Assembly (NCBI RefSeq): GCF_963921235.1
Contig: NC_086097.1
Coordinates: forward strand, 5,022,001-5,086,000
Origin: Mobula hypostoma
Lineage: Eukaryota
Direction: 5' to 3'
DNA length: 64,000 bases
Shown here: one piece after another, positions 1 through 64,000 of the stretch
Layout of the letters: the number at the start of each line of letters is the position of its first letter
How positions within the stretch are numbered: position 1 is the stretch's first letter
The notes under the pieces: generated by a model
Seen by the model: only the letters and a program-made list of their open reading frames with translations
What the model was told of the DNA's origin: nothing
Databases searched by the model: none
Program-made: the position numbers and the translations under genes

Positions 1-722
1 ATCCCTCTGCACCTTTAATGTTTGAACCTTCTCCCCACTTAGATAATAGTTCGCACTATTGTCCCTCTTACCAAAATACATTATCATACATTTCCCAACA
101 CTGTATTTCATCTGCTACTTTTTTGTCCATTTTTCCAATTTGTCTAAGTTCTGCTGCAATCACATTGCTTCCTCAGCACTACCTACCCCTCCACCTATCT
201 TCATATCATCCACAAACTTTGCCACAAAGCCATCAATTCCATTATCTAAATCATTTGCAAACAATGTGAAAAGTAGGAGTCCCAATACTGACTCCTGAGG
301 AACACCACTTGTCACTGGCAGCCAACCAGAAAAGGCCCCTTTTATCCCCACTCACTGCCTCCTGCCTGTCAGCCATTCCTCTATCCATGCCAGTATCTTT
401 CCTGTAAAGCCATAGGATTTTATTTTGTTAAGGAGCCTCATGTGTGGCACCATATCAAACACCTTCTGAAATCCCAATTAAATAACATCCACTGCCTCTC
501 CTTTGACCACTCTGTTTGTTACCTTCTCAAAGAACTTGTAACAGTTTGTCAGTCAAGGTTTCCCTTTACAGAAACTATGCTGACTTTGACTTTTTTTATC
601 ATTAGTCTCCAAGTACCTGAAAACCTAATCCTTAATAATAGACTCCAATGCTTTCCCGACTACTGAAGTTAGGCTAACTGGCCTATAATTTCCTTTCTTT
701 TGCCTTCCACCCTTCTTAAAGA
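1..722 (-). mobile_element. Old CR1-type LINE fragment (RT region, disrupted)
   Basis: ORF 160..351 has [10 protein letters not shown] and FVDD RT motifs; flanking frames broken. Confidence 0.9.
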
Positions 723-784
723 GTTTCAGTAACGTTTGATAAATATTGTAAATATTTTGTTTGATTCAGCATTCTTTGTTTATG

Positions 785-2125
785 TAGAAACATGGAAACA
801 TAGAAAACCTACAGCACAATACAGGCCCTTCGGCCCACAAAACTGTGCTGAACATGTCCCTACCTTACACTACCTAGGCTTTACCCACAGCCCTCTATTT
901 TTCGAAGCTCCATGTAGCCATCCAGGAGTCTCTTAAAAGACCCTGTCGGTTCCACCTCCACCAACACCGCTGGCAGCCCATTCCACGCACTCACCACTCT
1001 CTGTGTAAAAAACTTGCCCCTGACATCTCCTCTGTACCTACTTCCAAGTACCTTAAAACTATGCTCTCTCATGCTAGCCATTTCAGCCCTGGGGAAAAGC
1101 CTCTGACTATCCACATGATCAATGCCTCTCACTATCTTGTACACCTCTATCAAGTCACCTCTCATCTTCCGTCACTCCAGGGAGAAAAGGCCGAGTTCAC
1201 TCAACCTATTCTCAGAAGGCATGCTCCCCAATCCAGCCTTGTAGATCTCCTCTGCGCCCTTTCTATGGTTTCAATGTCCTTCCTGTAGTGAGGTAACCAA
1301 AATTAAGCACAATACTCCAAGTGGGGTCTGACCAGTGTCCTATATAGCTGCAACATTACCTCTCGGCTCTTAAACTCAATGCCACAGTTGATGAAAGCCA
1401 ATTCACCTTATGCCTTCTTAACCACAGAGTCAACCTGTGTGGCAGCTTTGAGTGTCCTATGGACCCCAAGATCCTTCTGATTCTCCACACTGCCAAGAGT
1501 CTTACCATTAATACTATATTCTGCCATCATCTTTGACCTACCAAGGTGAACCACCTCACACTTATTTGGGTTGAACTCCATTTGCCACTTCCCAGCCCAG
1601 TTTTGCATTCTATCAATATCCCCCTGTAACCTCTGACAGCCCTCCACACTAACCACAACACCCCCAACCTTTGTGTCATCAGCAAATTTACTAATCCATC
1701 TCTCCAGTTCCTCATCCAAGTCATTTATAAAAATCGTGAAGAGTAGGGGTCCCAGAACAGATCCCTGAGGCACTCCACTAGTGATCCACCTCCATGCAGA
1801 ATATGACCCATCTACAACCACTCTTTGCCTTCTGTGGGCAAGCCAGTTCTGGATCCACAAAGCAATGTCCCCTTGGATCCCATGCCTCCTTACTTTCTCA
1901 ATCAGCCTTGCATGGGGTACTTTATCAAATGCCTTGCTGAAATCCATATACACTACATCTACCGCTCTTCCTTCATCAATGTGTTTAGTCGCATCCTCAA
2001 TAAATTCAATCAGGCTCATAAGGTACGACCTGCCTTTGACAAAGCCATGCTGACTATTCCTAATCATATTATGCTCCTCCAAATGTTCATAAATCCTGCC
2101 TCTCAGGATCTTCTCCATCAACTAC
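785..2125 (-). mobile_element. 5'-truncated CR1 LINE (family A), RT to 3' tail
   Basis: ORF 1408..2121 has QHGF, DFSKAFD, GVPQGSVLGP, FADD; C-terminal RGDLIEVYK/FFTQRVV in 881..1165; (ATAGAAAC)n tail at ~785-805. Confidence 0.95.
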
Positions 2126-2290
2126 CAACATAATTCATTAGGATTATATGTAAGAGGTACAAGAATGACATACATCATTACACCACTACGTCATATGTGA
2201 GCACTTCACTAAAGAAGAAGAAACCAAGCATAACCATCGCTGCTCCTGTGTTTTTCTACCGATTTGCTTCTGGAGTTACAAAACATAACA
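2126..2290 (-). repeat. Possible short LTR-like fragment
   Basis: Minus strand begins TGTTATGTTTTGTAAC; no clear second terminus or TSD. Confidence 0.25.
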
Positions 2291-2401
2291 AAGCTCAGGG
2301 TTTTGTCTGGTGTCATAGTGGTACTTTGGTAATAAATTTACTTGGAACTTGAACTTTGAACTTTGAAACAGTAATAAAATCATAGAGCTGCAAGTTGGCA
2401 T

Positions 2402-2535
2402 AATCCTGATGAAGGGTCTGGACCCAAAATCTTGACTGCTGTTCATTTCCATAGATGCTGCCTGACCTGCTGAGTTCCTCCAGCGTGTTGTGTGTGTTGA
2501 TCTGGATTTCCAGCACCTGCAAAATCTCTTTTGTT
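2402..2535 (+). mobile_element. Penelope-like 3' terminal fragment with decayed hammerhead motif
   Basis: CTGATGAAGGGTCTGGACCCAAAATC followed by the shared GATGCTGCCTGACCTGCTGAG...CCAGCA tail. Confidence 0.8.
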
Positions 2536-2908
2536 TACAATTTTTGATACCATTGAATCAACAGCAGAGTAGCTTTTCCTGTCGTGCTCATACACAGCAG
2601 TACAGATGTATAGAATTGTACAGCTGTCTGCGCTCATTCCGTTATCAGGGCTGACTTGAAATAGGGAATCACGTTTCTATTACCGCGAGAACAATTATAA
2701 TTTATTTCATTTTGTGCTTGCTTGTAAGAATCATTACATTAATTATACCTCTGACAATTTAATATTAATTGCTTTATACATAACAAAAGAATATCTCTGA
2801 TATGATCTCAAATAAAAGCATTTGAATAATACATAAGAATTATTAACAATTCTCTTCAGTGGCTGTGGTTTGCAGATGCACTGAAGGTTACTATGGGAAA
2901 TAATGGCT

Positions 2909-3350
2909 ATTTATTTATTTAACTTATTGAGATACTGCATGAAATAGGCCCTTCTGACGCCTCGAGCTATGATTTAATCCTAGCCTAATCACAGGACAAT
3001 TTACAACGACCAATTAACCTACTAATTGGTACATCTTTGGACTGTAGAGGGAAGCTGGAGCATCTGGACAACCCACACATTCCACGGGGAGGATATACAG
3101 ACTCCTACAAAGGACTTAAACGCAAACAACAGGAATTCTGCAGATGCTGGAAATTCAAGCAACACACATCAAAGTTGCTGGTGAACGCAGCAGGCCAGGC
3201 AGCATCTCTAGGAAGAGGTGCAGTCGACGTTTCAAGCCGAGACCCTTCGTCAGGACTAACTGAAGGAAACAGAGGATGCTGGGATTGAACTCTGTACTCT
3301 GATACCCTGAGCTATAATAGTGTTGTGCTAGCCACTGTGCTACCAGCTTT
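2909..3350 (-). mobile_element. tRNA-derived V-SINE-like element interrupted by a Penelope-like fragment (~3123-3268)
   Basis: Reverse complement of V-domain-like CCAAAGA...GGTTAATTGG; head at ~3280-3345; insert identical in type to other PLE tails. Confidence 0.7.
3221..3258 (-). ncRNA. Minimal type I hammerhead ribozyme motif (PLE-associated)
   Basis: Minus strand AGTC-CTGACGA-A-GGGTCTCGGCTT-GAAAC-GTC-GACT. Confidence 0.75.
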
Positions 3351-3420
3351 ATTTCATTTGTAAAGGGAATTTGCATATATTACAAAATAATATAAATATC
3401 TTTCTGTGTTTGAAACAAAT

Positions 3421-4096
3421 GGAGGGAGGAGAAGATAGCGGTGCGACACAGTGCGCGCGGCTGCTCCAGAAATGATATCGGTATTTGTTAAGTAGGTACC
3501 GTGCACAATTCTGATTTGATGGAGACAGACGTGAGAGCATGGAGGAACATCTGGAGAAACTTCTGAAATACCCGGTTCGCTGCCACTGCTACTGTGTGAT
3601 CCGGAATCTCCGGAGAAGGCCTCTGAATCCTCGGCTTTACTTGTTTTGGTGGCCGGGGTGAGGTTGAAGGCGCTCGGCAGAGGATGGCGCTCTGGAGGCT
3701 GTATTGGAGGGTCTGGTTGGAGGCTCGAAGTTTTCGGATGGACTCAGAGTTGGCTGTCGGGTGCTTCCATGCATCGGCAGTTGTCAGTTTTCGGTGCCTG
3801 GAGCTTTATGACAGGGAGAGTTTCTCCCTTTTGCCGCCTGCTATCGGGGACTATCGGAGTCGATCAGGACTTGAGACTTTTTTTACCATGCCCATGGTCT
3901 GCTCTTCATCAAATTATGGTATTGTTTTGCGCTGCTGTAACTATATGTTATAATTATGTGGTTTTGTCAGTGTTAGTCTTTGGTTTGTCCCTTTTTTTGA
4001 TATCACTGGAGAAACATTGTATCATTTTTTAATGCATGCATTTCTAAATGACAATAAATGAGGACTAAGTGTCCTCATAATCTAATCTAATCTAAA
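3421..4096 (+). mobile_element. Non-autonomous retroposon with AATAAA and (TAATC)n tail
   Basis: GC-rich head, AATAAA near 4053, TAATCTAATCTAATCTAA tail; inverted relative at 5345-5942. Confidence 0.75.
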
Positions 4097-5344
4097 TTGC
4101 TTGAAAACATTTTAAATATAAGAATGAATAAGTTTGAAGCAATAGGCTTCTGTGGCCTCGGTGGAACATTTTAGTGTAAACTTCATGCTAATTAGGTATT
4201 TGGTTCATTGCTGAACTATCTATTGAGCTCTTCAGGTTCGTGCAGGGAGCTGGAGAGCATTGGTTGCTGATGTTTGTAGAGCACCTGAATTGGTTAATTG
4301 TTGTTTATTAAGAATCTAGAATCATTCAGAATTCCTTGTGTATTTTTTCTCAAGCAATTCAGTTTTTGCAATGTGGTCCTTCTGGTCTCCTGGTGCCTTC
4401 TGCTTAAACTTGCTAAATTTACTTTGATAGGCTCAGGAATTCTGTGTTACTTGCATTATTTAAGCAGATACCCAATGAGTGCTAATCGTGGGATCCTAGT
4501 TTTGAGAATGTTAAACCTCGTGGAGTCATTCAGCTGAGCCACTGATGTTCTGTTGGAACTTTTATGAATAAATTCTGGTCGTCATCTGTGCATTGGAACC
4601 TGATTTTCATCTGCACTTGACTTCCAACAATGCAGGGGAAATCGTGACAATTATCCAATTTCATTGAATCTGAGAAGCAGATTCATTACCTAACTCATAG
4701 TGTGGAAGCGGCAGTAGGGCAAGAGTTAAAGTCGATGTCCAGGAAGCAGATCAAAGTGCAGACAGCACAGGCAAGAAAGGTCTTTGAAAATCATAATTTC
4801 CCTTTGCACACCAGGGGTCTAGAGATGAGATAAGTGATTAAATGCACACACAACAACTAAGGGAGAATTGCTTCACTAACTTCAAAGTATCATCAGTTGT
4901 CAGCTTGTAGTTTCTATTGACTTTTAACATCTTCATTGTGAATGGCGATTGTTCTTGCAAGTAAGGAATTCAAACACACTTAGTTTACCAATGGTCACTA
5001 TCCGTACTGCCAGTTAGTTCTGTACTATATAAAAATAGCATTTCTCTGCTCAGAATTCAGAACAGTGTGGTGACATGGGCCATGCTGTTCTCCTTGTGCA
5101 CAAGTAAAATAGAGAATGTTTGAGTAGTAAATGTGCAAGTTCTGGGTCCATTTATCAGCAATGACAATTATATCTGTTGCAGTTTCTTCACCAATTTCCC
5201 ACATCCATGTAATATTTACTTTTTCAGAAGTTATTTATTCATTCTCATTTTAAATGTTGCTGTTCCTCACCTGGTAGCCCAAGAGCTATTTCCCTGTCCA
5301 TTCCATAAAGGAAAGAAATCTCCCTGAAGTCCTGATCTTTAAGG

Positions 5345-5942
5345 ATTAGATTAGATTAGATTATGAGGACACGCAGTCCTCTTTTATTGTCATTTAGTAA
5401 TGCATGCACTAAGAAATGATACAATTTGTTCCTCCAGAATGATGTCACGGAAACACAAGACAAACCAAGACTAAAATAAATGAGAACCACATAATTATAA
5501 CATATAGTTACAACAGTGCAAAGCAATACCGTAATTTGATGAAGAACAGACCATGGGAACGGTAAAAAAAAGTCTCAAAGTCTCTCAAAAGTTCCATCAT
5601 CTCACGCAGACAGTTGAATGGAGAAACTCTCTTTGCCATGAGCTTCCAGCACTGCAAACTTGCCGATGCAGCATCCTGGAAGCACCCGACCACAGTCCAA
5701 CTCTGATTCCCTCCGAAAACTTCGAGTTCCGACCAGCCCTCCAATGCCAAGCACCGAGCATCATCCCCGGCCCCGGCAACAGGCAAGGATTTGGGGCCTT
5801 CCCCTCTGGAGATTCTCAATCGCACAGTAGCAGCGGCAGTGAAGCAGGCATTTCAGAAGTTTCTCCGGATGTTCCTTCGTGCTTCTCACGTCCGTCTCCA
5901 TCAAATCAGGATTGTGCATGGCCCCTATTTAAAAAATACGAT
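5345..5942 (-). mobile_element. Second copy of the (TAATC)n-tailed non-autonomous retroposon
   Basis: (GATTA)n at ~5344-5362; reverse-complement similarity to 3480-4096. Confidence 0.75.
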
Positions 5943-6039
5943 AAAGATTAATGGAAGTGGAAAAGCCCGACCTTTATGGATCCCACTTGCATAACTGTAG
6001 GGAAGGTGGAATCAAGGTATGCAAACATTCTCAAACTGT

Positions 6040-6360
6040 TCAAAGGTCAAAGTACATTTACTATCAAAGTAGCTATACCATATACAACCTTGAGAGTCAT
6101 CTTCTGGCAAGCGGCTACCCAACAGAAACACAATATAATCAAAAAAAATCACCACATCATAAAGACCATCAAACACTCAAAGTGTGAAAAAAAAGAACAA
6201 ATTGTTCAAACAATTAAAAAAAGTAAGCAGATAATGCACAGAACATGAACTGCGAAGTCCCCAAAAGTGGATTCGCAGCCACAGAGCGAGTTTGCTCAGG
6301 AAAGTGCAGATGGCTACAGGCCACAACTGCAGCGTCAGTTCAGTACTGAGGCAGGTGAGG
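6040..6360 (-). mobile_element. Rex1/Babar-type 3' UTR fragment
   Basis: Similar to 11685-11925, which is contiguous with Rex1 RT C-terminus; relatives at 27230-27600 and 33985-34400. Confidence 0.55.
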
Positions 6361-6904
6361 CTGCACTCGTCTGCACGGATCTTGAAAATGGCACAAGAGG
6401 AGAAGGAAGACACAGTGATACAAGAGTAGTGCTATTATCTCACAGCTGCAGTAACATGGGCTTGATACTGACCTCCAGTGCCGCAGGGGTGACGTTCGAG
6501 TGTTCTCCCTGTGACTACATTAATGGAAGGAAATGATGCTCCCATTTCCATCCACATCCTACAGCCCAAAGATGAACTGGCTAGCAGGTTAGTTCTGGAG
6601 TTGGTGGGTACTAGCGGCAGAAGAGTGTGGTGGCTCATCCAGACCAGCTGATGAGGCAACCAGTCCCATGGTACATCTGCAGAAATTTGTGAATGTCTTT
6701 GGTGACACACTAAAGCACTTGAAACTCCTAATGAAATATAGCTGCTGTCATGCCTTCTTTGTAATTGCATCAATATGTTGGGCTCAGGATAGGTCTTCAG
6801 AGATCCTGACAATCAGGAACATAAAACCTTAATTTTAAAAAGACTAAATCCAAATACTGATTCCACCTATTAAGTTCCTCTTCCAAAAGGACCACAACCT
6901 TGTC

Positions 6905-7604
6905 ATAGGATTTGGTGGTTTGGGTGCCTCGGTGACCCCGGAGAACTATTTTGGCTGGAGTCAGGGGCGTGTGCTTTGGCTCCTGGTAAGGTCACTCATG
7001 ATAATTAGGTCAAAGGGTAGAGGCCAGACTAAGAGTGGTCCACCAGTCCTCCAGGTTTGGGGGTTCAGCTCAGGGTTAACAATCCTGACTGTCCAAACAA
7101 AACTGTTATGGAAACAGCAATGAATAGTCCTTCTACATCTGCGAGCTTAGGAAGATGATGGCATCTAACAGCAACTCCTTTACTTGCATCTTCTGTATTT
7201 CTACCTTTGATATCTCTTCTTTCCCCTTTCAAGGTTCTTTTCATAACCCTGGAGTTACAAGCTGACTTCGGTTCCTTGCGAAAATGGGACCCACTCTCAG
7301 GGCCTCACAACCAGCCGCTTCTCGATATGTCAAGGTTGCGGCCTAGAAGACGAGCACGCCTTCAGGGTGCTGGATTTTCGTGGCTCTGGAGGCGGGCGGA
7401 TTCATGGTCAGTGCTGCCACCTGATGTGTTGTAGGAGACAGAAGATCGTAAGCAGCAAGCTGGCTGCTGGCTGTGTACCCAGGGACTCAAGTTCTTTGGG
7501 CACAGAGCTTGGAAAAAGCGATGCAACAGACTTTTAACATCGTAAATCAGTGAGTTATTTTGTGATGCCTCCCCTCTCGCTGTGAAACGGGACACCTCTT
7601 TCTC

Positions 7605-7641
<37 letters not shown>

Positions 7642-7702
7642 TTATAGTGAGAGGGAGAGAGGGAGAGGGAGAGGGAGAGGGAGAGGGAGAGGGAGAGGGA
7701 GA

Positions 7703-7733
<31 letters not shown>

Positions 7734-8205
7734 AATACTGGGTGAACAAGTAGTCTTTGGGGTACTGCAAGTCTGTGTCTTTATTGATGCTTTGCTGTGT
7801 GCTTGAGTGCTCGGTGGGGGGGGTGCTAATGCTTTTCTGTTGGTGGGGGGGGTCATTACCTTGTTGCTACTTGTGTGTGGGAGGGGAGAGTGGGGGGGCT
7901 TTGGGGTTCTAATGTTTAACTGTCATTCATTCTTTAGGGCACCCCTCTGTTTTTGTGGACTTTTGCAAAGTAAAAGAATCTCAGGATGTATATAGTGTAC
8001 ATTTCCCTGACATTAAACGTATCTTTGAACCTATTGCGTGCAACGGTGTTCCTGAGTCTCCACCCAGGACTTGTATAACTGACAGTAGTGAAAACTGAGA
8101 GGGAGCTACTGACGCGATGAAGGAAACCCTGAACACCGACAGAGATGGAGGAGCTTCATTACTGTCCAAAACGTCAGCGGCGTAACGGGCAGTAAGGAAG
8201 CAATA
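6905..8205 (+). mobile_element. RTE-type non-autonomous element (6905-7142 and ~8035-8205) split by nested retroposons (~7143-8030)
   Basis: RTE-like 5' UTR motif GTCCTCCAGGTTTGGGGGTT...AACAATCC; nested part resembles 51970-52480 in reverse. Confidence 0.5.
7607..7728. repeat. (GT)n, (GAGAGG)n and (GA)n microsatellites
   Basis: Directly visible. Confidence 0.95.
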
Positions 8206-8614
8206 CATGCCTCACTGTTGCATTAACCATTGGGTCTCAAGATAAAGAGCCAGAGTCATTTTTATTGTAGGAGTACACAGCTTCAGTAAGAGAGGGGTCA
8301 CAGCTGTGCTGCTGCTAGGAGTGTCACAGCTTAGTTCTTCATAAATTACACTCCAGAAGTGAAGACAGTCAACCGATTGCCATTTCCCCCTTCCTAAAAG
8401 ACTGATTGCGAGTGTTGAGTGTGATCATTGATTTGACAACGAACTATACATGTATGACTGACAAACACTCAGACAGAAGTTCTTTTTAAACACAATGCCT
8501 GTTGCTCAGGAGGAAGTTAATGAGGTCATGAATTGAAATTTACTTTCCTCTTTTTAAGAAGACAACAAAGTCAAACTGGCATTTAAAAAATAGTAGTAAT
8601 TATAACTTATATAT

Positions 8615-9150
8615 TTGGGTGACAGGTGGAGAGACGTCTCTATCAAAGGAGTGTAAGGCACTCCATCCTCCCACTAGTCTGCAGGTCACCCTTAGGCAAG
8701 ATGTAGCACCTGCTTAGCCCCACCCCACCCCACCCCACCCCACCCCACCCCACCCCACCCCACCCCACCCCATCCCATCCCATCCCATCCCATCCCATCC
8801 CATCCCATCCCATCCCATCCCATCCCATCCCATCCCATCCCATCCCATCCCATCCCATCCCATCCCATCCCATCCCATCCCATCCGTGTAATGTGAAGCC
8901 ACAGGAGCAGGTGGTGGATGGTCGTATGAGCAGCTGGTGCATATCACAAGTCCTGGTTATGTGACCACTGATGCCAGGCAGACAATCTCTGAAGAGTGTT
9001 GTTAATGGTTGGGGTTATCCTTCTTGTAAAGACACTGCCCAGCAGAAAGCAATGGTAAATAACTTCTGCAGAAAAACTTGTCAAGAAAAATTGTGGTCAA
9101 AGACCATGACCACCTATGTTATATGACATGACACATAATGATAATGATGA
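8615..9150 (+). mobile_element. SINE-like element with (ATG/ATA)n tail, carrying an internal pentanucleotide array
   Basis: 3' part repeated at ~10248-10372; tail ATAATGATAATGATGA. Confidence 0.6.
8717..8885. repeat. Compound (CCCCA)n-(CCCAT)n pentanucleotide array
   Basis: Directly visible; source of the spurious MGWDG-repeat ORFs. Confidence 0.97.
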
Positions 9151-9202
9151 ATCCATTGAACTTGATAGTTTTTTGGTAACGGCTGGGGTCACCCATCTTA
9201 TC

Positions 9203-10248
9203 ATAGGACCATAAGACATGGGAGCAGAATTAGGCTATTCGGCTTATCGAGTCCATTCCACCATTCCATCATTGCTGATCCCGGATCCCACTCAACACCA
9301 TACATACACCTGCCCTCTCACCATACCCCTGATGGCCCAACCAATCAGGAATCCATCAACTTCTGCTTCAAATATACCCACAAACTTGGTCTTAACTGCA
9401 GAATGTGGCAGAGTATTCCACAGATTCTACTCTTTAAAATATAGAAACATAGAAAACCTACAGCACAATACAGACCCTTCAGCCCACAAAGCTGTGCCGA
9501 ACATGTCCTTACCTGAGAAATTACCTAGGGTTACCCATAGCCCTCTATTTTTCTGAGATCCAAATACCTGTCCAGGGGTCTCTTAAAAGAAAAATTGGCT
9601 AAACAAATTCCTCCTTATGTCTATTATTGTCAGTACCTCCAGTTGAACTCTGTCCTTTTGTGTGTTTTCTCCCTAGCCATCAGTCTGTGGTTTTGTATTG
9701 TTTTGTGCTCTTGTTTGATTTCATGCCCCATATGCTTCTGTCTCCATTCCTGCTCTACTCCGGCCCCTTTATTACTGACTACTCCACCTGTCACCTGTTT
9801 CTCATTATTACCTGTATTGCTGTCACCTGTGTCTCATTGTGCTCCACCTATCATCTGCCTCTCTGTTTACTGCTCAGTGTATTTCAGTCCTGTGTTTTCA
9901 CCTGTTTGTTGCTAGATTATGCCAGGTGAGTTTTCCTGAGCCTTTCCAGCATTTGTATCTGAACTCTGTCCATCTGAATATTGACTCTGCCTGTTTCCTG
10001 ACTCTGGTTTTTGGATTTCTCTGGAACTTTTGATCTCCACCTGAACTTTGACACTGACTTTGTTGCCTCTCTGGATTTGCTACTCAGGAAATATCACAGT
10101 GCGTGCAGTACTTAGTCTGTGATTGGATTCCCTGCTTCAGCGTCCTGACGATTATAAAAGGTCACCCCTCAAGTTTGAGGCTGTACCCCCTCGTTCTGGA
10201 TACCCCCACCAAAGGAAACATTCTCTTTGCATTCACCTTATCTAGTCT
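9203..10248 (-). mobile_element. Old CR1 3' end, interrupted by a short family-A CR1 tail (~9440-9590) and a solo LTR
   Basis: CATAGGACCATAAGACAT tail; CR1 3' sequence resumes after 10155. Confidence 0.75.
9628..10150 (+). mobile_element. Solo LTR (Gypsy-type probable)
   Basis: Termini TGTCAG...CTGACG; 5-bp TSD ATTAT at 9623-9627 and 10151-10155; strand tentative. Confidence 0.85.
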
Positions 10249-10651
10249 TGTAAAGTCACTGCCCAGAAGAAGGCAATAGCAAACCACTTCTGTAGAAAAA
10301 TTTACCAAAAACAATCACGATTATGGAAAGACCATGGTCACCCAGGTCATATGACATGGCATATAATAAATGAACACATTTATTTATAGAGCATTTTCAA
10401 TACAGATGATGTAGTTCAAAGTGTTTTACAATGGGATAAAGTGCAAACATGAAAATAAAAGACAAAAAGATGTCAATTACAAGCAAGTTTAAATAAATAT
10501 GTTATTAATTCATTGTTTATTAAGCAAGAAATGTCTTTGGTGCTAAATAAAATATCTATATTTGGATCGTCCAATCCAACAGGCCTTTTCTCTTCCCCAT
10601 CAATATTGGCTGCTTTTGACAACCTATTACTTCTTGGCTATCCTGTGTTAG

Positions 10652-10885
10652 TCTCTATATAGTGTCTCTATAATTACCTCACGAAGAAAATGCAGGAAGA
10701 AAAACAAGCATAACAAACCTGTGGAACAATTACACAGTCATTATTATGGTTCTGATAATGTAGAGCCAATTAACCTAGAGGGCAAGACTATGGTTGCTGG
10801 GTTCCCTCGGGAGCCATTTTGTAAAGATGTTGGAACTCAAGAGCAAGATTTAACAAAAGGATCCATCCTGTATTACAATAATTAA
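10652..10885 (+). CDS. Candidate terminal coding exon of an unidentified host gene (possible cytoplasmic tail of a membrane protein)
   Basis: 77 open codons in unique sequence after pyrimidine tract + AG (10650-51 or 10661-62): ...VSIITSRRKCRKKNKHNKPVEQLHSHYYGSDNVEPINLEGK...SILYYNN*; AATAAA at 11126. Confidence 0.3.
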   Translation, partial: SLYSVSIITSRRKCRKKNKHNKPVEQLHSHYYGSDNVEPINLEGKTMVAGFPREPFCKDVGTQEQDLTKGSILYYNN

Positions 10886-11404
10886 TTTATATTATGTCTC
10901 ATTTATCTTAAGATCTATAATTATAAGTCCATGACTGAAAAATTGCAGGCACAGCTGACAATGTAGTTAACATGGTGCAAACACAGTCATAGGGCAGGAG
11001 AGACGTACCTTTGGGTTAGTCAGTTTTTTACTTACAGATTAAATTATTGGTACTAACCATAAAATTACATTTTATGCCTTGTTGCACTGATTAAGTTCTG
11101 TTCCTGTGCTGAACTAGAATTGAATAATAAATGTTTGTGTGCCAAAACACTGAAACGGGTGGACGTGGAATTGACTGAAAATGTTATGGAAAACAGATGC
11201 TGGTGGAATAGTGCAGATACATACAGGTTAAATGTCATAGTCAGGTTAAAATAAGAAACAGCAGAGATCATGGAAGGAGAGCGAGAGAAGGAAGAGAGAG
11301 CGAGAAGTAAAGAAAGTGAGAAAGGAGAGAGAGAGATTGAATGGATGTGAGGTGTTTTTTTGAATAGTGAATCACTTTCTGAAATTCTGAATGAAATGAG
11401 AGAG

Positions 11405-11635
11405 TAAAACACACAAAATGCGGGAGGAAATGAAAACAGTCAACGTTTCGGGTCGAGGCCCTTCCTCAGGACTAGAAAGGAAGGGCGAAGATCTCTTTCA
11501 ATCCTGAAGAACGGTCTCAGCATAAAACATTGACTGCTTATCTGTTTTCATAGATGCTGCCTGAACTGCTAAGTTCCTCCAGCATTTTGTGTCTGCCGTC
11601 CTGGATTTTCAGCATCTGCAGAATCTCTTGTCTTT
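11405..11635. mobile_element. Short palindromic Penelope-like remnant with two opposed hammerhead motifs
   Basis: Minus motif 11437-11473 (CTGAGGA...GAAACGTT); decayed plus motif ~11501-11536. Confidence 0.75.
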
Positions 11636-11684
11636 ATAATAAAATGAGGGAAATGTCATTCAATGCTAAGATGCACAGGTTCAT

Positions 11685-12600
11685 CATTCAAAGTAAAGTT
11701 ATTATGAAACTACATTCTGTATGTCACCACGTACAACTTTGAGATTCATTTTCTTGCAGGCATTCACAGTAAATCCAAGAAACACAAAAGGAATAATGAA
11801 AGACCACACCCAACATGACCAATGTGCAAAAGACAACAAACTCTTGTACATACAAGAGAGAAAAAAATACATATATATATTTCAATGATAGGGCAAGTCC
11901 AGCCGAGTGAAGTTATCCCCTCTGCTTCAAGAGCCTGATGGTTGAGGGGTAATAGCTGTTCCTGAACTTGGTGGTGTGGGTCCTAAGGCTCCTGTACCTC
12001 CTTCCTGATGACAGCAGTAAGAAGAGAGCACGTCCTGCATGGTGGGTTCCGAGATGATGGATGCTGCTTTCCTGTGAGAGTGTTCGGTGTAGACATGCTC
12101 AATGGTAGGGAAGGCTTTACCCATGATGGACTGGGCCATATCCGATACTTTCCGCAGGCTTTTCCATTCAAGTGCCTGATGCTTCCATTCCAGACTGTGA
12201 TGCAACCAGTCAATACACTCTGCACCACACAGCTAGAAAAGTTTGTCAAAATTTTAGATGACATGCTGAACCTTCGCAAACTCCTAAGGAAGTAAAGATG
12301 CTGCCGTGCTTTCTTCATAATTGCACATACATGCAATTATTCCAGGTCCTCTGAAATGATGAGACTGGGGAATTTAAAGTTTCCGACCCTGTCCACCTCT
12401 GATCGCTTGATGAGGACTGACTCATGGATCTGGTTTCCTCCTCCCAAAGTCAATAACTAGCTCCTTGGTCTTGCTATGTATTGAGCGAGAGGTTGTAGTT
12501 GTGGCACCACTCAGCCTGATTTTCAATCTCCCTCGTATATACCGATAGGTCACCACCTTGATTCAGCCAATGACAGTGGTGTTGTCGGCAAACTTAAATT
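11685..12600 (-). mobile_element. Rex1/Babar LINE 3' fragment
   Basis: ORF 11983..12336 KKARQHLYFLRSLRRF...SVLTGCITVW; FADNTT-like motif near 12575-12592. Confidence 0.85.
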
Positions 12601-12612
12601 AATTAAATTCAT

Positions 12613-12648
12613 CAGTCCTGATGAAGGCTGCAGCCCGAAACGTTGACT
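12613..12648 (+). ncRNA. Minimal hammerhead motif at start of a PLE tail fragment (to ~12712)
   Basis: AGTC-CTGATGA-A-GGCTGCAGCCC-GAAAC-GTT-GACT. Confidence 0.7.
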
Positions 12649-13554
12649 TCCCCCTTTTTCATAGTTGCTACCTGGCCTGCTGAGATCCTCCAGCATTTTG
12701 TGTATGTTGCATTATTAAATTTGAGTGTGTTGAAATTTATTTAAAAAGTGGTTTATCAAAAAAGTAGGATTTCATAGGATTAGAGCGAAAGGACTGATGT
12801 GACTCAGAGAGAAGCAGAGAGTAATGGGAATGGACACAGTGCTATCCTCCATGTGTTCACTCGTTGTGGCTCCCTGGTTTTCACCTGATGGAAGAACAAG
12901 CTGGACTAGGCTTACTTACTATCAATCAACAGCCGTGCACTCAGGGGCTTGGGCAATATTATATATTTTTTGCTTTGTGACTATGCTTTTCTGAAATTGT
13001 AATTATATAGTCCGTTTGTGGTATGTGCTATGTGCGGTGTGCTCTGTGTTGTCGGTAATGTGCCTTGCACCTTGGCCCCAGAGGAACACTGTTTCATTTG
13101 GCTGTATTCATGTATGGTTGAATGATAATTAAACTTCAACTTGAATTTGAACTTTTCAGACTGGGAAGGAACATTCCAAAGAGTCAGTTTTTTTGGTTTC
13201 TTACTCTTGAATGCTTAGGGATAATTTTGATTTTAATCTGCAGAGCACTGTCAGTGTGAAACTATGCAAAGTATTGGCTAGTGAGGCGGTGGGTGTCAGC
13301 TTCAGGAGAATGTAAACAAGATGAGAAAATGGAGCTTGATACATGGGAATATGAACGGATGGAAGGACAGAATACTATAAATACACACTTCCGTAACTAT
13401 TGTACAGACAAATCATAAATGCTATCAGAGAAATTCAATAAGATGCTGAATGGAACATTAGGTTATAAATATCGGCAAATAATAAAGTAAATAAGCTTAT
13501 GCTAACATTTGGATCTAACCCCATATCTCACCTGTCCGTCTTTCTTCCAAAGTT

Positions 13555-13715
13555 AAGGGTGCCATGGTAACATAGTGGTTAGCGTCACGCTATGTCAGCT
13601 TGGAGAGTTCAACTCTCTGTAAGGAGATCCAGTAGACTGCATGGACTTTCTCCGAGTGTGGTAATGATCACACAGAAAGTGGCATGGTACCATAGCAATT
13701 AGCGTAATGCTATTA
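13555..13715 (+). mobile_element. Decayed V-SINE-like fragments
   Basis: Head GGTAACATAGTGGTTAGCG...GAGTTCAA similar to the other copies. Confidence 0.5.
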
Positions 13716-14515
13716 CATAGAAACATAGAAAACCTACAGCACAATACAGGCCCTTCGGCCAACAAAGTTGTGCCGAACATGTCCCTACCTTAGAAATTAC
13801 TAGACTTACCCATAGCCCGCTATTTTTCTAAGCTCCATGTACCTATCCAAAAGACTCTTAAAAGACCCTATGGTATCTGCCTCCACCACCATTGCCAGCA
13901 GTCCATTCCACACACTCATCATTCTCTGCATAAAAACTTACCCCTGACATCTCCTCTGTACCTACTCCCCAGCACCTTAAACCTGTGTCCTCTTGTAGCA
14001 ACCATTTCAGCCTTGGGAAAAAGCCCCTGACTATCTACACAATCAATGCCTCTCATCATCTTATACACCTCTATCAGGTCACCTCTCATCCTCCATCACT
14101 CCAAGGAGAAAAAGCTGAGTTCACTCAACCTATTCTCATAAGGCATGCTCCCTAATCCAGGCAACATCTTTGAAAATCTCCTCTGCACCCTTTCTATGGC
14201 TTCCACCTCCTTCCGGTAGTGAGGCGACCAGAACTGAGCACAGTACTCCAAGTGGGGTCTCACCAGGGTCCAAAATAGCTGTAACATTACCTCTCGGCTC
14301 CTAAATTCAATTCCATGATTAATGAAGTCCAATACACCATACACCTTCTTAACCACAGAGTCAAGCTGCGCAGCTGCTTTGAGCATCCTATGGATCCGGA
14401 CCCCAAGATCCCTCCGACCCTCCACACTGCCAAGAATATTACCATTAATACTATATTCTGCAATCATATTAGACCTACCAAAATGAACCACTTCATTCTT
14501 GTCTGGGTTGAACAC
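13716..14515 (-). mobile_element. 5'-truncated CR1 (family A)
   Basis: ORF 14096..14515 LVRPHLEYCAQFWSP; ACATAGAAACATAGAAAA tail. Confidence 0.95.
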
Positions 14516-14750
14516 TCTCCTCTCTTATCAGATTCCTACCACTCCAGCCCTTTATCTTTCCCACCCACCTGGTTTTACCTGTTACCTTATCGCTAGCCTC
14601 CTTCCCCTCCCCCCACCATTTTATTCTGGTGTCTTCCCCCTTCCTTTGCAATCCTGTTGAAGGATCTCAGCTTGAAACACCAGCTGCTTATTCATTTCCA
14701 TAGATGTTTTCTGACCTGAAGAGTTCCTCCAACATTTTGTTAGTGTTGCA
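14516..14750 (+). mobile_element. Decayed Penelope-like 3' fragment
   Basis: Pyrimidine-rich UTR, decayed motif CTGTTGAAGG...GAAAC, shared tail. Confidence 0.65.
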
Positions 14751-15654
14751 ATTGAATTTTTGTTTCTTAATAACTGAGTTCTGCAGATGATGATTGCTAC
14801 ATACTTCCAGGACCTTCTAGGGTTAGGTACTTCTGGGACCTTCTTTTTTTGTTGTGATTATCTTGATAAATATAGATGTAGAGGTAGAATCTTTCACACT
14901 TTTAGTCAGTTCCTGCATTAATCAACTGATCACAGGACAGAACATTTTCTCACGAACTCTCATGGGCCTCTAACTTTGTTTCTTGATCCACACATGGTGA
15001 CTGAACACCCATATGGCCCCATCACCCAAAACCCAGGATACACCCCCTTCTCATTACTACCATCAGGGAGGAGGTACAGGAGCCTGAAGACACACACTCA
15101 ATGTTTTATCAACAGCTTCTTCCCCACCGCCATCAGATTTAGAGCCATAGAGTGATAGAAAAGTACAGCACCCAAGCCATTAGTCCGTGCTAAACCAAAA
15201 TATTACCCTAAAATATTCATTCATTTCTGAGTAAAGGATGAACCCATGAACACTACCTTAATTTATTTTTTTCTTTTTTAGCTGTACTTATTTAATTGTA
15301 TTTTTTTATGCACATGCTGTAGACGTAGGAAATCACACTAGATTTTGAGTTAAGCTCATCGCCCTTACGCCCTAAATGCTTTTTCAGATACATTGATGAC
15401 ACCTTCGTGGTGTGGACTGATGGACTCCAGGCACTCCAACAGTTCCATCAGCATTTGAACAGCATGCATCCAAACATTCAATGGAGAAGAATGGTTGCCT
15501 CCCATCCCTGGACATTCTAATACGACGGAAACCGGACATCCCATCTATCTGAAACTCACTCACATGGACTTATACCCCAACAATAACAGCCACCATCATG
15601 CCTTCCAACATAGAATGGTTCTTCCTACTTTGATTGTTTTTGTTGGATACCATC

Positions 15655-15842
15655 AAGTCGCTGTGACCCTGTGGATAGTGTAGTTGTCCATAGGGTTTTC
15701 GTGGCACGTCGCTGAAGTAGCTTGCCTGGCCTTTCTTCCACACAGATCTAGCCTGTGCTGCTGGCCAGGTTGGGACCCGGCTGGGGTTGAATGCAGGACC
15801 ATCTGCCTCGGAATCCAATGCTAATGTCACTATGCCCCCGGC
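15655..15842 (-). mobile_element. tRNA-derived SINE nested in the old PLE
   Basis: Minus-strand tRNA-like head GGCATAGTGACATTAGCA...GCATTCAACCCC; interrupts PLE coding remnant. Confidence 0.6.
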
Positions 15843-15966
15843 GCAAACTATTTCAGACCCGGAGAGTCTCTCCGAGGAAATAAGATGTTTACACACGACA
15901 TTCCTACAGAGTAAAGGAACTCAGTCTGGCCCTTAAATGGGCTGATGGAAAATCCAGGATGCAGGC

Positions 15967-16773
15967 AACAACAACAGGAATTCTGCAGATGCTGGAAATT
16001 AGATGCAACACACATCAAAGTTGCTGGTGAACACAGCAGGCCAGGCAGCATCTCTAGGAAGAGGTATAGTCGACGTTTCAGGCCGAGACCCTTCGTCAGG
16101 ACTAACTGAAGGAAGAGTTAGTAAGAGATTTGAAAGTGGGAGGGGGAGGGGGAGATCCAAAATGATAGGAGAAGACAGGAGGGGGAGGGATGGAGCCAAG
16201 AGCTGGACAGGTGATAGGCAAAAGGGATATGAGAGGATCATGGGACAGGAGGTCTGGGAAGAAAGACAAGTCGGGGGGGGGAACAGAGGATGGGCAAGGG
16301 GTATAGTCAGAGGGAGAAAAGGAGAGTGAGAGAAAGAATGTGTATAAAAATAAGTAACAGATGGGGTACGAGGGGGAGGTGGGGCAGTAGCGGAAGTTAG
16401 AGAAGTCAATGTTCATGCCATCAGGTTGGAGGCTTCCCAGACGGAATATAAGGTGTTGTTCCTCCAACCTGAGTGTGGCTTCATCTTTACAGTAGAGGAG
16501 GCCGTGGATAGACATGTCAGAATGGGAATGGGATGTGGAATTAAAATGTGTGGCCACTGGAAGATCCTGCTTTCTCTTGGCTCCATCCCTCCCCCTCCTG
16601 TCTTCTCCTATCATTTTGGATCTCCCCCTCCCCCTCCCACTTTCAAATCTCTAACTAACTCTTCCTTCAGTTAGTCCTGACGAAGGGTTTCGGCCTGAAA
16701 TGTCGACTGTACCTCTTCCTAGAGATGCTGCCTGGCCTGCTGCGTTCACCAGCAACTTTGATGTGTGTTGCTT
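15967..16773 (-). mobile_element. Young Penelope-like insertion with inverted 5' partial terminal repeat
   Basis: GIY-YIG C-terminus LRLEEQHLIFRLGSLQPDGMN; ~200-bp inverted repeat 16001-16201 vs 16575-16773; hammerheads 16068-16103(-) and 16673-16708(+). Confidence 0.9.
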
Positions 16774-17574
16774 AAGCAAATAACAAGAAGGAACCCATTG
16801 CTGCTTCATGCCTTCCTTGTATTTCCATGGTTTCTGGAAGGATTGTCAAGATCCCGAAGAAATAGTGGATTAATAACATCCACAAGCCTTTAAGGAAGGT
16901 CAGATCACAGCTTATGTGGGTCAAAGATGACCTGGGTCTTAGGTCAGCTGGTGTTTACAGGATTCCCTGTGAATGCGGAGCCCCGTGTATCAGCCAGGTG
17001 GGATGCACAGTGCAAACCCATATCAAGGAGCACAGGATGTGTATCCGTTTGGGTTAATCGATGGTAACAGAACATTACATTCACAGTGGTCGTAGGATTG
17101 ACTCTGAGAGCACCAAGCTACTGTGCCATGCCAAAGGCTTTTGGGAAACCACCCCCCCCCAACTGATAAAGGAAGCAACTGAAATAAAACTGGAGTAAAT
17201 TAATTTTAACAAAGGTGAAGGTCTCACTCTCAGTAAGATCTGGAATTCGATTGTAAACAAGGTGAGAGAGTGGAAACCTGATTGGATGAGGACTAACCAA
17301 TCAGGAGAGACGGATGATGGAGGGGTGTAAAAACCACCGGACTAGACATACCTAGGCATCATCCCTGATGAAGCTGGCAGAGTTTATCATCGAAATGATG
17401 GTTAAAATTGATACCTGTACTCAGCTGGAAGCCCAGGAAGAGTTTTCCATAAATCTGAGAGGGATTATTTCCTCTCTCAGAACAAGACAGCACTAACTTG
17501 CAGTGAAGGTTATATCTCTTTAGTTTGTAAATGTAATTAATTATTAAACAGATTCAGCTTTTCTTGTTCTTTCA

Positions 17575-19830
17575 GAACATATAACATAGGATAGTACAGC
17601 ACAGTACAGGCCATTTCGCCCAAAATGTTATGCCAACCCTTAAACCCTGCCTTCAATTTAACCCCCCACCTTAGATTCCTCCATATACCTGTCTAGTAGT
17701 CTCTTAAACTTCACTAGTGTATCTGCCTCCACCACTGACTCAGGCAGTGCATTCCATGCACCAACCACTCTCTGAGTAAAAAACCTTCCTCTAATATCCC
17801 CCTTGAACTTCCCACCCCTTACCATAAAGCCATATCCTCTTGGCTTTATGGTGCCCTGGAGAAGAGGCGCTGGCTATCCACTCTATCTATTCCTCTTATT
17901 ATCTTGTACACCTCTATCATGTCTCCTCTCATCCTCCTTCTCTCCAAAGAGTAAAGCCCTAGCTCCCTTAATCTCTGATCATAATGCATACTCTCTAAAC
18001 CAGGCAGCATCCTGGTAAATCTCCTCTGTACCCTTTCCAATGCTTCCACATTCTTCCTATAGTGATTTGGCCAGAACTGGACACAATACTCCAAGTGTGG
18101 CCTAACCAGAGTTTTATAGAGCTGCATCGTTACCTCACGTCTCTTAAACTCTGGCATTTATAGCAAGAGGATTCGAGTACAGGAGCAGGGATTTACTACT
18201 GCAGTTGTACAAGGCCTTGGTGAGACCACACCTGGAGTATTGTGTGCAGTTTTGGTCCCCTAATCTGCGGAAAGACATTCTTGCCATAGAGGGAGTACAA
18301 GGAAGGTTCAGCAGATTGATTCCTGGGATGGCAGGACTTTCATATGATGAAAGACTGGATCAACTAGGCTTATACTCGTTGGAATTTAGAAGATTGAGGG
18401 GGGATCTTATTGAAACGTATAAAATCCTAAAGGGATTGGACAGGCTAGATGCAGGAAGATTGTTCCCGATGTTGGGGAAGTTCAGAATGAGGGGTCACAG
18501 TTTGAGGATAAAGGGGAAGCCTTTTAGGACCGAGATTAGGATAAACTTCTTCACACAGAGAGTGGTGAATCTGTGGAATTCTCTGCCACAGGAAACAGTT
18601 GAGGCCAGTTCATTGGCTATGTTTAAGAGGGAGTTAGATATGGCCCTTGTGGCTAAAGGGATCAGGGGGTATGGAGGGAAGGCTGGTGCAGGGTTCTGAG
18701 TTGGATGATCAGCCATGATCATACTGAATGGCAGTTCAGGCTCAAAGGGCCGAATGGCCTACTCCTGCACCTATTTTCTATGTTTCTATGTTTCTATGTT
18801 TCTATCCCTCGACTTACGAAAGCTAATACCCCATAAGCTTTCTTAACTACCCTATCTACCTGTGAGACAACTTTCAGGGATCTGTGGACACGTACCCCGA
18901 GATCCCCTGCTCCTCCACACTACCAAGTATCCTGCCATTTACTTTGTACTCTGCCTTGGAGTTTGTCCTTCCAAAGTGTACCACCTCACACTTCTCCGGG
19001 TTGAGCTCCATCTGCCACTTCTCAGCCCACTTCTGCATCCTACCAATGTCTCTCTGCAATCTTCGACAATCCGCTACACTATCTACAACACCACCAACCT
19101 TTGTGTCATCTGCAAACTTGCCAACCCACCCTTCTATCCCCACATCCAGGTCGTTAATAAAAATCACGAAAAGTAGAGGTCCCAGAACCAATCCTTGTGG
19201 GACACCACGAGTCACAACCCTCCAATCCGAATGTACTCCCTCCACCATGACCCTCTGCCTTCTGCAGGCAAGCCAATTCTGAATCCACCTGGCCAAACTT
19301 CCCTGGATCCCATGCCTTCTGACTTACTGAATAAGCCTACTGTGTGGAACCTTGTCAAATGCCTTACTAAAATCCATGTAGATCACATCTACTGCACTAC
19401 CCTCATCCATATGCCTGGTCACCTCCTCAAAGAACTCTATCAGTCTTGTTAGACACGATCTGTCCTTCACAAAGCCATGCTGACTGTCCCTGGTCAGACC
19501 ATGATTCTCTAAATGCCCATAGATCCTATCTCTAAGAATCTTGTCCAACAGCTTTCCCACCACAGACGTAAGGCTCACTGGTCTATAATTACCCGGAATA
19601 TCCCTACTACCTTTTTTGAACAAGGGGACAACATTCGCCTCCCTCCAATCTTCCGGTACCATTCCCATGGACAATGAGGACATAAAAATCCTAGCCAGAG
19701 GCTCAGCAATCTCTTCCCTCGCCTCGTGGAGCAGCCTGGGGAATATTCTGTTAGGCCCCGGGGACTTATCCATCCTAATATATTTTAACAACCCCAACAC
19801 CTCCTCTCCCTTAATATCAACATGCTCCAT
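17575..19830 (-). mobile_element. 5'-truncated CR1 (family B), split by a nested CR1
   Basis: ORFs 19324..19830 (KSPGP, NYRPVSLTS, QHGF), 18874..19296 (FADD), 17846..18157; tail at ~17575. Confidence 0.95.
18153..18803 (+). mobile_element. Nested 5'-truncated CR1 (family C)
   Basis: ORF 18205..18699; (TTTCTATG)n tail; host sequence CTCTTAAACTCT|ATCCCTCG rejoins (compare 54807-54825). Confidence 0.95.
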
Positions 19831-19894
19831 AATTTATAATTTCTAAATTATAATTTTTTTTTATTATTTGAGGTTGTTATAGCGGGGGGTGGTA

Positions 19895-20428
19895 GTGGGG
19901 TGGTAGCTCCCACTACCTATTAAATGCTCCCAATGATTTGCGCCTCAGATAGTCTTTGACATGAAGGCTCCTGGCCTTCACATGTGGATTAGCTACTAAG
20001 CCCAGCAGAACCATCTCTACTAACAGGAGAAAGGGCAAAGGTGGGTTACTGGCACCTTAAGATCAGTTGCTTTGGGCAGATGGATCTTGTCAGCCATAGT
20101 TGGCAGCTCATCTTGGAGAAGGAAAATTCTGATTTCAAACTTCCGCTACTTTGCATATTTTGCTCATGGGGAGGGCTTCAGGAGTAAACACTGAAGGTAA
20201 AATTTGGAGCTGGAATCCCTGAGATCAACAGTGTCTGTCACCTTCTGCGATGCCACTGGTGCCAAACTGTATTGGTTTCTGCTGTTCCCTTCGATTCATC
20301 AGCTGCACAGAGAGGGGGAGCCTGCTACACGGGCAACAGCTTGTTCTCCACATTGTACTGCCCTGACTTGCATATCTAGACAGTGTGGGCACAACTTCCA
20401 TGGTCGACCCTGACCAACAGAGGCCTCA
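19895..20428 (+). mobile_element. Probable RTE-type non-autonomous element
   Basis: GC-richer block with RTE-UTR-like motifs; no ORF; single copy in window. Confidence 0.4.
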
Positions 20429-20694
20429 GAAATTTTTTAAAACATTTAGGTTTCAGAGAATCTTCACGCATTTTCAATAATTGACTGAGCAAAATCTCTG
20501 TATTTTGATTCTGGAATGTAAATTAATGACATACAACAACAAAATTGTGATGAAATCAGAAATTGTCTCTTTTCTCCAAGTACTCTATAAATCTCCACGT
20601 AAGTACAGAACAAGGAGTTTTATGATATATTTTCTGATATAGCAACACCGTATAGCAACATTATCATGCAACACAGAGTTTATGTTGCCGGCAA

Positions 20695-22490
20695 TCAGCA
20701 GGAGCTCAAAAAAAGCAGCTACAACCAGTGCAAAGCTATCAAGACTATGAAACAACAATACAGTGACAAGATTGAGTCAAGATTCACTACAAATAGCACA
20801 CATGACTTGCGGTGAAGGTTGCATACCATCGCAAACTTCAAAGCCAAACGTAGTGATGTCGCCAACATCGCAGCAGCTGTCCCAAATGAGCTCAATCCCT
20901 TTACTGCTCGGTTCGATGTTACTAACTCTGAGCCTCCAAAGAAAGCCCCAGCTACAACCTGCAACCTGGTCATCCCTGAGGCTGAGGTACGCAGATGTTT
21001 CCAATGAGTGGACTTTCACAAGGCTGCGGGACCGGACAGCATTCCAGGGCAAGTATACTGGACGTGCACAGCACAATAGGCAGGTGTGTTTACAGACATT
21101 TTTAATCTCTCTCTCCCTCTCTCAGTGTAGAGTGCCCGCCTGCTTCAAATTATCCACCATTGCCCCTGTACAAAAATAGACCAAGGTAACATACCTGAAT
21201 GACTGGTGTCCTGTCACACTCACCTCAATAATAAGCAAATGTTTTGAGAAGCAGGTCAAGGACGACATATGCAGCTTGCTGTTACCCAAACTGGACCCCC
21301 AACATTTCATCTAACGACACAAGCAATTGACAGATGACACAATAGCCACAGCTCTAGATACCATCCATATATATCTGGAGTAGAAATATGCTTATGTGAG
21401 AATGCTGTTCTTGGACTACAGTTCAGCATTCAACACCATAATTCCCTCCAGGTTCAACAGGAAGCTCAGAGACCTCAGCCTTGACCCTGCCTTGTGCAGC
21501 TGGATCCTGGACTTATTCTCAGATCGCTGGTAGGTGGTGAGAGTGGGCTCCCTCACCTCCAACCCTCTGACTCTCAACACAGGAGCCCCTCAGGGCTGCG
21601 AACTGAGTCCCCTCCTTTACTCCCTGTATACCCATGACTGTATTGCCACTCATAGCTCCAATCTGCTAATTAAATTTGCCAACCACACGACATTGATTGG
21701 CCTTATCTCAAACAATAATGAGATGGCCTACGGGGAAGAAGTCATCTCTCTAACACAGTTGTGTCAAGAAAACAGCCTCTCCCTCAATGTTGCAAAAACA
21801 AAGGAGCTGGTTGTGGACTACAGGAGGAATGGAGACAGGCTAACCCCTATTAATATCTATGGATCTGGGGTTAAGAGGGTGAACAGCTTTAAGTTCGTCG
21901 GTATCCTCGTCACTGACGCACCAGCTGTGTGGTGAAAAAGACACAACAGTGCCTCTTTCACCTCAGACGGTTGAGGAAGTTTGGTATGGTCTCCCAAATC
22001 CTAAGAACTTGCTACCGGGGCACAATTAAGAGCATCCTGACTGGCTGCATCACTGCCTGGTACAGGAACTGTACCTCCCTTAATCGCAGGATTCTACAGA
22101 GAGTGGTGCAGACAGCCCAGCGCATCTGTAGTTGTGAACTTCCCATGATTCGGAACATTAACAAAGACTGGTGTGAATAAAGGGCCGAAGGATCATTGGG
22201 GACCCGAGTCACCCCAGCCACAATCTATTCCAGCTGCTACCATCCGGGAAACGGTACCACAACGTAAAAGCCAGGACCAACAGGTTCCGGGATAGCTTCT
22301 TCCACCAGGCCATCAGACTGATTAATTCATGCTGATTTGAGTGTACTCTATATTACATTGACTGTTCTATTTATTATAAATTATTATAGATTACTATGAT
22401 TGCAGATTGCACGTTTAGACAGAGATGCAACATAAAGATTTTTACTCCTCATGTATGTGAAGGATGTAAGAAATAAAGTCAATTCAATTT
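20695..22490 (+). mobile_element. 5'-truncated Rex1/Babar LINE (RT, multiple stops and frameshifts)
   Basis: LDYSSAFNTI, TGAPQGCELSPLLYSLYTHDC, KTKELVVDYRR; AATAAA plus (AATTC) tail near 22472-22490. Confidence 0.92.
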
Positions 22491-22694
22491 AATCTAAAGA
22501 TATTAAACTTGGTTCTGTTTCTGACTCTGACCCATTTTGTATTCCCAGTGATGGTGGTACTTTTTTAAATTCACATCCACTTCAGTCTGCTGATTTTGAC
22601 TCCTCTGCATTTCCTTGATTTCTTTGGCATTTGGAAATATATTTATCTCTGATGATTCCAATTGTGTTTATAGGAATGAATGCATATACGTATA

Positions 22695-23740
22695 TAGAAG
22701 GTGCCAGAAAATGGTCAGTAACATCATAAAGGATTCCATCCACTCTGCGCATGGACTGTTTGTCCCACTCACATCAGGGAGGAATCTATGTAACATCCAC
22801 ACCAGGACCGCCAGACGCAAAAACAGTTAGTTTCCCCAAACACGAGGAAATCTGCAGATGCTGGAAATTCAAGCAACACACACAAAAAATGCTGGTGGAA
22901 CGCAGCAGGCCAGGCAGCATCTCTAGGAAGAGGTACAGTCGACGTATCGGGCCGAGACCCTTCGTCAGGACCAACTGAAAGAAAAGATAGTAAGAGATTT
23001 GAAAGTGGGAGGGGGAGGGGGAGATCCGAAATGATAGAAGAAGACAGGAGGGGGAGGGATGGAGCCAAGAGCTGGACAGGTGATTGGCAAAAGGGATACG
23101 AGGCTGGAGAAGGGAGAGGATCATGGGATGGGAGGCCTAGGGAGAAAGAAAGGGAGAGGGGGGAAGACCAGAGGATGGGCAAGGAGTATAGCGAGAGGGA
23201 CAGAGAGAAAAAAAAGTAAATAAATAAAGAAGGAAGGAAGGAAGGGAGAGAGGGAGGGATGGGGTACGAAGGGGAGGTGGGGCATTAACGGAAGTTGGAG
23301 AAGTCAATGTTCATGCCATCAAGTTGGAGGCTACCCTGACGGAATATAAGGTGTTGTTCCTCCAACCTGAGTGTGGCTCTTCCTCTGTACCTCTTCCTAA
23401 AGATGCTGCCTAGCCTGCTGCTTTCACCAGCATTTTCTATGTGTATTACTTTCCCCAAGCGGTAAGACAAATCAACATCTCCACCCACTAACCCACCCCA
23501 CCACAACACCCCTAACCACCACTACTTTATCATTCCCTCTCAGGACACGCCTGTGCTGAGCATCACTTTATGAATGTACAATCAATCAATGTATATAAAC
23601 TATCTTATGTATATTTACTGTTCTTCATCTTATTGTTTTTTTTCTGCTGCACTGAAGCCAGAGTAAAATTCTCCTTTCATTATTTCATTCATCTTTACAC
23701 TTACCTACTGGAAATGACATTAAACCATCTTGAATCTTGT
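22695..23740 (+). mobile_element. Rex1-type 3' fragment interrupted by a Penelope-like insertion
   Basis: NIIKDSIHSAHGLFVPLTSGR; TTTCCCCAA present on both sides of the insert (22831-22839, 23450-23458). Confidence 0.7.
22839..23446 (-). mobile_element. Penelope-like insertion with short inverted 5' tail copy
   Basis: LRLEEQHLIFRQGSLQLDGMN; hammerhead 22936-22971 with GAAA>GATA; inverted segment ~23378-23445. Confidence 0.88.
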
Positions 23741-24824
23741 CTGCTCTCAGAGTTATTTGAAAGTCAGACTTATACTTATACAGCGTTTTCCATTGCTGAG
23801 AGCTTCACTAATCTTGAATCAGGAATTGGCCTCGTGGATTCAACTGGGAGGAAACAGGAATTAACCTTCCCTCTCAAGACAGAGCGGCTGCAACTAATGA
23901 AATTGGTATCATTAGCTGTCCGCTGTGCAGACAGACATTAGACGAATGCTGATGTAGATTAAAGCCAAGAAAAACAACTTCTGATTCTTCAAGACAGAGC
24001 AAAGTGTCGTTAGAGCTTCTACTGGTCAGAAGAAAATGAAATGAAGAGGTCATCATCAGATAAGGAGGTGTTTGTGATTAGCTGAAACAGTGGGGGATGA
24101 TGATACCAATAAACAGCTGGCTCCTGATCACACAAAATTCGTGAGCTGAAATGAGACATCTCATTCTTCTGATGCACCGAAAGGAAGCAGAGGTTAATTT
24201 GATCAGAGCAGAGTCAGAATGTAAATACCTGATAAGGGAATGTGAAACAGAGGAGGTCGTGTTTTGATGACTGGATGTTTTAGGGGCCTCCTGACTGAAC
24301 GGAGGATAATGACACAGAAAATCAGCTTCATGCAGTAAATGTAGAAATGTCACACTGTAGAGGGCAGCTGGATCCAACTCTTAAAACTATAAGGGATACA
24401 AACTCAGTTGACACTTCTAAACATCAACCCAAAACCTATTTATCTAATCTTGCTTTTAACTGACATCTTTTTGTCTTTTATTTTCATGTTTGCACTTTAT
24501 CCCATTGTAAAGCACCTTGAACTACATTGTCTGTATGAAGAGTACTGTATAAATAAGTTATCATTATCATTAAATGCTGTAATACTGCTTCATTTCTCTG
24601 TAAATTGGAGCTTAATTAAATGGCTTAGCTGGGAAACCCAACATTTATTGCACATCTCTCAATGCCTCTGAAACGAGTGGCTTGTTAGACCACTGCAGAG
24701 GGCAGTTAAGGGATAAGAATTTGAAGTCACCGGAGAGACTGTGTAAGAATCAGAGATATCCCTTCTTGAAGGACAGAGGTGAACCAGATAGGCTGTTGAA
24801 CACAGAACAATGCAGCACAAAAGC

Positions 24825-25000
24825 ATAAACACAAGAGATTCTGCAGATACTGGATGTCCAGAGCAACACACACAAACTGCTGGAGGAACTCAGCATGTCA
24901 GGCAGCATCTATGGAAATGAATAAGGTGTTGATGTTTCAGGCTGAGACCCTTCATAAGCTGATGACCCGCTGTGTTCCTCAAGCATTTTGTGTGTGTTGC
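24825..25000. mobile_element. Decayed palindromic PLE remnant
   Basis: PLE tail on minus then on plus strand. Confidence 0.6.
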
Positions 25001-25274
25001 ACAGCACAGGATCACTTGAACAGGCCCGTTAGCCTGCCAAATCTACAATAGCCTTGCTGTCAATCCTTCTAACCCTATCATTCTGCACATGGTATGTCTC
25101 CTCCATTCCCTGTGCTTGATGTGTCTGTCGAACATTGTTGTCGTATCTGCTTCTACAGCCTCCCATGGGAGTGCGATCGAGACACCTACCACTCTTCAGT
25201 CAAAAATAACCTACCTTCTACATCTTCTTTGAGCTCTCCCCCTCTCACCTTAAACCCATGCCAGCTAGTATTTA

Positions 25275-25448
25275 AAAACGCAAACACGAGAAAATCTACA
25301 GATGCTGGAAATTCAAGCAACACACACAAAATGCTGGTGGAACACAGCAGGCCAGGCAGCATCTATAGGAAGAGGCCCAAAACGTCGACTGTACCTCTCC
25401 CTATAGATGCTGCCTGGCCTGCTGCGTTCCACCAGCATTTTGTGTGTC
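25275..25448. mobile_element. Short palindromic PLE remnant inside an old CR1 3' end
   Basis: CACACAAAATGCTGGTGGAAC...GTTCCACCAGCATTTTGTGTG inverted arms; half hammerhead GGCCCAAAACGTCGACT. Confidence 0.8.
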
Positions 25449-25664
25449 CAGCTAGTATTTGACCTTTTCACTGGGAAAAAAGACTCTTGTCATATACCTT
25501 TTCAGTTTACCCCTCAGCCTCCAGAGAAAACAATCCAAGAAATCCAACCTCTTCTTACAGTGAAAATTTTCCAATCCAGGAATGCTCTCTTCTCGCTGCT
25601 GCCATCAGGAAGGAGATTAAGGAGCCTCAAGACCCTCAGAACCAGGTTCAGGAACAGTTATTAC

Positions 25665-26811
25665 TGTCACAAGTGCGGAGAAAGGGTGGACCCAAATGCA
25701 GGACACAAGCACATTTTGTAGGGTTAACTAAATAGAGTCTATTAATGATCACAAGGAAAGCCATGATGCAAGGATAGAACAGAGAGAAATCAAGGAGAGA
25801 GCAAAGCGGAAGCAGGAATTAACGTAATGGACTAGGACTCAGGGTCTGGGCCAGGGCTAAAACTAGGAAAGCGGGGCCAGGACAAGGAACTTGGAACTAA
25901 GAGCCTGGGCTGGGACTCCGAGACTGGACAGGGACCCGGCACCAGGGTCTTGACTCAGGCTTGAACCCCGGATCTAGGCGAAGACAAGACGTAGCTACAG
26001 GACTGGACATGGCTAGGCTACAGGACAGGACATGGCTAGGCTACAGGACAGGACGTGGAACTCCTGCACAGGACAAGAACACAAAGCCTTGACTTGGACT
26101 TAGAACTGGAACATGGACTTGATACTTGAACCTCGGAGCATGGACTTGATACTTGAAGCCTCGACTTGGACTTTGACATGAAGAGACAGTTCCCAACTCA
26201 AGGTAGCGGCAAATGGCCGGACCAACCTAGCAAAGGCATGGACACAGAGACAGTTCCCAACTCAAGATAGCAGCAAATGGCCGGATTTACCTAGTGAAGG
26301 CGTGGACACAGAGACAGTGAGCCAGGGCTCCTCCTAGGACACAGGACCGAGTCTGGGCTCTTTTTGACACAGGGTCAGGACCCTTGTAGGGCACAGGGCT
26401 GGGACTCTTTTTCGACACAGGACATGGAGACGGAGACCACACAACGATAGACAGTTCCTTATCTGGACACAAGTTTGCTCCAAGCAGCGGTGAGCTCCTG
26501 GTTCACCTCGACGGGTTAACTTTGACGGACTCACTCTGGCAGGGGAAAGCGGCTTCCTGGCACTTGCTTCGGGAGGAGACTTAGCTCGCACTAGCTTCGG
26601 TGACTTCGTTAATGCTCCATAACGCTCTCATGCCGAACGGCTGAAAGCTGGAGACTTATAAACTGCCATTTCAGTCGAGAGTAAGTTGCCTTTAATCACC
26701 AAGCTCAAGGGACATGGGAAAACAGGGAATTAAAGGGAAACAAGGAGTCAACAGTCCCAATCGTAACACAAACAAAGGAAATTTAAAGGGAACCTGATCC
26801 GGACCATGACA
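25665..26811 (-). mobile_element. Solo LTR (1147 bp, Gypsy-type probable) with internal tandem repeats
   Basis: TGTCA...TGACA termini; 5-bp TSD ATTAC at 25660-25664 and 26812-26816; interrupts a Rex1 3' fragment; strand tentative. Confidence 0.9.
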
Positions 26812-27229
26812 ATTACAGCATCAGGCTTTTGACCTGAAGGGATAATTTCACTCACCTCAACACTGAACTGTTCCCATAACCTATGAACTCATCTTCAAGG
26901 ACTCTTCATCTCACGATCCTGATACTTATTGCTTATTTATTATTATTATTATTTTTATTTTGTATTTGCATAGCCTTTTGTCTTTTGCTCATTGGTTGGC
27001 TGTCTGTATGATTTGAGGTATACCATTTTTTATTCTTTCTGTTGTGCACCATCACATTACATTTTAACATTAGGGGAAACAAATACTAGAATTGGAAATT
27101 TATTCATATTATAACAGGAAAGAATGCCCTGCTTGAACTTATAAAAAATTAATCATGCACATTACCCATGTCCAGCATATATAGCTAGCTATTTAACTCC
27201 ACTACTTTATATAGTAACAATTACTCTAA

Positions 27230-27600
27230 GTTCAAAGTACAAAGTATGTATACCATATACATCCTTGCGATTCATCTTCTTGCAGGCAGCCACAAAGCAA
27301 AGAAACACAATAGATTATCCATGAAAGCCCCCAACACAAGTAAGACCAACAGACACCCAATATGTAAAAAAACAAAAATATTGTGCAAACAATAAAAAAA
27401 ACTAAAGAATTAACATAGAGAACGTGAACTGCAGAGTCCCTAAAAGTGAGTTCACAGCCACAGAGCCAGTTCAATGCTGAGGTGAGCGAAGTCAGTCCAG
27501 GAGCCCGATGGCTGCAGGCCACAGACACCGAGTCAGTTCAGTGCTGAAGTGAGGAAAGCCTTCAGCCTTAATGCCTTAATCTTTTTAATCTGGCTCGGTG
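27230..27600 (-). mobile_element. Rex1-type 3' UTR fragment
   Basis: Similar to 6040-6360 and 11685-11925. Confidence 0.55.
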
Positions 27601-28124
27601 CTTAATTAGTTTAGAGTAAATTGTGAGTATATACATATAATAGAGGTAATACCTTCCTATCTAGATGACAGTTTGCTCTGAATGTTAGAAGATGACAAAG
27701 AAACCTTGGCAGGTTTATTAAATCGCAAACAACTGAAATTATTGTCATTTCATGGTCTATAGATTACTTTTCATTCTGCAACTTATTGCCTGTAATTGAT
27801 AGTTTAAAGCCTCATTTTCCAATTTACATCTAAATCAGTTGTTGATGCTAAATTAAATTAGCATATTATCTTGATATATAAAGCTTCCAATTTACGAAAG
27901 TCAATTATTTTGAAACTTTTAATCGCAAATTGTGTAATAACTGAGGACTAAATGCAATTAGAACTCAAAAGGTTAGAATATGGCACGAATTCCCAATTAA
28001 TTTATAAGCTTTCAAACTTTAACTGATCCAGATGGTTTCATATTTAGGTTGAGTTTATGCTGCTCATTACGTCTGCAAGACAGGTTTGTTTATTTGTGTT
28101 AAACAATGTAGATGAAGTATCCCA

Positions 28125-28372
28125 GTAGCGTAGCGGTTAACGCGATGCTATTACAGCTCAGGGTGTTTCCGAGTTCGGAGTCCAGTTCCTCTGAACATCC
28201 TCCCTGTGGATTGTGTGGGATTCTTCCCAGTGATCCAGTTTCCTCCCAGAGTCCAAAGACATACTGGGTAGGCTAATTAGTCATTGTAAATTGTGTTTAG
28301 GTTAGGGTTAAATTGGGTTTGTTGGAGGTTGCTGGGAAGGGCCTACTCTGTGCTATATCTCCAAATAAATAA
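28125..28372 (+). mobile_element. V-SINE-like tRNA-derived SINE
   Basis: A-box-like TAGCGTAGCGG, V-domain-like GTTTCCTCCCAGAGTCCAAAGAC, AAATAAATAAA tail. Confidence 0.8.
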
Positions 28373-28454
28373 AGATGCACAGAAGTCTCAAAGCAATGTT
28401 GAATGAGCCCAGAATGTTGATCAGGTGAGGTCAATTCCATATCCATCAGAAGGA

Positions 28455-28810
28455 AATCAGAATTCGGTTTAATATCATTGTGATATGTTATGAAAATTGA
28501 GGCAGCAGTACATTGGAATGCATAATGATTTAAAAAATCTATACATTACAGTAAAAAATATATATAAAGCTTAAAAAGTACTCTCGTAGTACAAAAAAGA
28601 ACGCAAAAGAAAGAAAACAATATACTGAGGTAATGTATATGACTTCATTGTCCATTCAGAAATCTGATGGTAGTGGGGAAGAAGCTGTTGGTGAAACATT
28701 CAGTATGCCTTCACGCTCTTGTATCTCCTCTTTGATGGTAGCAATGAAAAGGCGGCATGTCCTGGGTGATGGGTGTCCTTAATGATGGATGCCACCTTTT
28801 AGAGGCATCA
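28455..28810 (-). mobile_element. Rex1-type 3' fragment
   Basis: Reverse of ASIIKDTHHPGHAAFSLLPS-type coding end. Confidence 0.6.
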
Positions 28811-28822
28811 TTTGAGGCATTA

Positions 28823-30675
28823 TTACAGGGAAGATTCTAGCAGAGATAAAGTAGTGGCTGATTAGCAGGAGGCAAAGAGTGGGAATAAAGGGAGACTATT
28901 CTGACTGGCTGCCAGTTAGTGATGTTCCACAAGGTTCTGTGTGTGGACAGATTATTTTTACATTATATGTCAATGATTTGGATGATGGAATTGATGGCTT
29001 TGGTGCCAAGTACGCAGACCATATGCAGATAGGTGGAGAGGCAGGTAGTTTTGAGGAATTAGAGAGACTACAAAAGGACTCAGACAGATTGGGAGAAAAA
29101 GCAAAGAAATGGCAGGTGGAATATTGTGTCAGGAAGTGTTTGGTTATGCAGTTTGGGAGAAGAAATCGAAGGGTTGACTATCTTCTAAATGGAGAGAAAA
29201 TCAAAAATCTGAGGTCAAGGGGACTTAGGAGTCCTTGTGCAGGATTTCCTAAAGGTTAATTTGCAGGTTGAGTCTGTGGTGAGGAAGCCAAATGCGATGT
29301 TAGCATTCATTTCAAGAGGACTAGCATATAAAAGCAAGGATGTGATGTTGAAACTTTATAAAGCACTGGAGAGGCCTCACCTGGAGTATTATGAGCAGGT
29401 TTGTGCCCCTTATCTTAGAAGGGATGTGCTGAATTTGGAGAAGGTTCAAAGGAGGTTCCAATAGACAATAGACAATAGGTGCAGGAGTAGGCCATTCAGC
29501 CCTTCGAGCCAGCACCACCATTCACTGTGATCATGACTGATCATCCACAGTCAGTACCCTTTTCCTGCCTTCTCCCCATATCCCTTGACTCCGCTATCAT
29601 TAGAGCTCTATCTAATTCTTTCTTGAAAGCATCCAGAGAATTGGCCTCCACTGCCTTCTGAGGCAGAGCATTCCACATATCCACCACTCTCTGTGTGAAA
29701 AAGTTTTTCCTCAACTCCGTTCTAAATGGCCTACCCCTTATTCTTAAACTGTGCCCTTTGGTCTGGACTCACCCATCAGCGGGAACATGTTTCCTGCCTC
29801 TAGTTTGTCCAATCCCTTAATACTCTTATATGTTTCAATCAGATCCCCTCTCATCCTTCTAAATTCCAGTGTATACAAGCCCAGTCGCTCCAATCTTTCA
29901 ACATATGACAGTCCCGCCATCCCGGAAATTAACCTCGTGAACATACGCTGCACTCCCTCAATAGCAAGAATGTCCTTCCTCATATTTGGAGACCAAAACT
30001 GTACACAATACTCCAGGTGTGGTCTCACCAGGGCCCTGTGCAACTGCAGAAGGACCTCTTTGCTCCTATACTCAACTCCCCTTGTTATGGCCAACATGCC
30101 ATTAGCTTTCTTCACTGCCTGCTGTACCTGCATGCTTACTTTCAGTGACTGATGAACAAGGATACCTAGATCTCGTTGTTCTTCCCCTTTTCTTAACTTG
30201 ACACCATTCAGATAGTAATCTGCCTTCCTGTTCTTGCCACCAAAGTGGATAACCTCACATTTATTCACATTAAACTGCATCTGCCATGCATCTGCCCACT
30301 CACCCAACCTGTTGAAAGGCCTTGATAGAATGAATGTGGAGAGGATGTTTCCTATGGTGGAAGAGACTAAGACCAGAGGTCAGAGCCTCAGAATAGAGAA
30401 GCATCATTTTGGAATGGAGATGAAGAGGAATTTCTTTAACTAGAGAGTGCTGAAACTGTGGAATTCTTTGCCAAAGGCAGCTGTGGATGCCAGGTCTGTA
30501 TGTATATTTAAGGCAGAGGTTGATAGATTCTTGATTGTTCAGGGCATGAAGGGATATGGGGGGAAGGCAGGAGATTGGGACAGAGATGAAAATTGGATCA
30601 ACCATGGTCGAATGGCACAGTAGATGTGATGGGCCAAATGGCCTAGTTTTGCTCCATATCTATGGTCTTATGGTC
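28823..30675 (+). mobile_element. Old CR1 (RT to 3' end) split by nested CR1
   Basis: ORFs 28879..29259 and 29237..29464; resumes LKGLDRMNVERMFP at ~30313. Confidence 0.88.
29461..30312 (-). mobile_element. Nested CR1 with (ATAGACA)n tail (family D)
   Basis: ORF 29744..30307; tail ATAGACAATAGACAATAG. Confidence 0.93.
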
Positions 30676-30760
30676 ATACTTTGAAGGTGTCCTTGATGCT
30701 GGGGATAGAAAGACCTGGAGCAACTGTAATACTTTGGAACTGCAGGGCAGGTTTCATGTC

Positions 30761-31225
30761 TGTTGGATTCCGATGTTTCGAATCCAAGGTTCTTTCGGAA
30801 GTCAGGGAAGAGAGACACAATTTGTTGCTTCACAATTATTTTAATAAGCATTAATGGAAAAAAGAGAATTGAAAACAAATAGTGATAGATTTCTACAAGG
30901 GAAGGGAGAGAAGAAACAAAGATGGTCGTCAGTGTAGTCAACTCGTTTTATACCATATGCAGAAACATTCTATTAAAATTTGTAGATGAGAGTCAGCCAA
31001 GCCCTATTCAAGTAATGCAACACCAAAGAAGCTTCTATAATTTTCCCTAAGGATACAATAAAATTCACCTACTCGGAGAACTGAACAGCTGCATACACAT
31101 ATTGTGACCACTAAGAATCATACTAAACAGTTACATGTATATATGCAGTTAAATAAAATACAAAGTCAATTAATAGTTCGGCTGCAAAGAAAATGACTGT
31201 TAAACAGTTTAATCCACCAATGCCC
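30761..31225. repeat. Unclassified dispersed repeat (possibly old LTR), copy 1
   Basis: Collinear diverged similarity to 42570-43055 (TTCTTTCGGAAGTCAGG...TTGTTGCTTCACAAT...GTGACCACTA...CTAAACAGTTACATG). Confidence 0.7.
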
Positions 31226-32109
31226 GATTTATAATCCTTTCAGTAAGGAATATATTTCATTGAAATTTAGTGAGATAATTTCTGGCACTGAGCAGATGTG
31301 ACCAAGGCCACGGGGCACCGTTGGGCTCAGGGAAAGAGGCCGAAATGTGATAGGATCCTCGAAATGCTGGCAACTGGAGATTCTTTTGCGAGTGAAAATG
31401 CTCACTAAATCTGTGGAACATCGAACAGGTACCCTCCTTTCCCCAGCACACTCTTCAAATCACAGCTTCGACAGATCCCAGAACTGCTAGCTTAAAGATT
31501 TATTTTTTGACAGAGGAACAAGTTAATTATTCTTATCAACCTGATTTTGGGGCAGATTTGCATTTGGGTGCACAAAGCCCGGCACTATCATCAGGTGAAA
31601 TAAAAACAGCTTGTCATTCGATTTGGCCACCCAGTGCAGAGAATATATGTCCGGGAGACCACTTCTGCTGAAGTCTCTATTGACTTACCTTAATGTGGTC
31701 TGCCTGAGATCAAACTGTCTTAATTGTATCAAGTCAAAGATATGTGTGAGGTGAGTGCTTTATGGGATGTAAGCAGGACCTTCATCCTACTGGATTGGGA
31801 GAGGCCGGGCTGCAGGAGAATCTCCTCAATTCTTATCGTAGCAGTATATCACCTCAGGGTGTCACACGGGTGTAGCAGTGCTGTTGATGTGTAGGAATGA
31901 AATAGAACAGTACAGAAAGCATTGACTATGAATATAAAGAATGAAAAAGTATTGGATGGTTTATTTTTGTAAATAATATTTTATTGAGAATGAAGTTCAT
32001 ATTATGTAAAAAATATCTTCACCTTCAGTATACATCTGCCCCAGTGTCTAGTGAAAAAAAGGCAGAAAGAAATTTCTTTCAAATGACACAAATTGATGAA
32101 TGCACATTA

Positions 32110-33295
32110 TGCCGGTGACTAGTGGTGACCAATTCTTTTTACATTAAATGTCAATGATTTGGATGATGGATTTGATTGCTTTATTAGAAACATAGAAACA
32201 TAGAAAATAGGTGCAGGAGTAGGCCATTCGGCCCTTCGAGTCTGCACTGCCATTCAGTATGATCATGGCTGATCATCCCAACTCAGAACCCTGCACCAGC
32301 CTTCCCTCCATACCCCCTGATCCCTTTAGCCACAAGGGCCATATCTAACTCCCTGTTAAACATAGCCAATGAACTGGCCTCAACTGTTTCCTGTGGCAGA
32401 GAATTCCACAGATTCACCACTCTCTGTGTGAAGAAGTTTTTCCTAATCTCGGTCCTAAAAGGCTTCCCCTCTATCCTCAACTGTGACCCCTCGTTCTGGA
32501 CTTCCCCAACATCGGGAACAATCTTCCTGCATCTAGCCTGTCCAATCCCTTTAGGATCTTATACGTTTCAAATAGATCCCCCTCAATCTTCTAAATTCCA
32601 ACGAGTACAAGCCCAGTTCATCCAGTCTTTCTTCATATGAAAGTCCCGCCATCCCAGGATTATTGAAATCATATTAAATTTTATTGAAAGGTTAATTTAC
32701 AGGTTGAGTCGGTGGTGAGTAAGGCAAATGCAACATTAGCATTCATTTTGAGAGGACGAGAATATAGGTACAAGGATGTGATTTTGAGACTTTAGAAAGC
32801 GCTGGTGAGTGTCACTTGGAGTATCGTGAGCAGTTTTAGGTCCCTTATCTTAGAAACGATGTGCTGATGCTGGAGTGGGTTCATAGGAGATTCATGAGAA
32901 TGATTCCAGAATTGAACGGCTTGTCATATGAAAAGGATTTGATGGCCCTGGGCCATCATTAGAATTCAGAAGAATGAAGGGTGACCTCATGGAAACCCAT
33001 TGAATGGTGAAAGGCCTTGATAAAGTGGATGTGGACAGGATGTTTACTATGGTGGGAGAGTCAAAGGCCAAAGGACACAGCGTCAGAATAGAGAGATGTT
33101 CTTTAAAAATGGAGATGAAGAGGAATTTCTTTAGCCAGAGAGTGGTGAATCTGTGGAATTTGTTGCTACAGGCTGCTGTGGCGGTCATGAAGGACTACAG
33201 GGAGAAAGTGAGTGATTCAGAAAATGGATTAGTCATGATGAAATGGTGGAACAGACTCGATGGATCAAATGGCCTAGTTCTGCTCCTACATCTTG
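32110..33295 (+). mobile_element. Old CR1 fragment with nested family-C CR1 3' end (32185-32660, minus)
   Basis: ORF 33004..33312; nested ORF 32283..32480 and TAGAAACATAGAAACATAG tail. Confidence 0.88.
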
Positions 33296-33311
33296 TATTT
33301 ATATTATGTTG

Positions 33312-33603
33312 AGGTGACATGGTAGTGTGTAGCACGATGTTATTGCAGCTGCTGGCATCAGAGTACAGAGTTCATTTCAGACGTCCTCTATAAGGAGCTT
33401 GTACAGCTTTCACGTGAGCAAGGGTTTCCTCCGGGTGATCCGGTTTTCTCCTGCATTCCAAAGTCATGCCGGTTAGCAGGTTAATTGTTCATTGTAAATT
33501 GTCCTGTGATTAGGCTTGGATTAAAGAAATGGGTTGCTGGGTGGAGCAGTTTGACGGGGTGAAGGGTCCATGTCTACACTGTATCTCTAAATTGATAAAT
33601 AAA
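33312..33603 (+). mobile_element. V-SINE-like SINE
   Basis: GGGTTTCCTCCGGGTGATCCGGTTTTCTCC...CCAAAG...GGTTAATTG. Confidence 0.8.
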
Positions 33604-33984
33604 GGTCTTCTCCCTTCGGTATAGTTCTGCCTCAGTGCCTTGTAAAATTAAACAGAGGAATTTCTTTCAAATGCCACCATATGTTCAATGCACACTATGT
33701 GATCTTACATAAATTTGGGGACAGAATTTCCAGAGCAGCACCAAATGTCTGATTACATAATGAAACTGAAGTTCACATGAAACTTAATTATCCTGGGCAT
33801 GAAAAATGTTCGCCTTTACCTGAGGAGATTTTCATTGGGATTGAAGTGTGCCTTGAAGTAACAAGTAACTTACACAAGACAATGGAAGAGCTTGCTACAC
33901 AAGACTTGTTTTGAATACAGACCGAAACCACATCACACCGGAAGAAGCGACAGCTCCTTAAGGCAGCAATCATTGGAGGAGTGC

Positions 33985-34400
33985 AGTCCAGAGTAAATTC
34001 ATTATCAAAGTGTGTACACCATATGCAGTACTGACATTCATTCTCCCGCAGGCAACCACAAAACAAAGAAACACAATGGAATCCATGAAAAAAAACCCAC
34101 ACAACCAAGACTGACAAACACCCAATGTGCAAAAAAAGGTCAAATCCTTCTGATTCTGAAATAAACATAACATGCACAGAACATGAAGACGAAATAGCCA
34201 AATTCTGCTCCTATCACTTATGTTTTTATGTACTGCAGGGTCCCTGAAAGATAGCCCACTGCCACAGAGCCAGTTCACTGCTGAGGCGAGTGAAGTTGGT
34301 CCAGGAGCACAATGGCTGCAGGGCAACAACTACTCCTGAACCTGGTGGTGTGGGACCCAATTCTCCTGCACCTCCCCCGTGATGGCAGCAGCAAGAAGAG
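33985..34400 (-). mobile_element. Rex1-type 3' end
   Basis: 3' coding remnant plus UTR similar to 11685-12030. Confidence 0.6.
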
Positions 34401-34798
34401 GGAGCGATGCATTCTCCAGCAGGAGAATACCGGGCAAGTAGAAAATGGAAGTTAATAAGAGTAGATGTTGGAAATGCAGATTTGAAAAGGAAAATGGTGG
34501 ATATGGTCATCAGGTCAGGGAGTATCTGCGGGAAGAGAAACAGCTTTCATGTATCAACTCAAAAAATATTCTAATAAAGAATTTTTTATCTGAAATTCTA
34601 ACTCTGTTTCTTTCATTGATACTATCTCAACAATTGAATTCTTCAAGTATTTTCCACTTTTGAATAAGAAAAGAAAAATGGAACATGTACTCAGAGTAAT
34701 ACACAAAATACGAGAGGAGCTCAAGAGGTCAGGCAGCATCTATGGAGAAAGATTAAACAGTTGGTATTTTGGGCCAAGACTCTTCTTCAGCACAAACA

Positions 34799-35322
34799 AT
34801 CAGTTGCACTTTATGAGGTACACCTATATGCGTGTTTGTTAATTCAAATATCTAATCAGCCAATCATCTAGTAGCAACTCACTGCATAAAAGCATGCAGA
34901 CATGGTCAAGAGGTGGAATTGTTGTTCAGACCAAATGTCAGAATGGGCAAAAACTGTGATCTGAGTGACTTTGACCATGGAATGATTGTTGGTGACAGAT
35001 AGGGTGGTCTGAGTATCTCAGAAATTGCTAATCTGCTGGGATTTTCACAGACACCAGCCTCTAGAGTTTACAGAGAATGGTGCAAAAAAACAAAGAATCA
35101 TAAAGTGAGTGGCAGTTTCGTGAGCAAAAACACCTTGATGATGAGAGAGGTCATGCTGACAGGAAGGTGCCAGTAACTCAAATAACCACAGGTAACAACA
35201 GTTGCGTGCAGAAGGGCATCTCTAAAAGCACACCATGTTGAACCTTGAAGTGGATGGGCTACAGCAGCAGAAGATCACACTGGGTTCCACTCCTGTACGT
35301 AATAAAGTGGGCAATGGTTGTA
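34799..35322 (+). mobile_element. Decayed Tc1/mariner-type element
   Basis: Degenerate TIRs CACTTTATGAGGTAC / GTACGTAATAAAGTGG; transposase HTH remnant DLSDFDHGMIVG...SISEIANLLGFS. Confidence 0.8.
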
Positions 35323-35741
35323 CATACAGTAGGTCATTCAGTTTTTGGGCTCACTAAATTTTTTAACAAGATTATGTCTGATCTTCTCCTCACCATATTG
35401 TTCTTTCCTTATACGTATTATCTCCCCAATCCCTCCTGTATCCAAAAATACAGCTTTGAATGAGCTCATTGACCAAGCCTCCATGGCTTTCTGGGATATA
35501 GAATTCCAACGATTCACCATCTTCTGTGTGAATAAAAAAGCTAATTCTCATCCTGGCATGCAATAAAGCTCATTTTAAAACTATAAGCCCAACAAGTGTC
35601 AGGTTCCTGAGCTTGTGGAAATATTTTTTCCCTTTCTGTTCTACCCTGTTGATCCTGTTGAGAATTTTTGTGAATTTAATGAAGACTCCTCTCATTCTTC
35701 TAAATTCGAAAGAAAAGAGATCCAGAATATTCAATGAAGAA

Positions 35742-36352
35742 AACATAGAAAACCTACAGCACAATACAGGCCCTTCGGCCCACAAAGTTGTGCCGAACAT
35801 GTCCCTATCTTAGAGATTACTAGGCTTACCTATAGCTCTCTATTTTTCTAAGCTCCATGTACCTATCCAAAAGACTCTTAAAAGACCCTATCGTATCCAC
35901 CTCCACCACCATTGCCGGCAGCCCATTCCACACACTCACCACTCTCTGAGTAAAAAACTTACTCCTGACATCTCCTCTGTACCTACTCCCCAGCACCTTA
36001 AACCTGTGTCCTCCTGTGGCAACCATTTCAGCCCTGGGAAAAAGCCTCTGACTATCCACACGATCAATGCCTCTCATCATCTTATACACCTCTATCAGGT
36101 CATCTCTCATCCTCCGTCGCTCCAAGGGGAAAAGGCCGAGTTCACTCAACCTATTCTCATAAGGCATGCTCCCAATCCAGGCATCTTCCCTGTATATCTC
36201 CTCTGCACCCTTTCTATGGTTTCTATATCCTTCCTGTCGTGAGGTGACCGGAACTGAGCACAGTACTCCAAGTGGGGTCTGACCAGGGTCCTATATAGCT
36301 GCAACAGTACCTCTCAGCTCCCAAATTCAATTCCACGATTGATGAAGGCCAA
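35742..36352 (-). mobile_element. 5'-truncated CR1 (family A) inside an older CR1 fragment
   Basis: ORF 35826..36167; AACATAGAAAACCTACAGC tail. Confidence 0.93.
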
Positions 36353-36562
36353 TATGTCCTCATATGACAGATATATTATCCTGGGAATCAGACTAGTGAA
36401 TTGTTATTATGAATTCTTTCTGATAAATAACTGCATTTCTCAGCAAAGAGACTAAGATTTATACCAAAGCTGTGATTTCACCAGAGTCTATTTAGCAAGG
36501 AGAATTCAAGCTGATAGCTCAGACAAACACCATTGGGCAGGGAAACTTTTATTTCTTCTGCC

Positions 36563-36960
36563 ATGGTGTAGCGTGGCAGATAGCACAATGCCTTTGCAGC
36601 TTCCAGAGCTCAATTCTGCTACTGTCTGTCAGGAGTTTGTACGTTCTCCCATGACTGCTGGGTTTCCTCCCACAGTCTGAAAATGTAGTTGGTAGGTTAA
36701 TAAGAACATAAGACCCTAAGATATAGGAGCAGAAGTAGGCCATTTGGCCCATCTAGTCTCCTCCGCCATTCAATCATGGGTTGATCCGATTCTTCCAGTC
36801 ATCCTCACCCCACTGCCTTCTCCCCATACCCTTTGATGCCCTGGCTAATCAAGAATGGGTCATTGAAATTGTCCCTTGTTTCGGCTTGGATTGCTGGGCA
36901 GTGTGGTTTATTGGGCCAGAAGGCCCTGTTCTACTCTGTTTCTCTAAATAAGTAAATAAA
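36563..36960 (+). mobile_element. V-SINE-like SINE interrupted by a CR1 3' UTR (~36702-36855, minus)
   Basis: GGGTTTCCTCCCACAGTC; TAAGAACATAAGAC tail inside. Confidence 0.7.
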
Positions 36961-37189
36961 ATTCTTAGATATTGTTCTGGATTCAAATTTCAGGAGCTGT
37001 GATTATTATTTACCTTTTTTAAAAATAATTGCACAGAATTTAAAATATACCGAAGTCTGGCTGAGACGAATAAGAAACGGGTAGATTGGTGCTAATGTAC
37101 AGATCTGTGAAGGTGTGCACACTATTATAAAATCCATTTTGTCATCTCATGTTGAATATTCTTTTCTACAAGCCTATCTGAATTCTGCT

Positions 37190-38470
37190 GGGCAGTGCAG
37201 AGAAAAACACAGGTGATAGGTGAAACCAGCAGGGAGAGGGATGAAGTGAAGAGATGGGAAGTTGATTGGTGAAAGAGATACAGGGCTGGAGAAAGAGGTG
37301 TCTGACAGGAGAGGGTAGAGGGCCATGGGAAAAAGAAAAGGGGGGAGGAGCACCAGAGGGAGGTGATGAATGGGCAAGGAGATAAAATGAGAGAGAGAAA
37401 AGGGGATGGGGAACGGGGAGGAAGGTTGGGGTCATTACCAGAAGTTTGAGAAATCGATGTTCATGCTGTTGTAGCTTGGACGAAATCACCAGAGAGACAG
37501 TCACTGGTAGATATAAAGCAGCTTCTTTATTCGACATTACAAGGTACAGCAGACATCCATGGAAGGAGACGCTTTCCGCAGAAAGGTCTGCTAGCCCAAT
37601 GTGGGCTCGATATTTATCTGCTAAACACAGAGGCAATTGCTGTTTGAAAAGTTATAGACAATGCATAGACAATACTTCCTATTGAAGCTACATACAAAAT
37701 ATCACACCATCCTTTCCTTCTGACACCAACATGTCTGGGTTGGTATCCACAGCCTTTAGGAATGCAATTAAATCCATCATACATTTATTTGGCATTTGAC
37801 GTGCTAACATAGAAGAAAATTAATATTTATAATGTATAGATAATACTGTCTTCGAAACTACAGCATCTGGTCAAACTACAGTGCCAGAAGCGTCTGGTAC
37901 TCACACCCTTTTAGGAAGCCCATTGTTGTGGACTCAATCCACAGTACTTGGTCAAATCGAAGTCTGGTGGCCAAAGTCACTTAAGTGTAAACAAATCATC
38001 TACCCAAAAAAACATGCCATCAGGTTGGAGGCTACCCAGACGGAATACAAGGTGCTGTTCCTCCAACTGGAGTGTGGCCACATCACAACAGTAGAAGAGG
38101 ACATGGATTGACATATCAGAATGGGAGTGGGAAGTGAAATTAAAATTGGTGGCCTCTGGGAGATCCTGCTTCTTCTGGCGGAAGGAGCGTAAGTGCTCAG
38201 TGAAATGGTTTCATTGATATACAGGAGGCCACACCGGAAGCACCAAACACAGTATATGAGCCCAACAGACAAACTGGTGAAGTGTCACCTCACCTGGAAG
38301 GACTGTTTGGGTCCCTAAATGGTAGTGATGGAGGAGGTGTAGGGGCAGGTGTAGCACTTGTTCCGCTTGCAAGGATAAGTGCCAGGAGGGATATCAGTGC
38401 AGGCGGGAAGAATGGACACAGGAGTTGCACAGGAAGCAATCCCTGCGGAAAGCAGAAAGTGGAGGAGAGT
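37190..38470 (-). mobile_element. Old Penelope-like fragment (GIY-YIG region) split by a solo LTR
   Basis: ORF 38000..38272 GLIYCVWCFRCGLLYINET; TTCATGC|CATCAGG rejoins across the LTR. Confidence 0.85.
37467..38012 (-). mobile_element. Solo LTR, same family as 48866-49434
   Basis: Reverse-complement similarity over its length; starts TGTTGTAG; CATGC duplicated at 37462-37466 and 38013-38017. Confidence 0.9.
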
Positions 38471-38627
38471 GCTTGGAGGTGGGATTCTGTTGGAGAATTA
38501 TTGCTTCCCAAGGTTCAGTTATTCAAATCTACAATCTTTATAAACATGACTGAGTTGCCAAAGTCAAATGTTCCAGGGGCAATAGCATTAAAATCGTTGC
38601 TTTTGAAGGATCTTTGATCTCATATAT

Positions 38628-38929
38628 AGGCATCTGTTAGTCTTATGAGACCATGGATTTGTGCCTTGGAAGTTTTCCAGGGCGCAGGCCTGGGAAAGGT
38701 TATATGGAAGACCAACAGTTCCCATGCTGCAACTCTCCCCTCTCCACGCCACCGATGTTGTCCAAGGGAAGGGCATTAGGACCCATACAGCTTGGCACCG
38801 GTATCGTCGCAAAGCAATGTGTGGTTAAGTGCCTTGCTCAAGGACACACACGCTGCCTCAGCCAAGGCTCGAACTAGCGACCTTCAAATCACTAGACGAA
38901 CACCTTAACCACTTGCCATGCGCCAACAC
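38628..38929 (-). mobile_element. tRNA-derived SINE with 12-bp TSD
   Basis: A box TGGCAAGTGG, B box GTTCGAGCC, core GTGTCCTTGAGCAAGGCACTTAAC; TSD GATCTCATATAT at 38616-38627 and 38930-38941. Confidence 0.9.
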
Positions 38930-39014
38930 GATCTCATATATTAACTCTGTTTTTCTAAAGATGATACTTGCCCTGTTGTATATTTCCAGAATTTTGTATT
39001 TTCATTACTGATTT

Positions 39015-42000
39015 TAGAAACATAGAAAATAGGAGCAGGAGTAGGCCATTCGGCCCTTCAAGCCTGCACCACCATTCAGTATGATCATGGCTGATTATCC
39101 AACTCAGAACCTTGCACCAGCCTTCCCTCCATACCCCCTGATCCCCGTAGCCACAAGGGCCATATCTAACTCCCTCTTAAATATAGCCAGTGAACTGGCC
39201 TCAACTGTTTCCTGTGGCAGAGAATTCCACAGATTCACCACTCTCTGTGTGAAGAAGTTTTTCCTAATCTCGGTCCTAAAAGGCTTCCCCTTTATCTTCA
39301 AACTGTGACCCCTCGTTCTGGACTTCCCCAACATGGGGAACAATCTTCCTGCATCCAGCCTGTCCAATCCCTTTAGGATTTTATACGTTTCAATCAGATC
39401 CCCCCTCAATCTTCTAAATTCCAACGAGTATAAGCCTAGTTGATCCAGTCTTTCATCATATGAAAGTCCTGCCATCTCAGGAATCAATCTGGTGAACCAT
39501 CTTTGTACTCCCTCTATGGCAAGGATGTCTGTCCTCAGATTAGGGGACCAAAACTGCATACAATACTCCAGGTGTGGTCTCATCAAGGCCTTGTACAACT
39601 GCAGTAGTACCTCCCTGCTCCTGTACTCGAACCCTCTTGCTATAAATGCCAGCATACCATTCGCCTTTTTCACCGCCTGCTGTACCTGCATGCCCACTTT
39701 CAATGACTGGTGTATAATGACACCCAGGTCTCGTTGCACCTCCCCTTTTCCTAATCGGCCACCATTCAGATAATGATCTGTTTTCCTGTTTTTGCCACCA
39801 AAGTAGATAACTTCACACTTATCCACATTAAATTGCATGTGCCATGAATTTGCCCACTCACCTAACCTATCCAAGTCACCCTACATCCTCTTAGCATCCT
39901 CCTCACTGCAAACACTGCCACCCAGCTTCGTGTCATCCGCAAACTTGGAGATGCTGCATTTAATTCCCTCATCCAAGTCATTAATATATATTGTAAACAA
40001 CTGGGGTCCCAGCACTGAGCCTTGCGGTACCCTACTAGTCACTGCCTGCCATTCTGAAAAGGTCCCATTTATTCCCACTCTTTGCTTCCTGTCTGCTAAC
40101 CAATTCTCCATCCACATCAATACCTTACCCCCAATACCGTGTGCTTTAAGTTTCTACACTAATTTCCTGTGTGGGACCTTGTCAAAAGCCTTTTGAAAAT
40201 CCAAATATACCACATCCACTGTTCTCCCCTATCCACTCTACTAGTTACATCCTCAAAAAATTCTATGAGATTCGTCAGACATGATTTTCCTTTCACAAAT
40301 CCATGCTGACTTTGTCCGATGATATCACCGCTTTCCAAATGTGCTGTTATCTCATCTTTGATAACTGACTCTAGCAGTGTCCCCACCATCGATGTTAGGC
40401 TAACCGGTCTATAATTCCCTGGTTTCTCTCTCCCTCCTTTTTAAAAAAGTGGGGTTACATTAGCCACCTTCCAATCCTCAGGAACTAGTCTAGAATCTAA
40501 AGAGTTTTGAAAAATTATCACTAATGCATCCACTATTTCTTGGGCTACTTCCTTAAGCACTCTGGGATGCAGACCATCTGGGCCTAGGGATTTATCTGCC
40601 TTTAATCCCTTCAATTTATCTAACACCACTTCCCTACTAACATGTATTTCGCTCAGTTCCTCCATTCACTGGACCCTCTGTCCCCTACTATTTCCGGAAG
40701 ATTATTTATGTCCTCCTTAGTGATGACAGAACCAAAGTAATTATTCAGTTGGTCTGCCATGTCCTTGCTCCCCATAATCAATTCACCTGTTTCTGTCTGT
40801 AGGGGACCTACATTTGCCTTAACCAATCTTTTTCTTTTCACGTATCTATAAAGGTTTTTACAGTCAGTTTTTATGTTCCCTGCCAGTTTTCTCTCATAAT
40901 CTTTTTTCCCCTTCCTAATTAAGCCTTTTGACTCCTCTGCTGAACTCTGAATTTCTCCCAGTCCTCAGGTGAGCCACTTTTTCTGGCTAATTTGTATGCT
41001 TCTTCTTTGGAATTGATACTATCCCTAATTTCCCTTGTCAGCCACGGGTGCACTACCTTCCTTGATTTATTCTTTTGCCAAACTGGGATGAACAATTGTT
41101 GCAGTTCATCCATGCAACCTTTAAATGCTTGCCATTGCATATCCACCGTCAACCCTTTAAGTGTCATTTGCTAGTCTATCTTAGCTAGTTCATGTCTCAT
41201 ACCTTCAAAGTTACCCTTCTTTAAATTCAGAACCTTTGTTTCTGAATTAACTATGTCACTCTCCATCTTAATGAAGAATTCCACCATATTATTGTCACTC
41301 TTACCTAAGGGGCCTCTAACAACAAGATTGCTAATTAACCCTTCCTCATTGCTCAATACCCAGTCCAGAATAGTCTGCTCTCTAGTTGGTTCCTTGACAT
41401 GTTGGTTCAAAAAACCATCCCGCATACATTCCAAGAAATCCTCTTTCTCAGCACCCTTACCAATTTGGTTCACCCAATCTACATGTAGATTGAAGTCACC
41501 CATTATAACTGCTGTTCCTTTATTGCACACATTTCTAATTTCCTGTTTAATACCATCCCCGACCTCACTACTACTGTCAGGTGGCCTGTACACAACTCCC
41601 ACCAGCGTTTTCTGCCCCTTAGTGTTAAGTAGCTCTACCCATATCGATTCCACATATTCCCGGCTTATGTCTTTCCTTTCTATTGGGTTAATCTCCTCTC
41701 TAACCAGCAACGCCACCCCACCTCCTTTTCTTTCATGTCTATCCCTCCTGAATATTGAATATCCCTGAATGTTGAGCTCCCATCCTTGGTCACCCGGGAG
41801 CCATGTCTCTGTGATCCCAACTATATCATAATCATTAATAACAATCTGCACTTTCAATTCATCCACCTTGTTACAAATGCTCCTTGCATTGACACACAAA
41901 GCCTTCAGGAGCTTTTTTACAACTCTCTTAGCCCTTATACAATTATGTTGAAAAGTGGCCCTTTTTGTGCTTGCCCTGGATTTGTCGGCCTGCCACTTTT

Positions 42001-42222
42001 ACTTTTCTCCTTACTACTTTTTGCTTCTCCCCTCACTTTACACCCCTCTGTCTCTCTGCACTGGTTCCCATCCCCCTGTTGTGAACTAACCTCCTCTCAC
42101 CTAGCCTCTTTAATTTGATTCCCACCCCCCAACCATTCTAGTTTAAAGTCACCTCAGTAGCCCTCGCTAATCTCCCTGCCAGGATATTGGTCCCCCTAGG
42201 ATTCAAGTGTAATCCGTCCTTT
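39015..42222 (-). mobile_element. Long CR1 (family C): end of ORF1 plus complete but multiply disrupted ORF2
   Basis: DGLHLNPRG ORF1 end; APE 41171..41899; RT pieces 39104-40665; TAGAAACATAG tail. Confidence 0.96.
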
Positions 42223-42569
42223 TCACTATCATCACTCTGGAAAACTGAGAGTGACTTTGAGATTTCCATGTGGCAGACCGAATGCAGAAATGCTGAAGTT
42301 GTCAGTGCTGCCAGAGTCTGGATCCTTGCCAATGGGATCAAGGAAAATTATTTTCTTTAATAAAAAATTAAGCCATTTATGAATTAGTTCTAATGTAACA
42401 TACAGAAACACACTGTTGTAACAGATTAAATGAATATTTTGATGGTTTAATAAACTGTAATTATAGCTGAGCAAATGATCTTGCATCTCCTTTTATGTCT
42501 TGCCTGTTCAAGTGCCTGTTCAAATACCTCTTAAACCTAATTATTCTCTATTTGATTCCACCACTATCA

Positions 42570-43055
42570 GATTCTGATGCTTTTAATCCATGATTCTTTC
42601 AGAAGTCAGGAAAGAAGCATAAATCTTGTTGCTTCACAATCATTTTATTAAGTGTTAGTAGAACAAAGAGAATAAAAAAAGGCTAGTAACAGGAACAGAG
42701 GGTAGTAGCAGGAGAGAGAGAGAGAGAGAGAGAGAGAAGTGAAAAAGGGAAGATGGCATTGTTACATGGTCAGTGCTTTTCATATCCATAGATAAGGAAC
42801 ATTCCATTCGAATTTGCAGATTCAGAACTGTAAATAGCTCCTATTCAAATAATGCAGCACCAGAGAAGCTTCCAATTCTTTGCAGGATTATACAAAATGT
42901 AACCACTAGGGGGCACACTGAACAATTGCATATATGTACTGTGACCACTAGGGAATATTCTAAACAGTTACATGCATGTACGTAGTTATATAAAATACAA
43001 GCAGATAATTAATTGTTCAATTATAGAGGAAATAAAAATTAAACAGTCTAGATCA
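42570..43055. repeat. Unclassified dispersed repeat, copy 2, with (GA)n at ~42712-42736
   Basis: Similarity to 30761-31225. Confidence 0.7.
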
Positions 43056-43057
43056 TG

Positions 43058-43560
43058 ACCATAAGAGCATAAGAATTAGGCCATTTGGCCCATCAAATTT
43101 GCTCTGCTATTTCATCACGGCTGATCCATTTTACTCTGAAACCCATTCTCCATCTTCTTCCTATTATTTTTGATGCCCTGATTAATCAAGAGCCTATTGA
43201 CTTCTGCCTTAAATACATCAAATGACTTGGCCTTCACTACAGCCTGTTACAACAAATTCCATAGATTCACCACCCTCTGACGAAAGAAATTCCTCCTCAT
43301 CTCTGTTCTAAAGCGATGTCCCTGTATTCTGATGCTGTGTCCTCTCTTCCTAGACTACCCCACTATAGGAAACATCCTATCCACATCCAGTCTATCGAGG
43401 CCTTGCACCATTTTAGATGGTTTCAATGAGATCCTTCCTCATTCTTTTAAATTCCAGCAAGTGAAGACCAGAGCTATCAATCACTCCTCATACGATAAGC
43501 CTTTCGTTCCCAGAATCATTATTGCGAATTTTCTCTGAACCTCTCCAATTTTAGCACATG
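43058..43560 (-). mobile_element. Old CR1 3' fragment
   Basis: CCATAAGAGCATAAG tail; reverse FFRQRVVNLWNL motif. Confidence 0.8.
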
Positions 43561-43880
43561 CTTTACTCTTTATTCTCTACTCCATGGAAAAATAATGAAA
43601 AAATAATAAAAGATTCGAGATTGTTTATTGTTATTCCCATTACGCTAGTGTAAGGAGAATAAAATAATTTACTCCGGATTCGATGCAGCGCAAAAAACAC
43701 ACACAAAGGATAACGAACACAATAATTAAAAAAACACAAAAAATATAAATACGTACAATAGCTTATGTACATCGATTGATTATAGAAACATAGAAACATA
43801 GAAAATAGGTGCAGGAGTAGGCCATTCGGCCCTTCGAGCCTGCACCGCCATTTATTATGATCATGGCTGATCATCCCAAC

Positions 43881-46800
43881 TCAGAACCCCGCCCCAGCCT
43901 TCCCTCCATACCCCCTGACCCCCGTAGCCACAAGGGCCATATCTAACTCCCTCTTAAACATAGCCAATGAACTGGCCTCAACAGTTTGCTGTGGCAGAGA
44001 ATTCCACAGATTCACCACTCTCTGTGTGAAGAAGTTTTTCCTAATCTCGGTCCTAAAAGGCTTTCCCTCTATCCTCAAACTGTGACCCCTCGTTCTGGAC
44101 TTCCCCAACATCGGGAACAATCTTCCAGCATCTAGCCTGTCCAATCCCTTTAGGATCTTATACGTTTCAATCAGATTCCTCCTCAATCTTCTAAATTCCA
44201 ACGAGTACAAGCCCAGTTCATCCAGTCTTTCTTCATATGAAAGTCCTGCCATCCCAGGAATCAATCTGGTGAACCTTCTTTGTACTCCCTCTATGGCAAA
44301 GATGTCTTTCCTCAGATTAGGGGACCAAAACTGCACACAATACTCCAGGTGTGGTCTCACCAAGGCCTTGTACAACTGCAGTAGTACCTCCCTGCTCCTG
44401 TACTCAAATCCTCTCGCTATAAATGCCAGCATACCATTCGCCTTTTTCACCGCCTGCTGTACCTGCATGCCCACTTTCAATGACTGGTGTATAATGACAC
44501 CCAGGTCTCGTTGCACCTCCCCTTTTCCTAATCAGCCACCATTCAGATAATAATCTGTTTTCCTATTTTTGCCACCAAAGTGGATAACTTCACATTTATC
44601 CACATTAAATTGCATCTGCCATGAATTTGCCCACTCACCCAACCTATCCAAGTCACCCTGCATCCTGTTAGCATCCTCCTCACTGCTAACACTGCCACCC
44701 AGCTTCGTGTCATCCGCAAACTTGGAGATGCTGCATTTAATTCCCTCATCCAAGTCATTAATATATATTGTAAACAACTGGGGTCCCAGCACTGAGCCTT
44801 GCAGTACCCCACTAGTCACCGCCTGCCATTCTGAAAAGGTCCCGTTTATTCCCACTCTTTGCTTCCTGTCTGCTAACCAATTCTCCACCCACACCAATAC
44901 CTTACCCCCAATACCGTGTGCTTTAAGTTTGCACACTAATCTCCTGTGTGGGACCTTGTCAAAAGCCTTTTGAAAATCCAAATATACCACATCCACTGGT
45001 TCTCCCCTATCTACTCTACTAGTTACATCCTCAAAAAAATTCTATGAGATTCGTCAGACATGATTTTCCTTTCACAAATCCATGCTGACTTTGTCCAATC
45101 ATTTCACCGCTTTCCAAATGTGCTGTTATCACATCCTTGATAACTGACTCCAGCAGTTTCCCCACCACCGACGTTAGGCTAACCGGTCTATAATTCCCCG
45201 GTTTCTCTCTCCCTCCTTTTTTAAAAAGTGGGGTTACATTAGCCACCCTCCAATCCTCAGGAACTAGTCCAGAATCTAACAAGTTTTGAAAAATTATCAC
45301 TAATGCATCCACTATTTCTTGGGCTACTTCCTTAAGCACTCTAGGATGCAGACCATCTGGCCCTGGGGATTTATCTGCCTTCAATCCCTTCAATTTACCT
45401 AACACCACTTCCCTACTAACATGTATTTCACTCAGTTCCTCCATCTCACTGGACCCTCTGTCCATTACTATTTCTGGAAGATTATTTATGTCCTCCTTAG
45501 TGAAGACAGAACCAAAGTAATTATTCAATTGGTCTGCCATGTCCTTGCTCCCCATAATCAATTCACCTGTTTCTGTCTGCAGGGGACCTACATTTGTCTT
45601 TACCAGTCTTTTCCTTTTTACATATCTATAAAAGCTTTTACAGTCCGTTTTTATGTTCCCCGCCAGTTTTCTCTCATAATCTTTTTTCCCCTTCCTAATT
45701 AAGCCCTTTGTCCTCCTCTGCTGAACTCTGAATTTCTCCCAGTCCTCAGGTGAGCCACTTTCTCTGGCTAATTTGTATGCTACTTCTTTGGAATTGATAC
45801 TATCCCTAATTTCTCTTGTCAGCCACGGGTGCACTACCTTCCTTGATTTATTCTTTTGCCAAACTAGGATGAACAATTGTTGTAGTTCATCCATGCAACC
45901 TTTAAATGCTTGCCATTGCATATCCACCGTCAATCCTTTAAGTGTCATTTGCCAGTCTATCTTAGCTAATTCACGTCTCATACCTTCAAAGTTACCCCTC
46001 TTTAAGTTCAGAACCTTTGTTTCTGAATTAACTATGTCACTCTCCATATTAATGAAGAATTCCACCATATTATGGACACTCTTACCCAAGGGGCCTCTCA
46101 CGACAAGATCGTTAATTAACCCTTCCTCATTGCTCAAAACCCAGTCCAGAATAGCCTGCTCTCTGGTTGGTTCCTCGACATGTTGGTTCAAAAAACCATC
46201 CCGCATACATTCCAAGAAATCCTCTTCCTCAGCACCTCTACCAATTTGGTTCACCCAGTCTACATGTAGATTGAAGTCACCCATTATAACTGCTGTTCCT
46301 TTATTGCACACATTTCTAATTTCCTGTTTAATACCATCTCCGACCTCACTACTACTGTTAGGTGGCCTGTACACAACTCCCACCAGCGTCTTCTGCCCCT
46401 TAGTGTTACGCAGCTCTACCCATATCGATTCCACATCTTCCCGGCTTATGTCCTTCCTTTCTATTGCGTTAATCTCTTCTTTAACCAGCAACGCCACCCC
46501 ACCTCCCCTTCCTTCATGTCTATCCCTCCTGAATATTGAATATCCCTGAACGTTGAGCTCCCATCCCTGGTCACCCTGGAGCAATGTCTCTGTGATCCCA
46601 ACTATATCATAATCATTAATAACAATCTGCACTTTCAATTCATCCACCTTATTACGAATGCTCCTTGCATTGACACATAAAGCCTTCAGGCGCTCTTTTA
46701 CAACTCTCTTAGCCCTTATACAATTACGTTGAAAAGTGGCCCTTTTTAATGCTTGCCCTGGATTTGTTGGCCTGCCACTTTTACTTTTCTCCTTTGTACT

Positions 46801-46935
46801 TTTTGCTTCTACGCTCACTTTACACCCCTCTGTCTCTCTGCACTGGTTCCCATCCCCCTGTTGTGAACTAACCTCCTCACGCCTAGCCTCTTTAATTTGA
46901 TTCCCACCCCCCAACCATTCTAGTTTAAAGTCACC
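43881..46935 (-). pseudogene. CR1 ORF2 (APE endonuclease + reverse transcriptase) with two lesions
   Basis: NARS, GDFN, YRPVSLTS, QHGF, AFD, PQG-like, FADD; extra base in A-run at ~45033 (7 vs 6 in sister copy) and CGA>TGA at 44532-44534. Confidence 0.93.
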
Positions 46936-47155
46936 TCAGTAGCCCCCGCTAATCTCCCCGCCACATTATTGGTCCCCCTAGGATTCAAGTGTAACCCGTC
47001 CTTTTTGTACAGGTCACGCCTGCGCCAAAAGAGTTCCCAATGATCCAAAAACTTGAATCCCTGCCCCCTGCTCCAATCCCTCAGCCACACATTTATCCTC
47101 CACCTCATCGCATTCCTACTCTCACTGTCGCGTGGCACAGGCAGTAATCCCGAGA
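46920..47155 (-). pseudogene. CR1 ORF1 C-terminus, SGNH/GDSL esterase-like domain
   Basis: IISGLLP...FLDHW...DGLHLNPRG (DxxH motif). Confidence 0.85.
46923..46929 (-). promoter_or_regulatory. Candidate -1 ribosomal frameshift heptamer U_UUA_AAC (also 42141-42147)
   Basis: ORF1 frame ACT TTA AAC TAG; -1 frame TTT AAA CTA GAA TGG TTG is ORF2. Confidence 0.7.
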
Positions 47156-47159
47156 TAAT

Positions 47160-47600
47160 TATATGTCCATAAAGTGACACTAGGCTGTAGATAAGGTGAC
47201 TGACAGGAAATAATTAAGTAGTGGTGGAGGTGTTGATCAGCCTTACTGCTTGTGGAAAGTAACTGTTCTTGAGTCTGGTGGTCCTGGCGTGGGTGTTGCG
47301 TAGCCGCCTCCCTGATGGGAGTGGGACAAACAGTGAAACAGCAGGGTGGATGGGGTCCTTCATGACGTTACTGGCCCTTTTCTGACACCTTTCTGTATAT
47401 ACGTATGTTCTTGAGAGCGGGTGAGTTGGTACCAGTGATACGTTGAGCAGTTTTGCTTACCTGTTGTAGAGCCTTCCTGTCCGGCGCAGTACAGTTTCAG
47501 TGATGCAACTTCTTCAGATGCTTTCTACTGCACATCTGTAGAACATGACTTGAAAATAGATGAGGAAAGTCAAGCTCTCTTCAGCCTCCTCAGAAAGCTG
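47160..47600 (-). mobile_element. Decayed Rex1-type 3' fragment
   Basis: Reverse of NVMKDPIHPAVSLFVPLPSGRRLR. Confidence 0.7.
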
Positions 47601-47800
47601 GTGAGTTGGTGAAAAAAAGATCGCCAGGCGTGATTCAGCTTTAGGCAAAAGAGGTATATTTTAATGAGACTTCTGAAGTGAAATGAAGGGACAAAGATTG
47701 ATTTCCCGTGTGTTGGAGCCAGACAGCCAAAAACTCCCTCATCAACGATGGAATAAAGGAGAGATGTACAGACTGCTAGGTTCAGTGAATGCCAGTGTTT

Positions 47801-48258
47801 GATAGATAGATAGATAGATAGATCGATCGATAGATAGCCTTTATTGATCCCGAGGGAAACTAGGTTTCGTTACAGCCGCACCAACCAAGAATAGAGCGTA
47901 AATACAAAAACCACAAACAACAAAATGCAAACTATGCCAGATGGAAAACAAGTCCAGGACCAGTCTATTGGTTCAGGGTATCTGACCCCCCACGGGAGGA
48001 GCTGCAAGTTCGATGCCCACAGGCAGAAACAATCTCCCGTTCTGCCCAGTGTTGTATCTCGGTGGAATGTGTCCAAAGTCCAACAGTAAAAAGTTCAATA
48101 TCTGGTCTACAAACACGTTCCTCGATCGTAATATGACCCGGATTGCACCATCCGTTGTTAACCAGAACAGTAAGCACCCAACTCCTTTACGCTTACCACT
48201 CTCAGTGCACTTCCAGTCAGCCGGAATGGTCTGGAAGCCGTCCATGGAAAAGTTTTGA
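47801..48258 (-). mobile_element. Internally deleted Rex1-type element with (TATC)n tail
   Basis: APE piece DGFQTI...ESGKRKG...NNGWCNPGHITI joined directly to the 3' end (FLPVGIEL), AATAAA and (GATA)n. Confidence 0.8.
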
Positions 48259-48865
48259 TCAGGTTTGGAAGGGGAAGCTGCAGAGTAGAGTACATGGAGA
48301 TGCTTTGATATGAAGTCAACAATTTAATGAGCAGAATTCCTTGAGGAGGAAGAGATCAGTGATGAATGAGTGGGATGGAGTGCAGTTCAGGTAGCTGCAG
48401 CAGAAGATGGAACAAGATGGAACTTATCACGGAGATGGCTTAACATAGGGACCAACAAACAGAATATTGCAATAATTGGGTCTAGAGTAAATGACAGCAC
48501 AAGCAATAGTTTCTCAGTAGGTGAGACTGTGCTACAGAGGAGGTAATGTTAGTCCTACACATGGAAAGCAACATTACAAATTGATCAATGTCTCAACTTT
48601 TCTTTAAAAAGCTGGGCTAAATTGTACGTGCTGTTTTTTCTCTTGTTAAAGACACCCTATCAGGACAATGGCAATTAAGGATTGCTTCCAGTATTGTAAG
48701 TCAGAACAAATTTGCTTCATGACTGCTATCAATTACCAGGCATAGTCACCCTAGAAATGTTGTGAAAAACATCTTCCACAAAAAGTAATCTATCTGAGGA
48801 CCAGTAATTTCTATCACCAAAGTAAATCTGAGAATTGATTCAGTAACTAGATCGTAAATAGGTCT

Positions 48866-49434
48866 TGTTAGAGTGAGTTTTTGGGTAGATGATTCATTTA
48901 CACTTAAGTGACTCTGGCCACCAGTCTTCTGTTTGACAAAGTACTGTGGATTGATTTCGCAACGATGCATTTCCTAAAAGCTGTGAATATCAGAATACTA
49001 GCCAGACACAACGGATGGAAGTGTGAAGTTTACAGGTAGTTTCGAAGACAGTATTATCTATATTTTATAAATATGAATTATCCTCTATGTTGGCACGTAA
49101 AATAACAAATAAATGTATTGCGGATTTGACTTGCACTCCTAAAGGCTGTGAGTACCAGCCCAGACATGTTGGCGTCGGGAGGAAAGGATGAAGTCAGAAG
49201 GTGTGATGTTTTGTATGTAGCGTCCAAAGAAAGCATTGTCTATAACTTTGTAAATAGGAATTGTCCTTTGTGTTTAGCAAATAAATATCGAGCCCACATT
49301 GGGCTCGCAGACCTTTCCACCGAAAGCCTCTCCGTCCATATGATGCCTGCTGTACCTTGTTGTGTCAAATAAAGAAGCTGCTTTGTATCTACCAGTGACT
49401 CTGTCTCTCTGGTGATTTCATCCACGCTACAACA
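48866..49434 (+). mobile_element. LTR of a retrovirus-like element
   Basis: TGTT...AACA termini; AATAAA at ~49368; followed by TTTGGTG (PBS-like); sister solo LTR at 37467. Confidence 0.9.
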
Positions 49435-49440
49435 TTTGGT

Positions 49441-50845
49441 GTTACATTGCTCACCCCATCAATAATTTGTAGGGGTTGAGACCCAATGTACGGTTTGGGG
49501 TTGCGCGCAATCTCATCATGATTCTTGGTAATGCATCCACCCATGTCTTTCCTGTCTCAGCTATAGCTTTGGCTAACACATTCTTGCTTGTTTGGTTCAT
49601 CCTTTCTACCATCCCTGAACTCTGGGGGTGGTAGGGTACGTGGAACCATTGTTGAATCCCTAGCAGTTGGCATTTTTCCTTCATCACTTTCCCCGTGAAA
49701 TGTGCTCCCTGATCTGAATCCACCTGAACTGGGGTTCCCCACCTTGGGAGGATTTCCTGAACTAGGATCCATGCAGCAGTGCGGGCGGTGCAGTTACTTG
49801 TTGGGAAAGCCTCTACCCACCGAGTGAAGTGATCCATAATTACCAGACAGTAGCTTTTCCCCGTGCTTTTTGGCAGGGGCCCTGTGAAGTCTATCCGGAT
49901 GTTTTCCCAGGGTCCCCTCGGCCGAGGCTGATTTGCCAACTGTAGCTTTCTGCCCTGACCAGGGTTATGCTGGGCACAAATGATACAACCGTGGCAGATT
50001 TTCTCAACATCCCTACCCATCCCTGGCCACCACCAGTCCTGCCGGAGGGTTGTGATCATGCTCTGTCTTCCCTCATGCATCGCCCCATGATATAACTTCA
50101 GTAGTATCGGTCTAATACAGGGTGGGTCCACCGCGACTCTTTCCTCCCCGTATGTCCAGCACCCATCTGATCCCTCCTTTCCTCCTTTTCTCCTCCATTT
50201 TTCCTTCTCTTCTGCCTCTACCTCTTCATATAATTTTACTAAGCTGGCTTCTGTCGTTTCCTCCTGCACACTTGCAATTTCAATTGTCTCTTGTCCCCCT
50301 GCTGCCTTATTCGCAGTAATGTCTGCCCTCGGAGGAACTGGGAAAACTTTATGCTCTGGAGTGGCCGCAGTCTCTCTGAGTATCCCCTGGTGTTTTTGTT
50401 CCTTCACTATACCCTGAACAGTGGTCAGTGTGTCAGTCTGTATCGCGTCCTGCTTAGGGGGTTTATACAGACCCTCCTCTATTTTAACTGGGTTTATCTT
50501 TACTCGACCACAATCTTGCTTGTGTCTAGCCCATGTTGCTGGGAACTGCTGACAAGGTAACCCATAGACCCCATCCGGGCTCCAGTCTCTGGTGATCGGG
50601 GCAGCTGCGACTATGCTAGGCAGGTTGTGTATTCTGTTGGTTGTATGTTTTCACTGCCTCGACTCGTCCATATTATTTCTCCCTTTCCCGAATCTATAAC
50701 AGCTCCTGCTTCCCTTAGGATGTCTATTCCAAGGATTGTGCCCTCATTATTTGGACATACCCAGAAATACACTGGAAGCTGCACTCCCCCGATTTCTAGT
50801 ATTTGCTACTCGCTGCTTTCTGCTTTTACTGTTTTCCCTCCTACA
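49441..50845 (-). pseudogene. pol: Inverted retrovirus-like pol fragment: protease C-half, RT N-terminus, in-frame deletion, RNase H end, integrase HHCC+DDE
   Basis: VGG...TILGIDIL; WARHKQDCG...QGILRE...VFPV; HGAMH...CIIC; IDFTG, DSDQG, YHPQSSGMVER. Confidence 0.9.
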
Positions 50846-51029
50846 GGTCTGAAAACACTTATCTTTAGAATCACATCCATTAACTTTTCTTTTAAGGAAT
50901 TATTTTGTTTATAAAGTAATATTGTTAAGAAAGTTCCATTGATTTTGCTCAGGTTTTCTGTTGAAGTGGGTTGCATTTGGTGGTAACAAAGCATAAAAGG
51001 TAAAGGTAATTGGTAAATATAATGGGCTG

Positions 51030-51282
51030 ATTAGCATGGCAATATCACAGCTCGAGGTGTGGGAGTTTGGAGTTGAGTTCCATATCTGTCTGTAAGGAGT
51101 TTGTATGTCCTCCCCGTGTCCATGTGGGTTTCCCCTGGGTACTCCGCAGTCCAAAGGTGTACCAGTTAGTAGGTTAATTGGTCAGTGTAAATTGTCCCCT
51201 GTTTAGGGTGAACAGGTTGGTGGCAGTGTGGGGCAGTTCTTTAGGCTGGAAGGGCCTGTCGCTTGCAGTATTAATAAATAAG
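51030..51282 (+). mobile_element. V-SINE-like SINE
   Basis: GTGGGTTTCCCCTGGGTACTCCGCAGTCCAAAG...GGTTAATTGG. Confidence 0.75.
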
Positions 51283-51593
51283 ATTTAAAAATAAAATAAT
51301 TAGCCGTGTACATAATTAAAGCAGAAACACCATAAATTCTTTTTACATCGGAATTATTCATGAAGTTTACCTGCAGTATACTGCAATGTGCTTAGAATAT
51401 TGGCGTATGGAAATCTCAGTGTAATTCTATAGGACTTTGATGAAACTAAGTGGAATACTATGTGCAAGATATATCTTACATAAGGGAGAATAGTGGCAGT
51501 TTATCAATTGATCAATTGCTGATATAGATTGCTAATCTATGAAGACAGATTAAGTATGAGCTCCAAACTTCAGAAGAATGGGAGTTAGACGTT

Positions 51594-51835
51594 AAGTCAA
51601 GTCAAGTCAAGTCACTTTTTATTGTCATATCAACCATAACTGCTGGTACAGACCAAAATAAAACTGAGGTAATGTTTTCCAGGACCATGGTGCTACATGA
51701 AACAATACAAAAACTACACTGAACTACGTAAGAAAAAACACAAAAACTACACTAGACTACAGACCTATCCAGGACTGCAGAAAGTGAACAAAACAGTGCA
51801 GGCACTACAATAAATAATAATAAATAATAAATAGG
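51594..51835 (-). mobile_element. LINE-type 3' end with (GACTT)n tail
   Basis: (AAGTC)4 followed by TTTATT. Confidence 0.6.
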
Positions 51836-51969
51836 AACAAAATTAGACCATGACCCATCCACTCACTCTGCCACTCCAGCATAGCTGATAGGAGTACAGG
51901 AGCCTTAGCTCTCACATCACCAAGTTCAGGAACGGTTATTACCCCTCAACCATCAGGCTCCTAAACCAA

Positions 51970-52480
51970 AGGTTCAAAGGTACAATTTAATGTCAGAGAA
52001 ATGTATACAATATACATTCTGAAATGCCTTTTCTTCACAACCATCCACAAAAACAGAGGAGTGCCCCAAAGAATGAATGCCAGTTAAATTTTAGAACCCC
52101 AAAGTCCCCTCCCCAGCTACCCACTCCCACGTGTAAGCGGCAGCAAGCAACAATCTCCCTTCCCCCACCGGCAAAGAAAACATTGGCACCACCACCGAGC
52201 ACTCGGGCGTGAGCAAAGCAATGGCCAAGATGCGGACTTGCAGTTGCCCCAGAGACTTCACATTTCACCCGGTGTTCGACATACCACAGGTATTCTCTCT
52301 CCCTAACAAGGGAGAAAGAGATGTCTCCATTTTCCCAGCGAGCAGGGAGACATAACAAACAACTTGCTGGTTTACGATGTTATAAGTTCTTTACGTTGCT
52401 TTTTTCGAGCTCTGTGCCTGAAGATCGCAAAGATCCCGGGTCTCCAGGCACACAGCAGATATCCCAACTCCCCTGACGAC
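51970..52480 (-). mobile_element. Non-autonomous retroposon, relative of ~7460-8030
   Basis: Reverse-complement similarity (both give FNxHSFFxAxLCFCG pseudo-ORFs). Confidence 0.7.
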
Positions 52481-52932
52481 AAAAGGAATTACCGGAAGTT
52501 CAAGAAGTCAATGCTCATGCCATCAGACTTGAAGCTATCCGGGTAATTAAACCTGTTTAATGGGCCTAGGAATAGATTCTGGAAATGTCTACTTATTTTT
52601 AACAATACTTCATAAGTAGAATATCAATATCAATTGTAAAATCAACCTTAGGTGGTAGTGAATTAATCCGAAAAGAAAAAAATACATCATGTATTGTCAC
52701 AAGTCTCCACAAAGCTTCCATAACCTTGCCCTAGATTAGGTAGTCCCTGTGTATAAATTAAACGTGTTGGAATTGAATCATTTAAAATATGTTTCAATAC
52801 GAAAGGTAATACAATCCTGTCTTTCAATACCTTCAATCACTTAACCCCTCTTTTTGACCCAGGAATAATAATGTAGTTGAATTCTAGATGACCTCTGCAA
52901 TGGATTAACAAACTACTCTGTTTAAAGACAGT

Positions 52933-53473
52933 AACACACATAAAAGTTGCTGGTGAATGCAGCAGGCCAGGCAGCATCTCTTGGAAGAGGTACAGTTGAC
53001 GTTTCGGGCCGAGACCCTTCGTCAGGACTAACTGAAAGAAGAGCTAGTAAGAGATTTTAAAGTGGGAGGAGGAGGGGGAGATCCAAAATGATAGGAGAAG
53101 ATCTCTCTCTCCTTTTTCTCCTTCTGTCCCTCTCACTATACCCCTTGCCCATCCTCTGGGCTTCCCCCCTCCCCCTCTCTTTCTCCCTGGGCCTCCTGTC
53201 CCATGATTCTCTCATGTCCCTTTTGCCAATCACCTGTCCAGCTCTTGGCTCCATCCCTCCCCCTCCTGTCTTCTCCTATCATTTTGGATCTCCCCCTCCC
53301 CCTCCCACTTTCAAATCTCTTATTAGCTCTTCTTTCAGTTAGTCCTGACGAAGGGTCTCGGCCCAAAACGTCGACTGCACTTCTTCCTAGAGATGCTGCC
53401 TGGCCTGTTGCGTTCACCGGCAACTTTTATATGTGTTGCTTGAAATTCCAGCATCTGCAGATTTCCTCGTGGT
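52933..53473. mobile_element. Young palindromic Penelope-like insertion, non-coding
   Basis: ~165-bp inverted arms (52935-53100 vs ~53270-53436); hammerheads 52994-53029(-) and 53341-53376(+, GAAA>AAAA). Confidence 0.9.
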
Positions 53474-53859
53474 TGCAAGGACAGTAATGAACTGGCAACA
53501 TATGCATGTCTTGCCTGGGATTTCAGCAGGGCTTCAATAAATTAAATCCAGACTTTGGACAACAATTCGTTGTGCTGGTGGGCCATGTGGGGGAGAAAAT
53601 AATATGTAGGAACAAACAATATCACGTCCCTGATTCTTCATTTCCATAGCAGCTGTCTGACCTGAGTTCCTCCAGCATTTTGTGCGTGTTCCTCTTGATT
53701 TCCAGCCTCTGCAGAATCTCTTCTGTTTGTGATTTACTGTCCTGCACCCATTTGTTACAGAGAACTAACGCAGAATTCAAGAAGAGCAGATTGTGAATTC
53801 AATTTACATTGTCATACCAAACTTGCTTAAGCTGAAGGTTCAAGTACAAGTTTAATTAC

Positions 53860-53975
53860 AGGTGACGCAGTAGCAGAATATTTACAGTACAGACGATCCG
53901 GGTTCAATTCCCGTCTCTGCCTGTAAGGAGTTTGTACATTCTCCCCGTGACCGAGCGGGTTTCCCCTGGGTGCTA
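53860..53975 (+). mobile_element. V-SINE-like 5' fragment
   Basis: B box GGTTCAATTCC; GGGTTTCCCCTGGGTGCT. Confidence 0.7.
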
Positions 53976-54237
53976 CAATCAATCTATGTCTATAAGCTAA
54001 CTCATGTATTTATATTATTATGTTTTTCTTACCTTGTGTTTTTTGTGTGTTTTACATTTGATTTGGAGTAACAATTATTTTGTTTCCTTTACATGTGTGT
54101 ATTCGAAAGGACATTAAACAGCCCTGAATCTTGAATTTTCTGACCTATATTTGTCCCTGAACTAATATTAACATTTTGCAATATGTGGCAGAGGCAAACT
54201 CCAATTTGGCTGCTGTTGTTCTGCATTGCAACAATAA

Positions 54238-55376
54238 CTATAGAACATAGAACAGTACAGCGCAGTACAGGCCCTTCGGCCCATAATGTTGTGCCAACCC
54301 TCAAACCCTGCCTCCCATATAAGCCCCCACCTTAAATTCCTCCATATACCTGTCTAGTAGTCTCTTAAACTTCACTAGTGTATCTGCCTCCACCACTGAC
54401 TCAGGCAGTGCATTCCACGCACCAACCACTCTCTGAGTAAAAAACCTTCCTCTAATATCCCCCTTGAACTTCCCACCCCTTACCTTAAAGCCGTGTCCTC
54501 TTGTATTGAGCAGTGGTGCCCTGGGGAAGAGGCGCTGGCTATCCACTCTATCTATTCCTCTTATTATCTTGTACACCTCTATCATGTCTCCTCTCATCCT
54601 CCTTCTCTCCAAAGAGTAAAGCCCTAGCTCCTTTAATCTCTGATCATAATGCATACTCTCTAAACCAGGCAGCATCCTGGTAAATCTCCTCTGTGCCCTT
54701 TCCAATGCATCCACATCCTTCCTATAGTGAGGTGACCAGAACTGGACACAGTGCTCCAAGTGTGGCCTAACCAGAGTTTTATAGAGCTGCATCATTACAT
54801 CGCGACTCTTAAACTCTATCCCTCGACTTATGAAAGCTAACACCCCATAAGCTTTCTTAACTACCCTATCCACCTGTGAGGCAACTTTCAGGGATCTGTG
54901 GACATGTACCCCGAGATCCCTCTGCTCCTCCACACTACCAAGTATCCTGCCATTTACTTTGTACTCTGCCTTGGAGTTTGTCCTTCCAAAGTGTACCACC
55001 TCACACTTCTCCGGGTTGAACTCCATCTGCCACTTCTGAGCCCACTCCTGCATCCTATCAATGTCTCTCTGCAATCTTTGACAATCCTCTACACTATCTA
55101 CTACACCACCAACCTTTGTGTTGTCTGCAAACTTGCCAACCCACCCTTCTACCCCCACATCCAGGTCGTTAATAAAAATCATGAAAAGTAGAGGTTCCAG
55201 AACGGATCCTTGTGGGACACCACTAGTCACAATCCTCCAATCTGAATGCACTCCCTCCACCACCACCCTCTGCCTTCTGCAGGCAAGCCAATTCTGAATC
55301 CACCTGGCCAAACTTCCCTGGATCCCATGCCTTCTGACTTTCTGAATAAGCCTACCGTGTGGAACCTTGTCAAATG
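54238..55376 (-). mobile_element. Young 5'-truncated CR1 (family B) with open RT C-half
   Basis: 336-aa ORF 54301..55311 uninterrupted; (ATAGAAC)n tail. Confidence 0.96.
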
Positions 55377-55387
55377 CATATGAAGGT

Positions 55388-55927
55388 ATACACAGTGGAC
55401 AGTATATTAGGTATCTCCTGTACCTGATAAAATGGCCACTGAGTGTATGTTCAAGGTCTTCTGCTGCTGTAGTACTTCCACTTCAGGGGCTGACAAGTTA
55501 TGCATTCGGTGATGCACTTCTGCACACTCCTGTTGTAATTTGTGGTTATTTGAGTTACAGTCACCTTCCTGTCAGCTTGAACCAATCTGGCCATTCTCCT
55601 CTGAACTCTCTCATTAACAAGGCATTTTTCCCCTCAGAACTGCCGCTCACTGGATGTTGTTTTTCGCAGCAGTCCCTGTAAATTCTCGAGACTGTTATGT
55701 ATAAATGTCCCAGGAGATCAGCAGTTTCTGAGATACTCAGACCACCCTATCTGACACCAACAATCATTTCATGGTCAAAGTTGCTGAGATCACATTTCTT
55801 CCCCATTCTGATGTTTGGTCTGAACAACAACTGAACCTACATGTTTTTTGTGCACATGATTGGCTGATTAGATATTTGCATTAACAAGAAGGTATACAAG
55901 TGTACCTAATAAAGTGGCCACTGAGGG
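55388..55927 (-). mobile_element. Decayed Tc1/mariner-type element, relative of 34799-35322
   Basis: GTACCTAATAAAGTGGCCACTGAG TIR-like end; reverse similarity to 34850-35070. Confidence 0.8.
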
Positions 55928-57189
55928 TCTATTACCTGGGCCGTGCTTTGGAATGTCCTGAAACTGCGATGAAATGATTAAAATCAGGTTTAATATCACC
56001 CGCTTATATTGTGAAATTGCTCACCCTCTGCACTTCTGATCCCTCAATGACGACTGGTGTGTGTTTAATGATAATTAAATTCAAATTTTTCTTACTCCAA
56101 ACCGAAATGACTCTTTCACAATAGCCTGGTTTATAAAGTGCATTGCTTTTAAGAGAACAGATGTTTTAGTGATAAGCATTTTGTATTGAATGAAAATATT
56201 TCAAAAATCAAATTGAATTGAAGTTAGAGATGAGAAGAGTGCTCTGCTTTGCCATGGCAATTTGTATGCAGAGTGCTGTTTATTTCCCTTTTAACAAGCC
56301 TTTATGTGATTTCAGTATGTTGCCTGATGAAAGTTGAATTATATTTAACAAATGACTCATGAAAGAGAATAAATCACTTTCCTGTTTAGTCTGCACATTC
56401 AAAATGTCCTATTTTGCCGAGGCTGCTTCTGGCAAAATAGCACGTCAAGTACATGGTCAAGAAATGCTTCATTTTCAAATGGCACCTTAATGATCCTCCC
56501 AAGAGTATTCCTCGGAAGTGCATAACAATGCAGCAGTATGTCTGTGTCCTTTAATTTGAATGACAGCTTAATCGTCAAGAAGAGACAGTTTATTGCAAAG
56601 CAGCAGTGTTTTCTCTCTGTGTTCATGGTTTAATAGTAATCATATTATCCGCTACAACAGAAAAAGCACCCACAATCATGAGATTTAGCCATGTATAAGA
56701 TTTGAAGTATTTGCAAGTATTCTTGAAAATTAGTAAATTTTAACATTAGCTTAACATTGGTGGTGAGGAGGGCAAATGCAATGATAGCATCATTTCGAGA
56801 AAAATGGAATATAAATCGCAGAATATAAACTCTTCACAAGAATGAGGCTACAGAACGGCTTAGATTAGGAGAATGGACAACGAAGTGGCGAATGGAATAC
56901 GGTGTCGGGAGGTGTACGGTCATGTGCTTTGGTAGAAGAAATGATTGACTACTTTTTAAATGGAGAGAAAATACAAAAAGCTAAGGTGAAAGGGGACTTG
57001 GGAATCTTTGTGCAGGATACTCTAAAGGTTAATTTGCAGGTTGAGCTGGTGCGAGGAAGGCAAATACAATGTTAGCATTCCTTTCAAGAGGACTAACATA
57101 TAAAAACAAAGATGTAATATTGAAACTTTATGAAACACTGAGGAGGCCTCACTTGGAGTATTGTGAGCAGTTTTGGGCCTCTTATCATA

Positions 57190-57701
57190 AGGCTGATTTA
57201 TACTTCTGCATCAAATAGACGCCGTAGGTATGGTGTCACCGTGATCCCTACGCGGAGCCTACGCGGATCCCTACACCGTAGCCTAATGCGCACCTCTCCC
57301 AAAATGTAACTACGTGTCGCAGCAATGCAGACCGAAACAACTGTGATTGGTCCGTTTGGTCGCATTGCATTTCCTCCTACACTGCAATAGCTTCCCATTG
57401 GGCGACTGAAGGGCAGGGAAGGAACTCTGGCTGTAATGCTTTCCATAAAGCTTCACAGACCTCCGAAATTATGGACACGTTTTGCTTTTATGAAAGAAGT
57501 TGCCCGCTTTAAACTTGTTTACCCCGAGAATGACTACCATGACCCTGAAGCCTTGCGCGGGCAGGTGTGTGCGCATGCGCGACTTGCCCGAATTGCAGAG
57601 CGACGCAGACACAACAACGCACAAGTATAAATGCTCAGAACATGCGTAGGCCACTTGCGTCGGTTACGGCATCCATTTGACCCACTGGTATAAATCAGCC
57701 T
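57190..57701. mobile_element. PIF/Harbinger-type MITE
   Basis: Perfect 14-bp TIR AGGCTGATTTATAC/GTATAAATCAGCCT with imperfect extension; flanks ATA/TTA; host CTTATC-TTA-GAAAGG rejoins. Confidence 0.85.
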
Positions 57702-57900
57702 TTAGAAAGGATATGCTGAAACTGTAGAAGGTTCAAAGGAGATTCATGAAAATGATTCCAGGATTGAATGGCTTGTCATATGAAGAGTGTTTGATGGCTC
57801 TGGGCCTGTAATCACTGGAATTCAGAAGAATGAGGGGTGACCTCATGGAAACCCATTGAATGGTGAAACGCCTTGATAGAGTGGATGTGGAGAGGATGTT

Positions 57901-58740
57901 TCATAGTCATAGTCATAGTCATACTTTATTGATCCCGGGGGAAAGTGGTTTTTGTTACAGTTGCACCATAAATAATAAATAGTAATAAAACCATAAATAG
58001 TTAAATAGTAATATGTAAATTATGCCAGGAAATAAGTCCAGGACCAGCCTATTGGCTCAGGGTGTCTGACCCCCCAAGGGAGGAGTTGTAAAGTTTGATG
58101 GCCACAGGCAGGAATGACTTCCTATGACGCTCTGTGCTGCATCTCGGTGGAATGAGTCTCTGGCTGAATGTACTCCTGTGCCCACCCAGTACATTATGTA
58201 GTGGATGGGAGACATTGTCCAAGATGGCATGCAACTTGGACAGCATCCTCTTTTCAGACACCACCGTCAGAGAGTCCAGTTCCATCCCCACAACATCACT
58301 GGCCTTACGGATGAGTTTGTTGATTCTGTTGGTGTCTGCTACCCTCAGCCTGCTGCCCCAGCACACAACAGCAAACATGATAGCACTGGCCACCACAGAC
58401 TCGTAGAACATCCTCAGCATCGTCCGGCAGGTGTTAAAGGACCTCAGTCTCCTCAGGAAATAGAGACGGCTCTGACCCTTCTTGTAGACAGCCTCAGTGT
58501 TCTTTGACCAGTCCAGTTTATTGTCAATTCGTATCCCCAGGTATTTGTAATCGTCCACCATGTCCACACTGACCCCCTGGATGGAAACAGGGGTCACCAG
58601 TGCCTTAGCTCTCCTCAGGTTTACCATCAGCTCCTTAGTCTTTTTCACATTAAGCTGCAGATAATTCTGCTCACACCATGTGACGAAGTTTCCCACCGTA
58701 GCCCTGTACTCAGCCTCATCTCCCTTGCTGATGCATCCGA
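57901..58740 (-). mobile_element. Young 5'-truncated Rex1/Babar LINE with (ATGACT)n tail
   Basis: LNVKKTKEL, YKYLG, RLYFLRRLRSF, SFLPVAIKLYN open in ORF 58049..58864. Confidence 0.93.
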
Positions 58741-59281
58741 CTATGGTGGGAGAGTCTAAGACCAGAGGACACAGCCTCAGAATAACAGGGGGATGAGCAG
58801 GGTTTTCTTTAGTCAGAGTGGTGAATCTGTGGAAATCTTTACCACAGGCAGCTGTGGAGGCCAAGTCCTTACGTATATTTAAGGCAGATGTAGATAGATT
58901 ATTTATTTGTCAGGGTATGAAGGGAAACAGTGAGAAGGTAGGAGATTAGGGCTGAGTAGAAAATTGGATTAGCCATGGTGAAATGTTGAGCAAACTCGAT
59001 GGGCCAAATGGCTGAATTCTGTTCCTGCACAGAATCGGCTGGTCTTACGGTCTTATAAAAGCAAGGATGTAATGTTCAGGCTTTTTAAAGAACATAATAA
59101 CACGCCATAATAATATGGAGAATTCTGAGTAGTTTTGGGCCCCTTATTTAAGAAAGGATATATTGACGTTGGAGAGAGTTCAAAGAAGGTTCACAAAAAT
59201 TGATTCCAGGATTGAATGGCTTGTCATATGAGGCTCTGAACCTGTACTCACTGGAATTCAGAATTCATAGAAATGAATTGA

Positions 59282-59360
59282 ATACACACACAGACACAAA
59301 TACAAGCACATACAAGCATACACACAGACTCACACACACAAAGAGTCACAGAAATAGACA

Positions 59361-59407
<47 letters not shown>

Positions 59408-59455
59408 TCATACACACTGACACATAGTCACACACACAAAAACACACACTCTCAG

Positions 59456-59514
<59 letters not shown>

Positions 59515-59700
59515 CACAAACACACACACATATACAGACATACACAGGCATACACAGACTCACGCACAGTCTCACACAGCCACACAATCACAAGCACATA
59601 CACACACACAGTCACATGCACACAGACAACACATTCACACCACAGTCACACACACATACACAGACACACAAACACACACACAGCTACGTACACTTACCCA
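59282..59700. repeat. (CA)n-rich low-complexity tract
   Basis: Directly visible. Confidence 0.95.
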
Positions 59701-59705
59701 TACAT

Positions 59706-59935
59706 ATAGAATCCAGGGAAGTTTGGCCAAGTGGATTCAGAATTGGCTTGCCTGCAAAAGGCAGAGGGTGGTGGTGGAGGGAGTACATTTGGATCGGAGG
59801 GTTGTGACTAGTGGTGTCCCACAAGAATCAGTTCTGGGACCTCTACTTTTCGTGATTTTTATTAATGACCTGGATGTGGGGGTGGAAGGGTGGGTTGGCA
59901 AGTTTGCAGACGACACAAAGGTTGGTGGTGTTGTG
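59706..59935 (+). mobile_element. Internal CR1 family-B RT fragment
   Basis: WIQNWLAC...[10 protein letters not shown]...FADDTK. Confidence 0.9.
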
Positions 59936-61006
59936 GACCAGGGAGTCGCAGAGGGAACGGTCCCTGAGGAAAGCGGAGAGGGGTAGACCCTACCACTAAG
60001 CATATCATTCCCTCTCTACCCCTGACGAAGGGTCTCGGCCTGAAACATCGACTGCGCCTCTTCCTAGAGATGCCGCCTGGCCTGCTGCGTTCACCAGCAA
60101 CTTTGATGTGTGTTGCTTGAATTTCCAGCATCTGCAGAATTCCTGTTGTTTTCCTCTCTATCCCCCTCCGCTTTCTGCAGGGATCGTTCCGTCCGCGACT
60201 CCCTGGTCCACATGTCCGTCCCCACGGATCTCCCACCCAGCACTTATCCCTGCAAGTGTAACTGCTACACCTGTCCCTACACCTCCTCTCTTGCCACCAT
60301 TCAGGGCCCCAAACAGTCCTTCCAGGTGAGGCAACACTTCCCTTGTGAGTCTTTTGGGGTCATTTATAGCATTCGGTGCTCCCGGTGCGGCCTCCTCTAC
60401 ATCGGTGAAACCCGACGCAGATTGGGGGACCGCTTTGTCGAGCACCTCCGCTCCGTCTGCCACAACAGACAGGATCTCCCAGTAGCCACCTACTTTAACT
60501 CTGCTTCCCACTCCCATTCAGATATGTCCATACATGGCCTCCTCTACTGCCATGATGAGGCCAAACTCAGGCTGGAGGAGCAACACCTCATACACCATCT
60601 AGGTAGTCTCCAGCCCCTTGGTATGAACACAGAATTCTCCAACTTCCGGTAATTCCCTCCCCCTCCCTTCCCCTATCCCTATTTCACTCTGCCCCCTCCC
60701 CCAGCTGCCTATCACCTCCCTCATGGTTCCGCCTCCTTCTATTACCCATTGTGCTTTCCCCTATTCCTTCTTCACCTTTCCTGCCCATCCCCTCCCTGCC
60801 TTCCTTCCCCACCCCTTTATCTTTCCCCTTACTGGTTTTTCACCTGGAACCTACCAGCCTTCTCCTTCCCACCCTCCCCCCACCTTCTTTATAGGGCTTC
60901 TGCCCCTTCCCTCTACAGTCCCGATGAAGGGTCTCAGCCCGAAACGTTGACTGTTCATTTCCACGGATGCTGCCCGACCTGCTGAGTTCCTCCAGCGTGT
61001 TGTGAG
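59933..61006 (+). mobile_element. Penelope-like element 3' part with inverted 5' segment and nested PLE tail (60021-60152)
   Basis: 59933-59986 is an inverted copy of ~60158-60211; hammerheads at 60022 and 60916. Confidence 0.9.
60153..60652 (+). pseudogene. Penelope GIY-YIG endonuclease domain, 5'-truncated, frame open
   Basis: GVIYSIRCSRCGLLYIGETRRRLGDRFVEH...EEQHLI...GMN; upstream CKCNCYTC cysteine motif. Confidence 0.9.
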
Positions 61007-61635
61007 TGTTCCTCTGTACCTACTTCCAAGTGCCTTAAAACTGTGCCCTCTCATGGCAGCCATTGCAGCCCCGGGGAAAAGCCTCCGACTATCTACACAA
61101 TCAATGCCTCTCATTATCTTGTACACTTCTATCAGGTCACCTCTCATCCTCCACCACTCCAAGAAGAGGCTGAGTTCACTCAGCCTATTCTCATAAGGCA
61201 TGCTCCCCAATCCAGGCAACATCCTTGTAAATCTCCTCTGCACCCTTTCTATGGTTTCCACATCCTTCCTGTAGTGAGGCGACCAGAATTGAGCACAGTA
61301 CTCCAAGTGGAGTCTGAACAGGGTCCTATATAGCTGCAACATTACCTCTTGGCTCTTAAACTCAATCCCACTATTGATGAAGGCCAATACACTGTATGCC
61401 TTCTTAATCACAGAGCATCCTGACGAAGGGTCTCGGCCTGAAACGTTGACTGCACCTCTTCCTAGAGATGCTGCCTGGCCTGCTGCGTTCACCAGCAACT
61501 TTTATGTGTGTTGTCAACCTGCGTAGCGGCTTTGCATGTCCTATGGACTCGGACCCCAGATCCCTCTGATCCTCCACACTGCCAAGAGTCTTGCTATTAA
61601 TACTATATTCTGCCATCATATTTGACCTACCAAAT
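61007..61635 (-). mobile_element. CR1 family-A fragment with ~98-bp PLE hammerhead cassette at 61416-61513
   Basis: Host CACAGAG|TCAACCTG rejoins; insert begins CATCCTGACGAAGGGTCTCGGCCTGAAACGTTGACT. Confidence 0.9.
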
Positions 61636-61664
61636 CTTGTACTGTTTTTCACTAAGTGCTAATC

Positions 61665-63225
61665 TCATCCTCAGCAACCACTGAGGTCAGGCTAACTGGT
61701 CTATAATTTCCTGTCTGCTGCCTCCTTCCTTTTCTTCAAAAGTGGAGTGACATTTGCAATTTTCCAGTCCTCCAGAACCATGCCAGAGTCCAATGATTCT
61801 TGAAAGACTATTACTATGACTATGACACCAACAGAATCAACAAACTCATTCGTAAGGCCAGTGATGTTGTGGGGATGGAACTGGACTCTCTGACGGTGGT
61901 GTCTGAAAAGAGGATGCTGTCCAAGTTGCATGCCATCTTGGACAATGTCTCCCATCCACTACATAATGTACTGGTTGGGCACAGGAGTACATTCAGCCAG
62001 AGACTCATTCCACCGAGATGCAACACTGAGCGTCATAGGAAGTCATTCCTGCCTGTGGCCATCAAACTTTACAACTCCTCCCTTGGAGGGTCAGACACCC
62101 TGAGCCAATAGGCTGGTCCTGGATTTTTTTCATAATTTACTGGCATAATTTACATATTACTATTTAACTATTTATGGTTCTATTACTATTTATTATTTAG
62201 GGTGCAACTGTAACGAAAACCAATTTCCTCTGGGATCAATAAAGTATGACTATGACTATGACTATGACTACTAATGCCTCCATAATCTCTACTGTTACCT
62301 TTTTTCAGAACCCAATGGTACAGTTCATCTGGTCCGTGTGATTTATGTAAATTTAGGTCTTTCAGCTTTTTGAGCCTCTTCTCCCTTGTAAAAGTAACTC
62401 CACCCCTTTCTTCCCTTGCATCCTTCAACATCTGGCACACTGCTAGAGTTTTCCACAGTGAAGACTGATGCAAAATACTCATTAATTCATCTGCCATCTC
62501 CTTGTCCCCCATTGTCATTTCTCTGGCCTAATTTTCAAGCTGTCCTATATCCACTCTCATCTCTCTTTTATTTTTATATGCTTGATATTGTTTGTGAGCT
62601 TGCTTTTGTATTTCATCTTTTACCACTTAATAATTATTTTAGTTGCTTTCTATAGGTTTTTAAAGCCTTCCCAATCCTCCATCTTTCAGCTAATTTTTGC
62701 TTTGTTGTGTAATTTCTTTTTTGCTTTTACATTAGCTTTTAATTCCCTTGTCAGCCACGCTTGGATTGTTTTGCTATTTGAGTATTTCTTTGTTTTTGGA
62801 ATATATCTATCCTGCATCTTCCTCATTTTTCCCAGAAACTCAAGCCATTGCTGCTCTGCTGTCATCTCTGCCAGTATCTCCTTCCAATTTACTTTGGCCA
62901 GCTCCTTTCTCACAGCACTGTAATTTTTTTTACTGCTCTGAGATACTGCTACATCAGATTTTACTTCCTCCCTATAAAACTTCAAGTTGATCTCAATGAT
63001 ATTGTGACCACTGCCTCCTAAGGATTCCTCTACCTTAAACTCTCTAATCACCTCCAGTTCATTACATAATGTCCAATCCAGTGTAGCTGATCCCCTCGTA
63101 GGTTCAAGAACAAACTGCTCAGAAAAGCCATTTTGTAGACATTCAACAAATTCACTCTCTTAAGATCCATTACCAAGCTGATTTTTCCAATCTACGTGCC
63201 TGTTATAATCTCCCATGATGATCAT
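61665..63225 (-). mobile_element. Old CR1 ORF2 fragment (APE end to pre-RT) split by a Rex1 insertion
   Basis: ORFs 62686..63051 and 62186..62518; EDWKIANVTP. Confidence 0.85.
61815..62270 (+). mobile_element. Young Rex1 3' fragment, near-identical to 57901-58340
   Basis: ORF 61800..62111 matches C-terminus of 58049..58864; AATAAAGT(ATGACT)4 tail. Confidence 0.93.
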
Positions 63226-63227
63226 AG

Positions 63228-63575
63228 CAAAGAGGGAATAAAGGGAGCCTTTTCTGGGTAGATATTTGTGCCTAGTGGTGTTCCACAGGGGTCTGTGTTA
63301 GGACTGCTTCATTTTACGTTATATGTCAATGATTTGGATGACGGACTTGATGGCTTTGTTGCAAAGTTTGCAGATGATATGAAAATAGGTGGAGAGACAG
63401 GTAGTTTTCAGTAAGTAGAGAGGCTACAGAAGGTCTTAGATTAGGAGAATGGGCAAAGAAGTGGCAGGTTGAACACAGTGTTGGGAAGTGTATGGTTATG
63501 CACATTGGTAGAAGAAATAAACGGTAGATTATTTTCTAAATGAAGAGAAAATACAAAAAACTGAGATGCAAAGAC
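63228..63575 (+). mobile_element. Old CR1 RT fragment
   Basis: SGVPQGSVLG, KFADDMKIGG. Confidence 0.85.
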
Positions 63576-64000
63576 CTCATTGGAACAGTTCTGGAAGTCC
63601 GTTTTTTCAATAATTTCTAAAGCACTTAAAATTAATTTACAACCTAATAAATTAACTGTGCTTTTTGGAATAATTCCTCAAAATGTTCATGGTATTTCTG
63701 TGACTGACCAGCATGTTATTGCGTTTGTTACATTGATAGCTAGGAGGGCCATTTGTTGAAGTGGAAGGATACATCAGCTCCCACTTTGTCACAATGGTTC
63801 TCTCAAGTGATGCTATGTCTTAGTTTGGAGCAAATTAGAAGTCGAACCTTTGAACCTTTATTTGATTTTGAGAAAAGATGGGGCTCATTTGCTCGTTATT
63901 ATCATTTGAGCTAATTGATATAATTTTTCCAACATCTAATTGTAAATTTTTTTGGTATATTTTCTTTTCTTGCTGGCGGTTTGATGTTTATTTTTAGAAG

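What the first reader, a model, noticed from the sequence alone, without database searches (positions are those of the whole stretch)
46900..46940. In-phase U_UUA_AAC slippery site joins CR1 ORF1 to an AUG-less ORF2: candidate programmed -1 frameshift in a LINE
Seen: on the minus strand ORF1 ends ACT TTA AAC TAG. The -1 frame reads TTT AAA CTA GAA TGG TTG GGG and is the 627-codon APE-RT frame, which opens at 46935, just upstream of the heptamer. The listed start is TTG and the first in-frame ATG lies deep in the endonuclease (MGDFN). The only nearby ATG (46918) is out of frame and stops after 8 codons. Established: UUUAAAC is a canonical X_XXY_YYZ -1 slippery sequence (coronavirus type), whereas well-studied LINEs such as L1 and SART1 use reinitiation or coupling. 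Inference: this CR1 family makes an esterase-ORF1/ORF2 fusion, gag-pol style, possibly stimulated by the adjacent stop or the G-rich run GGTTGGGGGGTGGG. I cannot check how far this is already described for CR1.
Basis: partly seen in the sequence, partly recalled or inferred. Interest (0 to 1): 0.8.

Follow-up and report, generated by a model that had tools for sequence, protein, structure and literature searches.

The report
Conserved frameshift site in CR1 LINEs
The first gene of this CR1-type jumping gene ends in a classic ribosome-slipping sequence that is kept, base for base, in distantly related CR1 elements of rays and birds, so the second gene is most likely made as a fusion by a backward slip of the ribosome, which would be a new answer to how such elements make their enzyme.

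Summary
On the minus strand ORF1 ends ACU UUA AAC UAG (heptamer 46929..46923, stop 46922..46920). The APE/RT frame is the -1 frame, opens two codons upstream, and has no AUG before the endonuclease.

The window copy is dead: it is 5'-truncated and its ORF2 is broken. The junction is nevertheless the family state.

In 15 of 15 junctions read, ORF1 ends NNU UUA AAC. These come from five ray lineages and three avian-type CR1 loci, with ORF1 only 34-39% identical between the deepest. Seven different preceding codons all end in U. A stop follows directly in 14 of 15. ORF2 lies in the -1 frame. A G-rich box sits at a fixed, indel-free distance. An in-frame AUG is present in only 3 of 15.

At protein level, 119 of 185 esterase-type ORF1 proteins end x-Leu-Asn. 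Others carry x-Gly-Asn or x-Lys-Asn, the set expected from N_NNA_AAC; this is inferred, because their DNA was not seen.

No RNA structure is predicted downstream of the site.

Best reading: programmed -1 frameshift giving an ORF1-ORF2 fusion (about 0.6). Main rival: termination-dependent reinitiation without AUG (about 0.27).

I found no description in the papers I could search. Three key older CR1 and LINE papers were out of reach.

The parts
46923..46929 (-). Slippery heptamer U_UUA_AAC, in phase with ORF1 (last two sense codons UUA AAC plus the wobble U of ACU)
   Evidence: Identical in 30 of 30 near-identical genomic copies and in 15 of 15 junctions from diverged lineages.
46920..46922 (-). 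ORF1 stop codon UAG, directly 3' of the heptamer
   Evidence: A stop (TAG, TAA or TGA) follows directly in 14 of 15 junctions. The exception is L105, one copy of lineage D2, which reads GAG.
46900..46913 (-). G-rich box GGUUGGGGGGUGGG. In the -1 frame, counting UUU as codon 1, codon 7 is GGG and codon 9 is GGG
   Evidence: Codon 7 is GGG in 15 of 15 and codon 9 is GGG or GGT in 15 of 15, with no indel between heptamer and box. Codons 4-6 and 8 vary freely. A two-layer G-quadruplex is predicted here only in lineage A.
46920..47156 (-). Remnant of ORF1: the C-terminal ~79 codons of a 311-aa GDSL/SGNH esterase-type ORF1. The copy is 5'-truncated at 47156
   Evidence: The full-length ORF1 of relative L002 matches Lipase_GDSL_2 at E = 1.7e-15.
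45031..46935 (-). ORF2, first open segment (-1 frame relative to ORF1): N-terminal linker, APE endonuclease and the start of RT. No AUG before the endonuclease
43881..45041 (-). Rest of ORF2 (RT and C-terminal part), in two further frames because this copy carries frame breaks near 45041 and 44531
   Evidence: RVT_1 at E = 1e-21 on 44535..45041.
43791..43880 (-). 3' untranslated end of the copy. The similarity to the second window copy ends at 43791
39015..42223 (-). Second 5'-truncated copy of the same family. Its junction reads GACTTTAAACTAGAATGGTTGGGGGGTGGG at about 42118..42147
   Evidence: 94.9% identical to copy 1 over 3215 bases.

Best explanation
The junction is a programmed -1 ribosomal frameshift cassette.

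Proposed mechanism. Most ribosomes translating the esterase-type ORF1 terminate at the stop that directly follows U_UUA_AAC. A minority slip back one base, UUA to UUU in the P site and AAC to AAA in the A site. Alternatively, tRNA-Asn slips while the stop waits in the A site. Translation then continues in the -1 frame through CUA GAA UGG... into the AUG-less APE/RT frame. The product is an ORF1-ORF2 fusion (...Thr-Leu-Asn-Leu-Glu-Trp-Leu-Gly-Gly-Gly-Asn...) made at a low, fixed ratio to ORF1p, in gag-pol style.

The cassette has four parts: N_NNA_AAC, an adjacent stop, a variable spacer of fixed length, and a conserved G-rich box about 10 nt downstream.

Shown here: the anatomy, the phase, and deep conservation at nucleotide level.

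Inferred: the slip itself, the fusion protein, and any stimulatory role of the stop and the G box.
For: 1. The anatomy in the window is as described.

2. The junction is the family state, not a mutation of this copy. The heptamer is intact in 30 of 30 near-identical copies, and the 13-mer GACTTTAAACTAG in 28 of 30. In 30 of 30 the -1 frame opens only one codon upstream.

3. Loci were chosen by ORF1 protein similarity, not by the heptamer. They cover ray lineages A, B, C, D1 and D2 and three avian-type CR1 loci. ORF1 identity to lineage A is 34-36% for the avian loci. Lineage C was fetched with P0059, which is itself 39% identical to the lineage-A ORF1.
- All 15 of 15 junctions read TTTAAAC in ORF1 phase.
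- The preceding codon is ACT, AGT, GCT, GTT, GAT, GGT or TCT. These are seven codons and six amino acids, and all end in T.
- Third-position T is only 21% across the ray ORF1, and TTA makes up 5 of 28 Leu codons.
- Conservation of a wobble base under a changing amino acid is what X_XXY_YYZ predicts and what protein-level constraint does not.

4. In the ray-versus-avian alignment, the invariant island TTTAAACTAG plus the G box stands in otherwise diverged flanks.

5. ORF2 is in the -1 frame and open from the heptamer onward. This holds in lineage A, in 13 of 22 lineage-B copies (the others decayed, for example CGA to TGA), and in L097, L098 and L099. The short pieces from C, D1 and D2 are also open in -1 and closed in +1.

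6. An in-frame AUG near the junction occurs in only 3 of 15 junctions.

7. Protein level. Of 256 ORF1 relatives held, 185 have the last esterase block near the end.
- 119 end x-L-N, and in 117 of these the preceding residue can be encoded NNU.
- 11 end x-G-N, preceded by Q (9), S and A, all of which can be encoded NNG.
- 13 carry x-K-N, preceded by S, T, R or A, all of which can be encoded NNA.
- Leu, Gly and Lys are chemically unrelated. Together they are the P-site set of U_UUA_AAC, G_GGA_AAC and A_AAA_AAC.

8. Lineages A and B share the ORF1 module at about 85% nt identity up to 30-60 nt past the heptamer. They then carry ORF2s only 39% identical in protein, still in the -1 frame.

9. Contigs from four other coded organisms were laid at 80% identity or more. 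Listed differences fall at 11 positions in 46933..46966. Within 46897..46932 there is only one, a minor one. 17 rows were not shown.
Against: - No stimulatory RNA structure is predicted downstream. Single-sequence folds give z-scores from -0.74 to +0.76 in five lineages. The consensus fold is -1.26 kcal/mol with no supported helix.
- A G-quadruplex is predicted only in lineage A and in the single variant copy L075. It is not predicted in B or the avian type.
- The G box begins 9-11 nt after the heptamer, which is longer than the usual 5-9 nt spacer (recalled figure).
- A stop fixed directly after the site is also what termination-coupled reinitiation would need. One lineage (L104) has the UAAUG stop-start overlap known from SART1, and two avian loci have an AUG at -1 codon 5.
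[quoted passage not shown] A fusion is therefore not obligatory for every esterase-type LINE.
- The G-N and K-N classes are inferred from protein only.
- Sequences within a class are related, so the counts overstate the number of independent events.
- No protein, ribosome-profiling or reporter data exist here.
Confidence: 0.6

Rival explanations
1. Termination-dependent reinitiation or unconventional initiation. Ribosomes finish ORF1 at the conserved stop. A fraction of the 40S subunits stay on the RNA and restart nearby in the -1 frame, on AUG where one exists and otherwise on a non-AUG codon. This would resemble what is reported for human L1 and, with UAAUG, for SART1. ORF2p is then a separate protein. 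The conserved stop position and G box would be the restart signal.
For: - The stop position is conserved in 14 of 15 junctions.
- L104 has UAAUG, and L097 and L099 have an AUG two codons after the stop.
- Reviews give reinitiation as the accepted model for LINE ORF2. They note a downstream structure that helps SART1 (PMC3708506, PMC3894237 and PMC2881922, passages read).
- No frameshift-type RNA structure is predicted.
- L2 ORF1p is reported as dispensable (PMC3880073).
Against: - This model does not explain why the wobble U before UUA is kept in seven different codons.
- It does not explain why Leu is always UUA and Asn always AAC.
- It does not explain why other lineages replace Leu only by Gly or Lys with matching preceding residues.
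- No restart codon is conserved: AUG is present in 3 of 15, and near-cognates differ by lineage.
- In the 10 proteins with an internal K-N, ORF1 runs on 3-13 codons beyond the motif, so the stop is not adjacent there.
- The known reinitiation signals of caliciviruses lie upstream of the stop (recalled), whereas the G box lies downstream.
Confidence: 0.27
2. The conserved TTTAAAC-stop-G-box is a nucleic-acid signal for something other than ORF2 translation, such as an RNA packaging or protein-binding site or a recombination hotspot between ORF1 and ORF2 modules. ORF2 would be reached by another route, for example internal entry or leaky scanning.
For: - The ORF1 module, junction included, is exchanged between different ORF2s. 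Homology breaks 30-60 nt past the heptamer.
- Contigs from other organisms diverge at 46860/46861 and 46898.
- The G box has no predicted fold.
Against: - The signal is phased with ORF1 in every case.
- The inferred variants (UUUAAAC, GGGAAAC, AAAAAAC) share slipperiness rather than sequence.
- Leaky scanning across a 311-codon ORF1 that contains several AUGs is implausible.
- No AUG is conserved in ORF2.
Confidence: 0.08
3. Chance or decay. The heptamer is an accident of a dead, truncated copy and has no function.
For: The window copy itself is 5'-truncated, and its ORF2 has frame breaks.
Against: The same junction occurs in 30 of 30 sampled copies of a family with at least 1038 candidate copies. 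It also occurs in lineages whose ORF1 is only 34-39% identical.
Confidence: 0.02

Closest known systems
Retroviral and LTR-retrotransposon gag-pol -1 frameshifting, and its domesticated form in PEG10 (G_GGA_AAC)
   Same: An abundant upstream structural or accessory ORF and a rarer enzymatic ORF in the -1 frame, joined at an X_XXY_YYZ heptamer. The enzyme is made as a fusion at a fixed low ratio. The A-site codon AAC is shared with PEG10 (heptamer recalled; reviewed in PMC5009743).
   Different: Those signals use a downstream pseudoknot or stem-loop at 5-9 nt. Here no structure is predicted and a G-rich box lies at 9-11 nt. The element is a LINE with no protease to separate the fusion. The comprehensive recoding review names no LINE ORF1/ORF2 frameshift; its only matches for non-LTR elements were HeT-A gag and TART (term search of the first 300,000 characters).
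Coronavirus ORF1a/1b signal U_UUA_AAC
   Same: Identical heptamer, read in the same phase.
   Different: Coronaviruses use a three-stem or H-type pseudoknot after a short spacer, and the 0-frame stop is not adjacent (recalled). Here the stop is adjacent and no pseudoknot is predicted.
Luteovirus and dianthovirus frameshift sites with a stop directly after the heptamer (BYDV GGGUUUU UAG, RCNMV GGAUUUU UAG; recalled, not checked here)
   Same: The 0-frame stop directly abuts the slippery heptamer.
   Different: Those sites depend on adjacent or long-range RNA structures. None is predicted here.
Protein-stimulated -1/-2 frameshifting (arterivirus nsp1-beta with PCBP on a C-rich motif about 11 nt downstream; cardiovirus 2A on a stem-loop 13-14 nt downstream; recalled)
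   Same: A conserved, unstructured or weakly structured downstream motif at a spacer of about 10 nt or more.
   Different: No binding protein is known here. The motif is G-rich rather than C-rich. This is an analogy, not a test.
SART1 UAAUG translational coupling and human L1 unconventional ORF2 initiation
   Same: A bicistronic LINE RNA in which ORF2 translation depends on ORF1 translation. ORF2 lies in the -1 frame in SART1. L1 ORF2 does not need its AUG (PMC3708506 and PMC2881922 passages; the AUG point is recalled from Alisch 2006).
   Different: Those elements have no conserved slippery heptamer. UAAUG is present in only one of the lineages seen here (L104).

Membership tests
CR1-group LINE with esterase-type ORF1 | ORF1 carries a GDSL/SGNH esterase domain | tested here: met
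   Lipase_GDSL_2 at E = 1.7e-15 and 58.4 bits against a cut-off of 32.9, on the 311-aa ORF1 of full-length relative L002. The ZfL2-1 ORF1 esterase structure 4c1b matches at E = 1.4e-28. The window copy keeps only the last ~79 codons.
CR1-group LINE with esterase-type ORF1 | ORF2 carries an APE endonuclease followed by a reverse transcriptase | tested here: met
   Exo_endo_phos at E = 1.4e-9 and Exo_endo_phos_2 at E = 1.1e-7, both above their cut-offs. RVT_1 at E = 1e-21 on 44535..45041.
CR1-group LINE with esterase-type ORF1 | Placement of the RT within the CR1 clade proper (as against L2, Rex1 and others) by phylogeny, and a CR1-type 3' end | not tested
   No RT tree was built. The assignment rests on ORF1 relatives. 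The nearest named ones come from rays, sharks, coelacanth, frogs, turtles, squamates and birds.
Canonical eukaryotic -1 programmed frameshift cassette | X_XXY_YYZ heptamer in phase with the upstream ORF | tested here: met
   U_UUA_AAC at 46929..46923 in ORF1 phase. Present in 15 of 15 related junctions.
Canonical eukaryotic -1 programmed frameshift cassette | The downstream ORF is in the -1 frame, open across the site, and lacks its own conserved start | tested here: met
   An AUG is present in 3 of 15 junctions.
Canonical eukaryotic -1 programmed frameshift cassette | Stimulatory pseudoknot or stem-loop 5-9 nt downstream | tested here: not met
   Fold z-scores range from -0.74 to +0.76. The consensus fold is -1.26 kcal/mol. 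Pseudoknots are not modelled by these tools. A conserved G-rich box at 9-11 nt is present instead.
Canonical eukaryotic -1 programmed frameshift cassette | Conservation of the heptamer at synonymous positions among diverged relatives | tested here: met
   Seven different preceding codons all end in T. The Leu codon is always TTA and the Asn codon always AAC. Background third-position T is 21% and TTA is 5 of 28 Leu codons.
Canonical eukaryotic -1 programmed frameshift cassette | A transframe protein is produced | not testable with these tools
   No proteomic or ribosome-profiling data are at hand.
Termination-reinitiation (SART1, calicivirus or influenza B type) | Stop and restart codons overlap or lie within a few bases (UAAUG, AUGA) | tested here: not met
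   The window reads AAC UAG AAU GG, and its AUG is in the +1 frame with a stop after 8 codons. UAAUG occurs only in L104.
Termination-reinitiation (SART1, calicivirus or influenza B type) | Upstream element complementary to 18S rRNA (TURBS) | not tested
   An AGGGGGA or AGAGGGA stretch about 50 nt upstream is kept in ray and avian-type sequences. It also encodes the conserved Arg-Gly. No rRNA sequence was available to test pairing.

The most novel reading that the evidence does not exclude
All esterase-ORF1 LINEs of the CR1 group, the dominant LINEs of most non-mammalian vertebrates, express their endonuclease/reverse transcriptase as an ORF1-ORF2 fusion. They would do so through an ancient, structure-free -1 frameshift cassette kept at least since rays and birds diverged. 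The cassette is N_NNA_AAC (UUUAAAC, GGGAAAC or AAAAAAC by lineage), an adjacent stop, a fixed spacer and a G-rich box. The G box would work as the docking site of a trans-acting protein, either ORF1p itself or a host G-tract-binding protein. ORF1p level would then set ORF2 output, as the 2A protein does in cardioviruses.
Probability: 0.3. Interest if true: 0.9.

Novelty: new variant of a known kind. Interest (0 to 1): 0.74.

Why it matters
How LINEs translate their second ORF from a bicistronic RNA is a long-standing open question. The reviews I read call it 'not clear' and discuss only reinitiation, IRES-like entry and 2A peptides (PMC3708506, PMC3894237, PMC2881922).

A conserved, phased slippery heptamer at the ORF1/ORF2 junction would give a different answer for the CR1 group: gag-pol-style frameshifting and an ORF1-ORF2 fusion protein. 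CR1-group elements cover 22-34% of elasmobranch genomes according to PMC13343379.

This would change how CR1 ORF2 is annotated, since it has no start codon to find. It would explain cis-preference and ORF1p:ORF2p stoichiometry in these elements. It would also add a frameshift signal without an obvious RNA structure.

The idea is directly testable with a short reporter cassette.

Tried and rejected
**RNA structure**
- RNA structure as stimulator: single-sequence folds and a consensus fold gave nothing above shuffled controls.
- G-quadruplex as a general stimulator: predicted only in lineage A (two layers) and in the single variant copy L075 (three layers). Not predicted in B or the avian type.

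**Family B stop codon**
- A TGA 12 codons into the -1 frame of L052 and L055 first looked like a refutation. In 20 further copies the majority codon is CGA, so TGA is CpG decay.

**Searches for more junction DNA**
- One scan of metagenome contigs gave 3 loci.
- Genome contigs gave only a bacterial chance match, L100.
- Three viral-contig scans gave nothing.
- DNA of the G-N and K-N classes could not be obtained. Their clusters are unnamed ENA, JGI and Logan contigs. The own genome has no close G-N relative; the best match is 39%.
Only 45-65-nt pieces of lineages C and D could be read afterwards. Their ORF2 continuity beyond about 30 nt is therefore unseen.
- The supplement of PMC13343379 holds CR1-group consensus sequences, but cells are cut at 400 characters, so junctions are not readable.

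**Expression**
- No RNA holder was listed by the look-up of sequencing runs.

**Earlier findings of this scan**
- Nothing bears on this finding.

**Literature**
- Eight full-text searches found no paper proposing -1 frameshifting between CR1 or LINE ORF1 and ORF2.
- Term searches for frameshift, overlap and slippery found no such proposal: none of the three terms occurs in PMC13343379, PMC4120745 or PMC3905857. PMC3894237 and PMC2881922 were searched too (PMC2881922 not for 'slippery'); there 'frameshift' is absent and 'overlap' occurs only in other contexts, such as SART1's overlapping stop-start codon.
- Kojima 2005 (SART1) and Kapitonov & Jurka 2003 are not held. Haas 1997 and Kajikawa 1997 are known to me only by recall and could not be read. 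Any of these may already mention the overlap or a frameshift.
Full report
**1. The observation**

On the minus strand the sequence reads ...GGG GCT ACT GAG GTG ACT TTA AAC TAG AAT GGT TGG GGG GTG GGA ATC....

- ORF1 ends ACT TTA AAC TAG, with the stop at 46922..46920.
- The heptamer T_TTA_AAC (46929..46923) is in phase with ORF1 as X_XXY_YYZ.
- The -1 frame opens after TGA (46938..46936). It reads GGT GAC TTT AAA CTA GAA TGG TTG GGG and stays open for 634 codons to 45031.
- This frame carries the APE endonuclease (Exo_endo_phos, Exo_endo_phos_2) and the start of the reverse transcriptase.
- Its first Met is the M of VIMGDFN, inside the endonuclease.
- The ATG at 46918 is in the +1 frame and ends after 8 codons.

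It is 5'-truncated at 47156, so only the last ~79 codons of ORF1 remain. Its ORF2 changes frame near 45041 and 44531. A second truncated copy with the same junction lies at 39015..42223.

**2. The family**

The window lies in a 3.48-Gb assembly.

- A 361-nt junction query found 1038 candidates. All 40 that were scored are 98-100% identical.
- In 30 loci the heptamer is intact in 30 of 30. The 13-mer GACTTTAAACTAG is intact in 28 of 30. The -1 frame opens only one codon upstream of GAC in 30 of 30. ORF2 stays open to the end of the locus (560-561 codons) in 20 of 30.
- Full-length copies have a 311-codon ORF1 counted from the first Met. Five of the 30 loci show the complete 338-codon open frame.
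- That ORF1 is a GDSL/SGNH esterase. Its closest solved relative is the ZfL2-1 ORF1 esterase, 4c1b.
- A Pfam search of the genome gave 29,326 candidate esterase stretches.

The junction is thus the state of a young, very abundant CR1-type family. Near-identical copies, however, say nothing about selection.

**3. Diverged lineages in the same genome**

Lineage B comprises L052, L055, L075 and 20 junction pieces (L077-L096); the anchor used to locate the junction was missing in L091, leaving 22 scored junctions.

- It shares the whole ORF1 with lineage A at about 85% nt identity, up to 30-60 nt past the heptamer.
- Its ORF2 is then only about 50% identical in DNA and 35-42% in protein. The ORF1 module, junction included, is evidently exchanged between different ORF2s.
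- Its majority junction is GAG AGT TTA AAC TAG AATTGTTGGGGGGTGGGAAC. ORF2 is in the -1 frame and open from 25 nt upstream in 13 of 22 copies.
- A TGA that closes the frame in five copies is CGA in the others, so it is CpG decay.

With a distant ray ORF1 protein as query (P0059, 39% identical to lineage A), the genome yielded further lineages.

| Lineage | Loci | Junction |
|---|---|---|
| C | L101-L103 | AGG GCT/GTT TTA AAC TAA/TGA |
| D1 | L104 | GAA GAT TTA AAC TAA |
| D2 | L105-L108 | GAG GGT TTA AAC TAA (GAG in one copy) |

**4. Lineages outside the genome**

A protein-pattern scan of metagenome-type contigs with ray and shark ORF1 proteins returned three loci, L097-L099.

- Their ORF1 is 34-36% identical to the query over long matches (L097, L098); L099 matched only the last 58 residues, at 45%.
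- Their nearest named relative is a hummingbird protein, at 51-66%. I call them avian-type.
- Their junctions read AGG TCT TTA AAC TAG ACATGAGGGGGGAAGGGGAT and AGG GCT TTA AAC TAG GTTCGAAGGGGGAAGGGGAC.
- ORF2 is in the -1 frame, open for 94 aa (to the contig end), 438 aa and 111 aa.
- In the ray-versus-avian alignment the only invariant island is TTTAAACTAG plus the G-rich box.

**5. The table that matters**

These loci were chosen by ORF1 protein similarity, not by the heptamer. In the 15 junctions:

- The heptamer is TTTAAAC in ORF1 phase in 15 of 15.
- The preceding codon is ACT, AGT, GCT, GTT, GAT, GGT or TCT. That is seven codons and six amino acids, all ending in T.
- A stop follows directly in 14 of 15, and it is TAG, TAA or TGA.
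- Counting TTT as codon 1 of the -1 frame, codon 7 is GGG in 15 of 15 and codon 9 is GGG or GGT in 15 of 15. There is no indel. Codons 4-6 and 8 vary freely.

For background, third-position T is 21% in the ray ORF1. TTA is 5 of 28 Leu codons in the ray and 1 of 14 in L098. The terminal heptamer is the only in-phase X_XXY_YYZ in the ray ORF1.

A wobble base kept under a changing amino acid, together with fixed synonymous choices for Leu and Asn, is what a slippery heptamer predicts. Selection on the ORF1 protein does not predict it.

**6. Protein-level breadth**

A word-index search and a profile search of 1.84 billion representatives (16,200 hits at E <= 0.001, best 150 listed) gave 256 proteins. 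Named ones come from rays, skates, sharks, sawfish, coelacanth, frogs, turtles, squamates, alligator and birds.

Of these, 185 have the last esterase block 18-75 residues from the end:

| C-terminal pattern | Count | Preceding residue |
|---|---|---|
| ends x-Leu-Asn | 119 | A, G, T, Y, S, C, D, F, H, N, I, V in 117; Glu in 2 |
| ends x-Gly-Asn | 11 | Gln 9, Ser 1, Ala 1 |
| ends x-Lys-Asn | 3 | Ser 2, Ala 1 |
| internal x-Lys-Asn at the same offset, then 3-13 more residues | 10 | Ser, Thr, Arg, Ala |
| internal Leu-Asn | 3 | |
| other endings | 39 | |

- Leu, Gly and Lys are chemically unrelated. Together they are the P-site codons of U_UUA_AAC, G_GGA_AAC and A_AAA_AAC.
- The preceding residues fit the required wobble base. 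NNY-only residues occur before Leu, Gln (CAG) before Gly, and four-fold or NNA-capable residues before Lys.
- This is inference from protein, because the DNA of the Gly-Asn and Lys-Asn classes could not be obtained.
- Members of a class are related, so the number of independent events is far smaller than the counts. In the first set of 80 Leu-Asn proteins there were 12 clusters at 60% identity.
- The residue before Leu-Asn is also mostly small, which protein structure could favour.

**7. Cross-species contigs**

Contigs from four coded organisms were laid on 46700..47100 at 80% identity or more. Listed differences fall at 11 positions between 46933 and 46966, and at 46893 and 46896. Within 46897..46932, which holds the G box, spacer, stop and heptamer, there is only one: a minor G>A at 46923.

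17 rows were not shown, so this is supportive only. Contigs diverge from the window at 46860/46861 and 46898. That fits the module switch seen.

**8. What speaks against a canonical signal**

- No downstream RNA structure stands out. Z-scores range from -0.74 to +0.76 in five lineages.
- The consensus fold is -1.26 kcal/mol without a supported helix.
- A G-quadruplex is predicted only in lineage A and in one variant copy.
- The G box begins 9-11 nt after the heptamer.
- The strictly adjacent stop is also what termination-coupled restart would need.
- One lineage (L104) has UAAUG, and two avian loci have an AUG at -1 codon 5.

**9. Mechanism**

I commit to a programmed -1 frameshift at U_UUA_AAC (confidence 0.6). 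The slip would occur either as tandem slippage or as P-site slippage of tRNA-Asn while the stop occupies the A site. The product is an ORF1-ORF2 fusion.

- Shown: the anatomy, the phase, and conservation at synonymous sites over lineages as distant as rays and birds.
- Inferred: the slip, the fusion, and the role of the stop and the G box.

The spacing and the lack of structure resemble protein-stimulated frameshift sites (recalled: arteriviruses, cardioviruses). A trans-acting binder of the G box, perhaps ORF1p itself, is my boldest reading.

The main rival is termination-dependent reinitiation without a conserved start codon (0.27). It explains the stop and possibly the G box. It does not explain the heptamer, its wobble base, or the Leu/Gly/Lys alternation.

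**10. What is known**

- The reviews I could read describe LINE ORF2 translation as unresolved. They discuss reinitiation (L1, SART1), IRES-like entry and 2A peptides, and do not mention frameshifting. These are PMC3708506, PMC3894237 and PMC2881922 (passages).
- In the large recoding review PMC5009743, a search for the terms non-LTR, LINE-1, LINEs, jockey, CR1 and SART1 matched, for non-LTR elements, only a passage on HeT-A gag and TART. This was a search of the first 300,000 characters.
- The 2026 survey of CR1-group elements (PMC13343379) and the ORF1 survey (PMC4120745) contain none of the words frameshift, overlap or slippery.
- Eight full-text searches found no such proposal.
- Kojima 2005 and Kapitonov & Jurka 2003 are not held. 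Haas 1997 and Kajikawa 1997 I know only by recall. An early remark on overlapping ORFs or a possible frameshift in CR1 cannot be excluded.

I therefore rate this a new variant of a known kind: -1 frameshifting, well known from gag-pol, applied to a LINE and apparently without a structured stimulator.

**11. Verdict**

Interest is 0.74.

Noticed in passing
window 46860..46900 and L052/L075 against L002: ORF1 plus junction behaves as a movable module. Lineages A and B share ORF1 at about 85% nt identity, but their ORF2s are only about 39% identical in protein. Homology breaks 30-60 nt after the heptamer. Contigs from other organisms break at the same places, 46860/46861 and 46898.
   Followed up: partly
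L075:2976-3030: One lineage-B copy has expanded G runs (GGGAGGGGTGGGGGGGCGGG). These are predicted to form a three-layer G-quadruplex (-50.4 against -16.6 kcal/mol). Its ORF2 is in the same frame as ORF1, behind the TAG. It is a single copy, so the family state is unknown.
   Followed up: no
L104 (own genome, lineage D1): This junction reads AAC TAA TG, which is the UAAUG stop-start overlap known from SART1, with the ATG in the ORF2 frame. Sister lineage D2 has ATT at that place.
   Followed up: partly
window 49451..50650 (-): A 399-codon open frame carries an integrase zinc-binding domain and an integrase core (Integrase_H2C2 at E = 8.8e-15, rve at E = 1.2e-15). It is a fragment of an LTR retrotransposon or retrovirus-like element about 2.3 kb upstream of the CR1 copy.
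   Followed up: partly
window 62186..63297 (-): Fragment of another CR1/L2-like ORF2, 39% identical over 214 aa to lineage A ORF2. It is interrupted, and its ORF1/ORF2 junction is not present in the window.
   Followed up: partly
proteins P0020, P0027, P0064, P0065: Source names look wrong for what are CR1 ORF1 esterases. P0020 is filed under Pseudomonas aeruginosa on a 4.2-kb contig and is 60% identical to the ray ORF1, so it is probably host contamination. P0027 is named '40S ribosomal protein S24 isoform X2'. P0064 and P0065 are named 'transmembrane protein 204' isoforms, probably transposon exons in gene models.
   Followed up: no
ray and avian-type sequences about 50 nt upstream of the ORF1 stop (alignment A3): A second purine-rich stretch, AGGGGGA (AGAGGGA in lineage B), is kept at nucleotide level. 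It also encodes the conserved Arg-Gly of the last esterase block, so RNA-level and protein-level constraint cannot be separated.
   Followed up: no
protein P0037: A 425-aa stingray protein model runs from the ORF1 end ...LN straight into an APE-like sequence (RERRNGLIILYLNARSVRNKADEL...). It is either an in-frame ORF1-ORF2 join in one copy or an artefact of the gene model.
   Followed up: no
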